This document shows, one piece after another, positions 1-38,758 of a stretch of 38,758 nucleotides of DNA (position 1 is the first letter of the stretch; the number at the start of each line of letters is the position of its first letter). The notes beneath the pieces were generated by a model, which saw only the letters and a program-made list of their open reading frames with translations, searched no databases and was not told where the DNA came from. Location: IMG/VR virus record IMGVR_UViG_2541047683_000001; one strand, written 5' to 3'. The DNA is from a virus. Its lineage: Duplodnaviria > Heunggongvirae > Uroviricota > Caudoviricetes. The position numbers and the translations under genes were made by a program.

Positions 1-1053
1 TTACGGGGTAATGCCAACCGCTGCCGCCACTTTGTCGCCATTTGGTAACGTTGCCAGTGGATTGAAACGGAGCGCCGTTTCCAAATGATCCGGTGCCAGA
101 TGCGCATAACGCATAGTCATTTTTATATCGTGATGTCCGAGAATTTTTTGTAAGGCCAAGATGTTTCCACCCGACATCATGAAGTGCGCCGCAAACGTAT
201 GGCGCAGAACGTGTGTCAGTTGACCGCGAGGGAGAACGATAGACGTTTTTTCCATCACGGATAAAAATTGAAAATAGCAGTCTGTGAAGAAATTGAACCC
301 ATCGAGCGCCATGATCTCTTCATAAAGCTCTTTACTGATAGGTATGCTTCTGTTTTTCTTCCCCTTCGTTCTCACAAAGGTGATTCGATACTTGGTGACC
401 TGTGAGCGGGTAAGATTGATTGCTTCTCGCCAACGTGCGCCTGTACTTAGACATATTTTTACCACCAGTGCCAGAATTGGGTTCTGACGTTTGCAGTCAG
501 ACAGTAATTCGATAATCTGCTCATGTGTAAGCCATGCCATTTCCTTTTCTGCGATAGTGAATTTGCGCATCTTCTCTAATGGGTTTGGAAGTGTCCATTC
601 ACCCAGGCGGGAAAGTTCTCTGAAAACGCTGCTTAGATGGCTTTGCTCCAGGTTAACAGTAACTGGGCTTGCTCCTTTCTTCCATTTTTCACTGAAGTAG
701 ATTTCACCAGTAAGGCGTTTATCGCGATAGTGAGCAAACATTTTTGAGGTGAGATCAGTTGCAAGGGGATTTCCCAAGGCGTCAACCATCAACAGCAGCT
801 TGTTGTAGACATGCTGTCCGGCAGTAAGAGATTTGCCATGTAATTTGAACCATAGCTCAACCATATCTTTCAGTGTCCGACGATCCACTGATTCGCCCAG
901 CCAGGGCTTTGCTTCTATTTCCCCCATGGTGTATCGCTCGAAGGCCAGTGCTTCGCCTTTGGTGGCGAATTGTTTACGCACACGGCGTCCGCTACGTCCG
1001 GCGGGGTAACATTCGCAAAGCCATTTCCCTGTGGTTAGTTTTCGTACTGCCAT
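1..1053 (-). CDS. int: tyrosine integrase, P2 Int-like
   Basis: ORF track 1..1068 (TTG at 1068); first ATG at 1053 preceded by GGAGGG; P2 Int-like sequence with conserved catalytic region (HVLRHTFA ... MRYAHL); stop at 1..3 lies beyond the att core. Confidence 0.9.
   Translation of the reverse strand: MAVRKLTTGKWLCECYPAGRSGRRVRKQFATKGEALAFERYTMGEIEAKPWLGESVDRRTLKDMVELWFKLHGKSLTAGQHVYNKLLLMVDALGNPLATDLTSKMFAHYRDKRLTGEIYFSEKWKKGASPVTVNLEQSHLSSVFRELSRLGEWTLPNPLEKMRKFTIAEKEMAWLTHEQIIELLSDCKRQNPILALVVKICLSTGARWREAINLTRSQVTKYRITFVRTKGKKNRSIPISKELYEEIMALDGFNFFTDCYFQFLSVMEKTSIVLPRGQLTHVLRHTFAAHFMMSGGNILALQKILGHHDIKMTMRYAHLAPDHLETALRFNPLATLPNGDKVAAAVGITP
19..41. repeat. attL: attL core CGCTGCCGCCACTTTGTCGCCAT, inside the 3' coding end of int
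   Basis: 22/23 identity with 35904..35926; flanking bases differ on both sides. Confidence 0.6.
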
Positions 1054-1083
1054 AAAAATGCCCTCCAATGGAGAGCATTTTTA

Positions 1084-1099
1084 CTGTATACATAACCAG
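1084..1099. promoter_or_regulatory. weak LexA-box-like site CTGTATACATAACCAG between OLD-like gene and int
   Basis: CTGT-N8-CCAG, one mismatch to the CTGT-N8-ACAG consensus; AT-rich spacer. Confidence 0.25.
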
Positions 1100-1130
1100 T
1101 GTCAATGTATGTATATTATTAAGAATACAT

Positions 1131-3113
1131 TCATTTTGAGTTAAAAAAGCTTATAATTTCTGTCAGCCATGAAGGCGTATATTTTTCATTAATATCAAAA
1201 AGAGCATTGGTGTATTCTTGACAAAATTTAGTTTTATTTCCAGATTCCTCAAAATATCTTTTTATTATTAATTTTTGGCTAGTTGTCAGATCTAATATTC
1301 CAGCTGCAACATTGGACGGTAATGTGTTAATGTTCTCTATAAATGAGAATCTATTATCACCTTTCTTATAAAGTCGATGTAATGTTTTGTGGAAAATAAT
1401 CCCAGATAATACATCTTCAATTTCAGTTGGTGGAGAAACTCTATTGTCGGTGGTTTTTAGTAAGTCAGCATCACTTAAATCATCGCGTAGCAGCAGTCTT
1501 CTGATTCTGACTTGCGATATGCTGTCTGAAGTATCAAATTTATCATACGATTGATCTGTATCCAATAAACAAAAGACTTTTCCTTTTATTGCCGGCTTTC
1601 TGTCTTTTAAAGCTAAGATAAGATATGAGTAAATATCTTTGAGTGCAAATGACCCCCCAACACTTAATACAATTATATTTTTATTTTCTAAATTTTCAAA
1701 TTTAAGATGGGATTCAATGTATAATTTATCTGTACGTCCTTCGCACAATATCCAATTATAATTATTTTGTGATGTAATTGAAGTTATTATGGATTGAACA
1801 AGATCATGATTGCTTTTCACTTCTAAAGTATCTAAATATGAGCCTTTAGATTCTTTAACAAGGGTCGACAATTCATCTCGATAATACTCAAGGTTAAGGC
1901 ATTTTATCAATGCTTGATTTGGAGAAACATAAGTGGCACTACCGCTCATTGCTGCAGGAAGAAAACCATACCAATGAGTAGTACATATGGTTTGAATGCC
2001 TATTTCACTTATTTTTTTAATCTTCTCAAATTGTTTAAAGCAAGATGTCGCATGTAAAGATAACTCTGGTTCATCGACAGCTAATATTGTAGCTTGTTGA
2101 GTTTTTTTGGGATTGTCTTTTAAAAAACCTATGGCTAAATCAAGTAATGCCTTCCTTTTTTCACCAGAACTAAGATTGTGGACAGGTGTATCCCTATTGA
2201 TATTGTCAATATAATGAAGAATTTTGTCACTAAAGTAAGTTTCGATGATTTTAGAAATCATGTGGCGTTGAGTAAATGAATTCTGCCGTTGCGTCGGTCT
2301 TTTGAATTGATACTGCCCATCAAGCTTATATGATAGTTGATCAACAAAGTCATTTAAGTGACGATTTATTTCATTGATGTCACTTTTTTTAATTATCTTA
2401 CTGATTCGTTGTTGTAAGTTTTCTCCAAGTAAAGATTGCAATAACTCACTCTCTATTTTTGAATATTCTGACGTGGTAATTTCTGCAGGCAAATAAATAT
2501 AGTTATAGATATCTTTTATATTATCAAGCAAGCGATTTGATGTGTTCTTGAAATGGTTTTTCTGAGTGTTTGGGGAGCTTCCATCGGGAATTAGTTCATC
2601 AATTCTGGAATGATAATCCTCAATTGATTCAAATATTGACATATAAGATCTAGGTGCTTCATTCGCTTTTTCTTTTATGACTCCTAAAGGAATTAAAAAG
2701 TAATCTTTAGATGAGTAGTTTAACTCTAATATATTGCGATGTGATATAAATTTTTCGGCAATTGTTCGTTGCATTGAATTAAAGTCTTCACTTTCCAATT
2801 GCCATGTAATATCACTAATAACATCAAGAGCTTTATAAGTAAATGAATTAGACCTGAAGCGATCTTTACGTATGAGAAAAATTGGTACAATAAACGGTTC
2901 ACGAGTTTCGAATCCCAGACTCCTGGCATCATTATTTATATCAAGTCTGTTTATATCTGTTCTGTTAAGAACAACATCCAAAGCTTGCAATATTGAACTT
3001 TTTCCAACACCATTTTCACCAATAAGCCAAGATGAATTGTTATTCATAGCGATCGGAATATAATGTTGATTCCTAAAATTTTTGAAGTTTCTTAAAATAA
3101 CACCGATAATCAT
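1131..3113 (-). CDS. OLD-family protein: N-terminal ABC-type ATPase plus C-terminal TOPRIM-like nuclease domain (candidate anti-phage cargo)
   Basis: ORF track 1131..3116; ATG at 3113 with AAGGGA upstream, 19 nt after the repressor stop; Walker A GENGVGKSS; Walker B-like ILAVDEPELSLH; C-terminal ILCEGRTD glutamate motif and CLLDTDQ DxD motif; visibly AT-rich. Confidence 0.7.
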   Translation of the reverse strand: MIIGVILRNFKNFRNQHYIPIAMNNNSSWLIGENGVGKSSILQALDVVLNRTDINRLDINNDARSLGFETREPFIVPIFLIRKDRFRSNSFTYKALDVISDITWQLESEDFNSMQRTIAEKFISHRNILELNYSSKDYFLIPLGVIKEKANEAPRSYMSIFESIEDYHSRIDELIPDGSSPNTQKNHFKNTSNRLLDNIKDIYNYIYLPAEITTSEYSKIESELLQSLLGENLQQRISKIIKKSDINEINRHLNDFVDQLSYKLDGQYQFKRPTQRQNSFTQRHMISKIIETYFSDKILHYIDNINRDTPVHNLSSGEKRKALLDLAIGFLKDNPKKTQQATILAVDEPELSLHATSCFKQFEKIKKISEIGIQTICTTHWYGFLPAAMSGSATYVSPNQALIKCLNLEYYRDELSTLVKESKGSYLDTLEVKSNHDLVQSIITSITSQNNYNWILCEGRTDKLYIESHLKFENLENKNIIVLSVGGSFALKDIYSYLILALKDRKPAIKGKVFCLLDTDQSYDKFDTSDSISQVRIRRLLLRDDLSDADLLKTTDNRVSPPTEIEDVLSGIIFHKTLHRLYKKGDNRFSFIENINTLPSNVAAGILDLTTSQKLIIKRYFEESGNKTKFCQEYTNALFDINEKYTPSWLTEIISFFNSK

Positions 3114-3132
3114 CAATTGTCCCTTCTGAATG

Positions 3133-4068
3133 TTATTTACAAGTCATTATTACTTTGGCGATGATGTTAATTTCATCAATTTTACATTCGATCTTATTAT
3201 TCTTACTTTCTAAAGCAATTCGACTGTTAGGCAATCGAATTAAATTACGTATAGAATAAATACCATCAATGGCTACAAGCCATAAGCCATCGTTTACTTC
3301 TTCAAAATCGCTATTGATTAGGTAAATAACATTTTCAAATTCAATAATTGATATTTTGCTACTATCGTTTGGTAAAAGTGTACGATCAAACATTAAATAT
3401 CCGTTGGTAAATAGTTTACCATTGGTAATATTTTGTTTGGTTAGACAAGTTATTTGTGATTTTGCATCCATAAACATAGGACCTTCAGATTGCGAAAGCC
3501 ACCGCAGCGATGCCCCTGTTTCTAAAGCACACTTGATAATCCAGTCGGAGGGAAAAGTATCCCTCATATAACGATTGGCTAATGTACTTTTTGAGACACC
3601 AAGGTGGTCAGCTAAGGCTTGCCGGGTTTTGAATCCATATGCTTGGACAAGGCGTTCTATTGCTGCCTTACCCCCCTTATTTGGATTTATATTGAACTCA
3701 TTTCGGATGTTTTCTTTTCGAACCGTCTTATCACAATTCGAGATTTTTTTGGTTTCATGTTCATCATTGAGTTCATGTTGGTGTGAAACGCTTTCGTTTA
3801 TGCAATCGGTGCCAAATGCTAACCATTCGACAGTAACACCTGTTTCCATGCTACAAATGACAACCCAGTCTGCGGGGAACGTGTCACGTGCATATCTGTT
3901 TGCCATCGTGCTTTGGGAGATACCAATGTGGTTACAGAATGCTTGGCGGGAAGTGAAGCCGTAAGCCTGCAGAATCCGATCTATGACCTGCTGCCCTCCA
4001 CGATTCTGCATTATTAAAGCCTTCATATCATCGCTAACATGGCGAAATGTGTTTTTGTGTGTTGACAT
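3133..4068 (-). CDS. cI: phage 186 CI-like immunity repressor with tandemly duplicated N-terminal DNA-binding domain
   Basis: Two diverged copies of the module ..QAYGF..RQA...LG.S.ST.ANRY.RDTFP.DW...C..ETG...WL (about aa 25-85 and 128-190), then a C-terminal region; alternative in-frame ATGs at 4026 and 4011, true start uncertain. Confidence 0.8.
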   Translation of the reverse strand: MSTHKNTFRHVSDDMKALIMQNRGGQQVIDRILQAYGFTSRQAFCNHIGISQSTMANRYARDTFPADWVVICSMETGVTVEWLAFGTDCINESVSHQHELNDEHETKKISNCDKTVRKENIRNEFNINPNKGGKAAIERLVQAYGFKTRQALADHLGVSKSTLANRYMRDTFPSDWIIKCALETGASLRWLSQSEGPMFMDAKSQITCLTKQNITNGKLFTNGYLMFDRTLLPNDSSKISIIEFENVIYLINSDFEEVNDGLWLVAIDGIYSIRNLIRLPNSRIALESKNNKIECKIDEINIIAKVIMTCK

Positions 4069-4156
4069 ATCCGATTTGTGATCCTATTCTCCGAAATGTG
4101 AAGTTGAAGTCACGATTAATACCGGCTCACCACAAGCCAATAGGAGATGTTGCATC
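4069..4156. promoter_or_regulatory. immunity switch region between divergent repressor and apl/cox-like genes
   Basis: 88-bp intergenic region between divergently transcribed cI and apl-like genes; contains tandem TGAAGT TGAAGT and AGGAG RBS for apl; promoters/operators not resolved. Confidence 0.4.
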
Positions 4157-4378
4157 ATGACCCCTAACATTTCAATAACTCTGAATACGCCACATGTCAC
4201 AATCGAGCGTTATAGCGAACTTACTGGTCTTTCAATCGACACAATTAACGATATGCTGGCTGACGGTCGCATCCCTCGGCATCGCCTTCGGAAAGACAAG
4301 AAAAGAGAAAAGGTGATGATCAACCTTGCTGCTCTTACCGTTGATGCACTTACTGATTGCAATGTTGTATTCAACTAG
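4157..4378 (+). CDS. Cox/Apl-like small DNA-binding protein (excision/switch regulator)
   Basis: 73-aa ORF first in the rightward early operon, directly upstream of the CII homologue; AGGAG 10 nt upstream; basic C-terminal half. Confidence 0.65.
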
Positions 4379-4410
4379 TTCCATTTTGGGATACATCAGG
4401 GGTGTCGACC

Positions 4411-4920
4411 ATGTTTGATTACCAAGTTTCCAAACATCCACATTTTGATGAAGCCTGTCGTGCATTCGCACTGCGACACAATCTGGTGAAACTGGCAGAA
4501 CGTGCAGGCATGAATGTACAGATTCTGCGGAACAAGCTGAACCCAGCTCAACCTCATTTATTAACCGCACCAGAAATCTGGTTGCTTACTGATTTGACTG
4601 AAGATTCAACGCTGGTAGATGGCTTTCTGGCACAAATTCACTGCCTGCCATGTGTACCGATTAATGAGGTAGCAAAAGAGAAACTGCCGCATTACGTCAT
4701 GAGTGCAACCGCAGAGATTGGGCGTGTTGCTGCTGGTGCGGTATCTGGTGATGTGAAAACCAGCGCAGGTCGTCGTGATGCTATCAGCAGCATTAACTCT
4801 GTAACACGATTGATGGCGCTGGCTGCTGTTTCATTGCAGGCCCGTTTACAGGCTAATCCTGCGATGGCGAGTGCAGTTGATACCGTGACTGGCCTCGGCG
4901 CTTCATTCGGTTTGCTATGA
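4411..4920 (+). CDS. cII: phage 186 CII-like lysogeny establishment activator
   Basis: 169 aa starting [20 protein letters not shown] and ending ASFGLL, recalled as close to 186 CII along its length; track ORF starts upstream at 4357 but ATG 4411 matches the CII N-terminus. Confidence 0.9.
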
Positions 4921-4927
4921 GGTGCTT

Positions 4928-5224
4928 ATGCTGACGAAAGAACCATCATTTGCATCGCTGCTGGTAAAACAAAGCCCGGCAATGCACTACGGTCACGGCT
5001 GGATCATGGGAGAGGATGGTAAACGCTGGCATCCATGTCATTCACAAGATGAATTGCTGTCTGAATTGACCACGAGCAAACGGAGAAAGTCCAAATGTAT
5101 GCGGCAGAAAATGAAGTGGTTTATCACTTTCGTTACAGAGGGGAGAATTATTCAGTACCTGAAGATGATTTGCTCTGTTGCTATCCGTCGTTGTCGGGCG
5201 ATGGTAGCTACTTTTTCACGCTAA
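4928..5224 (+). CDS. Fil-like early protein (186 fil position); 3' extent uncertain
   Basis: ATG 4928 with GAGGTG 6 nt upstream, right after cII stop; N-terminal MLTKEPSFASLLVKQSP...HGW resembles my recollection of 186 Fil; C-terminal third looks non-protein-like and overlaps the next ORF. Confidence 0.45.
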   Translation: MLTKEPSFASLLVKQSPAMHYGHGWIMGEDGKRWHPCHSQDELLSELTTSKRRKSKCMRQKMKWFITFVTEGRIIQYLKMICSVAIRRCRAMVATFSR

Positions 5225-5319
5225 AGGATGGAACCTTTATACGTGGTGAAAAAGTACAAGAAGTGATGCGTATAAAGACATCACCTCTTGAACGTTATCG
5301 GCGAAATATTTATCGGTAA
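5095..5319 (+). CDS. hypothetical early protein (186 dhr position)
   Basis: 74-aa ORF with GGAGAAAG RBS 8 nt upstream; protein-like composition; overlaps the previous ORF in another frame. Confidence 0.45.
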   Translation: MYAAENEVVYHFRYRGENYSVPEDDLLCCYPSLSGDGSYFFTLKDGTFIRGEKVQEVMRIKTSPLERYRRNIYR

Positions 5320-5558
5320 CGATCTATCAGTGTCTGTATCAGATGAGTGAATTCTTGTTGTTTAACCGAACCTAAAGGAAGTTTGTTTAATTCTTCGCGG
5401 AGGAGCTCAAAAAATGCTGATTGATTTGCTGAGTCAGTTCGAAATAAGGAGTGGATCAGACCTGAAACAAGAATTCGTTGAACAGCAACCTCATCGCGAA
5501 GACTGGAGATCTCGTTTTCAAGTTGCTCTATACGCTCTCTTTCAACCGGGTTCAACAT
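5310..5558 (-). CDS. hypothetical small coiled-coil protein, antisense to the early operon
   Basis: 82-aa ORF with AAGGAA RBS 7 nt upstream of ATG; charged heptad-like sequence (ERIEQLENEISSLRDEVA). Confidence 0.35.
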   Translation of the reverse strand: MLNPVERERIEQLENEISSLRDEVAVQRILVSGLIHSLFRTDSANQSAFFELLREELNKLPLGSVKQQEFTHLIQTLIDRYR

Positions 5559-5640
5559 TGATGATTCCTTCTAGCTATCAATATGTTGGTAATGGATCAT
5601 ATCAAAAATTTTTTAGTAGATGTGTTGTGGGGATGCATAA

Positions 5641-5982
5641 ATGGCTATTAAAAGCGCTGCGGCGACTGTTCCATTAAGCCCCGGTGAACGCCTGAATGGA
5701 CTTAATCACATTGCGGAGTTAAGGGCGAAAGTATTTGGCCTGAATATTGAGTCAGAGCTTGAGCGGTTTATTAAAGATATGCGTGATCCACGGGATATCA
5801 ATAACGAACAAAATAAACGGGCACTGGCTGCTATATTCTTTATGGCAAAAATTCCAGCTGAACGTCATAGCATCAGCATTAATGAGCTGACCACTGACGA
5901 AAAGCGGGAGTTGATTAAAGCAATGAATCATTTTCGTGCAGTGGTGAGCTTATTTCCCAGACGGCTAACCATGCCGAATTAA
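5641..5982 (+). CDS. hypothetical early protein
   Basis: 113-aa ORF, GGGGA upstream, protein-like composition. Confidence 0.5.
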   Translation: MAIKSAAATVPLSPGERLNGLNHIAELRAKVFGLNIESELERFIKDMRDPRDINNEQNKRALAAIFFMAKIPAERHSISINELTTDEKRELIKAMNHFRAVVSLFPRRLTMPN

Positions 5983-6049
5983 CCAACTAATGAAATTAAT
6001 GGCGTAAACCCGCCGGGTATCCCTTTATCTAAATTCAGGAGAATTGATT

Positions 6050-6283
6050 ATGCGTAATATTGAAACCCTCACGACTAAAACCGGACCGGATGATGCAGGG
6101 CTTAATTTTTTACTGACAGAGGCTCGTCTGGAAGAACGCCGGGCAAGGGCTGAAGCAATGGCAGCTCGCCTTGATAGCCTGGCGTGTCATATCACATCCC
6201 GCCAGCTAAACCACGTCGAAGCGGCAGAACTACTGCGTGTAACTGCTGAAGCAATCCAGAACGAAGCGCAGGAGATCCACTAA
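6050..6283 (+). CDS. hypothetical early protein
   Basis: ATG 6050 with AGGAG upstream; stop overlaps next start (TAATG). Confidence 0.5.
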   Translation: MRNIETLTTKTGPDDAGLNFLLTEARLEERRARAEAMAARLDSLACHITSRQLNHVEAAELLRVTAEAIQNEAQEIH

Positions 6284-6510
6284 TGGCTGATGCAATGGAT
6301 CTCGTACAGCAGCGCGTTGAAGAAGAACGCCAGCGCCATATCCGTGCTGCCCGTGCCAAAACGCCGGGCGTGTCCCGCGTGCTTTGCATTGAGTGTGAAG
6401 CGCCAATTCCGCCAGCACGCCGCCGCGCCATTCCAGGTGTGCAGCTTTGCATTACCTGTCAGGAAATCGCAGAGCTGAAAGGCAAACATTACAACGGAGG
6501 TGCTGTATGA
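6283..6510 (+). CDS. TraR/DksA-family C4 zinc-finger protein
   Basis: CIECEAPIPPARRRAIPGVQLCITCQ four-cysteine motif; translationally coupled to flanking genes. Confidence 0.8.
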   Translation: MADAMDLVQQRVEEERQRHIRAARAKTPGVSRVLCIECEAPIPPARRRAIPGVQLCITCQEIAELKGKHYNGGAV

Positions 6511-7364
6511 GCACCATCCTGAAATGGGCGGGAAATAAAACCGCCATTATGTCCGAACTGAAAAAACACCTTCCTGCTGGCCCGCGACTGGTTGAACCTT
6601 TCGCGGGTTCCTGTGCTGTGATGATGGAGACGGATTACCCCAGCTATCTGGTTGCGGATATTAATCCTGATTTAATCAACCTCTATAAAAAGGTTGCCGC
6701 TGATTGTGAATCGTTTATATCTCGCGCCAGAATTTTATTTGAGAACGCAAACAGGGAGATGGATTATTACAACATAAGGCAGGAGTTTAATTACTCGACT
6801 GAAATTACTGATTTCATGAAAGCGGTATATTTCCTGTATCTCAATCGTCATGGTTACCGTGGGTTATGTCGCTATAACAAGAGCGGGCATTTCAACATTC
6901 CCTACGGGAATTATAAAAATCCGTATTTCCCTGAAAAAGAAATTCGCAAATTTGCAGAAAAAGCCCAACGAGCAACGTTTATCTGCGCCAGCTTTGATGA
7001 AACGCTGGCGATGCTGCAGGTGGGGGATGTGGTGTATTGCGATCCGCCGTATGACGGTACGTTTTCCGGCTATCACACTGATGGTTTCACTGAAGATGAC
7101 CAGTATCACCTGGCATCCGTTCTTGAACATCGGTCATCAGAAGGACATCCGGTCATTGTTTCTAACAGTGATACATCCCTGATCCGTTCGCTGTATCGCA
7201 ATTTTACTCACCACTACATCAAGGCAAAACGCAGCATCGGTGTAGCAGCTGGTGAGAGTAAATCTGCAACAGAAATCATCGCTGTTTCCGGGCCGCGCTG
7301 CTGGGTGGGATTTGATCCTTCGCGTGGCGTGGATAGTTCTGCCGTGTACGGAGTGCGTGCATGA
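6507..7364 (+). CDS. DNA adenine methyltransferase (Dam family, orphan)
   Basis: N-terminal KWAGNK motif and catalytic DPPY ([10 protein letters not shown]); ATG 6507 overlaps TraR stop; GGAGG RBS. Confidence 0.9.
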
Positions 7365-9775
7365 GCCATGCTGATATGAACAACTGCAGCGGCTTTAACG
7401 AGGTCGCCGCAGCATTCTCATGGAACAGCCCGAAAAAGGCCATTAACCCTTATCTGGACCCGGCGGAAGTTGCGCCGGTTTCTGCGCTTTCAAACCTGAT
7501 CACTCTGTACGCTACTGATAACGAGCAGGAACAACTGCGCCGCGAGGCACTGAGTGATCAGGTCTGGGAGCGTTATTTCTTTAATGAATCCCGTGATCCT
7601 GTCCAACGCGAAATGGAGCAGGATAAGCTCATTAGCCGGGCAAAGATGGCGCATGAGCAGCAGCGTTTTAATCCGGACATGGTCATTCTGGCCGACGTCA
7701 ACGCCCAGCCTTCCCATATCAGCAAGCCGCTGATGCAACGTATTGAATATTTCAGCAACCTGGGCAGGCCAAAGGCTTATTCCCGCTATTTGCGTGAGAC
7801 GATTAAGCCATGTCTGGAACGACTGGAGCATGTACGCGACAGCCAGCTATCTGCATCTTTTCGTTTTATGGCAAGCCATGAAGGGCTGGACGGTCTGCTG
7901 ATCCTGCCTGAAATGAGTCAGGATCAGGTGAAACGCCTGTCTACCCTTGTCGCTGCGCATATGAGCATGTGTCTTGATGCCGCTTGTGGTGATTTGTACG
8001 CCTCCGATGATGTTAAGCCAGAAGAAATCCGCAAGACATGGGAAAAGGTGGCTGCAGAAACCCTGCGACTGGATGTCATACCGCCTGCGTTTGAGCAACT
8101 CCGCCGGAAAAGAAACCGCCGCAAACCTGTGCCCTATGAACTCATTCCGGGTTCGCTGGCGCGTATGCTGTGCGCCGACTGGTGGTATCGGAAATTATGG
8201 AAGATGCGTTGCGAATGGCGGGAAGAGCAGTTGCGTGCTGTCTGCCTGGTCAGCAAAAAAGCATCTCCCTATGTCAGCTATGAAGCCGTGATGCATAAAC
8301 GTGAGCAGCGCCGTAAGTCGCTGGAGTTTTTCCGTTCTCATGAACTGGTGAACGAAGACGGCGACACGCTGAACATGGAGGATGTGGTAAACGCCAGCAG
8401 CAGCAACCCGGCGCATCGCCGCAATGAGATGATGGCCTGTGTTAAAGGCCTGGAGCTTATCGCGGAAATGCGTGGTGACTGCGCCGTTTTTTACACTATC
8501 ACCTGTCCGTCACGTTTCCATTCCACGCTAAATAACGGCAGGCCAAACCCGACCTGGACCAACGCGACAGTAAGACAAAGCAGCGATTATCTGGTCGGCA
8601 TGTTTGCTGCATTTCGTAAGGCTATGCACAAAGCCGGGTTGCGCTGGTATGGCGTGCGGGTGGCTGAGCCGCATCATGACGGCACAGTTCACTGGCACCT
8701 GTTGTGTTTCATGCGCAAAAAAGACCGCCGCGCCATTACTGCATTGTTGCGTAAGTTTGCCATCCGTGAAGACCGCGAGGAGCTGGGCAATAACACGGGG
8801 CCACGCTTTAAGTCTGAGCTGATAAACCCGCGCAAAGGAACGCCGACAAGCTACATTGCGAAATATATCAGTAAGAATATTGACGGGCGTGGTCTGGCTG
8901 GCGAGATCAGTAAGGAAACGGGTAAATCCCTGCGTGATAACGCTGAATACGTTAATGCCTGGGCGTCTCTGCATCGTGTTCAGCAATTCCGCTTCTTTGG
9001 CATTCCGGGGCGTCAGGCTTACCGTGAACTGCGATTGCTGGCTGGTCAGGCGGCAAGGCAACAGGGTGACAAAAAAGCAGGTGCGCCGGTACTGGATAAC
9101 CCGCGCCTTGATGCCATCCTGGCTGCTGCTGATGCTGGTTGTTTTGCCACCTACATCATGAAGCAGGGCGGCGTACTGGTTCCCCGCAAATATCACCTCA
9201 TCAGAACCGCTTATGAAATCAACGAAGAGCCAACCGCCTATGGCGATCACGGTATTCGTATTTATGGCATCTGGTCACCCATTGCAGAGGGCAAGATCTG
9301 CACTCATGCAGTGAAGTGGAAAATGGTTCGTAAGGCCGTTGACGTTCAGGAGGCGGCAGCCGACCAGGGCGCTTGCGCCCCTTGGACTCGTGGCAATAAC
9401 TGTCCCCTTGCTGAAAATTTGAACCAACAAGGGAAAGACAAATCAGCTGATGGGGATACCAGGACGGACATTACCCGCATGGATGACAAGGAGTTGCACG
9501 ATTACCTGCACAGTATGAGCAAAAAAGAGCGCCGGGAACTGGCAGCAAGGTTACGCCTTGTGAAACCGAAACGGCGTAAAGACTACAAACAGCGAATTAC
9601 AGATCATCAGCGACAGCAGCTCGTGTATGAACTGAAGTCCAGGGGATTTGATGGCAGCGAGAAAGAGGTCGATTTACTGCTTCGCGGCGGCAGTATTCCA
9701 TCAGGAGCAGGCCTGCGTATCTTCTATCGGAACCAGCGTTTGCAGGAAGATGATAAGTGGCGAAACCTGTATTAA
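7361..9775 (+). CDS. A: replication initiation protein (P2 gpA / 186 RepA-like rolling-circle initiator)
   Basis: 804-aa ORF; HWHLLCF HUH-type motif and YIAKYISKN tyrosine motif; ATGA overlap with dam stop. Confidence 0.9.
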
Positions 9776-9869
9776 TTACGCGGGTTAACAATTCGTGCTC
9801 TTAATAATACCAGGCATATCAGGCTGATGAGCATAAAAAAACGTTTTACATCAGTAAGATTATTATATA

Positions 9870-9885
9870 CTGTAAATATAAACAG
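9870..9885. promoter_or_regulatory. LexA box CTGTAAATATAAACAG overlapping a candidate promoter
   Basis: Perfect CTGT-N8-ACAG with AT-rich spacer (TACTGTAAATATAAACAGTG), about 45 bp upstream of the ATG at 9928; weaker half-site follows. Confidence 0.7.
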
Positions 9886-9927
9886 TGGTTATGTATACAG
9901 TATTGCTTTGGTGTCATAGGAGGAAAG

Positions 9928-10116
9928 ATGCAGGACTATTTTTTGGAGTCTTTGAAGCTCCAGCGCATTGATTTTTTTCTTAAGCTTGTAGCGGCTAGTG
10001 AGTGTAGTGATGAAGAGAAGGGGCTGGCCCTGCAGTGGGTTTCTGAACTGACAGATGAACTTATGGCAAAAATCAGAACCCACGAATACAATCGCTCAAT
10101 GGATGTCATCAGCTGA
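9928..10116 (+). CDS. hypothetical small protein, first gene of putative SOS-controlled operon
   Basis: 62-aa ORF with AGGAGG RBS 4 nt upstream, downstream of LexA box. Confidence 0.55.
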   Translation: MQDYFLESLKLQRIDFFLKLVAASECSDEEKGLALQWVSELTDELMAKIRTHEYNRSMDVIS

Positions 10117-10126
10117 GGTGACCTTT

Positions 10127-10360
10127 ATGCGCATTGAAATAATGATCGATAAAGAGCAGAAGATTAGCCAGTCTACCCTGGACGCCCTTGAATCCGAGCT
10201 TTACCGCAATCTGCGCCCCCTGTATCCCAAAACGGTAATTCGCATCCGCAAAGGTAGCTCTAACGGTGTGGAACTGACCGGACTGCAACTGGACGAAGAA
10301 AGAAAACAAGTGATGAAAATTATGCAGAAGGTGTGGGAAGACGACAGCTGGCTGCATTAA
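10127..10360 (+). CDS. DinI-like damage-inducible protein
   Basis: 77 aa MRIEIMIDKEQKIS...VWEDDSWLH, DinI-like from N- to C-terminus; GAGGTG RBS; track ORF 10055 has an upstream extension without RBS. Confidence 0.75.
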   Translation: MRIEIMIDKEQKISQSTLDALESELYRNLRPLYPKTVIRIRKGSSNGVELTGLQLDEERKQVMKIMQKVWEDDSWLH

Positions 10361-10519
10361 GAAAAGTTGCTGGCGTCTGAACTTGGTTCTGGCGTCAGCA
10401 AGGTTGAACAACGAGTACAGTGAGGCGTTAGGTGTGGCGTTTATTTGATGAGTGAACGCCCGTTCTGCGACAGGTTCGGAGATTAAGGTTGAAACTACGG
10501 GCAAAATACCATCTTTTTC

Positions 10520-10945
10520 CTACTTAATTGAGTCCAGTAACAAGTTACAGTTACTCTCATTGTAGAGAGAACGAGCAATTAGTGTTACCTGCTTTCCATT
10601 CATTCCCGGCTTATCCCATAACACAGCTTCTTGCGACGCCACAAATTCAGCATAATCAATTATGCGTTGTTCGTGATCTGGTTCCTCATAGCCAAAGTAT
10701 GAGAGCGCATCGTTGTAAGCGTGGTAAGCTGCTTTCTGTAATATCTTGATATCGGCTGTAGGTACTTGCTCCGTGTAGCTAGGATCTAATTGTGTGCTAC
10801 TGCCATAGAATGCACATGAAAGGTAAGATATTGATTTCTGTTGAGCTTTAGTTCCTTTCTCATAGTTTTTAGCTGTTACCGCCTGAACTGGGACGCTAAC
10901 AAAGCTTGCAACCAGAATTAAAATTAATACGTAAAAGCTTTTCAT
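10520..10945 (-). CDS. hypothetical secreted protein (moron-like cargo)
   Basis: N-terminal Sec signal peptide MKSFYVLILILVASFVSVPVQA; GAGG RBS; visibly AT-rich; opposite strand to neighbours. Confidence 0.65.
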   Translation of the reverse strand: MKSFYVLILILVASFVSVPVQAVTAKNYEKGTKAQQKSISYLSCAFYGSSTQLDPSYTEQVPTADIKILQKAAYHAYNDALSYFGYEEPDHEQRIIDYAEFVASQEAVLWDKPGMNGKQVTLIARSLYNESNCNLLLDSIK

Positions 10946-11218
10946 TTTGACCTCAGCCGAAACGTTAGAGAGACTATCGAAATTTGTAAAACCCGTGGCG
11001 ATTCAGTTTGAGATCCTCCCCCTTACATGATTTTTAATCAAATATATGCTTTTGTAAGCATACCTGTTAACCGAATTATTTATTTTTAGAGATCTTCCGA
11101 CATACTGATTATGCCCGCTGAGGAGTTCACCTTGCGTAAAGTCCGATTCGCTTTACTCGTCTGTGCATGTCTATGCTGCATGAGATTGCATGATCGTTTG
11201 AGGATCGTTTTTGCTAAG

Positions 11219-11243
11219 GCCCGCCAGAACTGGCGGGCTTTTG
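11219..11243 (+). terminator. rho-independent terminator-like hairpin
   Basis: GCCCGCC(agaact)GGCGGGC followed by TTTTG. Confidence 0.5.
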
Positions 11244-11287
11244 CGTAGATCATGCACCTGCATGAAAACCACTACATAAAGCGGGCA

Positions 11288-11306
11288 GGCGTGGCGGGGA
11301 TACGAG
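11288..11306. other. cos: candidate cos cohesive-end site GGCGTGGCGGGGATACGAG
   Basis: First 13 nt match my recollection of the P2/186 19-nt cohesive end (GGCG.GGCGGGGA...); lies between A and Q as expected; recollection of the cos sequence is uncertain. Confidence 0.3.
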
Positions 11307-11382
11307 CGCGCGGTTTGACTGAAAAGTTATGATAAATCACAATTAGGTCTAGTTAGCATTTTTTCTTTTCATGGAGACAACT

Positions 11383-11883
11383 ATGGAACAGGATTATATA
11401 GATCGTGGCTTTGGTTTATGGTCAAAACCTGGTGTCCCGCGTAAGGGATGGGTAAACGTAGGAGTGGAAGACCTAGAAGAAAGTCGAAAAATTTGTGATA
11501 TGTGTGGGAAAACAGAGATAAGGTATGTCCACATAATGTCACATGAGAATTACCCAGATTACTTAGAGGTAGGGTGCATATGCGCTGGTCACTTGGAGAA
11601 TGATTATGATTCTCCAAGAAAACGAGAAAGTGAAATTAAAAGTCGATCAGCCAAAAGAAAAAGATGGTGTAACTTACCTTGGAAAATATCTAAAAAAAAT
11701 CAATTTTACATAAAAAAAGATGGATATAGCATCATCATTCTCGACAAGGGTGATTATTTTATGGGAATGATAGTTGACGAGAGAACGCAAATTAAATATT
11801 GGACTAGAGAATGTAAAGATACTAACGAGGCGAAATTACTTTCATTCGATAGAATAACAGCGCTAATGGCAAGCTCTAAATAA
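11383..11883 (+). CDS. zinc-ribbon-like protein, first gene of a two-gene accessory cassette
   Basis: ATG 11383 with GGAGA upstream (track ORF starts 11371); cysteine cluster CDMCGK...VGCICAGH; lysine/arginine-rich tail; AT-rich. Confidence 0.65.
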   Translation: MEQDYIDRGFGLWSKPGVPRKGWVNVGVEDLEESRKICDMCGKTEIRYVHIMSHENYPDYLEVGCICAGHLENDYDSPRKRESEIKSRSAKRKRWCNLPWKISKKNQFYIKKDGYSIIILDKGDYFMGMIVDERTQIKYWTRECKDTNEAKLLSFDRITALMASSK

Positions 11884-11899
11884 TTTTAGGATTAATTAA

Positions 11900-13030
11900 A
11901 TGTATAATGTTGTATTGGATACAAACATACTCCATGCGGAAGGTATTCACTCACGAGGTATGGCAACTCTTAAAAAGTTAATAGATGAAGGCATTGTTAA
12001 AGTTCATTTGCCTGAACTAGTCGTGAGAGAATTTTCCACGAAAAAAATCACCGTAATAAATGAAGCCTATAATAAGGCGATTAATATTTTAAGAGGCACT
12101 GAACGCGAAGCAAGAGGATCCGAAGAGTCGATACTGCGAGATATTGATGAACTAAAAAACATCATAGACGACAAAGTGAAAGTACTTGATGAAAAAATTA
12201 ATGGTGCAGTTAGGCAATGGATTCAGGATTTTCGAATAAATATTATCCCGTTACATAGTGAATTTACATCAACTGTTTTTGAGAACTATTTTTGTGGCAA
12301 TGGTGTTTTTAAATCGAAAAAATCAAGAGAAGACATACCAGATGCTTTCATTAGCCTCAGTATCGAAAAGTTGCATGATGAAGTCGGTGAATTAATGGTT
12401 GTACTCAAGGATGCGTTGTTTAGAAAGCATTTGTCTGGCTTGGATGGGGTAAAAGTTTATGATAGCTTAGATGAACTTTTCCAATTGCCTAACATTAGAG
12501 CCAGTTTAGAAAATGAAGCCGCATCCTCTTTTTTGACATCAAGTTTATTCAGAACAGCGTTAGAAAACTTCTTACAGCAGAAACCGAATTATTTCGAAGG
12601 ATTCTATCTTGAGATTACTGAGGGAACAGAACTGCTTGCTGATTGGGTTATTGGTGCACATACCGAAATCAACGATTATGGACAAGTAAAGGATATTACA
12701 ATAAGTGATGTAATCAGAAAATCTGAAAGTAACTATTCAGCAAAAATTTCTTTTAAATTGGACTCTAATATCTCTTATGTAACGGATTACGGTGAAGTGC
12801 TTAAAATAGAGAGAGATAAAAACAGAAGCGCGGATTGTTGGAGTATGACAGGTGATGGCATGTGCGATCTTAATGAAAATGTGAATTTAACCTTGGAAGG
12901 TGACTTAAGTATTACCTTTCAAGGTGATTTCAATACATTGAAAAAAGAAGAATCCGAAACTTATTTGAATGAAAATGTTATTGTTATGACAATAAGTTTA
13001 TATGAGGCTATTATAGACAAAGTTCTTTGA
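11900..13030 (+). CDS. PIN-like domain protein, second gene of the cassette
   Basis: 376 aa; N-terminus MYNVVLDTNIL typical of PIN-fold first acidic residue, later EDIPDAF; AGGA RBS; 17 bp after upstream gene; AT-rich. Confidence 0.7.
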   Translation: MYNVVLDTNILHAEGIHSRGMATLKKLIDEGIVKVHLPELVVREFSTKKITVINEAYNKAINILRGTEREARGSEESILRDIDELKNIIDDKVKVLDEKINGAVRQWIQDFRINIIPLHSEFTSTVFENYFCGNGVFKSKKSREDIPDAFISLSIEKLHDEVGELMVVLKDALFRKHLSGLDGVKVYDSLDELFQLPNIRASLENEAASSFLTSSLFRTALENFLQQKPNYFEGFYLEITEGTELLADWVIGAHTEINDYGQVKDITISDVIRKSESNYSAKISFKLDSNISYVTDYGEVLKIERDKNRSADCWSMTGDGMCDLNENVNLTLEGDLSITFQGDFNTLKKEESETYLNENVIVMTISLYEAIIDKVL

Positions 13031-13033
13031 TTT

Positions 13034-13060
13034 AAAAGAGGCGGTTTTTCGCCTCTTTTT
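13034..13060. terminator. bidirectional rho-independent terminator between PIN-like gene and portal gene
   Basis: AAAGAGGCG(gttttt)CGCCTCTTTTT with A-run upstream and T-run downstream. Confidence 0.7.
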
Positions 13061-13065
13061 ATTAT

Positions 13066-14094
13066 CTAAATAGTGTAATTCCCAAATTTTATTATTTCAA
13101 TATCTGCCCAATTATTTAATTCTGTTAATCTTTTCTGCAGTGGTGATAGTTCATTACGCACAAATACATTTGCGGCCTTCTCCACATCCCCAAATCCTCC
13201 AACATTATTAGGCATAATCCCCATCATTTGCGGCGGCACGCGGTGCGCAGCCATCATGTCGTCGCGGCTGACATTTTTGATATTCAGAAATTCATCCTTC
13301 GCCGCGACTTCTGACAACGGGATAATCTGAAGACCATCCTTTTTGCCGTTAGGTGAGTACATAAACAGGTTGCGGAAGTTGCCTGGACCTTTGGCGCTTT
13401 TCATCGCATTGCGGAGGTTGTTCACATCCTCCTGGTTCTGCGCGGCATCGGTCATGTACATGATGAAGCCTGCATGACTGCCGTTAATGTAATACTTCCG
13501 GCGGAACAGCGTGGCGGACTCGTTGAGCAGGGCTGACGGAATGGCAGAAAGATAGCCGGGCAGGCCGTAGATCTCCTGGTTAATGTCCGGTTCCATCAGA
13601 TGAAAAATGCTGCCTTTCGTGAACTGATACGGCTGGGTTGTCATACCGTATTGCACAAACCAGTAGGTATCCAGGTCTAACCCGCGTCGGGTGTATTTTG
13701 CCAGAGCAGGCTCAAGGGCGATAACTTCACCGAAGCGGTTCGTGCGTTTCTCCAGGTAGGCGTTACCAAATACCAGATAGTCCTGCACAAAACGTGAAAA
13801 AGCCTGCTGGCTGAGCAGCGGGTGAGGGATGTAGGTACTGGTCAGAATGTTGCATTTCACCGCAATTGGTGAACTGTGATGCACGGCAGCGCGGAAGGTG
13901 CGCGCCAGTCCGTCAAAGCTTACTGGCGGTTCATACCAGCGATCTGTCTGTACGCATTCCACATAGTCCAGCAGTTCACGGCGGTCCAGAACAGGAACGG
14001 GATCGCCAAAGCTGAATGTTTCGGCTGAAGTCTGGCTTTTATGCTGAATCTGGGGCGTCGACGCAGTGCGGCTCTTCTTACTCTTTCCCATCAA
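13066..14094 (-). CDS. Q: portal protein (P2 gpQ-like)
   Basis: 342-aa ORF upstream-adjacent to terminase in P2 order; P2 gpQ-like sequence and length. Confidence 0.9.
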   Translation of the reverse strand: MMGKSKKSRTASTPQIQHKSQTSAETFSFGDPVPVLDRRELLDYVECVQTDRWYEPPVSFDGLARTFRAAVHHSSPIAVKCNILTSTYIPHPLLSQQAFSRFVQDYLVFGNAYLEKRTNRFGEVIALEPALAKYTRRGLDLDTYWFVQYGMTTQPYQFTKGSIFHLMEPDINQEIYGLPGYLSAIPSALLNESATLFRRKYYINGSHAGFIMYMTDAAQNQEDVNNLRNAMKSAKGPGNFRNLFMYSPNGKKDGLQIIPLSEVAAKDEFLNIKNVSRDDMMAAHRVPPQMMGIMPNNVGGFGDVEKAANVFVRNELSPLQKRLTELNNWADIEIIKFGNYTI

Positions 14095-15857
14095 AAAATC
14101 TCCACAATATTGCTGGTATTGGCGGACTCGCCCTGCAGCGGTTCGTTAAACAGTGCGTGCATTGTTGCCCAGGCCAGATCGGCATGGCTGGCTTCTTCGC
14201 TGCGGCTGGCTTCATAGGTTGGGCGGTTGCCGCTGGCGGTGGTGGCGCGACGGATTGCCATAAATGACTGCGCTATGTCGGTGTGTCCGGCGTCAAACTC
14301 CAGACGACGGTGACTGATAATGTCGTAGGCCTTGAGTACCAGGGCGTTTTTAACGTTGGGGTTGTAGACAAACTCCCGGACGGCTGGAAAAAACGCTTTC
14401 ACGTTCTCGTAAACCCCGTGGCCGACACCTGTCGAGTCGATGCCGATGTAGGTCACGTTGTATTGCTCGGTCAGTTTTTTGATGGCGTCAGCCTGGGCGC
14501 GGAAGTCCATCCCGCGCCACTGGTGACGCTCAAGAATGCGGAACTTACCGCCCGGCACGGCTGGCGGTGCCACCACCACGCACCCGGCGCTGTCGCCGTT
14601 TTGCGTACCTTTTGCCGGGTCATAACCGATCCACACTTCGCGCCAGCCAAACGGGCGCAGGGCCAGTGCATGAAAGTCGGTCCAGACTTCCCAGCTGTCC
14701 ACCATGCACGCCTGCAGTTCGCTGAGCGGGAACACGGACGCGAGATCGTCCACGAACTCGCACATCAGCAGGTTCTGGTATTCGTCCGGGCTGTACTCCA
14801 TGCGTAGCTGGTCGAGGTCGAACAGGTTACAGCCGCCGCGCACCGCATCTTCCACGGTGACTATCTGGCGGTATTGCCCGTCTGCGCACAGCAGGCCGGG
14901 GGCCAAATTGCTGTGGGACAGGTCGATGTCCACCTTGTCAGCTTTGTTGCGTCCACGGTTGAACAGCGCACCGGACCAGAACGGATAAGCACTGTGGGTC
15001 AGGCTGGATGGCGTGGAAAAATAGGTTTGTCGCCATTTTTTGTGAATAGCCATCCCGGAAGCCACTTTGCGCAGCTCCTGGAATTTCGGTATCCAGAAAT
15101 ATTCATCCAGATACAGGTTGCCGTGATAACTCTGGGCCGTGCGGGCATTGGTGCCGAGGAAGTAAAGCGTGGCTCCGTTAGGAAGCACCATCGGATCGCC
15201 TTTTAGCTCCACCTCGACTTCTTTGGCGAAGTCGATGATGTATTGTTTAAAGACGTGGGCCTGAGCCTTACTGGCAGAAAGGAAAATCTGGTTACGTCCG
15301 GTAAGCAGGGCGTCAATCAGGGCTTCACGGGCAAAATAGAAGGTCGCGCCGATCTGGCGTGACTTCAGCAGGTTGCGGATGCGGTTGGTTTTTCCGGCTT
15401 CCCACCAGTGGCGCTGGTAGTTGAACATGGAGGAATGGAAGATTTCTTCCAGCTTCTCAATCTGCTCATCGGTGAAAACATTCTTTTCCGGCTGACGGCG
15501 TGGGCCTTTATTGCGGTTGGCGACGTTAGGGTTTAAGTCGGCTTCGTTGCCGCCATTGTTAAACTTGCCGATCCGCGCGTGGCGCTCAGACTGGCGCGCC
15601 AGCAGGTCAATCTCTTTGAAATCTTTCCCTTCTTTGTGCTCCTTCATAATGAGCTGGCAGTAGCGTGCGGCGGTGGTGAGCTGCATCTGATCCAGCGGCC
15701 CATAGTCACCCCACTTGTCGCGTTTTTTCCAGCTGTGAACGGTTGCAACTTTCTCGCCCAGCATTTCAGCAATGCGGGCTACGCGGTATCCCTGAAAGTA
15801 CAGCAGCATGGCCTGCCGACGGGGATCGAGATCTGCGGGTGTCAGTGTGGTGTTCAT
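14091..15857 (-). CDS. P: terminase large (ATPase) subunit (P2 gpP-like)
   Basis: 588-aa ORF; P2 gpP-like length and sequence; overlaps Q start. Confidence 0.95.
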   Translation of the reverse strand: MNTTLTPADLDPRRQAMLLYFQGYRVARIAEMLGEKVATVHSWKKRDKWGDYGPLDQMQLTTAARYCQLIMKEHKEGKDFKEIDLLARQSERHARIGKFNNGGNEADLNPNVANRNKGPRRQPEKNVFTDEQIEKLEEIFHSSMFNYQRHWWEAGKTNRIRNLLKSRQIGATFYFAREALIDALLTGRNQIFLSASKAQAHVFKQYIIDFAKEVEVELKGDPMVLPNGATLYFLGTNARTAQSYHGNLYLDEYFWIPKFQELRKVASGMAIHKKWRQTYFSTPSSLTHSAYPFWSGALFNRGRNKADKVDIDLSHSNLAPGLLCADGQYRQIVTVEDAVRGGCNLFDLDQLRMEYSPDEYQNLLMCEFVDDLASVFPLSELQACMVDSWEVWTDFHALALRPFGWREVWIGYDPAKGTQNGDSAGCVVVAPPAVPGGKFRILERHQWRGMDFRAQADAIKKLTEQYNVTYIGIDSTGVGHGVYENVKAFFPAVREFVYNPNVKNALVLKAYDIISHRRLEFDAGHTDIAQSFMAIRRATTASGNRPTYEASRSEEASHADLAWATMHALFNEPLQGESANTSNIVEIF

Positions 15858-15903
15858 GGCACAAACCTACAGCCTTGAATGAAGGCTTTCCCCGCCTGCG
15901 GTT

Positions 15904-15921
15904 TGTGTGGTTGTCGGTACA
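15904..15921. promoter_or_regulatory. Ogr-type late activator site TGTGTGGTTGTCGGTACA in divergent P/O promoter region
   Basis: TGT-N12-ACA dyad in the 142-bp P/O intergenic region; near-identical dyads at 22340 and 28663. Confidence 0.55.
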
Positions 15922-15999
15922 AATACCGCGCATTGTTTCACTGCCCCCATCACCGCAACCATAAGGCTCCAGTAAGTTTTTTCTAACGGAGCACGGCTC

Positions 16000-16833
16000 A
16001 TGACAGTGAAAGCAAAGCGTTTTCGCATCGGGGTGGAAGGTGCCACCACCGACGGACGCGAAATCCAGCGTGAATGGCTGGAACAGATGGCAGCCAGCTA
16101 CAACCCGGCGGTTTACACCGCGCTGATTAACCTTGAGCACATCAAGTCTTATCTGCCGGACAGCACCTTTAACCGCTACGGCAAGGTGACGGCGCTGTTT
16201 GCTGAAGAAATCACGGAAGGTCCGCTGGCAGGCAAGATGGCGCTGTATGCCGACGTTGAGCCCACGGAGTCCCTGGTGGAGCTGGTGAAAAAAGGCCAGA
16301 AATTATTCACCTCTATGGAAGTCAGCCCGAAGTTCGCTGATACGGGCAAAGCCTACCTGGTCGGCCTGGCTGCCACTGATGACCCTGCCAGTCTGGGCAC
16401 TGAAATGCTGACATTCAGCGCCAGTGCAGCCCATAACCCGCTGGCAAACCGCAAGCAGAATCCCGCCAATCTTTTTACCGCTGCAGAGGAAACGGTGATC
16501 GAACTGGAAGAAATCCAGGATGACAAACCGTCCCTGTTTGCCCGTGTCACGGCGCTGTTCACCAAAAAAGAGCAGTCCGATGACGCCCGGTTCTCTGATG
16601 TGCATAAGGCCGTGGAACTGGTCGCCACTGAGCAGCAGAACCTGAGTGCGCGCACCGAAAAATCCCTGTCTGAGCAGGAAGAACGCCTGTCTGAGCTGGA
16701 GACTGCCCTGCTGGCACAGCAGACCGCCTTTAACGAACTGGTGGACAAGCTGAGCCAAGAAGACAGCCGCCAGGACTACCGCCAGCGTGCAACAGGCGGT
16801 AACGCCCCCGCTGACACTCTGACCAATTGCTGA
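16000..16833 (+). CDS. O: capsid scaffolding protein (P2 gpO-like)
   Basis: FRIGVEG...DGR...INLEH...YLVGLAATDDPASLGTE matches gpO family. Confidence 0.9.
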   Translation: MTVKAKRFRIGVEGATTDGREIQREWLEQMAASYNPAVYTALINLEHIKSYLPDSTFNRYGKVTALFAEEITEGPLAGKMALYADVEPTESLVELVKKGQKLFTSMEVSPKFADTGKAYLVGLAATDDPASLGTEMLTFSASAAHNPLANRKQNPANLFTAAEETVIELEEIQDDKPSLFARVTALFTKKEQSDDARFSDVHKAVELVATEQQNLSARTEKSLSEQEERLSELETALLAQQTAFNELVDKLSQEDSRQDYRQRATGGNAPADTLTNC

Positions 16834-16849
16834 TGGAGCACAAAACCTG

Positions 16850-17908
16850 ATGAAGAAGAATACCCGCTTTGCTTTTAACGCTTACCTGCAGCAACTGGCG
16901 CGTCTGAACGGTGTGGCAGTTGAAGAACTGTCCAGCAAGTTCACCGTAGAGCCGTCCGTGCAGCAGACATTGGAAGACCAGATCCAGCAATCCGCCGCTT
17001 TCCTGACGCTGATTAACGTCACGCCAGTGACTGAGCAGTCCGGTCAGCTGCTGGGGTTGGGAGTTGGCAGCACCATTGCCGGAACCACTGATACCACCGC
17101 GAAAGAGCGTGAACCTGTCGATCCGACGCTGATGGTCGATGTGGAATATAAATGCGAGCAGACCAACTTTGACACGGTACTGACCTACGCGAAGCTGGAC
17201 CTGTGGGCGAAGTTTCAGGATTTTCAGGTGCGTATCCGTGACGCCATCGTGAAACGTCAGGCACTGGACCGCATCATGATCGGCTTTAACGGCGTGAAGC
17301 GTGCGAAAACCTCCAACCGTAGCGAAAACCCGTTACTGCAGGATGTGAATAAAGGCTGGCTGCAGAAAATCCGTGAGGATGCACCGGATCACGTCATGGG
17401 CAGCACCACCACGGGCGGTGAAACCACACCGGGTGCGGTGAAAGTCGGGAAAGGTGGTGAATATGCCAACCTGGACGCCGTGGTGATGGATGCCGTTAAT
17501 GAGCTTATCGACGTGGTCTATCAGGACGATGACGATCTGGTGGTGATTTGCGGTCGTGAACTGCTGTCTGACAAGTATTTCCCGCTGGTCAACAAAGAGC
17601 AGGAAAACAGTGAAAAACTGGCTGCCGATATGATCATCAGTCAGAAACGCATGGGTGGCCTGCAGGCCGTGCGTGCGCCGTTCTTCCCGCCGAATGCGCT
17701 GCTGATCACCCGTCTGGATAACCTGTCCATCTACTGGCAGGAAGACACCCGCCGCCGTTCAGTTATCGACAACCCGAAACGTGACCGGATTGAAAACTTT
17801 GAATCCGTTAACGAAGCCTATGTGGTTGAGGACTACCGCTGCGCCGCACTGGTGGAAAACATCCAGATTGGTGATTTCAGCGCCGCCGCAGCCGAAACCG
17901 GAGCGTAA
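16850..17908 (+). CDS. N: major capsid protein (P2 gpN-like)
   Basis: TRFAFNAYL...KFTVEPSV N-terminus and overall P2 gpN-like sequence. Confidence 0.95.
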   Translation: MKKNTRFAFNAYLQQLARLNGVAVEELSSKFTVEPSVQQTLEDQIQQSAAFLTLINVTPVTEQSGQLLGLGVGSTIAGTTDTTAKEREPVDPTLMVDVEYKCEQTNFDTVLTYAKLDLWAKFQDFQVRIRDAIVKRQALDRIMIGFNGVKRAKTSNRSENPLLQDVNKGWLQKIREDAPDHVMGSTTTGGETTPGAVKVGKGGEYANLDAVVMDAVNELIDVVYQDDDDLVVICGRELLSDKYFPLVNKEQENSEKLAADMIISQKRMGGLQAVRAPFFPPNALLITRLDNLSIYWQEDTRRRSVIDNPKRDRIENFESVNEAYVVEDYRCAALVENIQIGDFSAAAAETGA

Positions 17909-17911
17909 TCC

Positions 17912-18562
17912 ATGAGCCTGAGTCCCGCACGGCAGCATCGCCTGCGCGTTCAGGCTGAACAGGCCGCCCGCGAGGGCGGCAGTGTTCGCCACGCATCGGG
18001 CTATGACCTGATGCTGCTGCAACTGGCGGAAGACCGCCGCCGTCTCAAGGGCGTTCAGTCCACGGTCAAAAAAGCGGAAATCAAGGTGGAGCTGCTGCCG
18101 AAGTACGCCGCCTGGGCAGAGGGTGTCCTGGCTGCCGGAGGCGCTCAACAGGATGACGTGCTGATGTACGTGATGCTGTGGCGCATTGATGCCGGAGATT
18201 ATGCCGGAGCGCTGGAGATCGGGCGTCATGCCCTGCGTCATGGCTGGGTGATGCCGCTGGGTAACCGCAACGTGCAGACCGTGCTGGCAGAGGAAATGGC
18301 AGACGCCGCGCAGAGCGCAATGCTTGCCACCACCGGCTTTGATGCCGATCTGTTGCTGCAGACGCTGGAGCTGACAGACGGTCTGGATATGCCGGACCAG
18401 TCACGGGCGCGTCTGCATAAAGCGATTGGCGCGGTCCTGAGTGAAAGCAATCCGGCGTCTGCCCTTAATCATCTCAACCATGCGTTACAGCTCGATCCCC
18501 GCTGTGGCGTGAAAAAAGACAAACAGCAGCTGGAGCGCAGACTGCGCAATGACAGCCGCTGA
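17912..18562 (+). CDS. M: terminase small/endonuclease subunit (P2 gpM-like)
   Basis: LMYVMLWRIDAGDYAGALEI and LELTDGLDMPD conserved blocks. Confidence 0.9.
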   Translation: MSLSPARQHRLRVQAEQAAREGGSVRHASGYDLMLLQLAEDRRRLKGVQSTVKKAEIKVELLPKYAAWAEGVLAAGGAQQDDVLMYVMLWRIDAGDYAGALEIGRHALRHGWVMPLGNRNVQTVLAEEMADAAQSAMLATTGFDADLLLQTLELTDGLDMPDQSRARLHKAIGAVLSESNPASALNHLNHALQLDPRCGVKKDKQQLERRLRNDSR

Positions 18563-18657
18563 CAGAACGTGCCCCCGCGCACGGGCGGCACGGGGTGGCG
18601 AAAGGCACTGCCACATCAAAACCCCGTCCACCGCCCTCTATTTCAGGAGAAAGCAGC

Positions 18658-19122
18658 ATGAAGTTTGTTGCGCCAGAACAGGCACCGGAACAGGCGGAAA
18701 TCATCAGAAATACGCCGTTCTGGCCTGATGTGGACCTGTCGGAGTTTCGCAGTGTCATGCGCACTGACGGCACGGTGACGCAGCCGCGTTTAAAGCAGGT
18801 TGCGCTGTCGGCAATTTCGGAGGTCAACGCAGAGCTGTATGAGTTTCGCAGACGCCAGCAGATGCTGGGGTATGCCTCGCTGGCAGAGGTTCCGGCGGAA
18901 CAGCTGGACGGCAAAAGTGAGCGCATTCAGCACTATTTCAACGCGGTTTACTGCTGGGCACGCGCCATGCTCAACGAACGTTACCAGGACTATGACGCCA
19001 CGGCATCCGGTGTGAAGCGGGGCGAGGAACTGGCAGAAGCCAGCGGTGATTTATGGCGTGACGCCCGCTGGGCCATCAGCCGGGTACAGGACGCGCCGCA
19101 CTGCACAGTGGAGCTTATCTGA
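18658..19122 (+). CDS. L: head completion protein (P2 gpL-like)
   Basis: ATG 18658 with GGAGAAAG RBS (track ORF 18595 has an RBS-less extension); position after M. Confidence 0.85.
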   Translation: MKFVAPEQAPEQAEIIRNTPFWPDVDLSEFRSVMRTDGTVTQPRLKQVALSAISEVNAELYEFRRRQQMLGYASLAEVPAEQLDGKSERIQHYFNAVYCWARAMLNERYQDYDATASGVKRGEELAEASGDLWRDARWAISRVQDAPHCTVELI

Positions 19123-19325
19123 TGAAAGTGCGTGCGCATCAGTATGACACGGTGGACGCGCTTTGCTGGCGTCATTACGGGCGCACGCAGGGTGTCACGG
19201 AGCAGGTACTGAAGGCAAATCCGGGGCTTGCCGAATATGGCCCCTTTTTACCTCACGGGCTGCAGGTGGAGCTGCCGGACATTCCGACAACCACCACCGT
19301 GCAGACCGTCCAGCTATGGGACTGA
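19122..19325 (+). CDS. X: tail protein X (LysM-like)
   Basis: 67 aa MKVRAHQYDTVDALCWRHYG..., gpX family; TGATG overlap with L. Confidence 0.85.
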   Translation: MKVRAHQYDTVDALCWRHYGRTQGVTEQVLKANPGLAEYGPFLPHGLQVELPDIPTTTTVQTVQLWD

Positions 19326-19328
19326 ATT

Positions 19329-19544
19329 ATGACGCTTGAGCGAATCAGCGCCTTTATCACGTATTGCATCGCCGTCGTGCTGGCCTGGCTGGGCGATTTG
19401 TCCATCAAGGATGCCTCAACGCTGGGCGGCCTGATGATCGGTGTGCTGATGCTGGCTATCAACTGGTACTACAAACACAAAGCCTACCAGCTTCTGCGCG
19501 ACGGGCAGATCACGCGGGAGGACTATGAATCCATCAATCGTTAA
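19329..19544 (+). CDS. holin (possible pinholin)
   Basis: 71 aa with two hydrophobic helices and charged C-terminus, directly upstream of endolysin. Confidence 0.7.
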   Translation: MTLERISAFITYCIAVVLAWLGDLSIKDASTLGGLMIGVLMLAINWYYKHKAYQLLRDGQITREDYESINR

Positions 19545-20040
19545 ACGCTGCCTTGTAGGGGCCGTGCTGGCTATTGCTGCCACGCTGCCGGGTTTTCAGC
19601 AGCTTCACACCTCCGTGGAGGGGCTGAAACTGATTGCCGATTACGAAGGTTGTCGTCTGCAGCCGTATCAGTGTAGCGCGGGTGTCTGGACCGACGGCAT
19701 TGGTAATACATCGGGCGTCATTCCCGGCAAAACAATCACGGAACGACAGGCAGCAGAAGGGCTGATCTCCAACGTGCTGCGTGTGGAGCGGGCGCTGGAA
19801 AGGTGTGTGAAGCAACAGCCGCCGCAGAAGGTGTATGACGCGGTGGTGTCGTTTGCCTTCAACGTGGGTACGGGCAATGCCTGCAGTTCCACGCTGGTGA
19901 AATTGCTCAATCAGCGCCGCTGGGCGGATGCGTGCCGACAGTTGCCGCGCTGGGTGTATGTAAAAGGTGTGTTTAATCAGGGGCTGGATAACCGCCGTGC
20001 GCGGGAGATGGCCTGGTGCCTTAAAGGAGCTGGACTATGA
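19525..20040 (+). CDS. SAR endolysin (GH24 lysozyme, phage 21 R-like)
   Basis: N-terminal signal-anchor-release segment CLVGAVLAIAATLPG, catalytic YEG...D...T region, C-terminal ACRQLPRWVY block. Confidence 0.85.
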   Translation: MNPSIVKRCLVGAVLAIAATLPGFQQLHTSVEGLKLIADYEGCRLQPYQCSAGVWTDGIGNTSGVIPGKTITERQAAEGLISNVLRVERALERCVKQQPPQKVYDAVVSFAFNVGTGNACSSTLVKLLNQRRWADACRQLPRWVYVKGVFNQGLDNRRAREMAWCLKGAGL

Positions 20041-20465
20041 CGCGTGCGTTGGCAGTAGTGGTGGCGCTGGCACTCGTTGCGCTGGGCTGGCAGTCGTGGC
20101 GGCTTAACAGCGCCAGCCACACCATCGAAACGCAGCGCGCGGCGCTGAAAAGTAAAGCGCAAGAACTGACGAAGAAAAACAGCCAGCTGATCGGTCTGTC
20201 CATTCTGGCTGAAACCAACAACCGGGAGCAGGCGCGGCTCTACGCCGAAGCAGAACAGACCAGCGCACTGCTGAGACAACGACAACGCCGGATTGAGGAA
20301 CTGAAACGTGAGAACGAGGATTTACGCCGCTGGGCTGATACTCCTTTGCCTGCTGACATTATCCGGCTGCGGGAACGTCCGGAACTCACCGGAGGTGCAG
20401 CTTACCGTCAGTGGTTGTCCGCGAGTGACGCCGTGTCGGCTGGATCAGGCAGCGCCGCGCACTAA
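20037..20465 (+). CDS. i-spanin (Rz/LysB-like)
   Basis: N-terminal transmembrane helix, coiled-coil middle, C-terminal WADTPLPADIIRL. Confidence 0.75.
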   Translation: MTRALAVVVALALVALGWQSWRLNSASHTIETQRAALKSKAQELTKKNSQLIGLSILAETNNREQARLYAEAEQTSALLRQRQRRIEELKRENEDLRRWADTPLPADIIRLRERPELTGGAAYRQWLSASDAVSAGSGSAAH

Positions 20466-20598
20466 CGGTGATCTGAACGCATTGCTGGATGAAACGGAGG
20501 CCGCCTGGGCGGTCTGTGCAGACAAAGTGGACATGATTATTGCGTGTCAGGAGCGAAACAGTGAACAAACCACAATCCCTGCGCCACGCCCTAAATAA
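20308..20598 (+). CDS. o-spanin (Rz1/LysC-like lipoprotein) in +1 frame within and beyond the i-spanin gene
   Basis: GTG start with GAGGAA RBS; lipobox LTLSGC; proline-rich mature part. Confidence 0.7.
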   Translation: MRTRIYAAGLILLCLLTLSGCGNVRNSPEVQLTVSGCPRVTPCRLDQAAPRTNGDLNALLDETEAAWAVCADKVDMIIACQERNSEQTTIPAPRPK

Positions 20599-20992
20599 AG
20601 CAGTGCCTTATGTCCGCAATAACCCGGACAAACTGCATCTGTTTGTGGATAACGGTTCGCTGGTTGCCACGGGGGCCAGCTCCATGTCATGGGAGTACCG
20701 TTATACCCTCAACGTGGTGATTGAGGATTTCAGCGGCGACCAGAATCTGCTGATGGCCCCGGTTTTGCTGTGGCTGCGTGATAACCAGCCCGATGCCATC
20801 AATAACCCGGCGTTACGGGAAAAACTATTCACCTTTGAGGTGGATATTTTGCGCAACGATGTCTGTGATATCAGCCTTAACCTGCAACTGACGGAGCGTG
20901 TGCTGGTCAGTACTGACGGCAGTGTGTCGAGTGTTGAAGCTGTAGCGGAACCCGATGAACCTGAAGAAATGTGGACGGTGAAACGTGGCTGA
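20561..20992 (+). CDS. R: tail completion protein (P2 gpR-like)
   Basis: GTG 20561 with AGGAG 8 nt upstream gives MNKPQSLRHAL matching the gpR N-terminus; conserved FVDNGS...RYTLNVV. Confidence 0.85.
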   Translation: MNKPQSLRHALNKAVPYVRNNPDKLHLFVDNGSLVATGASSMSWEYRYTLNVVIEDFSGDQNLLMAPVLLWLRDNQPDAINNPALREKLFTFEVDILRNDVCDISLNLQLTERVLVSTDGSVSSVEAVAEPDEPEEMWTVKRG

Positions 20993-21428
20993 ACTGCAGA
21001 AGGTGGACGACTGGCTGAGTGCTTTGTTGGCGAATCTGGAACCAGCCGCAAGAAGCCGCATGATGCGGCAGCTGGCGCAGGAACTGCGTCGGACACAGCA
21101 GCAGAATATCAGAATGCAGCGCAATCCAGATGGCAGCAGTTATGAACCTCGACGGGTAACAGCACGCAGTAAAAAGGGGCGCATCAAACGTCAGATGTTT
21201 GCAAAGCTGCGCACCACAAAATACCTGAAAACTGCCGCCAGCGCCGACTCTGCCAGCGTACAGTTTGAAGGTAAGGTGCAGCGTATTGCCCGTGTTCACC
21301 ATTACGGCCTGCGTGATCGCGTCAGTCATAAAGGGCCGGAGGTCCGTTACGCAGAGCGTCGCCTTCTGGGTGTGAATAATGAGGTGGAAACAGTCACTCG
21401 TGACACCCTTATGCGCTGGCTGGGTTAG
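20985..21428 (+). CDS. S: tail completion protein (P2 gpS-like)
   Basis: 147-aa ORF following R, GTG start; gpS-like. Confidence 0.85.
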   Translation: MAELQKVDDWLSALLANLEPAARSRMMRQLAQELRRTQQQNIRMQRNPDGSSYEPRRVTARSKKGRIKRQMFAKLRTTKYLKTAASADSASVQFEGKVQRIARVHHYGLRDRVSHKGPEVRYAERRLLGVNNEVETVTRDTLMRWLG

Positions 21429-22330
21429 AGACTAATTTCTAACTCAGTCAATCTATTTCTTGCGTTATCGAGGTTAATCTCATCATGGATTGCTTTTCCT
21501 GCCCCGTCAGCAGAAGGGTATATGCTAGCCGCACTGAACCCTGCTTTATTAAGAAGCTGGTAAGCATTGTATACTTCTTTTATGGGGAGTGTGTATTTAA
21601 AGAATACCGGGTGCGGGAAATCCCCAGAAAGCTCCTCTAGGCTATGAATTGTAGCTGTCCGTCCTCGTCCGCCAGTATGTGGATGAACGCTAAAAAGCCC
21701 AAATTGCGCCGCTAAGTGCGGACTGATAGAACCTGCTGTTGAATGCAATTTTATTTGTGGGTGAAGATTTATAAACTCTTTATTAAAGGCCCATATGGCT
21801 AATTTACTGGATGCATTCCAGTTTTTATAATTAGCAATGCAGGAGCTAACTGCAAAGTAAATCGCTATGTAAGGGATTCGAGTCCAATCTAACAATCTTG
21901 TTGGCACGCCATGATGCTGTGCGAGAGCCATTAAGTCGAAAACTTCTGGATTTGGCCAAGATGATGGATTTATAAGCCAATAATCTTGATTATTTATATC
22001 TAAATGCAATCTGCGGAAGTCAGGGCTATTACCGGGGATACGGACACCTACTCTGTCACAGTGATGCACAAAAGACATTAATGTTATTATCTCGCTTGCA
22101 ACAATGTCATCCGACGTAGGTGATGTTCTTCTTGTTAAATATTGCGGTGGATTACGAAGTGCTGATGGGATCAAGCTCCAGTTGGCATCACCTTGCCCTC
22201 TATAAATAATATTATCTTTACAGTTTGGGTCTATCTTTTGTGTCGGTGATAGAGCATCCCAAAGTTCAGCTGCATTGTTAAATTCGCGTAGTGAAAAAGT
22301 CGGGTATTTACGTTCGCTCATTATTTTCAT
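21425..22330 (-). CDS. FRG-domain-like protein inserted antisense between S and V (candidate defence cargo)
   Basis: Track ORF 21425..22366 starts at GTG; first ATG at 22330; motif IIYRGQGDANWSLIPSALR resembles the FRG-domain signature; stop codon overlaps S stop; no clear RBS. Confidence 0.6.
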   Translation of the reverse strand: MKIMSERKYPTFSLREFNNAAELWDALSPTQKIDPNCKDNIIYRGQGDANWSLIPSALRNPPQYLTRRTSPTSDDIVASEIITLMSFVHHCDRVGVRIPGNSPDFRRLHLDINNQDYWLINPSSWPNPEVFDLMALAQHHGVPTRLLDWTRIPYIAIYFAVSSCIANYKNWNASSKLAIWAFNKEFINLHPQIKLHSTAGSISPHLAAQFGLFSVHPHTGGRGRTATIHSLEELSGDFPHPVFFKYTLPIKEVYNAYQLLNKAGFSAASIYPSADGAGKAIHDEINLDNARNRLTELEISL

Positions 22331-22339
22331 TTGTAGTTT

Positions 22340-22357
22340 TGTGTGGATAACCACACA
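22340..22357. promoter_or_regulatory. Ogr-type late activator site TGTGTGGATAACCACACA upstream of V
   Basis: Near-perfect palindromic TGT-N12-ACA about 50 bp upstream of the V ATG; overlaps the GTG-extended 5' end of the antisense FRG-like ORF. Confidence 0.5.
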
Positions 22358-22403
22358 AGTTAGCACACTGCATATTAAAAGTGACCAATGGCACTCTTAT
22401 GCC

Positions 22404-22982
22404 ATGAACGCACAACTCACAGAAATCATGCGCCTTATCACCAACCTGATCCGCACAGGTGTAGTCACCAAAGTGGACCGGGAGAACTGGCTTTGCCGGG
22501 TGAAAACGGGCGACCTTGAAACCAACTGGATCAGCTGGCTGACGCTGCGTGCCGGGAATGCCCGCACATGGTGGCGACCATCGGAAGGTGAGCAGGTGGT
22601 GCTGCTGAGTCTGGGCGGCAATCTGGAAACCGCCTTTGCGTTACCCGCCATCTATTCGAATCAGTTCGCGCCACCGTCGACGTCGGCGGACGCCTGCGTG
22701 ACAGAACATCCTGACGGTGGCTGGTTTGAATACGAACCCGCCACCGGGCGCTGGTTTGTCAGGGGCATCAAATCAATGGTCATTGAGACCGCTGACAATA
22801 TCACCCTGAAAACCAGTGAGTTTGTGCTGGAGGCTGACCGCACGCGTATTAACAGCGAAGTGGTGATCAATGGTGGCGTTACCCAGAGCGGCGGTGCGAT
22901 GAGTTCTAACGGGATCGTGGTTGATGCGCATCAGCATACTGGCGTCCTGAAAGGCGGCGATACAACCGGAGGCCCGGTATGA
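22404..22982 (+). CDS. V: baseplate spike protein (P2 gpV-like)
   Basis: ATG 22404; NWISWLTLRAG...RTWW.PS.GEQVV.LS conserved gpV block. Confidence 0.9.
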   Translation: MNAQLTEIMRLITNLIRTGVVTKVDRENWLCRVKTGDLETNWISWLTLRAGNARTWWRPSEGEQVVLLSLGGNLETAFALPAIYSNQFAPPSTSADACVTEHPDGGWFEYEPATGRWFVRGIKSMVIETADNITLKTSEFVLEADRTRINSEVVINGGVTQSGGAMSSNGIVVDAHQHTGVLKGGDTTGGPV

Positions 22983-23338
22983 CGCTTTATATCGGGATGA
23001 ACAATACCAGCGGTAAAGCCATTACTGATATTGACCATCTGCGCCAGTCGGTGCGGGACATTCTGCTGACACCGCAGGGTAGCCGTATTGCCCGTCGGGA
23101 ATATGGATCTCTGCTGTCGGCTTTAATAGATCAGCCACAAAATCCGGCATTACGCCTGCAGGTCATGTCGGCAGTGTATGTGGCGCTGAGTCGCTGGGAG
23201 CCACGGCTGATGCTGGATTCCATCACCATCAACAGCCATTTTGACGGTTCAATGGTGGTGGGGCTGATCGGGCGGCGTAATAACGGTGTGCCTGTTTCCC
23301 TTTCCGTATCAACAGGAGCAGAGAATGGCAGTGATTGA
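22979..23338 (+). CDS. W: baseplate protein (P2 gpW-like)
   Basis: GMN...DIDHLRQSVRDILLTP.GSR..RR.YGSLL conserved gpW block. Confidence 0.9.
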   Translation: MTLYIGMNNTSGKAITDIDHLRQSVRDILLTPQGSRIARREYGSLLSALIDQPQNPALRLQVMSAVYVALSRWEPRLMLDSITINSHFDGSMVVGLIGRRNNGVPVSLSVSTGAENGSD

Positions 23339-24233
23339 CCTTTCGCAGTTGCCTGCGCCGCAGATTGTCGATGTGCTGGACTTTGAGACGCTGCTTGCCG
23401 AACGCAAGGCAGAATTTGTGGCGCTTCATCCGAAAGATGAGCAGGAAGCAGTGATCCGCACGCTGGAACTGGAATCTGAACCCGTCACCAAATTGTTGCA
23501 GGAGAACGCTTACCGTGAGTTGCTTCTGCGCCAGCGCATTAACGAAGCCGCGCAGGCGGTAATGGTGGCTTACGCGATGGGCGGCGATCTTGACCAGATC
23601 GCTGCCAACTACAACGTGAAACGCCTGACGGTGACGCCTGCTGATAATGACGCTGTGCCGCCCGTTGCAGCAGTGATGGAAAGCGATGAAGCGTTACGCC
23701 TGCGTGTGCCTGCAGCCTTTGAGGGGCTTTCAGTTGCGGGACCAACTGCCGCTTATGAATTTCATGCCCGAAGCGCCGACGGTCGGGTGGCGGATGCCAG
23801 TGCAACCAGTCCGGCACCTGCAGAGGTGGTGCTGACAGTCCTTAGCCGCGAAGGCGACGGAACAGCAGAAAAAGACCTGCTGGATGTGGTGGAGAAAGCA
23901 CTGAACAGTGAGAATGTCCGCCCGGTGGCTGACCGTCTGACGGTTCGCAGCGCGGAAATCATCCCGTACCGCGTGGAAGCCACCATTTTTCTCTATCCGG
24001 GACCGGAAGCAGAGCCGGTAATGGCAGCGGCAAAAGCCAGCCTGCAGAAGTACATCGCCAGTCAGACGCGTCTTGGTCGGGATATTCGCCGTAGCGCCAT
24101 CTTTGCCGCCCTGCATGTTGAGGGTGTGCAGCGTGTGGAGCTGGCTTCTCCTCTGGCGGATGTGGTCCTGAACAAAACACAGGCGGCATCATGTACGCAG
24201 TGGAGCGTAACCAACGGAGGAACGGATGAATAG
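23325..24233 (+). CDS. J: baseplate protein (P2 gpJ-like)
   Basis: ATG 23325 with AGGAG RBS; 302 aa as P2 gpJ. Confidence 0.9.
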   Translation: MAVIDLSQLPAPQIVDVLDFETLLAERKAEFVALHPKDEQEAVIRTLELESEPVTKLLQENAYRELLLRQRINEAAQAVMVAYAMGGDLDQIAANYNVKRLTVTPADNDAVPPVAAVMESDEALRLRVPAAFEGLSVAGPTAAYEFHARSADGRVADASATSPAPAEVVLTVLSREGDGTAEKDLLDVVEKALNSENVRPVADRLTVRSAEIIPYRVEATIFLYPGPEAEPVMAAAKASLQKYIASQTRLGRDIRRSAIFAALHVEGVQRVELASPLADVVLNKTQAASCTQWSVTNGGTDE

Positions 24234-24831
24234 TCTGCTGCCACCGGGTTCAACACCACTGGAGCGCCGACTGGCGCAAGCGTGCAGCGGGATTTCTGAT
24301 TTGCAGGTGCCGCTGCGTGACCTGTGGGATCCGACGACCTGTCCGGTCAGTTTCCTGCCTTATCTCGCCTGGGCGTTCTCTGTGGATCGCTGGGATGAGG
24401 GCTGGACTGAAAGCGTCAAGCGCCAGGTGGTGAAGGATGCTTTTTATATTCATCAGCATAAAGGGACCACCAGTGCCGTGCGTCGGGTGGTGGAGCCGTT
24501 CGGCTTTCTGATCCGCATTATTGAGTGGTGGCAGACCGGAGAGACACCGGGCACGTTTCGTCTGGATATCGGCGTGCAGGACCAGGGCATCACTGAAGAT
24601 ACCTATCTGGAACTTGAGCGACTGATAAGCGATGCCAAACCATGTAGCCGTCACATGATCGGCATGTCCATCAACCTGCAGACCAGCGGCCCGCATTGGG
24701 TGGGAGTCGCCAGCTATCTTGGCGAAGAAATCACGATCTATCCGTATATCAACGAAACGATTATTTCCGGTGGCACCGCGCATGAAGGCGGGGCGGTCCA
24801 TGTTATTGACACAATGAGAGTGAATCCATGA
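24226..24831 (+). CDS. I: baseplate/tail fibre attachment protein (P2 gpI-like)
   Basis: 201-aa ORF between J and H, overlapping both. Confidence 0.85.
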   Translation: MNSLLPPGSTPLERRLAQACSGISDLQVPLRDLWDPTTCPVSFLPYLAWAFSVDRWDEGWTESVKRQVVKDAFYIHQHKGTTSAVRRVVEPFGFLIRIIEWWQTGETPGTFRLDIGVQDQGITEDTYLELERLISDAKPCSRHMIGMSINLQTSGPHWVGVASYLGEEITIYPYINETIISGGTAHEGGAVHVIDTMRVNP

Positions 24832-26333
24832 GCACAAAATTTTATACCCTGCTGACGGATATTGGCGCGGCGAAACTTGCCAGCGCCGCCGCGCTCGGTG
24901 TGCCGCTAAAAATTACCTATATGGCGGTGGGCGATGGCGGTGGAGTATTGCCAACGCCGGACGCAAAGCAGACGGCACTGGTAAATGAGAAACGCCGGGC
25001 TGCGCTGAATATGCTTTATATCGACCCGCAGAACAGCAGCCAGATTATTGCCGAACAGGTGATCCCTGAAAACGAGGGCGGTTGGTGGATACGTGAAGTG
25101 GGCTTGTTTGATGAGTCCGGGGCATTGATTGCTGTGGGCAACTGCCCGGAAAGCTATAAGCCGCAACTGGCTGAAGGTAGCGGGCGCACTCAGACCGTGC
25201 GCATGGTGCTGATTACCAGCAGCACGGACAATATCACCCTGAAAATCGACCCTGCTGTAGTGCTGGCAACCCGCAAGTATGTGGATGACAAGGCACTGGA
25301 GCTGAAGGTGTACGCGGATGATCAGATGGCAAAACATCTTGCCGCACCGGACCCGCATTCACAGTACGCGCCAAAAGCCAGCCCGACATTTACCGGAACC
25401 CCCAAAGCGCCAACGCCAGCGGCGGGGAATAATACCACGCAGGTTGCGACCACTGCGTTTGTACAGGCGGCACTGACGGCCCTTATTAATGGTGCGCCAG
25501 CCACGCTGGACACGCTGAAAGAAATAGCCGCAGCCATTAACAATGATCCGAATTTCAGTACCACCATTAACAATGCGCTGGCACTTAAAGCACCGTTGTC
25601 GAGTCCGGCACTCACCGGAACGCCAACAGCCCCCACGGCGGCGCAGTCGGTCAACAATACACAGATTGCCACTACGGCTTTTGTGAAATCGGCGATTGCA
25701 GGAATGGTGGGTTCTGCACCTGCTGCACTGGATACACTGAACGAACTGGCGGCGGCACTGGGGAATGATCCGAACTTTGCCACGACAATGCTTAATGCGC
25801 TGGCAGGTAAACAACCGCTGGACAATACGCTGACTCATTTGAGTGGAAAGGATGTAGCAGGTCTTCTCGCATACCTTGGTTTGGGAGAAGGTGCTCCAGC
25901 TATTGGCGTTCCGTTCTTCTGGCCCTCCGCTGCAATGCCAAATTCTGTCATCGACAGCTGGTCCGGTATGGTGTTTTTGAAGTTCAACGGCGCGAAATTC
26001 TCTGCCACTGATTATCCTGTGCTGGCGAAAGTGTTTCCTTCGCTGGTATTACCTGAAGCCCGCGGTGATTTCATTCGTATCTGGGATGACGGGCGAGGTG
26101 CAGACGGTGGTCGCGAATTATTAAGCTGGCAGGCAGCTACAAACTTTTCTCAGTTTGCCGGGAATATAGGCGAAGGTGCGGGACACGCAATTAACTTTCA
26201 TGATGGCATCGCCGGAAATCAGCCAGGATTTTCACGATTTAATTTCACCAGTAACTCTGTGGGTGATGGTGTGAATTTTGTTGCTGTCAGACCGCGAAAT
26301 ATTGCATTTAACTTTCTGGTGAGGGCTAAATAA
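24828..26333 (+). CDS. H: tail fibre protein (P2 gpH-like)
   Basis: Conserved fibre N-terminus MSTKFYTLLTDIGAAKLA; internal fibre repeats; followed by tail fibre assembly gene. Confidence 0.9.
   Translation: MSTKFYTLLTDIGAAKLASAAALGVPLKITYMAVGDGGGVLPTPDAKQTALVNEKRRAALNMLYIDPQNSSQIIAEQVIPENEGGWWIREVGLFDESGALIAVGNCPESYKPQLAEGSGRTQTVRMVLITSSTDNITLKIDPAVVLATRKYVDDKALELKVYADDQMAKHLAAPDPHSQYAPKASPTFTGTPKAPTPAAGNNTTQVATTAFVQAALTALINGAPATLDTLKEIAAAINNDPNFSTTINNALALKAPLSSPALTGTPTAPTAAQSVNNTQIATTAFVKSAIAGMVGSAPAALDTLNELAAALGNDPNFATTMLNALAGKQPLDNTLTHLSGKDVAGLLAYLGLGEGAPAIGVPFFWPSAAMPNSVIDSWSGMVFLKFNGAKFSATDYPVLAKVFPSLVLPEARGDFIRIWDDGRGADGGRELLSWQAATNFSQFAGNIGEGAGHAINFHDGIAGNQPGFSRFNFTSNSVGDGVNFVAVRPRNIAFNFLVRAK
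25377..25820 (+). repeat. two tandem 222-bp (74-aa) repeats inside tail fibre gene H
   Basis: Protein repeats aa 184-257 and 258-331 share the pattern P.FTGTP.AP....N.TQ.ATTAFV..A.......AP..LDTL.E.AAA..NDPNF.TT..NALA.K.PL. Confidence 0.6.
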
Positions 26334-26926
26334 TGAAACCTGTTTTTGATGAAAATGGGCTGGCTACAGTGCCGGGCGATATGCGTTGTTTTTATTATGA
26401 TGCTGAAACATCTGAGTATACGGGCTGGTCTGATGAATATATTAATACTGGCGTAAGTATGCCCGCCTGTTCCACTGGTATTGACCCTGGCGAAAACATT
26501 CCGGGAAAAGTAGCAGTATTTACGGGTAAGGGATGGAGCCATGAAGAAGACCATCGCAATGAGACCGTTTACTCAACTGAAAATGGCGCAGCTGTTACAG
26601 TGGATTATATCGGTGCCATCAAAGACGGTTATGTCACGCTTTCACCGTTAACGCCATACGATAAATGGGATGGTGAGAAATGGGTGACGGATACCGAGGC
26701 ACAGCATAGCGCCGCAGTAGAAGCGGCAGAAGCACAGCGCCAGTCGCTGATTGATGCTGCAATGGCTTCCATCAGTCTGATTCAACTGAAATTACAGGCC
26801 GGACGGAAGTTGACGCAGGCAGAAACAACCCGACTTAACGCCGTGCTGGATTACATTGACGCGGTGGCGGCAACAGATACCAGCACCGCGCCGGATGTCA
26901 TCTGGCCTGAACTGCCGGAGGCGTAG
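26333..26926 (+). CDS. G: tail fibre assembly protein (P2 gpG / Tfa-like)
   Basis: 197 aa with Tfa-type C-terminus VDTSTAPDVIWPELP; TAATG coupling with H. Confidence 0.85.
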   Translation: MKPVFDENGLATVPGDMRCFYYDAETSEYTGWSDEYINTGVSMPACSTGIDPGENIPGKVAVFTGKGWSHEEDHRNETVYSTENGAAVTVDYIGAIKDGYVTLSPLTPYDKWDGEKWVTDTEAQHSAAVEAAEAQRQSLIDAAMASISLIQLKLQAGRKLTQAETTRLNAVLDYIDAVAATDTSTAPDVIWPELPEA

Positions 26927-27125
26927 GCCATTCAATATCTGGTGCACTGGAAGTATCGACCAGTTCCAGTGCGTCCAGGTAATCCAGCCACAAATTATAT
27001 TGTGCCAGTTCCTCACCTTTCAGACAACCAATAGCTGCTTTGCCAGGCCATTGCTTACTGTTTATAAACTCATTAGCCCAGTCTATTCGCAGCTGTTTCT
27101 CTGCTTCGGCAGCAATAACAATCTC
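26898..27125 (-). pseudogene. inverted 3' fragment of a second tail fibre assembly gene (remnant of invertible fibre segment)
   Basis: Minus-strand ORF ends LWLDYLDALELVDTSSAPDIEWPTPP (Tfa C-terminus), tail-to-tail with G and overlapping it by about 29 nt; N-terminal part replaced by AT-rich sequence from about 27126. Confidence 0.6.
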
Positions 27126-27169
27126 ATATAAATGAAACTGATAAGTTTTTATTAAAAGTAAGATGGATA

Positions 27170-27192
27170 CCACCATTTAATATAAATGGTGG
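27170..27192 (-). terminator. hairpin immediately downstream of the 290-aa cargo gene
   Basis: CCACCATTT(aatat)AAATGGTGG perfect 9-bp stem right after stop at 27200 on the minus strand, followed by a T-rich tract. Confidence 0.4.
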
Positions 27193-27199
27193 TTCACAG

Positions 27200-28072
27200 T
27201 TAACTAGCGTGTAATAAGTTGAACAGGTTTTTAGTTACTTCGTTTTTAGTACTAAAAAACATATCTTTAAGGTCAGGTAATGCAAAGAGAGCATTTGGGG
27301 CATTCGGTACAACAATAGGAGGTTCATATCCGTTGTCATACATTTTCTTTAAAGCGGCTACTATTTTTTTCTGATTTCGATTGAATTCATTCATGTCAAT
27401 AAAAATTTCTCCAGATAGTGTCCCGTCATCTTCACGTAGTATCGCTGGTTTGACACGACATATCTGATCCATTTCTCCAGTAGAAAAACCGGCAATCGCT
27501 GCATTAAATAACAAAGATGAAGTAGCCCATTTTTCATATAGTTTTTTGATAGCCATGCTTCTGATTTTTTTATCGTTGATATATCCAATGCCACTGGCCA
27601 AAACTTCGGTTAATGGATTTTCCCCGCGAGTTACTCCAGACCAATAGTTGTGCATCCAGGGCGCATTTTGCTCAAGTGGAGAGCCGAGATAATCAGTGAT
27701 CCACTCTGAATCCACCTCTGTAAAGTTCAAACCATGAAAATCAATTTCTGCAATAGTATTTTTATAGTTTTGATTTAAACTCCAACGGTCGATTGCTATT
27801 TCAGCCATTTCTTTTGTTTTGAATAGGTATATTCCGGTTAGGCGGGAAACCTTATCTCTGAAATTGTCTGAGCGAACCTTTTCAAGAGCTAACTCATTTT
27901 GTAATTTTTCATTGTGATTATCTGATAAGTATTTCCTTACTAGATTGTAGAACCAAATAGATACTCCAAACTCACTTTTATAGCAAATTGATTCAATTCT
28001 TCCTATTGCAACCTCCCAGGCAACAATTGGATTATTTAAATTTAAGTAAGCATATAGTTTTCTCTGTTCCAT
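27200..28072 (-). CDS. hypothetical 290-aa protein, AT-rich cargo at the tail fibre/invertase locus (candidate defence or exclusion gene)
   Basis: Track ORF 27200..28171; ATG 28072 with AAGGAAA RBS (upstream extension is AT-rich and RBS-less); globular-looking, not fibre-like; no motif I recognise. Confidence 0.6.
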   Translation of the reverse strand: MEQRKLYAYLNLNNPIVAWEVAIGRIESICYKSEFGVSIWFYNLVRKYLSDNHNEKLQNELALEKVRSDNFRDKVSRLTGIYLFKTKEMAEIAIDRWSLNQNYKNTIAEIDFHGLNFTEVDSEWITDYLGSPLEQNAPWMHNYWSGVTRGENPLTEVLASGIGYINDKKIRSMAIKKLYEKWATSSLLFNAAIAGFSTGEMDQICRVKPAILREDDGTLSGEIFIDMNEFNRNQKKIVAALKKMYDNGYEPPIVVPNAPNALFALPDLKDMFFSTKNEVTKNLFNLLHAS

Positions 28073-28209
28073 TTTTATTTTCCTTATAGATGCTATGAAG
28101 GTTATTATTACATAAATGTTCGATAAATATTTTAAAGTTTTAACTATGTTTCGGTGGCAATAAATATACATTACAAGTGAAATTTATCAAGATAACAAAA
28201 GGATAGCTA

Positions 28210-28614
28210 ATGCTAATAGGCTATGTACTCGTGTCAACAAATGACCAGAACACCGAGCTGTAACTCTTTATGCTGACAGAAGAGTTGCGCCAGCATGGTG
28301 TGAATTTTAGAAGCCTGACTGACAGTATTGATACCAGTACCCCAATGGGCCGTTTCTTTTTTCATGTCACGGGTGCCCTGGCTGAAATGGAACGCGAACT
28401 GATAGTTGAACGTACCAGGGCGGGGCTTGCTGCAGCTCGCGCCAAAGGCAGAGTAGGTGGACGCCGTCCTAAGTTGACCACCGAACAGTGGGCACAGATT
28501 GGGCGTTTACTCGAGGCCGGAGAATCAAGACAGCGTATTGCACTGATTTTTGATGTGGGTGTTTCCACAATTTATAGAAAATTTCCGCCAAATAAGAGCA
28601 ATGAATCCCCCTGA
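28210..28614 (+). pseudogene. serine DNA invertase (Pin/Gin/Hin family) inactivated by in-frame internal deletion with stop codon
   Basis: N-terminus MLIGYVLVSTNDQNTEL then TAA at 28261, continuing in frame with EELRQHGVNFRSLTDSIDTSTPMGRFFFHVTGALAEMERELI...GRRPKLT (C-terminal two-thirds of an invertase); about 65 catalytic-domain codons missing; R-to-L change in GYVRVS motif. Confidence 0.8.
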
Positions 28615-28662
28615 ATCAGCATAATTTTGATTATCCCTGCAAGCAGACAAATACCGTCATTT

Positions 28663-28680
28663 TGTGTGAATAACGGTACA
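28663..28680. promoter_or_regulatory. Ogr-type late activator site TGTGTGAATAACGGTACA upstream of FI
   Basis: TGT-N12-ACA about 77 bp upstream of FI ATG. Confidence 0.55.
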
Positions 28681-28756
28681 ACTGCGCTTAGCTGTTTGTC
28701 AGGCACAATCACTTCAACATAGGGCGAAGCCTAATCCAATCAGGAGGTTCGCCACT

Positions 28757-29929
28757 ATGGCTCAGGATTACCACCACGGGGTGCGTGTTGTTGAAGTCAA
28801 CGAAGGCACCCGATCCATTACCACGGTGAGCACCGCCATCGTGGGTATGGTCTGCACGGGCGATGATGCCGATGCAAAAATGTTTCCTCTTAATAAACCT
28901 GTGCTGATCACTGATGTGCTGACTGCAAGCGGTAAAGCGGGTGAGTCCGGCACATTGGCCCGCTCGTTGGATGCCATCGCTGACCAGGCAAAACCCGTGA
29001 CCGTTGTTGTGCGTGTACCGCAGGGTGAAACGGAAGAAGAAACCACGACCAATATCATCGGCGCAGTGACTGCTGAAGGTAAAAAAACAGGTATGAAAGC
29101 CCTGTTATCTGCCCAGTCCCAGCTCGGCGTTAAACCGCGTATTCTCGGCGTGCCAGGCCACGACACCAAGGCGGTAGCTACTGAGTTGCTGAGCGTGGCG
29201 CAAAGCCTGCGTGGGTTTGCTTACCTGTCAGCGTATGGCTGCAAGACAGTGCAGGAGGCGATCACTTACCGCGAAAACTTCAGCCAGCGCGAAGGGATGC
29301 TGATCTGGCCTGACTTTACTGGCTGGGACACGGTACTGAATGCCGAAGCAACGGCATATGCCACCGCCCGTGCGCTCGGTCTGCGCGCCAAAATTGATGA
29401 GCAGACTGGATGGCACAAAAGCCTGTCCAACGTGGGCGTGAACGGTGTCACCGGAATTTCTGCTGATGTGTTCTGGGATCTGCAGGACCCGGCAACCGAT
29501 GCAGGTCTGCTGAACCAGAACGACGTCACCACGCTTGTGCGCAAGGATGGTTTTCGCTTCTGGGGTTCCCGCTGTCTGAGCGATGATCCGCTCTTTGCCT
29601 TCGAAAACTACACCCGCACGGCGCAGGTGCTGATGGACACGATGGCAGAAGCACACATGTGGGCGGTGGATAAACCGCTTAACCCGTCGCTGGCCCGCGA
29701 CATTATCGAGGGTATCCGCGCCAAAATGCGCAGCCTGGTCAGTCAGGGCTATCTCATTGGTGGTGATTGCTGGCTGGATGAGTCGGTGAACGACAAAGAC
29801 ACGCTGAAAGCCGGAAAACTTACCATCGACTACGACTACACGCCAGTGCCGCCACTTGAAAACCTGATGCTGCGTCAGCGCATCACCGATCAGTACCTGG
29901 TGAATTTCGCCAGCCAGGTCAGCGCGTAA
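28757..29929 (+). CDS. FI: tail sheath protein (P2 gpFI-like)
   Basis: 390-aa ORF; AGGAGG RBS; gpFI-like sequence and position. Confidence 0.95.
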
Positions 29930-29938
29930 GGGGACAAC

Positions 29939-30454
29939 ATGGCTTTACCACGCAAATTAAAACACCTGAACCTGTTTAATGACGGGAACAACTGGCAGGG
30001 GATCGTTGAGTCGCTGACGCTGCCGAAATTCACCCGCAAATATGAGAAGTATCGCGGCGGCGGAATGCCGGGTGCAGTGGATGTGGATCTGGGGCTTGAT
30101 GACAGTGCGCTGGACACAGAATTTTCCATTGGTGGTACTGAACTGCTGCTGTTTAAACAGATGGGCAAAGCCACGGTGGATGGCATCCAGTTGCGCTTCA
30201 CCGGCTCTATCCAGCGTGACGATACCGGAGAAGTGCAGGCCGTGGAACTTGTGGTGCGTGGACGTCACAAAGAAGTGGATTCCGGCGAGTGGAAGACGGG
30301 CGAAAGCAACACCACCAAAGTGACCAGTACCAACAGCTACGTGAAGCTGACTATCAATGGTGAGGTGCTCTATGAAGTGGACCTTATCAACATGGTGGAA
30401 ATTGTGGACGGTGTGGACCTGATGGAAGCGCACCGCAACGCCCTCGGCCTCTGA
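29939..30454 (+). CDS. FII: tail tube protein (P2 gpFII-like)
   Basis: 171-aa ORF after sheath; gpFII-like length and position. Confidence 0.9.
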   Translation: MALPRKLKHLNLFNDGNNWQGIVESLTLPKFTRKYEKYRGGGMPGAVDVDLGLDDSALDTEFSIGGTELLLFKQMGKATVDGIQLRFTGSIQRDDTGEVQAVELVVRGRHKEVDSGEWKTGESNTTKVTSTNSYVKLTINGEVLYEVDLINMVEIVDGVDLMEAHRNALGL

Positions 30455-30508
30455 TGTATCTGAACGGCGCGGAATGCCGCGCCAGAACCCAATTTACAGG
30501 ACAGCAAA

Positions 30509-30811
30509 ATGAGTGATAAGCAGACTGAAAAGACCATTCAACTGGATACCCCCATCAAGCGCGGTAAAACAGAAATCACCGAAATTGTGCTGCGTAAACC
30601 GCAGTCCGGTGCGCTGCGCGGTACACGCCTGCAGGCCATTATGGATATGGATGTGAACGCGATGATGACCGTGATCCCCCGCATCTCCAGTCCGGCACTG
30701 ACTGCACAGGAAATTGTAGAGATGGACCCGGCAGATCTCACTGCCATGTCGGTTGAGGTTGTCACTTTTTTGTTGAAGAAGTCGGTGCTTGCCGGTTTAC
30801 CGACAGCCTGA
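30509..30811 (+). CDS. E: tail assembly chaperone (P2 gpE-like)
   Basis: 100-aa ORF upstream of tape measure gene, ends with slippery site region. Confidence 0.85.
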   Translation: MSDKQTEKTIQLDTPIKRGKTEITEIVLRKPQSGALRGTRLQAIMDMDVNAMMTVIPRISSPALTAQEIVEMDPADLTAMSVEVVTFLLKKSVLAGLPTA

Positions 30812-30945
30812 CGGTTGACGATCTGGTGGCTGATATCGCCACCATCTTTCACTGGCCGCCATCCGTTACTGACGTTATGCCGCTGACCGAAGTGCTGGAA
30901 TGGCGGTATAAAGCGATTCAGAGAAGCGGGGCCAACGATGAGTGA
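30509..30945 (+). CDS. gpE+E' fusion produced by programmed -1 ribosomal frameshift at TTTTTTG (30766..30772)
   Basis: Canonical slippery heptamer in E zero frame (ACT TTT TTG); -1 frame stays open for 57 codons (..FHWPPSVTDVMPLTEVLEWRYKAIQ..) and stops at 30943..30945, overlapping the T start. Confidence 0.65.
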
Positions 30946-33900
30946 TAATAACCTGCGCCTGCAGGTCATTCTTAATGCGGTTGACAAACTCACCCGCCCA
31001 TTCCGTGCTGCACAGGCCAGTTCGAAAGAGCTGGCTGGCGCAATCAGAAACTCCCGTGACGCATTAAAGCAACTCAATCAGGCGGGTAACAGCCTGGAAA
31101 AATTTCGCAAGCTGCAGGCCGATAACAAGAAGTTAGGCGACAGGCTGAACTATGCCAGACAGAAGGCTAATTTGCTTAGCTCTGAGCTGGAGTCGATGGA
31201 ACAACCATCACAACGGCACCTTGTGGCTTTAGGTCGGCAAACGCTGGCAGTCCAACGCCTGGAAGAACAACAAAAATATTTGCAGAAGCAAACGGCGCTT
31301 GTGCGTGCAGAACTGTACCGGGCGGGAATTTCTGCGAAAGATGATGCGGGAGCAACTGCCCGTTTAGCCCGTGAAACATCACGTTATAACCAGGAACTGT
31401 CGAAACAGGAGGCGCGGCTGAAGCGACTGGGGGAAGCTCAGCGCAGGATGAATGCAGCGCGTGCCAGTTATGCCCGTTCGCTGGAGGTGCGCGATCGCAT
31501 CGCAGGAGCTGGAGCCACCACCACGGCTGCAGGGCTGGCAATGGGGACGCCAGTGATGGCGGCAGTAAAAAGCTATACCAGCATGGAAGATGCCATGAAA
31601 GGTGTGGCAAAGCAGGTCAATGGTCTGCGTGACGATAATGGCAACCGCACTGCACGTTTTTATGAAATGCAGGATGCCATCAAGGCTGCCAGCGAACAGT
31701 TGCCGATGGAAAACGGTGCGGTGGACTTCGCTGCACTGGTTGAAGGTGGTGCGCGCATGAACGTCGCAAACCCTGACGACAGCTGGGAAGACCAGAAACG
31801 TGACCTGCTGGCCTTCGCCAGTACGGCAGCAAAGGCGGCAACAGCCTTTGAGCTGCCAGCGGATGAACTGTCAGAAAGTCTGGGGAAAATCGCCCAGCTC
31901 TACAAAATACCTACCCGCAATATTGAACAGCTCGGCGATGCGCTGAACTATCTGGATGATAACGCCATGTCGAAAGGGGCGGACATCATTGATGTGATGC
32001 AACGTCTGGGCGGTGTGGCTGACCGTCTGGATTATCGTAAAGCGGCGGCACTGGGGTCCACCTTTCTGACACTGGGCGCTGCGCCGGAGGTTGCAGCCAG
32101 TGCAGCAAACGCGATGGTGCGTGAATTGTCCATTGCCACCATGCAAAGCAAGAGTTTCTTTGAAGGGATGAATCTGCTGAAACTCAATCCTGAAGTGATT
32201 GAAAAGCAGATGACGAAGGATGCGATGGGAACTATCCAGCGTGTGCTGGAGAAGGTGAACGCACTGCCGCAGGATAAACGTCTGTCTGCCATGACCATGT
32301 TGTTTGGTAAAGAGTTTGGCGATGACGCGGCGAAACTGGCAAACAACCTGCCGGAACTGCAGCGCCAGCTAAAACTGACAGCGGGCAATGATGCGCTCGG
32401 CTCCATGCAGAAAGAATCCGACATTAACAAGGACTCACTTTCTGCGCAGTGGTTGCTGGTCAAAACCGTAGCACAGAACACCTTCAGCAGCCTAGGCGAA
32501 ACGCTGCGCCAGCCGCTGATGGATATTCTGTACACGGTGAAAAGCATCACGGGGGCGTTGCGCCGCTGGGTGGAAGCTAACCCGGAACTGACAGGCACAC
32601 TGATGAAAGTAGCCGCTGTGGTGGCTGCGGTTACCGTAGGCCTCGGCACCTTAGCGGTGGCGCTGGCTGCAGTGCTGGGGCCGCTGGCAGTGATCCGTCT
32701 GGGATTCTCTGTGCTGGGTATCAAAACGTTACCTTCCGTTACGGCAGCAGTAACTCGAACCAGCAGCGCGTTGTCCTGGCTGGCTGGCGCACCACTGGCA
32801 CTGCTGCGACGCGGGCTTGCTTCATCGGGCAACGCCGCAGGTTTACTTACTGCGCCGTTGTCGTCTTTGCGCCGCACGGCATCACTGACGGGAAATGTCC
32901 TGAAAACTGTAGCAGGTGCGCCGGTTGCACTTTTGCGGTCTGGATTATCCGGTTTACGTGCTGTTGCTGTGATGTTTATGAATCCTCTGGCGGTACTGCG
33001 CGGTGGACTGGTCGGCGCAGGCACGGTGCTGCGAGTACTGGCATCTGGTCCACTGGCGATGCTGCGCGTTGCCCTGTATGCCGTATCTGGTCTGTTAGGT
33101 GCTCTGCTCAGTCCGATAGGTCTTGTGGTTACTGCACTGGCGGGCGTGGCGCTGGTTGTCTGGAAATACTGGCAACCCATCACCGCATTTCTTGGTGGCG
33201 TGGTGGAAGGATTCAAAGCGGCGGCAGGTCCCGTCAGTGCAGCATTCGAACCGCTTAAGCCCGTGTTCCAGTGGATTGGCGACAAAGTACAGGCGCTGTG
33301 GGGCTGGTTTACTAATCTGCTGACGCCCGTTAGGTCGACCTCTGCCGAACTGCAGAGTGCAGCGGCAATGGGGCGGCGATTCGGGGAGGCACTGGCGGAA
33401 GGGCTGAATATGGTCATGCATCCGCTGGACTCCCTGAAATCCGGCGTTTCCTGGTTGCTGGATAAACTCGGCATTGTCAGTAAAGAGGCCGCAAAGGCAA
33501 AACTGCCGGAAAGCGTGACGCGTCAGCAACCTGCGACGGTGAATGCAGACGGTAAAGTGATGATGCCATCGGGTGGTTTTCCATCATGGGGATATGGCTT
33601 TGCGGGGATGTATGGCAGCGGCGGGTATATCCCGCGCGGGCAGTTTGGCATCGTCGGTGAAAACGGGCCGGAAATTGTTAACGGCCCGGCAAATGTGACC
33701 AGCCGGAGAAATACAGCTGCACTGGCTGCCGTTGTTACCGGAATGATGGGCGTTGCTGCCGCGCCAGCAGAACTTCCACCGTTGCACCCTTTGGCACTTC
33801 CCGCGAAAGGTGGAGAAGCAATTGTGAGTCGCGCAGCCACTGTGCCGCCCGTTTACAGGATTGAGGCACCGACGCAGATCATCATCCAGACGCAGCCAGG

Positions 33901-34015
33901 ACAAAGTGCGCAGGATATTGCGCGGGAGGTGACCCGCCAGCTTGATGAACGTGAACGCAGGCTGAAGGCAAAAGCCAGGAGTAACTACAGCGATCAGGGG
34001 GGATACGACGCATGA
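30938..34015 (+). CDS. T: tail tape measure protein (P2 gpT-like)
   Basis: 1025-aa ORF; coiled-coil N-terminal half; repeated hydrophobic LxxLRxGL segments. Confidence 0.9.
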   Translation: MSDNNLRLQVILNAVDKLTRPFRAAQASSKELAGAIRNSRDALKQLNQAGNSLEKFRKLQADNKKLGDRLNYARQKANLLSSELESMEQPSQRHLVALGRQTLAVQRLEEQQKYLQKQTALVRAELYRAGISAKDDAGATARLARETSRYNQELSKQEARLKRLGEAQRRMNAARASYARSLEVRDRIAGAGATTTAAGLAMGTPVMAAVKSYTSMEDAMKGVAKQVNGLRDDNGNRTARFYEMQDAIKAASEQLPMENGAVDFAALVEGGARMNVANPDDSWEDQKRDLLAFASTAAKAATAFELPADELSESLGKIAQLYKIPTRNIEQLGDALNYLDDNAMSKGADIIDVMQRLGGVADRLDYRKAAALGSTFLTLGAAPEVAASAANAMVRELSIATMQSKSFFEGMNLLKLNPEVIEKQMTKDAMGTIQRVLEKVNALPQDKRLSAMTMLFGKEFGDDAAKLANNLPELQRQLKLTAGNDALGSMQKESDINKDSLSAQWLLVKTVAQNTFSSLGETLRQPLMDILYTVKSITGALRRWVEANPELTGTLMKVAAVVAAVTVGLGTLAVALAAVLGPLAVIRLGFSVLGIKTLPSVTAAVTRTSSALSWLAGAPLALLRRGLASSGNAAGLLTAPLSSLRRTASLTGNVLKTVAGAPVALLRSGLSGLRAVAVMFMNPLAVLRGGLVGAGTVLRVLASGPLAMLRVALYAVSGLLGALLSPIGLVVTALAGVALVVWKYWQPITAFLGGVVEGFKAAAGPVSAAFEPLKPVFQWIGDKVQALWGWFTNLLTPVRSTSAELQSAAAMGRRFGEALAEGLNMVMHPLDSLKSGVSWLLDKLGIVSKEAAKAKLPESVTRQQPATVNADGKVMMPSGGFPSWGYGFAGMYGSGGYIPRGQFGIVGENGPEIVNGPANVTSRRNTAALAAVVTGMMGVAAAPAELPPLHPLALPAKGGEAIVSRAATVPPVYRIEAPTQIIIQTQPGQSAQDIAREVTRQLDERERRLKAKARSNYSDQGGYDA

Positions 34016-34497
34016 TGATGGTGCTGGGATTGTACGTGTTTATGCTGCGCACCGTGCCGTATCAGGAGCTGCAGTATCAACGCAGCTGGCGACATGCGGC
34101 AAACAGCCGGGTAAACCGACGTCCGTCCACGCAGTTTCTGGGACCGGACAACGACATGCTGACGCTTTCTGGTGTTCTTATGCCGGAGATAACAGGTGGC
34201 AGGCTGTCGTTGCTGGCACTGGAGCAGATGGCAGAACAGGGGAAAGCATGGCCCCTGATTGAAGGCAGCGGCACCATTTACGGCATGTATGTGATTGAGG
34301 GAATAAATCAGACTAAAACGGAGTTTTTCCGCGATGGTATGCCGCGCCGGATTGAGTTCACCCTGTCGCTCAAACGGGTGGATGAATCCCTGTCCGATAT
34401 GTTCGGTGATCTCAGTACGCAACTGAATAATCTGCAGGATACGGCAACGTCTGCCTTAAGCGATATCGGTAAAACGGTGGGAGGGCTGCTGTCGTGA
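34012..34497 (+). CDS. U: tail protein (P2 gpU-like)
   Basis: 161-aa ORF overlapping T stop and D start. Confidence 0.85.
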   Translation: MMMVLGLYVFMLRTVPYQELQYQRSWRHAANSRVNRRPSTQFLGPDNDMLTLSGVLMPEITGGRLSLLALEQMAEQGKAWPLIEGSGTIYGMYVIEGINQTKTEFFRDGMPRRIEFTLSLKRVDESLSDMFGDLSTQLNNLQDTATSALSDIGKTVGGLLS

Positions 34498-35594
34498 ATT
34501 TCAGCTCTGAACTGCTTAACAAAGGCAACAAAACTCCCGCATTCAGCATCAGTATTGAGGGCAGGGATATCACCACTGTGCTGGATAACCGCCTGATGAG
34601 TCTGACGCTGACGGACAATCGGGGCTTTGAAGCGGACCAGCTTGATCTGGAACTGGATGATGCCGACGGAAAAATCGTGCTGCCGCGCCGAGGTGCGGTC
34701 ATTACGCTGGCGCTGGGCTGGAAGGGGCAGCCGCTTTTCCCGAAAGGGACATTCACGGTGGACGAGATTGAACACACTGGCGCACCGGACCGCCTGACTA
34801 TCCGGGCGCGAAGTGCTGATTTTCGTGAAACGCTGAATACCCGCCGTGAAAAGTCGTGGCACAAGACTACTGTCGGGGAAGTGGTCAAGGAAATAGCCGC
34901 GCGTCACAAGCTGAAGATGGCACTGGGTAAAGACCTGTCGGATAAGCCCGTGGAACATATAGACCAGACTAATGAGAGTGACGGCAGTTTTCTGATGCGG
35001 CTGGCGCGCCAGTACGGTGCTATTGCGTCAGTGAAAAATGGCAATCTGTTATTCATCCGGCAGGGACAGGGTAAAAGCGTCAGCGGTAAACCACTGCCGG
35101 TGATCACTATCACACGTAAGGACGGCGACAGTCACCGCTTTACCCTGGCAGATCGCGGAGCCTATACGGGCGTAATTGCCAGCTGGTTGCATACCCGCGA
35201 ACCCGCGAAGAAAGAAAGCACCACGGTGAAGCGTAAGCGCAGAACTAAGAAGCAGAAGAAAGAGCCGGAAGCGAAGCAGGGCGATTACCTGGTGGGGACG
35301 GATGAAAACGTGCTGGTACTTAATCGCACTTATGCCAACCGGAGCAACGCCGAACGAGCGGCGAAAATGCAGTGGGAACGCCTGCAACGCGGTGTTGCGT
35401 CATTCTCGCTACAACTGGCGGAAGGGCGGGCAGATCTCTACACGGAAATGCCAGTGAAAGTCAGTGGCTTTAAACAGCCGATAGATGATGCGGAATGGAC
35501 CATTACGACTCTGACGCATACCGTCAGCCCGGATAACGGTTTTACGACCAGTCTGGAGCTTGAAGTGAGGATTGATGATTTCGAAATGGAATGA
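34494..35594 (+). CDS. D: tail protein (P2 gpD-like)
   Basis: 366-aa ORF last in the tail operon. Confidence 0.9.
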   Translation: MNFSSELLNKGNKTPAFSISIEGRDITTVLDNRLMSLTLTDNRGFEADQLDLELDDADGKIVLPRRGAVITLALGWKGQPLFPKGTFTVDEIEHTGAPDRLTIRARSADFRETLNTRREKSWHKTTVGEVVKEIAARHKLKMALGKDLSDKPVEHIDQTNESDGSFLMRLARQYGAIASVKNGNLLFIRQGQGKSVSGKPLPVITITRKDGDSHRFTLADRGAYTGVIASWLHTREPAKKESTTVKRKRRTKKQKKEPEAKQGDYLVGTDENVLVLNRTYANRSNAERAAKMQWERLQRGVASFSLQLAEGRADLYTEMPVKVSGFKQPIDDAEWTITTLTHTVSPDNGFTTSLELEVRIDDFEME

Positions 35595-35684
35595 TTCTTC
35601 GCAATGGAGAACTTTTAAGTTTGCAAAATGGAATAATGCGGTATCATTATTGTGAATTTAGCAAAAATGGGGAGAACTCGAAAA

Positions 35685-35903
35685 ATGATGATTTGCCCAC
35701 TGTGTGGAAGTGCCGCCCATACTCGCAGCAGTTTTCAGGTATCTTCATTGACCAAAGAGCGTTACAACCAGTGCCAGAACATTAACTGCAGCCATACTTT
35801 TGTTACCCATGAAACTTTTGTTCGTTCGATTGCAACGCCAAAAGAGTCAAATCCGGTTCAGCCGCATCCAATGAAATCAGGACAGGTGGCGCTCTCTCTT
35901 TGA
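35685..35903 (+). CDS. ogr: late gene transcriptional activator, zinc-finger (P2 Ogr / 186 B family)
   Basis: 72 aa MMICPLCGSAAHTRSS...KERYNQCQNINCSHTFVTHE, Ogr-like CxxC...CxxxxC zinc finger; GGGGAGA RBS; stop abuts attR core. Confidence 0.9.
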   Translation: MMICPLCGSAAHTRSSFQVSSLTKERYNQCQNINCSHTFVTHETFVRSIATPKESNPVQPHPMKSGQVALSL

Positions 35904-35926
35904 CGCTGCCGCCATTTTGTCGCCAT
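35904..35926. repeat. attR: attR core CGCTGCCGCCATTTTGTCGCCAT
   Basis: 22/23 identity with 19..41; begins immediately after ogr stop codon. Confidence 0.6.
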
Positions 35927-36138
35927 CGTTAAAAAACAGTGCTTCTAACATCATGATTTTAAAAGGCATAAATTTTAGACAACAAAAAACCCACCAACCT
36001 TGAACCGAAATGGCGGGGTTGATGGGCTCCACAAAATGGGGACATCAAAGAAAAGCAGTGGCACTAATTAAGACTGATGCCCTGCGGAAAAGTTCTGCGG
36101 TTGTGCAAAAAAATTTCATTTTCAGGGCAACTTCAGTT

Positions 36139-37824
36139 TTATCCTAATCCTGGCCATACCATGACGATGATTGTCCCTGCCAGCGTCAGCAGGACGTTGG
36201 CGATTGCGTAGGTGCCCGCATAGCCCAGCGCCGGGATGTTACTGCGAGCTGTATCACTGATGATCTCCATTGCCGGCGCGCAGGTGCGTGCGCCCATCAT
36301 TGCGCCGAACAACAGTGCGCGGTTCATTCGCAATACATAAGCACCGAACAAGAAGCAGATAACCACTGGCACCAGACTGACAATCAATCCGGCAATCAAC
36401 ATCTGACCGCCAATCGCGCCCAGGCCGTTATTAATACCGCTACCAGCGCTCAGACCAACGCCTGCCATAAACACCATCAAGCCGAACTCCTTCACCATGC
36501 TTAATGCACCCTGCGGAATGTAACCGAAGGTCGGGTGGTTAGCACGCATAAAGCCCAGCATAATTCCGGCGAATAACAACCCGGCAGCGTTCCCCATGCC
36601 GAAACTGAATGTGCTGAACTGGAAGGTGATCATCCCGATCATCAGCCCAATAACAAAGAAGGCGCAGAATGCCAGCAAGTCAGTGACCTGGCTGTGAATC
36701 GAGATAAAGCCGATGCGATCGGCGATGGTTTTTACGCGGCGGGCATCGCCGCTGACTTGTAAAACGTCACCTTTGTTAAGCACGACGTTGTCATCAATCG
36801 GCATCTCAATCTGGCTACGTATGACGCGGTTAAGGAAGCAACCGTGATCGGTCAACTTCAGTTGTGCCAGGCGTTTGCCAACAGCGTTATGGTTTTTAAC
36901 GACCACTTCTTCAGTGACGATACGCATGTCGAGAAGGTCACGATCGAAAACTTCTTTGCCATTACGGAAACTGGGATCGAGTCGGGCGTGGGCGTCGGGG
37001 TAGCCTACCAACGCTATTTCATCGCCCATTTGTAGCACGGCATCACCGTCTGGATTTGCCAGAATCCCGTTACGCCGAATACGTTCAATGTAGCAGCCGG
37101 TTTGTCGATAAATACCCAGTTCACGCAGATTTTTGCCGTCGGTCCAGGCTACCAGCTCCGGGCCGACGCGGTAGGCGCGGATCACCGGCAAATAAACCTT
37201 ACGGTTGGCATCTGTGTCCAGGCCACGTTCGCGGGCGATTTGCTGGGCGCTGGTCTGTAAGTCCTGATGCTGCAATTTCGGCAAGTAACGCGCACCAACA
37301 ATCAAACTCACCAGACCGATTAAATAGGTTAAGGCATACCCGAGGCTCAGATTATCCAGTGCCAGTGAGAGCTGCCTGCTTTCCATGCCGGAATGACGCA
37401 GTGTATCGCCAGCACCGACCAGAACCGGTGTTGACGTCATAGAGCCTGCTAACATACCGGCCGTCAGGCCAATATCCCAGCCAAACAGCTTACCTAACCC
37501 TAAGGCGATGGCCAGCGCACTGCCAACCATCACCAGTGCTAACATTAGGTAATTTTTCCCATCGCGAAAAAAAATGGAAAAAAAGTTCGGTCCGGCTTCG
37601 ACCCCGACGCAGAAAATAAACAGCATAAAGCCAAGATTAAGCGCGTCGGTGTTAATGCTGAAATGTTGTTGGCCTAATAACAGCGATACGACTAAAACGC
37701 CAATGGAATTACCCAGTTGGATCGAACCAAGTCGTAATTTCCCGAGACATAGCCCAAGCGCGAGGACCACAAATAATAACAGAATGTAATTCCCATTTAA
37801 CAATTCGGCGACGTTTATATTCAC
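36139..37824 (-). CDS. ybjL: host putative transporter YbjL (AAE-family)
   Basis: 561-aa multi-pass membrane protein with two central soluble domains, matching E. coli YbjL as I recall it. Confidence 0.9.
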
Positions 37825-38093
37825 GGAGGCTAACTTCTTGTTTACTAGTAAGCTGTTGAAAGAAATGGTAATTTACGATAATGTTTTTTACCAGAATTCA
37901 GGGCGCAGATTCATTCAGCGCACCTAAACGATAGTAAAGTAACAATATATTTTACTAGTGTAATCACATTAGGTATCAACGGCTATATGAATTGCGTTGG
38001 CCTATATTAGCATGGAATGCGAAGCGGCTTTATCTTACTGAACGCCACACTGGCGAAAAATGTGTTCGATAGACGCAGTGTCAGGAGGAACGA

Positions 38094-38471
38094 GTGAAAC
38101 ATAAACAACGTTGGGCGGGGGCAATCTGCTGTTTTGTCCTCTTCATTGTGGTGTGCCTTTTTCTGGCGACGCACATGAAAGGCGCTTTTCGGGCTGCCGG
38201 GCATCCTGAAATCGGCTTGCTGTTTTTCATTCTTCCTGGAGCAGTTGCCAGCTTCTTTTCACAGCGTAGAGAAGTCTTGAAACCTCTGTTTGGTGCAATG
38301 CTGGCGGCACCCTGTTCAATGCTTATTATGCGGCTGTTTTTTTCACCGACGCGCTCATTCTGGCAAGAGCTGGCATGGTTATTAAGTGCGGTGTTCTGGT
38401 GTGCGCTGGGGGCACTGTGTTTCTTATTTATCAGTAGTTTGTTTAAACCACAGCACAGAAAAAATCAATAA
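38094..38471 (+). CDS. ybjM: host inner membrane protein YbjM
   Basis: 125-aa hydrophobic protein between ybjL and grxA, as in E. coli K-12 gene order. Confidence 0.85.
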   Translation: MKHKQRWAGAICCFVLFIVVCLFLATHMKGAFRAAGHPEIGLLFFILPGAVASFFSQRREVLKPLFGAMLAAPCSMLIMRLFFSPTRSFWQELAWLLSAVFWCALGALCFLFISSLFKPQHRKNQ

Positions 38472-38472
38472 A

Positions 38473-38489
38473 GCCCTCAACGCGAGGGC
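38473..38489. terminator. bidirectional terminator hairpin between convergent ybjM and grxA
   Basis: GCCCTC(aacgc)GAGGGC flanked by AAA upstream and TT downstream. Confidence 0.7.
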
Positions 38490-38500
38490 TTGTCAGACGA

Positions 38501-38758
38501 TCAGGCGTCCAGATTCTCTTTCACCCATGCAGCAAAATCGGTATAGCCGCCGATATGTTGCTGATCGACAAAAATCTGCGGCACGGTTTCTACGGGTTTA
38601 CCTGCCTTTTGTTGTAGATCTTCTTTAGTGATCCCTTCCGCACGAATATCTACATACTGATACTGAAAATCATCGCGTTCATTGCTCAATTTCTCAGCCA
38701 GATCTTTTGCACGCACACAGTAAGGGCAACCCGGACGACCAAAAATAACGGTTTGCAT
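38501..38758 (-). CDS. grxA: host glutaredoxin 1
   Basis: 85 aa with CPYC active site (MQTVIFGRPGCPYCVRAKDLA...), complete to window end. Confidence 0.95.
   Translation of the reverse strand: MQTVIFGRPGCPYCVRAKDLAEKLSNERDDFQYQYVDIRAEGITKEDLQQKAGKPVETVPQIFVDQQHIGGYTDFAAWVKENLDA

What the first reader, a model, noticed from the sequence alone, without database searches (positions are those of the whole stretch)
21425..22330. FRG-like gene inserted antisense between tail genes S and V, abutting the PV late promoter
P2 has no gene between S and V. Here a minus-strand ORF of about 300 aa fills that gap exactly: its stop codon overlaps the S stop (shared TTAG), and its 5' end lies 10 bp from the Ogr-type dyad at 22340..22357 that should drive V. 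The protein carries an IIYRGQGDANWSLIPSALR motif resembling the FRG domain, a family found in defence islands and little characterised. Its promoter must overlap the V promoter region, so expression could be coupled to, or antagonised by, late transcription. The region is moderately AT-rich.
Basis: partly seen in the sequence, partly recalled or inferred. Interest (0 to 1): 0.7.

Follow-up and report, generated by a model that had tools for sequence, protein, structure and literature searches.

The report
FRG-domain cargo gene in P2-like prophage
A real, well-conserved gene of the poorly understood FRG family sits backwards between two tail genes of a P2-like E. coli prophage, at a spot already known to collect foreign genes, and is probably a one-gene anti-phage weapon, though that is untested.

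Summary
A minus-strand ORF at 21425..22330 (301 aa) lies between tail genes S and V. Its stop overlaps the S stop, and its ATG is 9 nt from the late-activator dyad at 22339..22358. GC is 0.41 against 0.56-0.57 in the flanks. It matches Pfam FRG (70.8 bits, cut-off 25) and the PADLOC candidate PDC-S15 (1e-31). It is under strong purifying selection (dN/dS 0.044).

P2 itself carries Orf30, antisense, at this position, and the orf30 locus is a published horizontal-transfer site.

In E. coli P2-like prophages the site is empty or holds at least a dozen unrelated single genes. These include two FRG alleles, SIR2, TIR, DUF2971, DUF6216, DUF5677 and several hypotheticals. The same FRG clade sits at S-V in Enterobacter, Pantoea and Salmonella phage SEN8.

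RefSeq already annotates the gene as an FRG domain-containing protein.

A confident AF2 model (pLDDT 90) gives weak but recurrent hits to ADP-ribosyltransferase folds. This agrees with published predictions that FRG is ART-like and possibly a NADase.

Best reading: a prophage-borne single-gene defence candidate acting on NAD+. The function is inferred, not shown.

Ordinary in kind, with modest interest.

The parts
21425..22330 (-). FRG-domain protein gene (301 aa plus stop). The RefSeq start is ATG 22321 (WP_050483768.1, 298 aa). An upstream in-frame GTG at 22366 is unlikely to be the start.
   Evidence: ORF; Pfam FRG, 70.8 bits; PDC-S15, 1.1e-31; PHROG 4962, 5e-64; RefSeq annotation; homologues start near MxRKYPxF; dN/dS 0.044.
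21842..22213 (-). Stretch matching the Pfam FRG model (residues 40-163). It holds the invariant YRG motif (R44, G45), E80, and the AQHHGVPTRLLDW block (H139, T144, R145, D148).
   Evidence: domain limits; invariant columns.
21383..22387 (.). Segment with no homology to the closest empty-site prophages. The exchanged cassette comprises the 3' end of S, the FRG gene, and the pV dyad and promoter.
   Evidence: blastn breakpoints against E. coli S10, L004; junction sequences.
20985..21428 (+). Tail completion / virion morphogenesis gene S. Its last ~15 codons belong to the variable cassette.
   Evidence: S C-termini differ with each cargo type.
21417..21450 (+). Strong hairpin spanning the S and FRG stop codons, followed by AATCTATTTCTT. 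It is a possible intrinsic terminator of the late O-operon transcript.
   Evidence: terminator-like site; -19.7 kcal/mol, z = -5.17; not conserved in the Enterobacter, Pantoea or SEN8 copies, so its significance is uncertain.
22339..22358 (+). Ogr/B-type late-activator dyad TTGT-N12-ACAA of the pV promoter, centred 55.5 bp upstream of the V ATG.
   Evidence: same geometry in P2, SEN8, Cartapus and the empty site; 3 matches in the window, all at late-promoter positions.
22404..22982 (+). Baseplate assembly gene V. The 235-aa ORF listed from TTG 22275 is the V frame run upstream, not a separate gene.
   Evidence: MNAQLTEIMRLITNL start shared by all relatives.

Best explanation
The ORF is a functional accessory ('moron') gene of a P2/186-like prophage integrated in E. 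coli. It occupies the S-V variable locus, the same position as P2 orf30.

Shown:
- It encodes a standalone ~300-aa FRG-family protein that is conserved over its whole length.
- It is under strong purifying selection.
- It is carried by mobile elements (P2-like prophages of several Enterobacterales, plasmids, islands).
- It is one of many mutually exclusive single-gene cargos at this site, which also include SIR2 and TIR proteins.

Inferred:
- It is expressed from the lysogen and acts as a single-gene anti-phage (abortive-infection or exclusion) effector.
- Its catalytic core is a divergent ADP-ribosyltransferase-like fold that uses NAD+. It either depletes NAD+ as a NADase or ADP-ribosylates a protein or nucleic-acid target.
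- The invariant residues R44 (YRG), E80, D148 and Q209, plus the near-invariant H139, T144 and R145, are the candidate active site.
- The cassette moves between phages by homologous recombination in the conserved parts of S and V, carrying its own S 3' end and its own pV promoter variant.
- Its promoter must overlap pV or lie inside V. Binding of the late activator at the dyad 9 nt from the ATG could therefore shut the gene off during the prophage's own lytic cycle. This last step is speculation.
For: Identity:
- Pfam FRG 70.8 bits against a cut-off of 25.
- PADLOC PDC-S15 at 1.1e-31, covering profile positions 18-250 of 254.
- 1225 close homologues, all with PF08867.
- 10,851 50%-identity clusters at E<=1e-3, mostly 280-320 aa and matching over the full length.

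Functional gene: dN/dS 0.044 at dS 1.5.

Site:
- P2 Orf30 is at the same place, and the site is published as a horizontal-transfer locus (PMC3091744).
- FRG lies antisense at S-V in Enterobacter bugandensis, Pantoea agglomerans, Salmonella phage SEN8 and porcine ETEC.
- Alternative cargos at the site are SIR2_2, TIR_2, DUF2971 (PDC-S31), DUF6216, DUF5677 and five unrelated hypotheticals.
- 29 of 49 sampled two-flank loci are empty.
- All cargos whose composition was computed (FRG copies, P2 orf30, the Cartapus ORF) are AT-rich, GC 0.32-0.41 against 0.56-0.60 in the flanks.

Mobility: relatives occur on 106 plasmids, 67 of them conjugative, and next to resolvases in Pseudomonas.

Fold:
- The AF2 model has pLDDT 90.4 and pTM 0.87.
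- The Foldseek top three hits are ART toxins, though not significant.

Literature: FRG is classed as ART-like and a possible NADase and antiviral effector (PMC9503650; 10.1101/2024.07.30.605764).

The same prophage also carries an OLD/AriA-like ATPase-TOPRIM gene and a PIN_12 gene in its other variable loci.
Against: - No experiment on any FRG protein was found. PDC-S15 is only a candidate.
- The classical ART triads (R-S-E, H-Y-E) are not evident. There is no ExE motif, only Q209-x-G.
- No credible sigma-70 promoter or Shine-Dalgarno sequence was found upstream. The only promoter-like match, 22347->22320, overlaps the start codons.
- Several cargos at the site have no defence signature at all, so location alone does not prove defence.
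- The allele is rare: 3 of 5426 complete E. coli genomes.
Confidence: 0.55

Rival explanations
1. It is a defence effector, but not a NADase. The FRG core would modify or cleave nucleic acid, for example by Tpt1/KptA-like transfer of ADP-ribose to RNA or DNA phosphate ends, or DarT-like DNA ADP-ribosylation, rather than deplete NAD+.
Confidence: 0.2
2. It is a lysogenic-conversion, toxin or addiction function unrelated to phage defence. It could be an ART-like toxin that benefits the host or stabilises the prophage.
For: The structural neighbours are mostly bacterial ART toxins. P2-like variable loci also carry non-defence cargo such as cytolethal distending toxin and partition systems (PMC9122126). 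Half of the S-V cargos show no defence signature.
Against: There is no signal peptide, secretion partner or adjacent immunity or antitoxin gene. The gene stands alone in every context examined. The site also holds SIR2, TIR and PDC-S31 proteins, which are typical of defence. The family is listed by PADLOC as a defence candidate.
Confidence: 0.13
3. It serves the phage's own lytic cycle or counter-defence, for example by destroying NAD+-derived immune signals, and is expressed during infection rather than in the lysogen.
For: It sits among late genes with its 5' end inside the pV control region. Phages encode many ADPr-processing enzymes (PMC9503650).
Against: It is antisense to both late operons, and most close relatives of the phage lack it with no change to the tail genes. 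The same paper notes that NADase-type ARTs are under-represented in viruses and deployed by host immunity. Homologues are common on plasmids and chromosomal islands outside phages.
Confidence: 0.08
4. It is a decaying passenger: horizontally acquired AT-rich DNA with no current function.
For: Low GC, rarity in E. coli, and no recognisable promoter or SD sequence.
Against: The 301-codon frame is intact in AT-rich DNA. dN/dS is 0.044 across saturated synonymous divergence. 38 columns are invariant among the 46 sequences of alignment A1, and the AF2 model is confident. Position is conserved across four genera.
Confidence: 0.02

Closest known systems
P2 orf30 locus (the S-V variable locus of P2-like phages; Nilsson & Haggard-Ljungquist, as cited in PMC3091744)
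   Same: Same position between S and the pV activator site. Same antisense orientation, single gene, AT-rich, non-essential, and absent from or different in close relatives.
   Different: The protein is unrelated to P2 Orf30 (BLASTP E 2.4, hhalign probability 0.3%). P2 has a separate terminator and 70 bp between S and orf30, whereas here the stops overlap.
FRG domain family (Pfam PF08867) / PADLOC candidate PDC-S15
   Same: Strong full-length HMM matches, the [FY]RG motif, and a standalone ~300-aa architecture.
   Different: Nothing distinguishes it from the family. It is an ordinary member. Only its residence in a phage tail-gene cluster is a particular context.
FRG gene of Salmonella phage SEN8 (HOR04_gp17, YP_009785159.1) and of porcine ETEC P2-like prophages
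   Same: Same site, orientation and family.
   Different: Only 46-47% amino-acid identity, while S and V are 83-86% identical. It is therefore a separate allele or a separate acquisition. SEN8 has a 14-bp gap after S instead of overlapping stops.
ADP-ribosyltransferase superfamily (KptA/Tpt1, cholera/LT/pertussis-type toxins, DarT, RES)
   Same: These are the recurrent top structural neighbours of the AF2 model. A conserved Arg follows the first core strand, as in the R-S-E clade. The literature classes FRG as ART-like.
P2-like defence hotspots (old/tin 'TO' locus between A and Q; Z/fun locus) described by Rousset 2022 and Vassallo 2022
   Same: A small locus between conserved phage genes with high cargo turnover, including recognised defence domains (SIR2, TIR).
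   Different: It is a different locus. Those papers and the iLund4u survey do not list it. It holds only one gene at a time in the cases seen, and it sits directly on a late promoter.

Membership tests
FRG domain family (PF08867) | Score above Pfam's gathering cut-off | tested here: met
   70.8 bits against 25, E 1.8e-19, profile positions 2-88 of 94.
FRG domain family (PF08867) | Conserved [FY]-R-G motif after the first core strand | tested here: met
   Y43-R44-G45. R44 and G45 are invariant in both alignments, and the strand spans residues 41-46 in the model.
PADLOC PDC-S15 (candidate single-gene defence) | Match to the PDC-S15 profiles | tested here: met
   14 PDC-S15 models hit; the best is 1.1e-31, covering 18-250 of 254.
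PADLOC PDC-S15 (candidate single-gene defence) | Demonstrated anti-phage activity | not testable with these tools
   No experimental report was found in five literature searches.
PADLOC PDC-S15 (candidate single-gene defence) | Genomic association with defence genes or variable MGE loci | tested here: met
   The gene is allelic with SIR2, TIR and PDC-S31 cargo at S-V. The same prophage carries OLD/AriA-like and PIN_12 genes. Pseudomonas copies lie next to resolvases and kinase/PP2C genes.
ADP-ribosyltransferase (ART) superfamily | ART split-beta-sheet NAD+-binding fold | tested here: inconclusive
ADP-ribosyltransferase (ART) superfamily | Catalytic triad (R-S-E or H-Y-E) | tested here: inconclusive
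   The invariant R44 fits the first position. No STS or ExE motif is present. Invariant E80, D148 and Q209 are candidates, but no structural superposition was possible.
ADP-ribosyltransferase (ART) superfamily | NAD+ consumption or ADP-ribose transfer | not testable with these tools
   Needs biochemistry. Only predictions exist in the literature.
P2 orf30-locus cargo | Lies between S and the pV activator-binding dyad | tested here: met
P2 orf30-locus cargo | Low GC relative to flanks, and absent or replaced in close relatives | tested here: met
   GC 0.41 against 0.56-0.57. Empty site in relatives 93-97% identical in the flanks. At least 12 alternative cargos.
P2 orf30-locus cargo | Homology to the P2 Orf30 protein | tested here: not met
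   BLASTP E 2.4; hhalign probability 0.3%. It is a positional analogue only.

The most novel reading that the evidence does not exclude
The S-V (orf30) locus may be an under-recognised third defence hotspot of P2-like phages that favours single-gene NAD+-targeting effectors (SIR2, TIR, FRG). FRG would then be a new standalone ART-fold abortive-infection enzyme. Placing it directly on the Ogr/B-dependent pV promoter would switch it off when the prophage itself goes lytic.
Probability: 0.3. Interest if true: 0.55.

Novelty: new member of a known kind. Interest (0 to 1): 0.3.

Why it matters
FRG is a very large family (more than 10,000 50%-identity clusters) that sits on phages, plasmids and islands, and no member has been tested experimentally. 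This copy is a compact single gene of 906 bp in a well-understood E. coli phage, so it would be a convenient starting point for finding out what FRG proteins do.

The S-V site also offers a small, easily anchored catalogue of single-gene candidates (SIR2, TIR, FRG, DUF2971, DUF6216, DUF5677 and several unknowns) that published P2 hotspot surveys have largely passed over. One of these, DUF6216, is in the laboratory strain E. coli B.

Against that, nothing here is new in kind. The gene is already annotated, the locus has been known as a horizontal-transfer site for about twenty years, and the defence role is still only a prediction.

Tried and rejected
- Homology between FRG and P2 Orf30, or the other S-V cargos (DUF2971, DUF5677, DUF6216): none by BLASTP or hhalign.
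- NCBIfam: no model matches.
- Sequence search of the PDB with the family profile: only a spurious coiled-coil hit at E 1.2.
- Foldseek against the PDB and BFVD: nothing significant. The afdb50 library was unavailable.
- The only promoter-like site near the 5' end (TCCACA-16-AATAAT, 22347->22320) is rejected. Its -10 lies on the start codons, and homologues show the protein begins at 22330 or 22321.
- A possible extended -10 (TGTGATAAT) is present in the Enterobacter copy but degenerate here (TGTGCTAAC). I do not claim a promoter.
- The hairpin at the S stop is strong (z -5.2) but not conserved in other FRG carriers, so it is reported only as a possible terminator.
- The 235-aa plus-strand ORF from 22275 is the V frame extended upstream, not a gene.
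- Rfam found nothing in or near the locus.
- The papers by Burroughs & Aravind (2020) and Burroughs et al. (2015) that first classified FRG are not held, so their arguments could not be read.

Full report
**What is in the sequence**

The window is a P2/186-like (Peduoviridae) prophage of E. coli. The stretch 20900-22900 is 100% identical to strains C4, SCU-105 and SW070912, and other window segments map collinearly onto the C4 prophage record. The order runs integrase, cI, replication genes, Q/P, O-N-M-L-X, lysis genes, R, S, [FRG], V-W-J-I-H-G, FI...D, ogr.

A minus-strand ORF runs from ATG 22330 to a TAA whose complement is 21425-21427, giving 301 aa. RefSeq starts it three codons later, at 22321. 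An in-frame GTG at 22366 is unlikely to be the start, because homologues begin at the MxRKYPxF position.

Its stop and the S stop (TAG, 21426-21428) share the bases TTAG. The ATG lies 9 nt from the dyad TTGTGTGGATAACCACACAA at 22339-22358. The motif IIYRGQGDANWSLIPSALR is present.

**It is a real gene**

- Pfam FRG (PF08867) scores 70.8 bits against a cut-off of 25.
- Fourteen PADLOC PDC-S15 models match; the best is 1.1e-31 and covers nearly the full profile.
- PHROG 4962, of unknown function, matches at 5e-64. NCBIfam has no model.
- There are 1225 close homologues, all carrying PF08867.
- An exhaustive HMMER search of 1.84 billion cluster representatives finds 10,851 clusters at E<=1e-3. 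Almost all are 280-320 aa and match over the whole length. The unit is therefore a standalone ~300-aa protein, larger than the 94-position Pfam model.
- Against the Enterobacter bugandensis copy (88% aa, 81% nt identity), dN/dS is 0.044 with dS 1.5. That indicates strong purifying selection.

The P2 reference genome has Orf30 (261 aa, 'nonessential') on the minus strand between S and the annotated pV activator-binding site. PMC3091744 states that the TO region, Z/fun and orf30 are the three places where P2-like phages commonly carry horizontally acquired genes.

Every variant I examined keeps a TGT-N12-ACA dyad at the same distance from the V ATG, with the centre about 55 bp upstream. This holds for P2, SEN8, Cartapus, the empty-site prophage and this window. 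In the window the extended pattern TTGT-N12-ACAA occurs only three times, in the P/O intergenic region, upstream of V and upstream of FI. These are the expected late promoters (0.87 matches expected by chance). The dyad is thus a genuine late-activator site, and the cargo always sits between the S stop and that dyad.

**How it got there**

Relative to the closest empty-site prophage (E. coli S10; S 93% and V 97% identical), homology stops at 21382/21383 and resumes at 22387/22388. A 1005-bp segment therefore replaces 101 bp. The segment includes the last ~15 codons of S and the whole pV dyad and promoter. The S C-terminus differs with each cargo type compared (FRG alleles, the Cartapus ORF, P2 Orf30, the empty site).

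This looks like cassette exchange by recombination within the conserved parts of S and V, not a clean insertion.

**Distribution**

In complete E. coli genomes, 1039 of 5426 carry the flanks. Only 3 carry this allele. Nineteen carry a second FRG allele (47% aa identity, SEN8-like, mostly porcine ETEC).

In an evenly spaced sample of hits, 29 of 49 two-flank loci were empty and 20 carried cargo. The cargos seen were:
- a SIR2_2 protein (ThsA/Dsr1/LmuA-like by PADLOC);
- a TIR_2 protein;
- DUF2971 (PDC-S31);
- DUF6216, present in E. coli B laboratory strains;
- DUF5677;
- four unrelated hypotheticals;
- the Cartapus 176-aa ORF and P2 Orf30.

These are documented. Most are antisense to the late genes, but SIR2 and TIR are co-oriented with them. 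Antisense placement is therefore not a rule.

The same FRG clade sits antisense at S-V in Enterobacter bugandensis, Pantoea agglomerans and Salmonella phage SEN8. FRG divergence tracks S/V divergence for Enterobacter and Pantoea but not for SEN8, which implies at least two acquisitions.

Outside P2-like phages, close relatives lie in several contexts:
- next to convergent small resolvases in Pseudomonas;
- in small islands in Aeromonas and Vibrio;
- on 106 plasmids, 67 of them conjugative.

**What the protein may do**

An AF2 model built on a 46-sequence alignment is confident (pLDDT 90.4, pTM 0.87). No PDB relative is detectable by sequence.

This agrees with published classifications. [quoted passage not shown] It is also listed among known ART-like families in a Legionella survey (10.1101/2024.07.30.605764).

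In a diverse alignment (27-43% identity) the invariant residues are R44, G45, E80, L147, D148, F159 and Q209. P55, R59, D92, R106, W125, P126, Q138, H139, P143, T144, R145 and W149 are among the residues at least 90% conserved. R44 follows the first core strand, as in R-S-E ARTs, but there is no STS or ExE motif.

ART membership therefore remains inconclusive on my tests. The chemistry could be NAD+ hydrolysis or ADP-ribose transfer to protein or nucleic acid, and this is open.

**Regulation**

The 73 bp between the FRG ATG and the V ATG are filled by pV elements. An FRG promoter must therefore overlap pV or lie inside V.

The consensus scan found only a site that overlaps the start codons, and I reject it. 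The Enterobacter copy has a good extended -10 (TGTGATAAT) just upstream of the dyad, but the E. coli copy is degenerate there. There is no obvious Shine-Dalgarno sequence.

A strong hairpin spans the two stop codons (21417-21450; -19.7 kcal/mol, z -5.2) and is followed by a U-rich stretch. It could terminate the late O-operon transcript, as the annotated terminator after S does in P2. It is not conserved in other FRG carriers.

The idea that late-activator binding silences FRG during the prophage's own lytic growth is attractive, but no evidence supports it.

**Verdict**

The FRG identification is strongly supported.

The thing is a further cargo type in the known orf30 variable locus of P2-like phages. 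It is an ordinary member of the large, uncharacterised FRG / PDC-S15 family and is already annotated as such in RefSeq.

Its most likely role is a single-gene, NAD+-dependent anti-phage effector expressed from the lysogen. I give the defence role about 0.55-0.6 and a specifically NAD+-based mechanism less than that.

Literature searches found no experimental test of any FRG protein.

The most useful by-product concerns the S-V site itself. In E. coli it behaves as a one-gene hotspot with SIR2, TIR, FRG and several unknown cargos, and the P2 hotspot papers I could read do not describe it.

Noticed in passing
window 1134-3113 (-): An AT-rich (GC ~0.32) 660-aa gene lies between the integrase and cI. 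It has AAA_15/AAA_21 ATPase and OLD-like TOPRIM domains, and its best PADLOC hits are AriA (5e-22), mad3 and Old. It is probably an OLD-family or PARIS-like defence gene in the int-cI variable locus.
   Followed up: partly
window 11383-13027 (+): An AT-rich pair lies in the classical TO hotspot between the replication endonuclease and portal genes. It consists of a 166-aa hypothetical and a 376-aa PIN_12 domain protein. Neither has a PADLOC match, so this may be an undescribed two-gene system.
   Followed up: partly
window 27203-28072 (-) and about 28264-28614 (+): An AT-rich 290-aa hypothetical with no Pfam or PADLOC hit sits in the Z/fun position. It lies next to a truncated serine recombinase (invertase remnant) and a partial inverted tail-fibre-assembly gene.
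   Followed up: partly
window 35981-36059 (-): [quoted passage not shown] The prophage attachment site is probably at or beside rybB.
   Followed up: no
L016 674-1480 (E. coli B strain C3029; also NEBExpress and INSC1002): The P2-like prophage of E. coli B laboratory strains carries a DUF6216 gene at the same S-V site. It is antisense and overlaps the S 3' end by 59 bp. It has no known function and no PADLOC hit.
   Followed up: partly
L008 5001-6497; L011 and L012 5001-6508: In Pseudomonas, FRG genes (45-51% identical) are paired tail-to-tail, with overlapping 3' ends, with a ~204-aa serine resolvase. In L011 and L012 the pair lies just downstream of a pilin gene and beside PP2C and two protein-kinase genes. 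This may be a small mobile FRG-resolvase unit.
   Followed up: no
L013 805-2010; L014 848-1648: The SIR2 and TIR cargos at the S-V site are on the same strand as the late genes, unlike the FRG, DUF and hypothetical cargos examined. They could therefore be read through from the late O operon.
   Followed up: no
window 21417-21450 (+): An unusually stable hairpin (z -5.2) is formed by the last codons of S pairing with the last codons of FRG. It is present in this E. coli allele only and absent from the Enterobacter, Pantoea and SEN8 copies.
   Followed up: yes

Follow-up and report, generated by a model that had tools for sequence, protein, structure and literature searches.

A putatively inactivated host-range switch beside a cargo gene in the tail-fibre locus of a P2/186-like prophage of Escherichia coli

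The tail-fibre locus of a P2/186-like prophage of E. coli very probably contains an inactivated invertible host-range module of the Mu G / P1 C type, in which the fibre is held in one orientation. We analysed the locus within a stretch of 38,758 nt, called here the window. Three elements follow one another 3' of the tail-fibre assembly gene G: what is left of a second assembly gene (G'), in antisense orientation, then an AT-rich cargo gene, and finally a Gin/Cin/Pin-type invertase pseudogene (Table 1). A sequence-only reading of this DNA had pointed to the G' fragment, the split invertase and the cargo, and all three were found where it had placed them, far beyond what chance would produce. 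Its interpretation of the locus as a disabled Mu/P1-style host-range switch with a locked fibre was borne out by an intact homologous module, designated L002. The locus is real but ordinary, the DNA-flipping switch of the Mu/P1 type being a common kind.

The arrangement recurs in other isolates. Three complete genomes that are independent of one another (from cow, human and wastewater) match the locus at 100% identity, and four others carry a 95% identical variant in which the junctions are the same. Beyond the relics, a TGT-N12-ACA motif was read from the sequence 5' of the tail sheath gene FI. It follows the established consensus of P2 late promoters and is presumably where an Ogr-type activator binds at the late promoter of the F operon, untouched by the decay; in P2, a binding site for an activator is annotated at the corresponding place 5' of FI. 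A tRNA scan of the whole window returned none.

Table 1. Features of the tail-fibre locus, in coordinates of the window
Feature	Position	Strand	Description
H, tail-fibre gene	24828..26333	+	Intact ORF, 501 aa; Pfam Phage_tail_fib at residues 1-150, E 1e-64
Crossover site, 26 bp	25864..25889		TTCTCGCATACC TT GGTTTGGGAGAA; within H, encodes LAYLGLGE at the constant/variable junction
G, assembly chaperone of the expressed tip	26333..26926	+	Intact, 197 aa; Pfam Caudo_TAP 1-131 of 131, E 1.1e-27
G' relic, second, inverted assembly gene	26898..27125	-	About the C-terminal 70 codons; Caudo_TAP match
Left deletion junction, G' relic / cargo cassette	27126..27129		ATAT; from the L008 alignment
Terminator-like hairpin	27169..27193	-	Immediately follows the cargo stop codon; 11-bp stem, -16.4 kcal/mol, z -4.1
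Cargo gene	27200..28072	-	290 aa; predicted BC2332/DUF2441-like ADP-ribosyltransferase-type fold plus C-terminal domain; P2 Z/fun position
Divergent AT-rich intergenic region	28073..28209		Homologous to the cargo-invertase spacer of L008; no crossover site
Invertase relic, N-terminal piece	28210..28263	+	17 codons, MLIGYVLVSTNDQNTEL, with R7L, then TAA replacing Q18
Invertase relic, C-terminal piece	28264..28614	+	Same frame; end of catalytic domain (E-helix) and HTH_7
TGT-N12-ACA motif	28663..28680	+	5' of FI (start 28757); presumed Ogr-type activator site

Intact relatives and the surviving crossover site

The module L002 shows what the locus looks like when complete. Its order is H, G, G' (minus strand), an alternative tip H'v (minus strand) and an invertase of 188 aa, and its two inverted 26-bp crossover sites lie at 2565-2591 and 4399-4425. 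When L002 was inverted in silico, the fibre gene read through in frame; the flipped junction is identical at 359 of 359 positions to NZ_OZ547090.1 and is covered over at least 80% of its length in 29 genomes. The window is 96.8% identical to L002 across 24800-27078 and, with 96-97% DNA identity on both flanks, descends from modules that occur in both orientations. Of 5426 complete E. coli genomes, 735 contain the same invertase allele at near full length, again with both orientations represented. The earlier suggestion that the module by itself indicates mosaic ancestry is correct in so far as P2 lacks it and has fun(Z) in its place, but is overstated in view of this prevalence. Contigs of relatives that end near the site were considered as a sign of active inversion and set aside as not diagnostic, since an inverted repeat alone would break assemblies.

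The constant part of H ends at 25889 and the variable tip now expressed is encoded at 25890-26333. A cix/gix-like pattern matched the whole window once, at the site within H (0 matches expected from 100 shuffles), and this site is homologous to the left inverted-repeat arm of L002. No second site matching the pattern was found in the window with up to three mismatches allowed. The half-site pattern gave 12 matches against 9.8 expected, none of them near the relics. Half-sites had been proposed near 26890-26940 and 28180-28210; none is there, such matches as exist are at chance frequency, and the surviving site lies about 1 kb upstream, in H. The TTATCAA in front of the invertase start likewise belongs to no crossover site.

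The G' relic lies in a formal ORF at 26898-27176 (minus strand) that overlaps the 3' end of G by 29 nt, and the identical tail-to-tail overlap is found in intact modules (L002). Residues 20-87 of this ORF match Caudo_TAP positions 65-130 of 131 (E 6.8e-18) as well as the C-terminus of G (43% identity, E 1e-10). The domain match and the overlap confirm what had been read as an antisense C-terminal fragment, of about 70 aa, of a tail fibre assembly protein. Sequence derived from the assembly gene stops at about 27125; the cargo cassette contributes roughly the first 17 codons of this ORF. DNA homology extends to 27078 with the intact G' of L002 and to about 27107 with other alleles. The G' relic of a further relative, L003, contains three in-frame stops.

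Both L002 and a second intact relative, L008, have two 26-bp inverted sites flanking the segment, and the window has one. Of two tips arranged tail to tail, each with its own chaperone, the window retains Hv and G intact and about 70 codons of G'; H'v is absent. By comparison of the sequences, the right crossover site has been deleted along with the alternative fibre tip. With the right site lost, inversion would be impossible whatever invertase is supplied; it is the loss of this site, and not the dead enzyme, that would lock the segment.

Decay of the invertase and the order of events

The invertase relic was aligned at the protein level with the enzymes of L002, L008 and L005 and with Mu Gin, to which it is 68% identical; the intact allele matches the solved structure of Mu Gin with an E of 2e-92. 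The C-terminal piece covers Resolvase positions 85-144 of 145 (E 1.5e-19) and HTH_7 positions 1-43 of 45 (E 2.7e-15), and thereby retains the C-terminal DNA-binding domain. Relative to the closest intact allele, that of L002, 162 bp are missing at 28263/28264, corresponding to 54 codons (residues 19-72). The in-frame internal deletion, the stop and the R-to-L change had all been recognized before; the size had been put at about 65 codons, which the L002 alignment corrects. The substitutions are CGC to CTC at R7 and CAA to TAA at Q18. In serine recombinases the nucleophile is Ser9, assisted by arginines equivalent to R8, R68 and R71 of gamma-delta resolvase. The relic keeps S9, has leucine in place of R7, terminates at codon 18, and has lost D64-R65-L-G-R68 with the deleted residues. 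In Gin and Cin, the Fis enhancer is located in the 5' part of the invertase gene, about 100 bp from a site. The Fis-dependent recombinational enhancer of Hin also lies in the 5' part of its invertase gene, at a like distance from the site (PMC3798978). By position, such an enhancer would fall in the deleted nt 55-216 of the invertase gene.

Relatives of the window form a decay series from an intact module, to the window, to a further deleted form, to cargo only. The homologous cargo genes along this series share 61-97% amino-acid identity with that of the window. In L008, whose invertase gene is about 1.1 kb from the site, the cargo is flanked on one side by an intact invertase and on the other by a complete invertible segment with both sites present, and in the partial contigs L005 and L010 an intact invertase adjoins the cargo. 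L003 has a further deletion of 106 bp in the invertase, which is not a multiple of 3 and destroys the frame. In L009 the cargo persists and the invertase is reduced to about 100 bp at its 3' end. The statement that the module had been partly replaced by cargo is therefore misleading: the presence of cargo beside an intact switch in these relatives argues that the cargo insertion came first and did not kill the switch. We infer that a separate deletion followed. The L008-type intact relatives are at most 83% identical to the window in DNA and are thus cousins, not direct ancestors.

The left junction was placed by the alignment to L008, whose homology with the window spans 27130-28253, the cassette being only 83% identical overall. 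Cassette homology begins 4 nt outside the right crossover site of L008, and no half-site is kept. Deletion by the invertase itself, through recombination of the right site with a quasi-site in G', was considered and rejected, as there is no half-site at 27114-27129 and the break is outside the site, not at its core. These features speak in favour of an illegitimate deletion.

The scenario that we propose is as follows. In the ancestral module, a serine invertase would have flipped a segment of about 1.8 kb between two 26-bp sites, one in H at the constant/variable junction and the other at the far end of the segment. Each flip would have exchanged both the receptor-binding tip of H and the chaperone that belongs to it (Hv-G versus H'v-G'). 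A self-contained cargo cassette, consisting of a promoter region, the 290-aa gene and a hairpin terminator on the opposite strand, would have come to lie between the right site and the invertase, in the slot used by P2 for fun(Z). An illegitimate deletion would then have taken the right site, H'v and the N-terminal half of G'. The invertase, now useless, would have gained R7L, the nonsense codon at position 18 and the in-frame deletion of 162 bp, with which the D-R-x-x-R catalytic motif was lost. The fibre would end up locked as Hv-G, and lysogens would not be expected to show inversion.

A different course, which we regard as rather unlikely, is a one-step replacement, in which a fragment from a cargo-bearing relative (terminator, cargo, promoter and the first 18 or so codons of the invertase) was swapped in by a single illegitimate recombination. 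The fragment would have displaced everything from the middle of G' to invertase codon 72, so that both junctions and the apparent internal deletion would be one event. Consistent with this, homology to L008 is unbroken from 27130 through the cargo and 44 nt into the invertase, identity to L002 is 89% in the N-terminal piece as compared to 96.4% from 28268 on, and the first 9 nt of the relic (ATGCTAATA) are nearer to L008 than to L002. However, 28230-28255 equals L002 exactly and has four differences to L008, which makes the N-terminal piece look like a mosaic of homologous recombination and not pure donor DNA; R7L and the TAA codon would still require separate point mutations. L003, moreover, shares R7L yet its deletion begins and ends elsewhere, with GTAC(T/C)C microhomology at the flanks, from which it follows that deletions in situ do occur. 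The stepwise order, cargo first and deletion later, is the one that we retain.

We also asked what the remnants might still do. It is very unlikely that the C-terminal invertase fragment has been retained for a function of its own, be it regulation through site binding or dominant-negative inhibition of related invertases. An ATG-started ORF (28270-28614, 114 aa) does contain the E-helix and an intact HTH_7 and is 96% identical to the functional allele, but no Shine-Dalgarno sequence precedes its ATG, the frame is lost in L003 by the 106-bp deletion, L009 keeps about 100 bp only, and recent common ancestry alone would give the high identity. Inversion of the segment by an invertase supplied in trans from another prophage (Pin of e14, PinQ, or that of another P2-like prophage) is extremely improbable. 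The left site in H is intact, and PinQ of Qin inverts the e14 P segment in trans (PMC12529663); two sites are needed, however, where the window has one and half-sites at chance frequency, and with H'v gone there is no alternative tip for inversion to bring into use. The probability of a sequencing or assembly artefact is close to nil: invertible segments often break or scramble short-read assemblies, and relatives' contigs indeed stop close to the site, but errors or a mis-assembly across the inverted repeat would have had to be replicated independently in the three identical genomes and the four with the variant.

The cargo gene

The cargo has a GC content of 26-40%, compared to about 55% in the flanks, and is oriented opposite to the tail operon. 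The hairpin that follows its stop codon is identical in L008. Upstream, the divergent intergenic region contains TTGATA (-35) and TATATT (-10) at 28190-28163 on the minus strand, a consensus-level match only, and is the presumed cargo promoter. The gene would be expected to be expressed in the lysogen. It has the properties of Z/fun cargo, namely a non-core gene between G and FI with deviant composition and its own predicted transcription unit. It was found in seven prophages and is absent from thousands of related ones, and it is under purifying selection. No new inverted repeats flank it besides the G/G' homology.

A Pfam search of the cargo gave sub-threshold matches only; that to PF10386 (DUF2441) scored 13.7 bits, below the gathering threshold of 25. 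Sub-threshold DUF2441 matches were also given by 25 of 61 homologues (best E 5.3e-05). PADLOC 2.0 and NCBIfam gave no match, nor did tblastn against 50,697 phage records; in PHROGs the cargo matches two families without assigned function, and in BFVD solely uncharacterised proteins. The predicted fold is similar to 2AUA (BC2332), the founding structure of the family. R77, S122 and E156 are invariant and, in the predicted fold, occupy strand positions that could form an R-S-E triad; BC2332 itself has no demonstrated activity. The cargo family comprises about 545 clusters at 50% identity, with members in the Z/fun slot (here and in Citrobacter), in the old/tin slot (Moritella, Aeromonas) and in Vibrio cassette arrays. 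We consider it most probable that this is an accessory gene, serving anti-phage defence or lysogenic conversion, which is expressed in the lysogen and whose product has the predicted ADP-ribosyltransferase-type fold. The recurrence of its relatives in P2 hotspots and cassette arrays makes it a candidate defence gene. Only tentatively do we propose that it stands for a family of single-gene anti-phage defences not described before, with a BC2332-like ADP-ribosyltransferase fold and mobile between P2 hotspots and cassette arrays.

Related systems and significance

The likeness to Mu G / gin and P1 C / cin resides in the gene order of the intact relatives, as seen in the Mu annotation and in L002, and in the 26-bp crossover sites with a 2-bp core. 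Common to Mu G and L002 is the order constant part, site, tip, chaperone, inverted chaperone, inverted tip, site and invertase. The window differs from the Mu and P1 switches in that one site, H'v and half of G' have been lost and the enzyme is triply inactivated. Published work on invertible tail-fibre genes in P2-like prophages of E. coli (Goldberg et al. 2014, PMC4272514; iLund4u, bioRxiv 10.1101/2024.10.15.618418) concerns the same phage group and the same locus. The relevant passages of these accounts already describe an invertase with inverting tail-fibre genes at this P2-like locus, mixed with other cargo at the Z/fun hotspot; the loci presented there are active switches, and those passages contain no description of a decay series with cargo. 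With fun(Z) of P2 the cargo shares the slot between G and FI, the opposite strand, and the character of an AT-rich, non-essential gene 5' of the F-operon late promoter. Fun(Z) is, however, larger and is annotated as blocking T5; no similarity between the two surfaced in the database searches made with the cargo. BC2332 of Bacillus cereus (PDB 2AUA; DUF2441; SCOP 'BC2332-like', ADP-ribosylation superfamily) is 19% identical to the cargo, which is longer by a C-terminal domain of about 120 residues.

The prophage would make one fibre tip only and its host range would be fixed, which matters for annotation as well as for phage biology. The locus clearly illustrates the decay of an invertible host-range module after the loss of one crossover site. 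Cargo can insert between the crossover site and the invertase without destroying the switch, which bears on the evolution of the Z/fun hotspot, and homologous cargo genes are kept through at least four stages of decay. The cargo is the more useful lead, being predicted to be well folded, selected, uncharacterised and from defence hotspots, and it is a candidate for a phage-challenge screen. If the defence reading is true, keeping the cargo would have outweighed host-range switching for these lysogens.

The locus and its intact counterparts

The window is an entire P2/186-like Escherichia coli prophage; it adjoins ybjL-grxA and matches strain C4 (NZ_CP010121) at 100% identity. The locus studied here is flanked by the tail-fibre genes on one side and the tail sheath gene on the other (Table), and its cargo gene occupies the slot that in P2 holds fun(Z), a non-essential, opposite-strand gene. 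Three independent complete genomes carry the identical locus sequence and four more a 95% identical variant of it, which excludes an artefact.

Features of the locus in the window, and blocks of its alignment with the intact module of strain GW-AmxH19 (L002)
Feature	Window position	L002 position	Identity	Remarks
H	24828-26333			Intact tail-fibre ORF, 501 aa
G	26333-26926			Intact assembly chaperone
G' relic ORF	26898-27176			Antisense to G; overlaps last 29 nt of G
Cargo gene	27200-28072			Minus strand; 290 aa from the start in PGAP and nearly all homologues
Invertase pseudogene, N-terminal piece	28210-28263			Encodes MLIGYVLVSTNDQNTEL, then stop
Invertase pseudogene, C-terminal piece	28264-28614			Same frame as 28210-28263; Resolvase end and HTH_7
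First aligned block	24800-27078	1501-3779	96.8%	
Second aligned block	28210-28264	4481-4535	89%	
Third aligned block	28268-28800	4701-5233	96.4%	

Parts of the region are matched by thousands of E. coli prophages. The order in strain GW-AmxH19 is H, G, an inverted second assembly gene G' (146 aa), an inverted alternative fibre tip H'v ('gp53-like'), a 188-aa recombinase and the sheath gene, the same layout as the Mu G segment. One arm of an inverted repeat, TTCTCGCATACCTTGGTTTGGGAGAA, lies within H and the other, TTCTCCCAAACCAACGTTTAAGAAAA, where H'v begins; both are 26-bp sites with a 2-bp core, the crossover-site architecture of the Mu, P1, e14 and Salmonella systems. Against the solved structure of Mu Gin, the intact enzyme gives a match at E 2e-92. 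When the segment is inverted in silico, the constant part of H reads in frame into the alternative tip. Another genome contains the predicted flipped junction with 359/359 identity, and at least 80% of it is covered in 29 genomes; modules of this type thus do invert. Published work already describes active inversion in P2-like prophages (PMC4272514) and, at the Z/fun hotspot, tail-fibre swapping with an invertase (bioRxiv 10.1101/2024.10.15.618418).

Two features of H itself are of note. RefSeq/PGAP splits the gene into two 'partial' pseudogene pieces (24828-25217 and 25866-26333), the second beginning 2 nt inside the surviving crossover site. This division, present also in L002 with its intact module, looks like an artefact of annotating a fibre built from constant and variable modules. 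H also carries an internal duplication of ~70 aa (25380-25598 and about 25600-25811; TTAFV..APA.LDTL.E.AAA..NDPNF..), which the BLAST comparisons show off the diagonal at 65% identity.

Loss of the second site and the frozen fibre

Compared with L002, the window aligns in three blocks and is missing the N-terminal half of G', the whole of H'v and the right crossover site. Residues 20-87 of the G' relic ORF match the C-terminal half of Caudo_TAP (E 6.8e-18) and, at 43% identity, G. The invertase lacks 162 bp, corresponding to residues 19-72 and including the D-R-L-G-R motif, and carries R7 to L (CGC to CTC) and Q18 to TAA; its C-terminal piece still encodes Resolvase positions 85-144 of 145 together with the whole HTH_7 domain. 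The arginines of D-R-L-G-R are catalytic in serine recombinases. The left crossover site is kept inside H at 25864-25889, the sole match in the window, where none is expected by chance. Because invertases of the Gin/Cin/Pin family act in trans between prophages (PMC12529663), the fibre is locked in the Hv-G state by the loss of the second site rather than by the dead gene, Hv being the expressed variable tip.

The sequence-only reading had described an inactivated switch; its observation was real and its core interpretation right, while corrections apply to its site positions, its deletion size, the causal role of the cargo and how common the module is. The 'about 65 codons' thought missing from the invertase are 54 by alignment, no crossover half-sites lie at the proposed positions (the TTATCAA sequence is noise), and of 5426 complete E. 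coli genomes, 735 have at nearly its full length the invertase allele of the module that was taken as a sign of mosaic ancestry.

Cargo insertion and decay of the switch

Homologues of the cargo also occur beside intact switches. A metagenomic contig (L008), whose cargo is 87% identical to that of the window, has the order sheath, 183-aa invertase, cargo, right site (TTCTACAAAACCTTGGTTTAGGGGAA), H'v, G', G and H with the left site. The cargo adjoins a full-length invertase in Citrobacter sedlakii (L005), whose contig extends over a site into the beginning of H'v and stops there, and in contig L010. The cassette therefore inserted between site and invertase gene, outside the invertible segment, and left the switch undestroyed, contrary to the earlier proposal that cargo had a part in its loss. 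In cargo-bearing intact modules the right site lies about 1.1 kb from the invertase gene (L008 1422-2521), against ~55 bp in L002. The enhancer of Hin, Gin and Cin lies within the invertase gene. In Hin, long enhancer-site distances increase processive recombination (PMC3798978).

A one-step replacement, with the cargo imported along with a donor invertase 5' end, would fit the short N-terminal invertase piece, which looks like a mosaic of both lineages; we consider this improbable. Homology between the window and L008 spans 27130-28253 and ends 4 nt short of the L008 site; to its left the window reads ATAT, then G' sequence. No half-site is retained at this deletion junction, which rules out an invertase-catalysed deletion and identifies the event as illegitimate.

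Later stages of decay are seen in other genomes. The variant of four E. coli genomes (L003) shares the junctions and R7L with the window, R7L hence being older than their split; its G' relic has three stop codons, and its invertase has lost another 106 bp between GTAC(T/C)C repeats. The deletion point (L003 4581-4586) corresponds to microhomologies at window 28225-28230 and 28331-28336. In L009, another compared locus, the cargo is kept and the invertase is reduced to about 100 bp of its 3' end.

The two E. coli variants share 97.1% identity in the cargo (dN/dS 0.14) and 85.9% in the adjacent G' relic. The 14% divergence of the relic (window 26927-27125), beside 3% in the cargo with synonymous divergence of about 0.10, exceeds simple neutral-decay expectation and suggests, on sequence comparison, patchy recombination with other assembly-gene alleles.

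The cargo family and further islands

The cargo stretch is AT-rich (26-40% GC), with a promoter match upstream of the gene at consensus level only and a conserved hairpin 3' of its stop codon (-16.4 kcal/mol, z -4.1). The protein has no match in PADLOC 2.0 or NCBIfam and no homologue in 50,697 phage records; it matches two PHROGs, both of unknown function, and Pfam DUF2441 only below threshold. DUF2441 was built around BC2332 and belongs to the ADP-ribosyl clan (PMC7955679; SCOP class in PMC3000352). A model from a 61-sequence alignment is confident (pLDDT 94.7); the shared motif reads E..E.vR..FP..SRL..Y. Clustered at 50% identity, the family comprises about 545 representatives, nearly all of them stand-alone proteins of about 290 aa.

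Genomic contexts of nine homologues were inspected, one each. Four lie in the same slot in P2-like phages, and two (Moritella, Aeromonas) lie between gpA and the portal gene, P2's other classical hotspot. The Yersinia homologue is at a prophage edge beside tail-fibre genes, that of Vibrio in a cassette array with ParE/Phd, and that of Pantoea in an island with Ogr and portal relics and an AAA_15/21 ATPase; a tenth, from Candidimonas, sits in a small islet. This spread is typical of accessory or defence cargo, by analogy a putative function. The Moritella homologue lies directly 3' of a PLD/NgoFVII-like nuclease gene (L014 5687-7867) and that of Aeromonas directly 3' of two unknown ORFs (L017 5011-7861); these neighbours could be partners or merely adjacent cargo.

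Other islands occur in the window. A 660-aa AAA-family ATPase gene (1131-3113, minus strand; 30-32% GC) between integrase and CI repressor, a third P2 hotspot in the literature, is probably further defence-type cargo. A hypothetical gene and a PIN-domain protein (11383-13030, plus strand; 34-35% GC) lie between the replication and portal genes, the classical old/tin hotspot, where close relatives also have a SIR2 protein. An FRG-domain protein gene (21425-22321, minus strand; 42-43% GC) is inserted on the opposite strand between the baseplate V gene and the tail-completion genes.

Relics like the frozen switch are ordinary and well understood, and the hotspot is known; the locus has some discovery value, confined to the uncharacterised cargo family.

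What the first reader, a model, noticed from the sequence alone, without database searches (positions are those of the whole stretch)
27200..28072. AT-rich 290-aa gene of unknown function replacing the alternative tail-fibre module
Between the inverted Tfa fragment and the invertase pseudogene, where an alternative fibre C-terminal domain would be expected, sits a strongly AT-rich gene with its own AAGGAAA RBS, an AT-rich upstream region and a perfect hairpin just after its stop. The 290-aa product is rich in aromatic and charged residues, looks globular rather than fibre-like, and carries no motif I can recognise. This corresponds to the Z/fun-type hotspot downstream of the fibre genes in P2-like phages, so it is a strong candidate for an uncharacterised phage-exclusion or defence gene.
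Basis: partly seen in the sequence, partly recalled or inferred. Interest (0 to 1): 0.7.

Follow-up and report, generated by a model that had tools for sequence, protein, structure and literature searches.

The report
ART-fold cargo gene in P2 prophage
A real, horizontally acquired 290-aa gene sits in the known "Z/fun" accessory slot of a P2-like E. coli prophage; it belongs to an uncharacterised branch (DUF2441/BC2332-like) of the ADP-ribosyltransferase fold and is a testable candidate for a one-gene anti-phage protein, with no function shown yet.

Summary
Window 27200-28072 (minus strand) encodes a 290-aa protein with an AAGGAAA ribosome-binding site and an 11-bp perfect hairpin after the stop. 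GC is 0.36 against 0.53-0.55 in the flanks. The gene lies between a truncated inverted Tfa gene and a decayed invertase, upstream of the tail sheath gene. This is the position and strand of fun(Z) in phage P2, but there is no homology to Fun(Z).

A relative with an intact invertible segment shows that 695 bp (half of Tfa', the alternative fibre tip, the right crossover site) were replaced by a 1102-bp AT-rich block. In Citrobacter the gene coexists with an intact invertase and the alternative fibre tip.

Homologs are single-gene cargo in both P2 hotspots, other prophages, a Vibrio cassette array, plasmids and small islands, with no conserved partner. No known defence model matches.

Best reading (about 0.4): a self-contained ART-fold exclusion/defence effector. 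Catalysis and phenotype are untested.

The parts
27200..28072 (-). CDS, 290 aa (RefSeq WP_021513022.1 'hypothetical protein'). N-domain 1-174 is DUF2441/BC2332-like (ART superfamily); C-domain 175-290 is a variable alpha/beta domain.
28079..28085 (-). Shine-Dalgarno-like AAGGAAA, 6 nt upstream of the ATG
   Evidence: read directly
28163..28190 (-). sigma-70-like promoter candidate TTGATA-16-TATATT (10/12); consensus match only
   Evidence: hit count not above shuffles
27169..27193 (-). perfect 11-bp stem / 3-nt loop hairpin 6 nt after the stop; probable terminator with a weak U-tract
27108..28209 (.). 1102-bp AT-rich (GC 0.336) block that replaces 695 bp of the ancestral invertible segment
   Evidence: (blastn against ETEC4085 locus L009)
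26898..27107 (-). remnant (C-terminal half) of the inverted tail-fibre assembly gene Tfa'
28211..28614 (+). Hin/Gin-type invertase pseudogene: 17 N-terminal codons (the conserved GYVRVST reads GYVLVST here), then a stop; 165 bp deleted internally relative to ETEC4085; C-terminal part 28270-28614
25864..25890 (+). only surviving crossover site of the former invertible segment (TTCTCGCATACCTTGGTTTGGGAGAAG) inside fibre gene H; the partner site is lost

Best explanation
The gene is a self-contained accessory ('moron') gene acquired horizontally into the Z/fun slot of a P2-like prophage. It is probably transcribed from its own signals, antisense to the late tail operons, and so would be expressed in the lysogen (inferred). 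Its conserved N-terminal domain has the BC2332-like ADP-ribosyltransferase-superfamily fold, with an invariant polar set (R67, S76-R77, D121, Y143, E156, plus E60/E64). I propose that this domain binds NAD+ and, when a foreign phage infects, ADP-ribosylates an essential macromolecule. Nucleic acid is more likely than protein as the target, by analogy with DarT and CmdT; alternatively it may hydrolyse NAD+. Either outcome would abort or exclude the infection. The faster-evolving C-terminal domain would hold the enzyme inactive and/or recognise the trigger, which would explain why no antitoxin gene accompanies it. Shown: the gene is real and under purifying selection; the fold family; the hotspot position; mobility as a single gene. 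Inferred: expression in the lysogen, NAD+ use, the target, the trigger, and the defence phenotype.
Confidence: 0.4

Rival explanations
1. It is an ART-fold scaffold without transferase activity (a pseudoenzyme). It would act by binding, for example as a nucleotide or protein sensor, decoy or inhibitor, whether in defence or in some other role.
Against: Five polar or aromatic residues are 100% invariant across 93 sequences and are shared with BC2332. The N-domain dN/dS of 0.019 looks like an active site. ProFunc matched toxin catalytic templates on 2AUA.
Confidence: 0.2
2. It is a counter-defence or host-takeover enzyme: an ART-fold protein that modifies a host immune or core component for the benefit of the prophage. 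Examples from my own knowledge are ART-type anti-CRISPRs such as AcrIF11, or T4 Alt/ModA/ModB.
For: ART-fold domain. It is carried by phages, plasmids and cassettes, including a position next to a type I-F CRISPR-Cas on a Legionella plasmid and between terS and terL in another phage.
Against: It has its own RBS and hairpin and is antisense to the late operon in the lysogenic-conversion slot, like fun(Z), rather than in an early operon. It also occurs in chromosomal islands and a Vibrio cassette array away from any phage.
Confidence: 0.12
3. It is a selfish or host-directed accessory gene unrelated to phage conflict: an addiction or stabilisation toxin with built-in control, a stress modulator, or a virulence-type lysogenic conversion factor.
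For: It often neighbours toxin-antitoxin modules (ParE/Phd, RelE, PemK) and a CdiI_2 immunity-like gene. P2 hotspots also carry non-defence cargo such as cytolethal distending toxin.
Against: There is no signal peptide or hydrophobic segment. It occurs in environmental, non-pathogenic taxa such as Moritella, Nitrospirota and compost bacteria. No antitoxin or immunity partner is conserved.
Confidence: 0.13
4. It is a tail-fibre-related protein: an alternative receptor-binding tip or a chaperone.
For: It occupies the place and orientation of the alternative fibre tip Hv' in related prophages.
Against: It has no similarity to fibre or Tfa families. It is a globular two-domain model whose only strong structural match is BC2332. 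Homologs lie far from any tail genes. In Citrobacter the real Hv' is still present next to it. It has its own start codon and no crossover site to fuse it to H.
Confidence: 0.01

Closest known systems
BC2332 of Bacillus cereus (PDB 2AUA), Pfam DUF2441 (PF10386), SCOP d.166.1.6 'BC2332-like'
   Different: The window protein scores below the Pfam gathering threshold in the local model (13.7 against 25 bits). It has an extra, always-present C-terminal domain of about 115 aa. BC2332 itself has no known function.
Fun(Z) of phage P2
   Same: Same slot (between the tail-fibre assembly gene and sheath FI), same antisense orientation, and a non-essential lysogenic-conversion position.
   Different: No sequence similarity (BLASTP E 1.9). 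Fun(Z) is 528 aa. In this window the slot is embedded in a degraded invertible fibre segment.
CmdT of CmdTAC (PD-T4-9)
   Same: An ART-fold effector. The system is listed among those found by exploring the P2 diversity regions, and CmdT ADP-ribosylates mRNA to block translation during infection (PMC11618068).
   Different: CmdT has the H-Y-[EDQ] triad and needs an antitoxin and a SecB-like chaperone. Here there are no partner genes, no PADLOC match and no recognisable triad.
DarT of DarTG
CapRel(SJ46)-type fused toxin-antitoxin defence proteins (from my own knowledge, not tested here)
   Same: The architecture I propose: a single prophage-borne polypeptide with a conserved N-terminal enzymatic domain and a more variable C-terminal regulatory or sensing domain.
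   Different: Unrelated fold and chemistry. Among close relatives the C-domain is only modestly more divergent than the N-domain. Autoinhibition is not shown.

Membership tests
DUF2441 / BC2332-like (PF10386; SCOP d.166.1.6) | Significant sequence match to the family model or its structural representative | tested here: met
   The single sequence is below the Pfam cutoff (13.7 bits, E 0.063). However, family profile A4 hits 2AUA at E 2.7e-10, 41 of 59 distant relatives hit PF10386 with best E 2.2e-7, and a 99%-identical protein carries a precomputed PF10386.17 hit.
DUF2441 / BC2332-like (PF10386; SCOP d.166.1.6) | Same three-dimensional fold as 2AUA | tested here: met
ADP-ribosyltransferase superfamily (active enzymes) | ART core fold shared with proven ARTs | tested here: inconclusive
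ADP-ribosyltransferase superfamily (active enzymes) | Catalytic triad H-Y-E, R-S-E or a recognised variant placed on beta-1, beta-2 and beta-5 | tested here: inconclusive
   R67, R77, D121, Y143 and E156 are invariant, and their order R...Y...E is compatible with a triad variant. No coordinates were available to place them. S122 is 77% conserved. Position 8 is never His or Arg.
ADP-ribosyltransferase superfamily (active enzymes) | NAD+ binding and ADP-ribose transfer | not testable with these tools
   Needs biochemistry or a ligand-aware structure prediction.
P2 Z/fun hotspot cargo | Located between the tail-fibre assembly gene and sheath gene FI of a P2-like phage, non-core and variable between relatives | tested here: met
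   Only 7 of 5426 E. coli genomes carry it, while 2108 share the flanking Tfa sequence.
P2 Fun(Z) protein family | Sequence homology to Fun(Z) | tested here: not met
   BLASTP best E 1.9.
Known anti-phage defence systems (PADLOC-DB v2.0.0) | Match to any defence-protein HMM | tested here: not met
   0 families for the protein at E<=1. Among 59 family members there are only single chance-level hits. Databases newer than 2023 were not available.
Two- or three-gene ART toxin systems (DarTG, CmdTAC, ParST/Xre-RES) | Conserved adjacent antitoxin or partner gene | tested here: not met
   Neighbours differ in all of the roughly 15 contexts examined.
Tail fibre / fibre assembly proteins | Fibre or Caudo_TAP domains, or fusion to H through the crossover site | tested here: not met

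The most novel reading that the evidence does not exclude
The DUF2441/BC2332 branch of the ART fold is a family of antitoxin-less, single-polypeptide immune effectors. A non-canonical R-D-Y-E active site would be held off by the protein's own C-terminal domain and released by a phage-encoded trigger, after which it would ADP-ribosylate nucleic acid or deplete NAD+. This would give the first function for a structure that has stood as an orphan since its 2005 release, and a new ART-based defence architecture that moves between both P2 hotspots, integron-like cassettes and plasmids.
Probability: 0.25. Interest if true: 0.7.

Novelty: new variant of a known kind. Interest (0 to 1): 0.52.

Why it matters
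The P2 Z/fun and tin/old slots have been productive sources of new defence systems, so an unannotated cargo gene found in both of them is a good candidate for testing. This gene also carries a structural lead: an ART-superfamily domain with five invariant residues. That lead turns "hypothetical protein" into direct experiments, namely point mutants, NAD+ assays and a phage panel. A positive result would assign a function to DUF2441/BC2332, a structural-genomics orphan, and would add a one-gene ART architecture alongside DarTG and CmdTAC. The locus also records how a phase-variable tail-fibre switch was lost: one crossover site is gone and the invertase decayed independently in two lineages where the cargo gene sits.

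Tried and rejected
Searches that found nothing:
- Pfam, NCBIfam and PADLOC on the single protein gave nothing above threshold. The DUF7336 and lectin hits are noise.
- tblastn against 50,697 phage records found no match.
- Literature searches for the RefSeq accessions found nothing. 'DUF2441' and 'BC2332' returned only classification or listing papers.
- PADLOC on 59 relatives gave only chance-level singletons.

Resources that were unavailable:
- The Foldseek afdb50 library was not on the machine.
- The Aravind et al. ART review (PMC6126934) is not held.

Structure searches of limited use:
- Foldseek against PDB and BFVD added only 2AUA and two uncharacterised phage proteins.
- I could not map a canonical triad. 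The R77-S122-E156 'R-S-E' idea was weakened because S122 is only 77% conserved. No model coordinates were available for a superposition.

Other checks:
- A generic Hin half-site search (TTATCAAAAACC) found nothing relevant at the locus. The true crossover site was found only by comparison with an intact relative.
- The promoter scan gave hits no more frequent than in shuffled sequence.
- I tested the idea that the C-domain is hypervariable in the CapRel manner. It is clearly less conserved at depth but only slightly so among close relatives.
- The tail-fibre reading was rejected (see rivals).

Full report
**1. What is there**

Window 27200-28072 on the minus strand is a 290-codon ORF.
- It has an AAGGAAA Shine-Dalgarno-like site 6 nt before the ATG.
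- An 11-bp perfect hairpin lies at 27169-27193, 6 nt after the stop (z = -3.68; 0 of 200 shuffles fold as well).
- GC is 0.356 (GC3 0.307) against 0.525-0.55 in the flanking tail genes; sheath GC3 is 0.644.
- A longer 323-aa reading is possible, but every homolog and RefSeq start at MEQRK.
- Against a 97%-identical allele in E. coli GN02461, dN/dS is 0.136 (16 synonymous, 9 non-synonymous changes).

This is a real gene under purifying selection.

**2. Where it sits**

The whole window is a P2-like prophage that is 100% identical to E. coli C4 over the region tested.
- Gene order is baseplate, fibre H (24828-26333), Tfa (26333-26926), an inverted Tfa' remnant, the target gene, an invertase pseudogene, and sheath FI (28757-29929).
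- In phage P2 itself, fun(Z) lies on the minus strand between G and FI and is annotated "blocks growth of T5; lysogenic conversion". The slot and the orientation are therefore the same.
- The proteins are unrelated (BLASTP E 1.9).
- The literature describes three variable regions in P2-like phages: TO, Z and orf30 (PMC3091744). It describes the Z/fun hotspot as a mix of fibre swaps, invertases and defence-like cargo (bioRxiv 10.1101/2024.10.15.618418).

**3. What was replaced**

A related prophage in E. coli ETEC4085 has the intact arrangement: H, Tfa, Tfa' (147 aa), Hv' (gp53-like, 136 aa), a 567-nt invertase gene annotated without a pseudogene flag, and then sheath.
- blastn shows that homology with the window stops at 27107 and resumes at 28210.
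- So 695 bp (the N-terminal half of Tfa', Hv' and the right crossover site) are replaced by a 1102-bp block of GC 0.336.
- The 27-nt crossover sites of the intact element were located. The window keeps only the left one, at 25864-25890.
- The invertase has a premature stop and a 165-bp internal deletion. The GN02461 lineage has a different invertase deletion. The switch is dead and decayed independently in the two lineages.
- In Citrobacter sedlakii the homolog (61% identity) lies next to an intact 185-aa invertase. About 56 bp after its stop comes a crossover-like site, followed in frame by a fibre tip (QLGEAAKRDVGTGANQIPDM...).

The primary slot is therefore between the invertible segment and the invertase. 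"Replacement of the alternative fibre" is specific to the E. coli lineage.

**4. What the protein is**

Single-sequence scans gave only sub-threshold DUF2441 (13.7 bits) and two PHROGs of unknown function.

*Family size and architecture.* There are 104 full-length homologs in Enterobacterales, Vibrio, Moritella, Aeromonas, Betaproteobacteria, Nitrospirota and Anaerolineae. An exhaustive HMM search with the N-domain profile found 533 cluster representatives at E<=1e-3 among 1.84 billion. Nearly all are 265-320 aa with the domain at the N-terminus. The family is small and its architecture is fixed.

*Structure.* AlphaFold2 with the family alignment gave pLDDT 93.1 and pTM 0.89.
- Among those weak hits, four true ART-fold proteins appear with 73-113 aligned residues: SopF-like 7dn9, DarT 7omv, Res 9r35 and ParT 6d0h.

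*Sequence link to BC2332.* A profile of distant relatives hits 2AUA at E 2.7e-10, and 41 of 59 distant relatives hit Pfam DUF2441.

*Classification of BC2332.* BC2332-like is a family of the SCOP ADP-ribosylation superfamily (PMC3000352). DUF2441 is in Pfam's ART clan (PMC7955679). ProFunc matched active-site templates of diphtheria toxin, exotoxin A and cholix toxin on 2AUA (PMC3024214).

*Conservation.* In a 93-sequence alignment, R67, R77, D121, Y143 and E156 are 100% invariant. W19, G24, S38, E60, E64, S76, F84, W124, G146 and P153 are at least 96% conserved. The key residues are shared with BC2332.

*The C-terminal domain.* Residues 175-290 form an alpha/beta domain that keeps only a P266-D267 motif.
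- Mean pairwise identity is 29% there, against 52% for the N-domain.
- dN/dS is 0.52 there, against 0.019 for the N-domain, but on small counts.
- Among close relatives the gap between the two domains is modest.

**5. Context across genomes**

No neighbour is conserved, so this is a single-gene module.

| Host or element | Position of the homolog |
|---|---|
| Moritella, Aeromonas (P2-like prophage) | the other P2 hotspot, between gpA and portal; in Moritella beside a PLD/NgoFVII-like nuclease |
| Yersinia (HP1-like prophage) | edge of the prophage |
| Unrelated phage (IMG/VR contig) | between terS and terL |
| Vibrio chromosome 2 | cassette array with ParE/Phd |
| Pantoea | island with P2 remnants and AAA_15/21 |
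| Candidimonas, Nitrospirota | small islands with toxin-antitoxin and restriction-modification genes |
| Legionella conjugative plasmid | between HEPN/RelE and type I-F CRISPR-Cas |
| Acinetobacter 9-kb plasmid | next to RelE/ParE |

The gene is rare: 7 of 5426 complete E. coli genomes, no sequenced phage record, and 5 IMG/VR loci.

The same prophage also carries AT-rich cargo in its other slots: an OLD-like ATPase-TOPRIM protein, a PIN_12 pair, and an FRG/PDC-S15 protein.

**6. Mechanism**

The best-supported reading is a self-contained exclusion or defence effector.
- The conserved ART-superfamily domain would use NAD+ to modify a target, or would deplete NAD+, on infection.
- The variable C-domain would control it or sense the trigger.

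The steps that are shown are the gene, the fold family, the invariant residues, the hotspot position and the solitary mobility. The steps that are inferred are expression in the lysogen, NAD+ chemistry, the target, the trigger and the phenotype.

I put about 0.55 on a conflict-with-phage role and about 0.3-0.35 on true ART/NADase chemistry. The combined statement gets about 0.4 because parts of it can hold independently.

The rivals are an inert ART-fold binder (0.2), a counter-defence enzyme (0.12), a non-phage-related toxin or conversion factor (0.13), and a fibre component (0.01).

**7. Comparison with what is known**

- It is a member, by profile and by structure, of DUF2441/BC2332-like.
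- It is positionally equivalent to P2 fun(Z) but not homologous to it.
- It may work like the ART toxins of DarTG or CmdTAC (PMC11618068), but it fails their membership tests. It has no partner genes, no HMM match and no canonical triad.

Finding unknown cargo in this hotspot is expected. The ART-fold, antitoxin-less architecture and a first functional handle on DUF2441 are the new elements.

**8. Verdict**

Novelty is a new variant of a known kind (candidate only). Interest is about 0.5: a well-defined, cheap-to-test candidate rather than a surprise.

Noticed in passing
window 1131-3116 (-): A 661-aa AT-rich (GC 0.315) OLD-family protein lies between the integrase (1-1068) and the CI-like repressor (3133-4068). 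It matches Pfam AAA_15 and OLD-like_TOPRIM, and PADLOC AriA and Old. This corresponds to the 'third' P2 hotspot mentioned in bioRxiv 10.1101/2024.10.15.618418.
   Followed up: partly
window 11371-13030 (+): At the tin/old (TO) hotspot between the replication gene and portal there is a 170-aa ORF with no hits and a 376-aa PIN_12 protein (GC 0.348). Neither matches PADLOC. This may be an uncharacterised two-gene system.
   Followed up: partly
window 21425-22321 (-); L002 595-1395: The orf30-type slot between the virion-morphogenesis gene and baseplate V holds an FRG-domain protein that matches the PADLOC candidate PDC-S15 (E 1e-31). In the otherwise similar GN02461 prophage the same slot holds a TIR-domain protein.
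   Followed up: partly
window 25864-25890 and 28211-28614; L009 3932-3958 and 5822-5848: The tail-fibre inversion switch is dead. Only the left crossover site survives. The invertase has a premature stop and a 165-bp deletion, and the conserved GYVRVST reads GYVLVST. The GN02461 lineage has a different invertase deletion, so the decay was independent after the cargo gene arrived.
   Followed up: yes
L003 8873-9061 (Citrobacter sedlakii): Here the homolog lies outside the invertible segment. A crossover-like site and a fibre tip (QLGEAAKRDVGTGANQIPDM...) follow its stop, and the invertase is intact. All three contigs end here, which may reflect assembly ambiguity at the invertible segment.
   Followed up: yes
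L017 5393-6852 (Legionella plasmid); L014 8356-8739; L003 7266-7823: Small serine recombinases recur as neighbours. In Legionella a 185-aa recombinase ends 15 bp before the homolog; Candidimonas has a Resolvase fragment nearby; E. coli and Citrobacter have the invertase. That is 4 of about 15 contexts. It might reflect how the cassette moves, or it might be coincidence.
   Followed up: no
window 24828-26333; L001 3929-5434: RefSeq annotates fibre gene H of strain C4 as two partial pseudogenes, although the window shows an uninterrupted 501-aa ORF. I did not check whether an internal segment is missing relative to functional fibres.
   Followed up: no
L011 7481-7747 (Pantoea sp. BL1): An 88-aa CdiI_2 (contact-dependent inhibition immunity) homolog lies 254 bp upstream of the Pantoea homolog. 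This was not seen in any other context.
   Followed up: no
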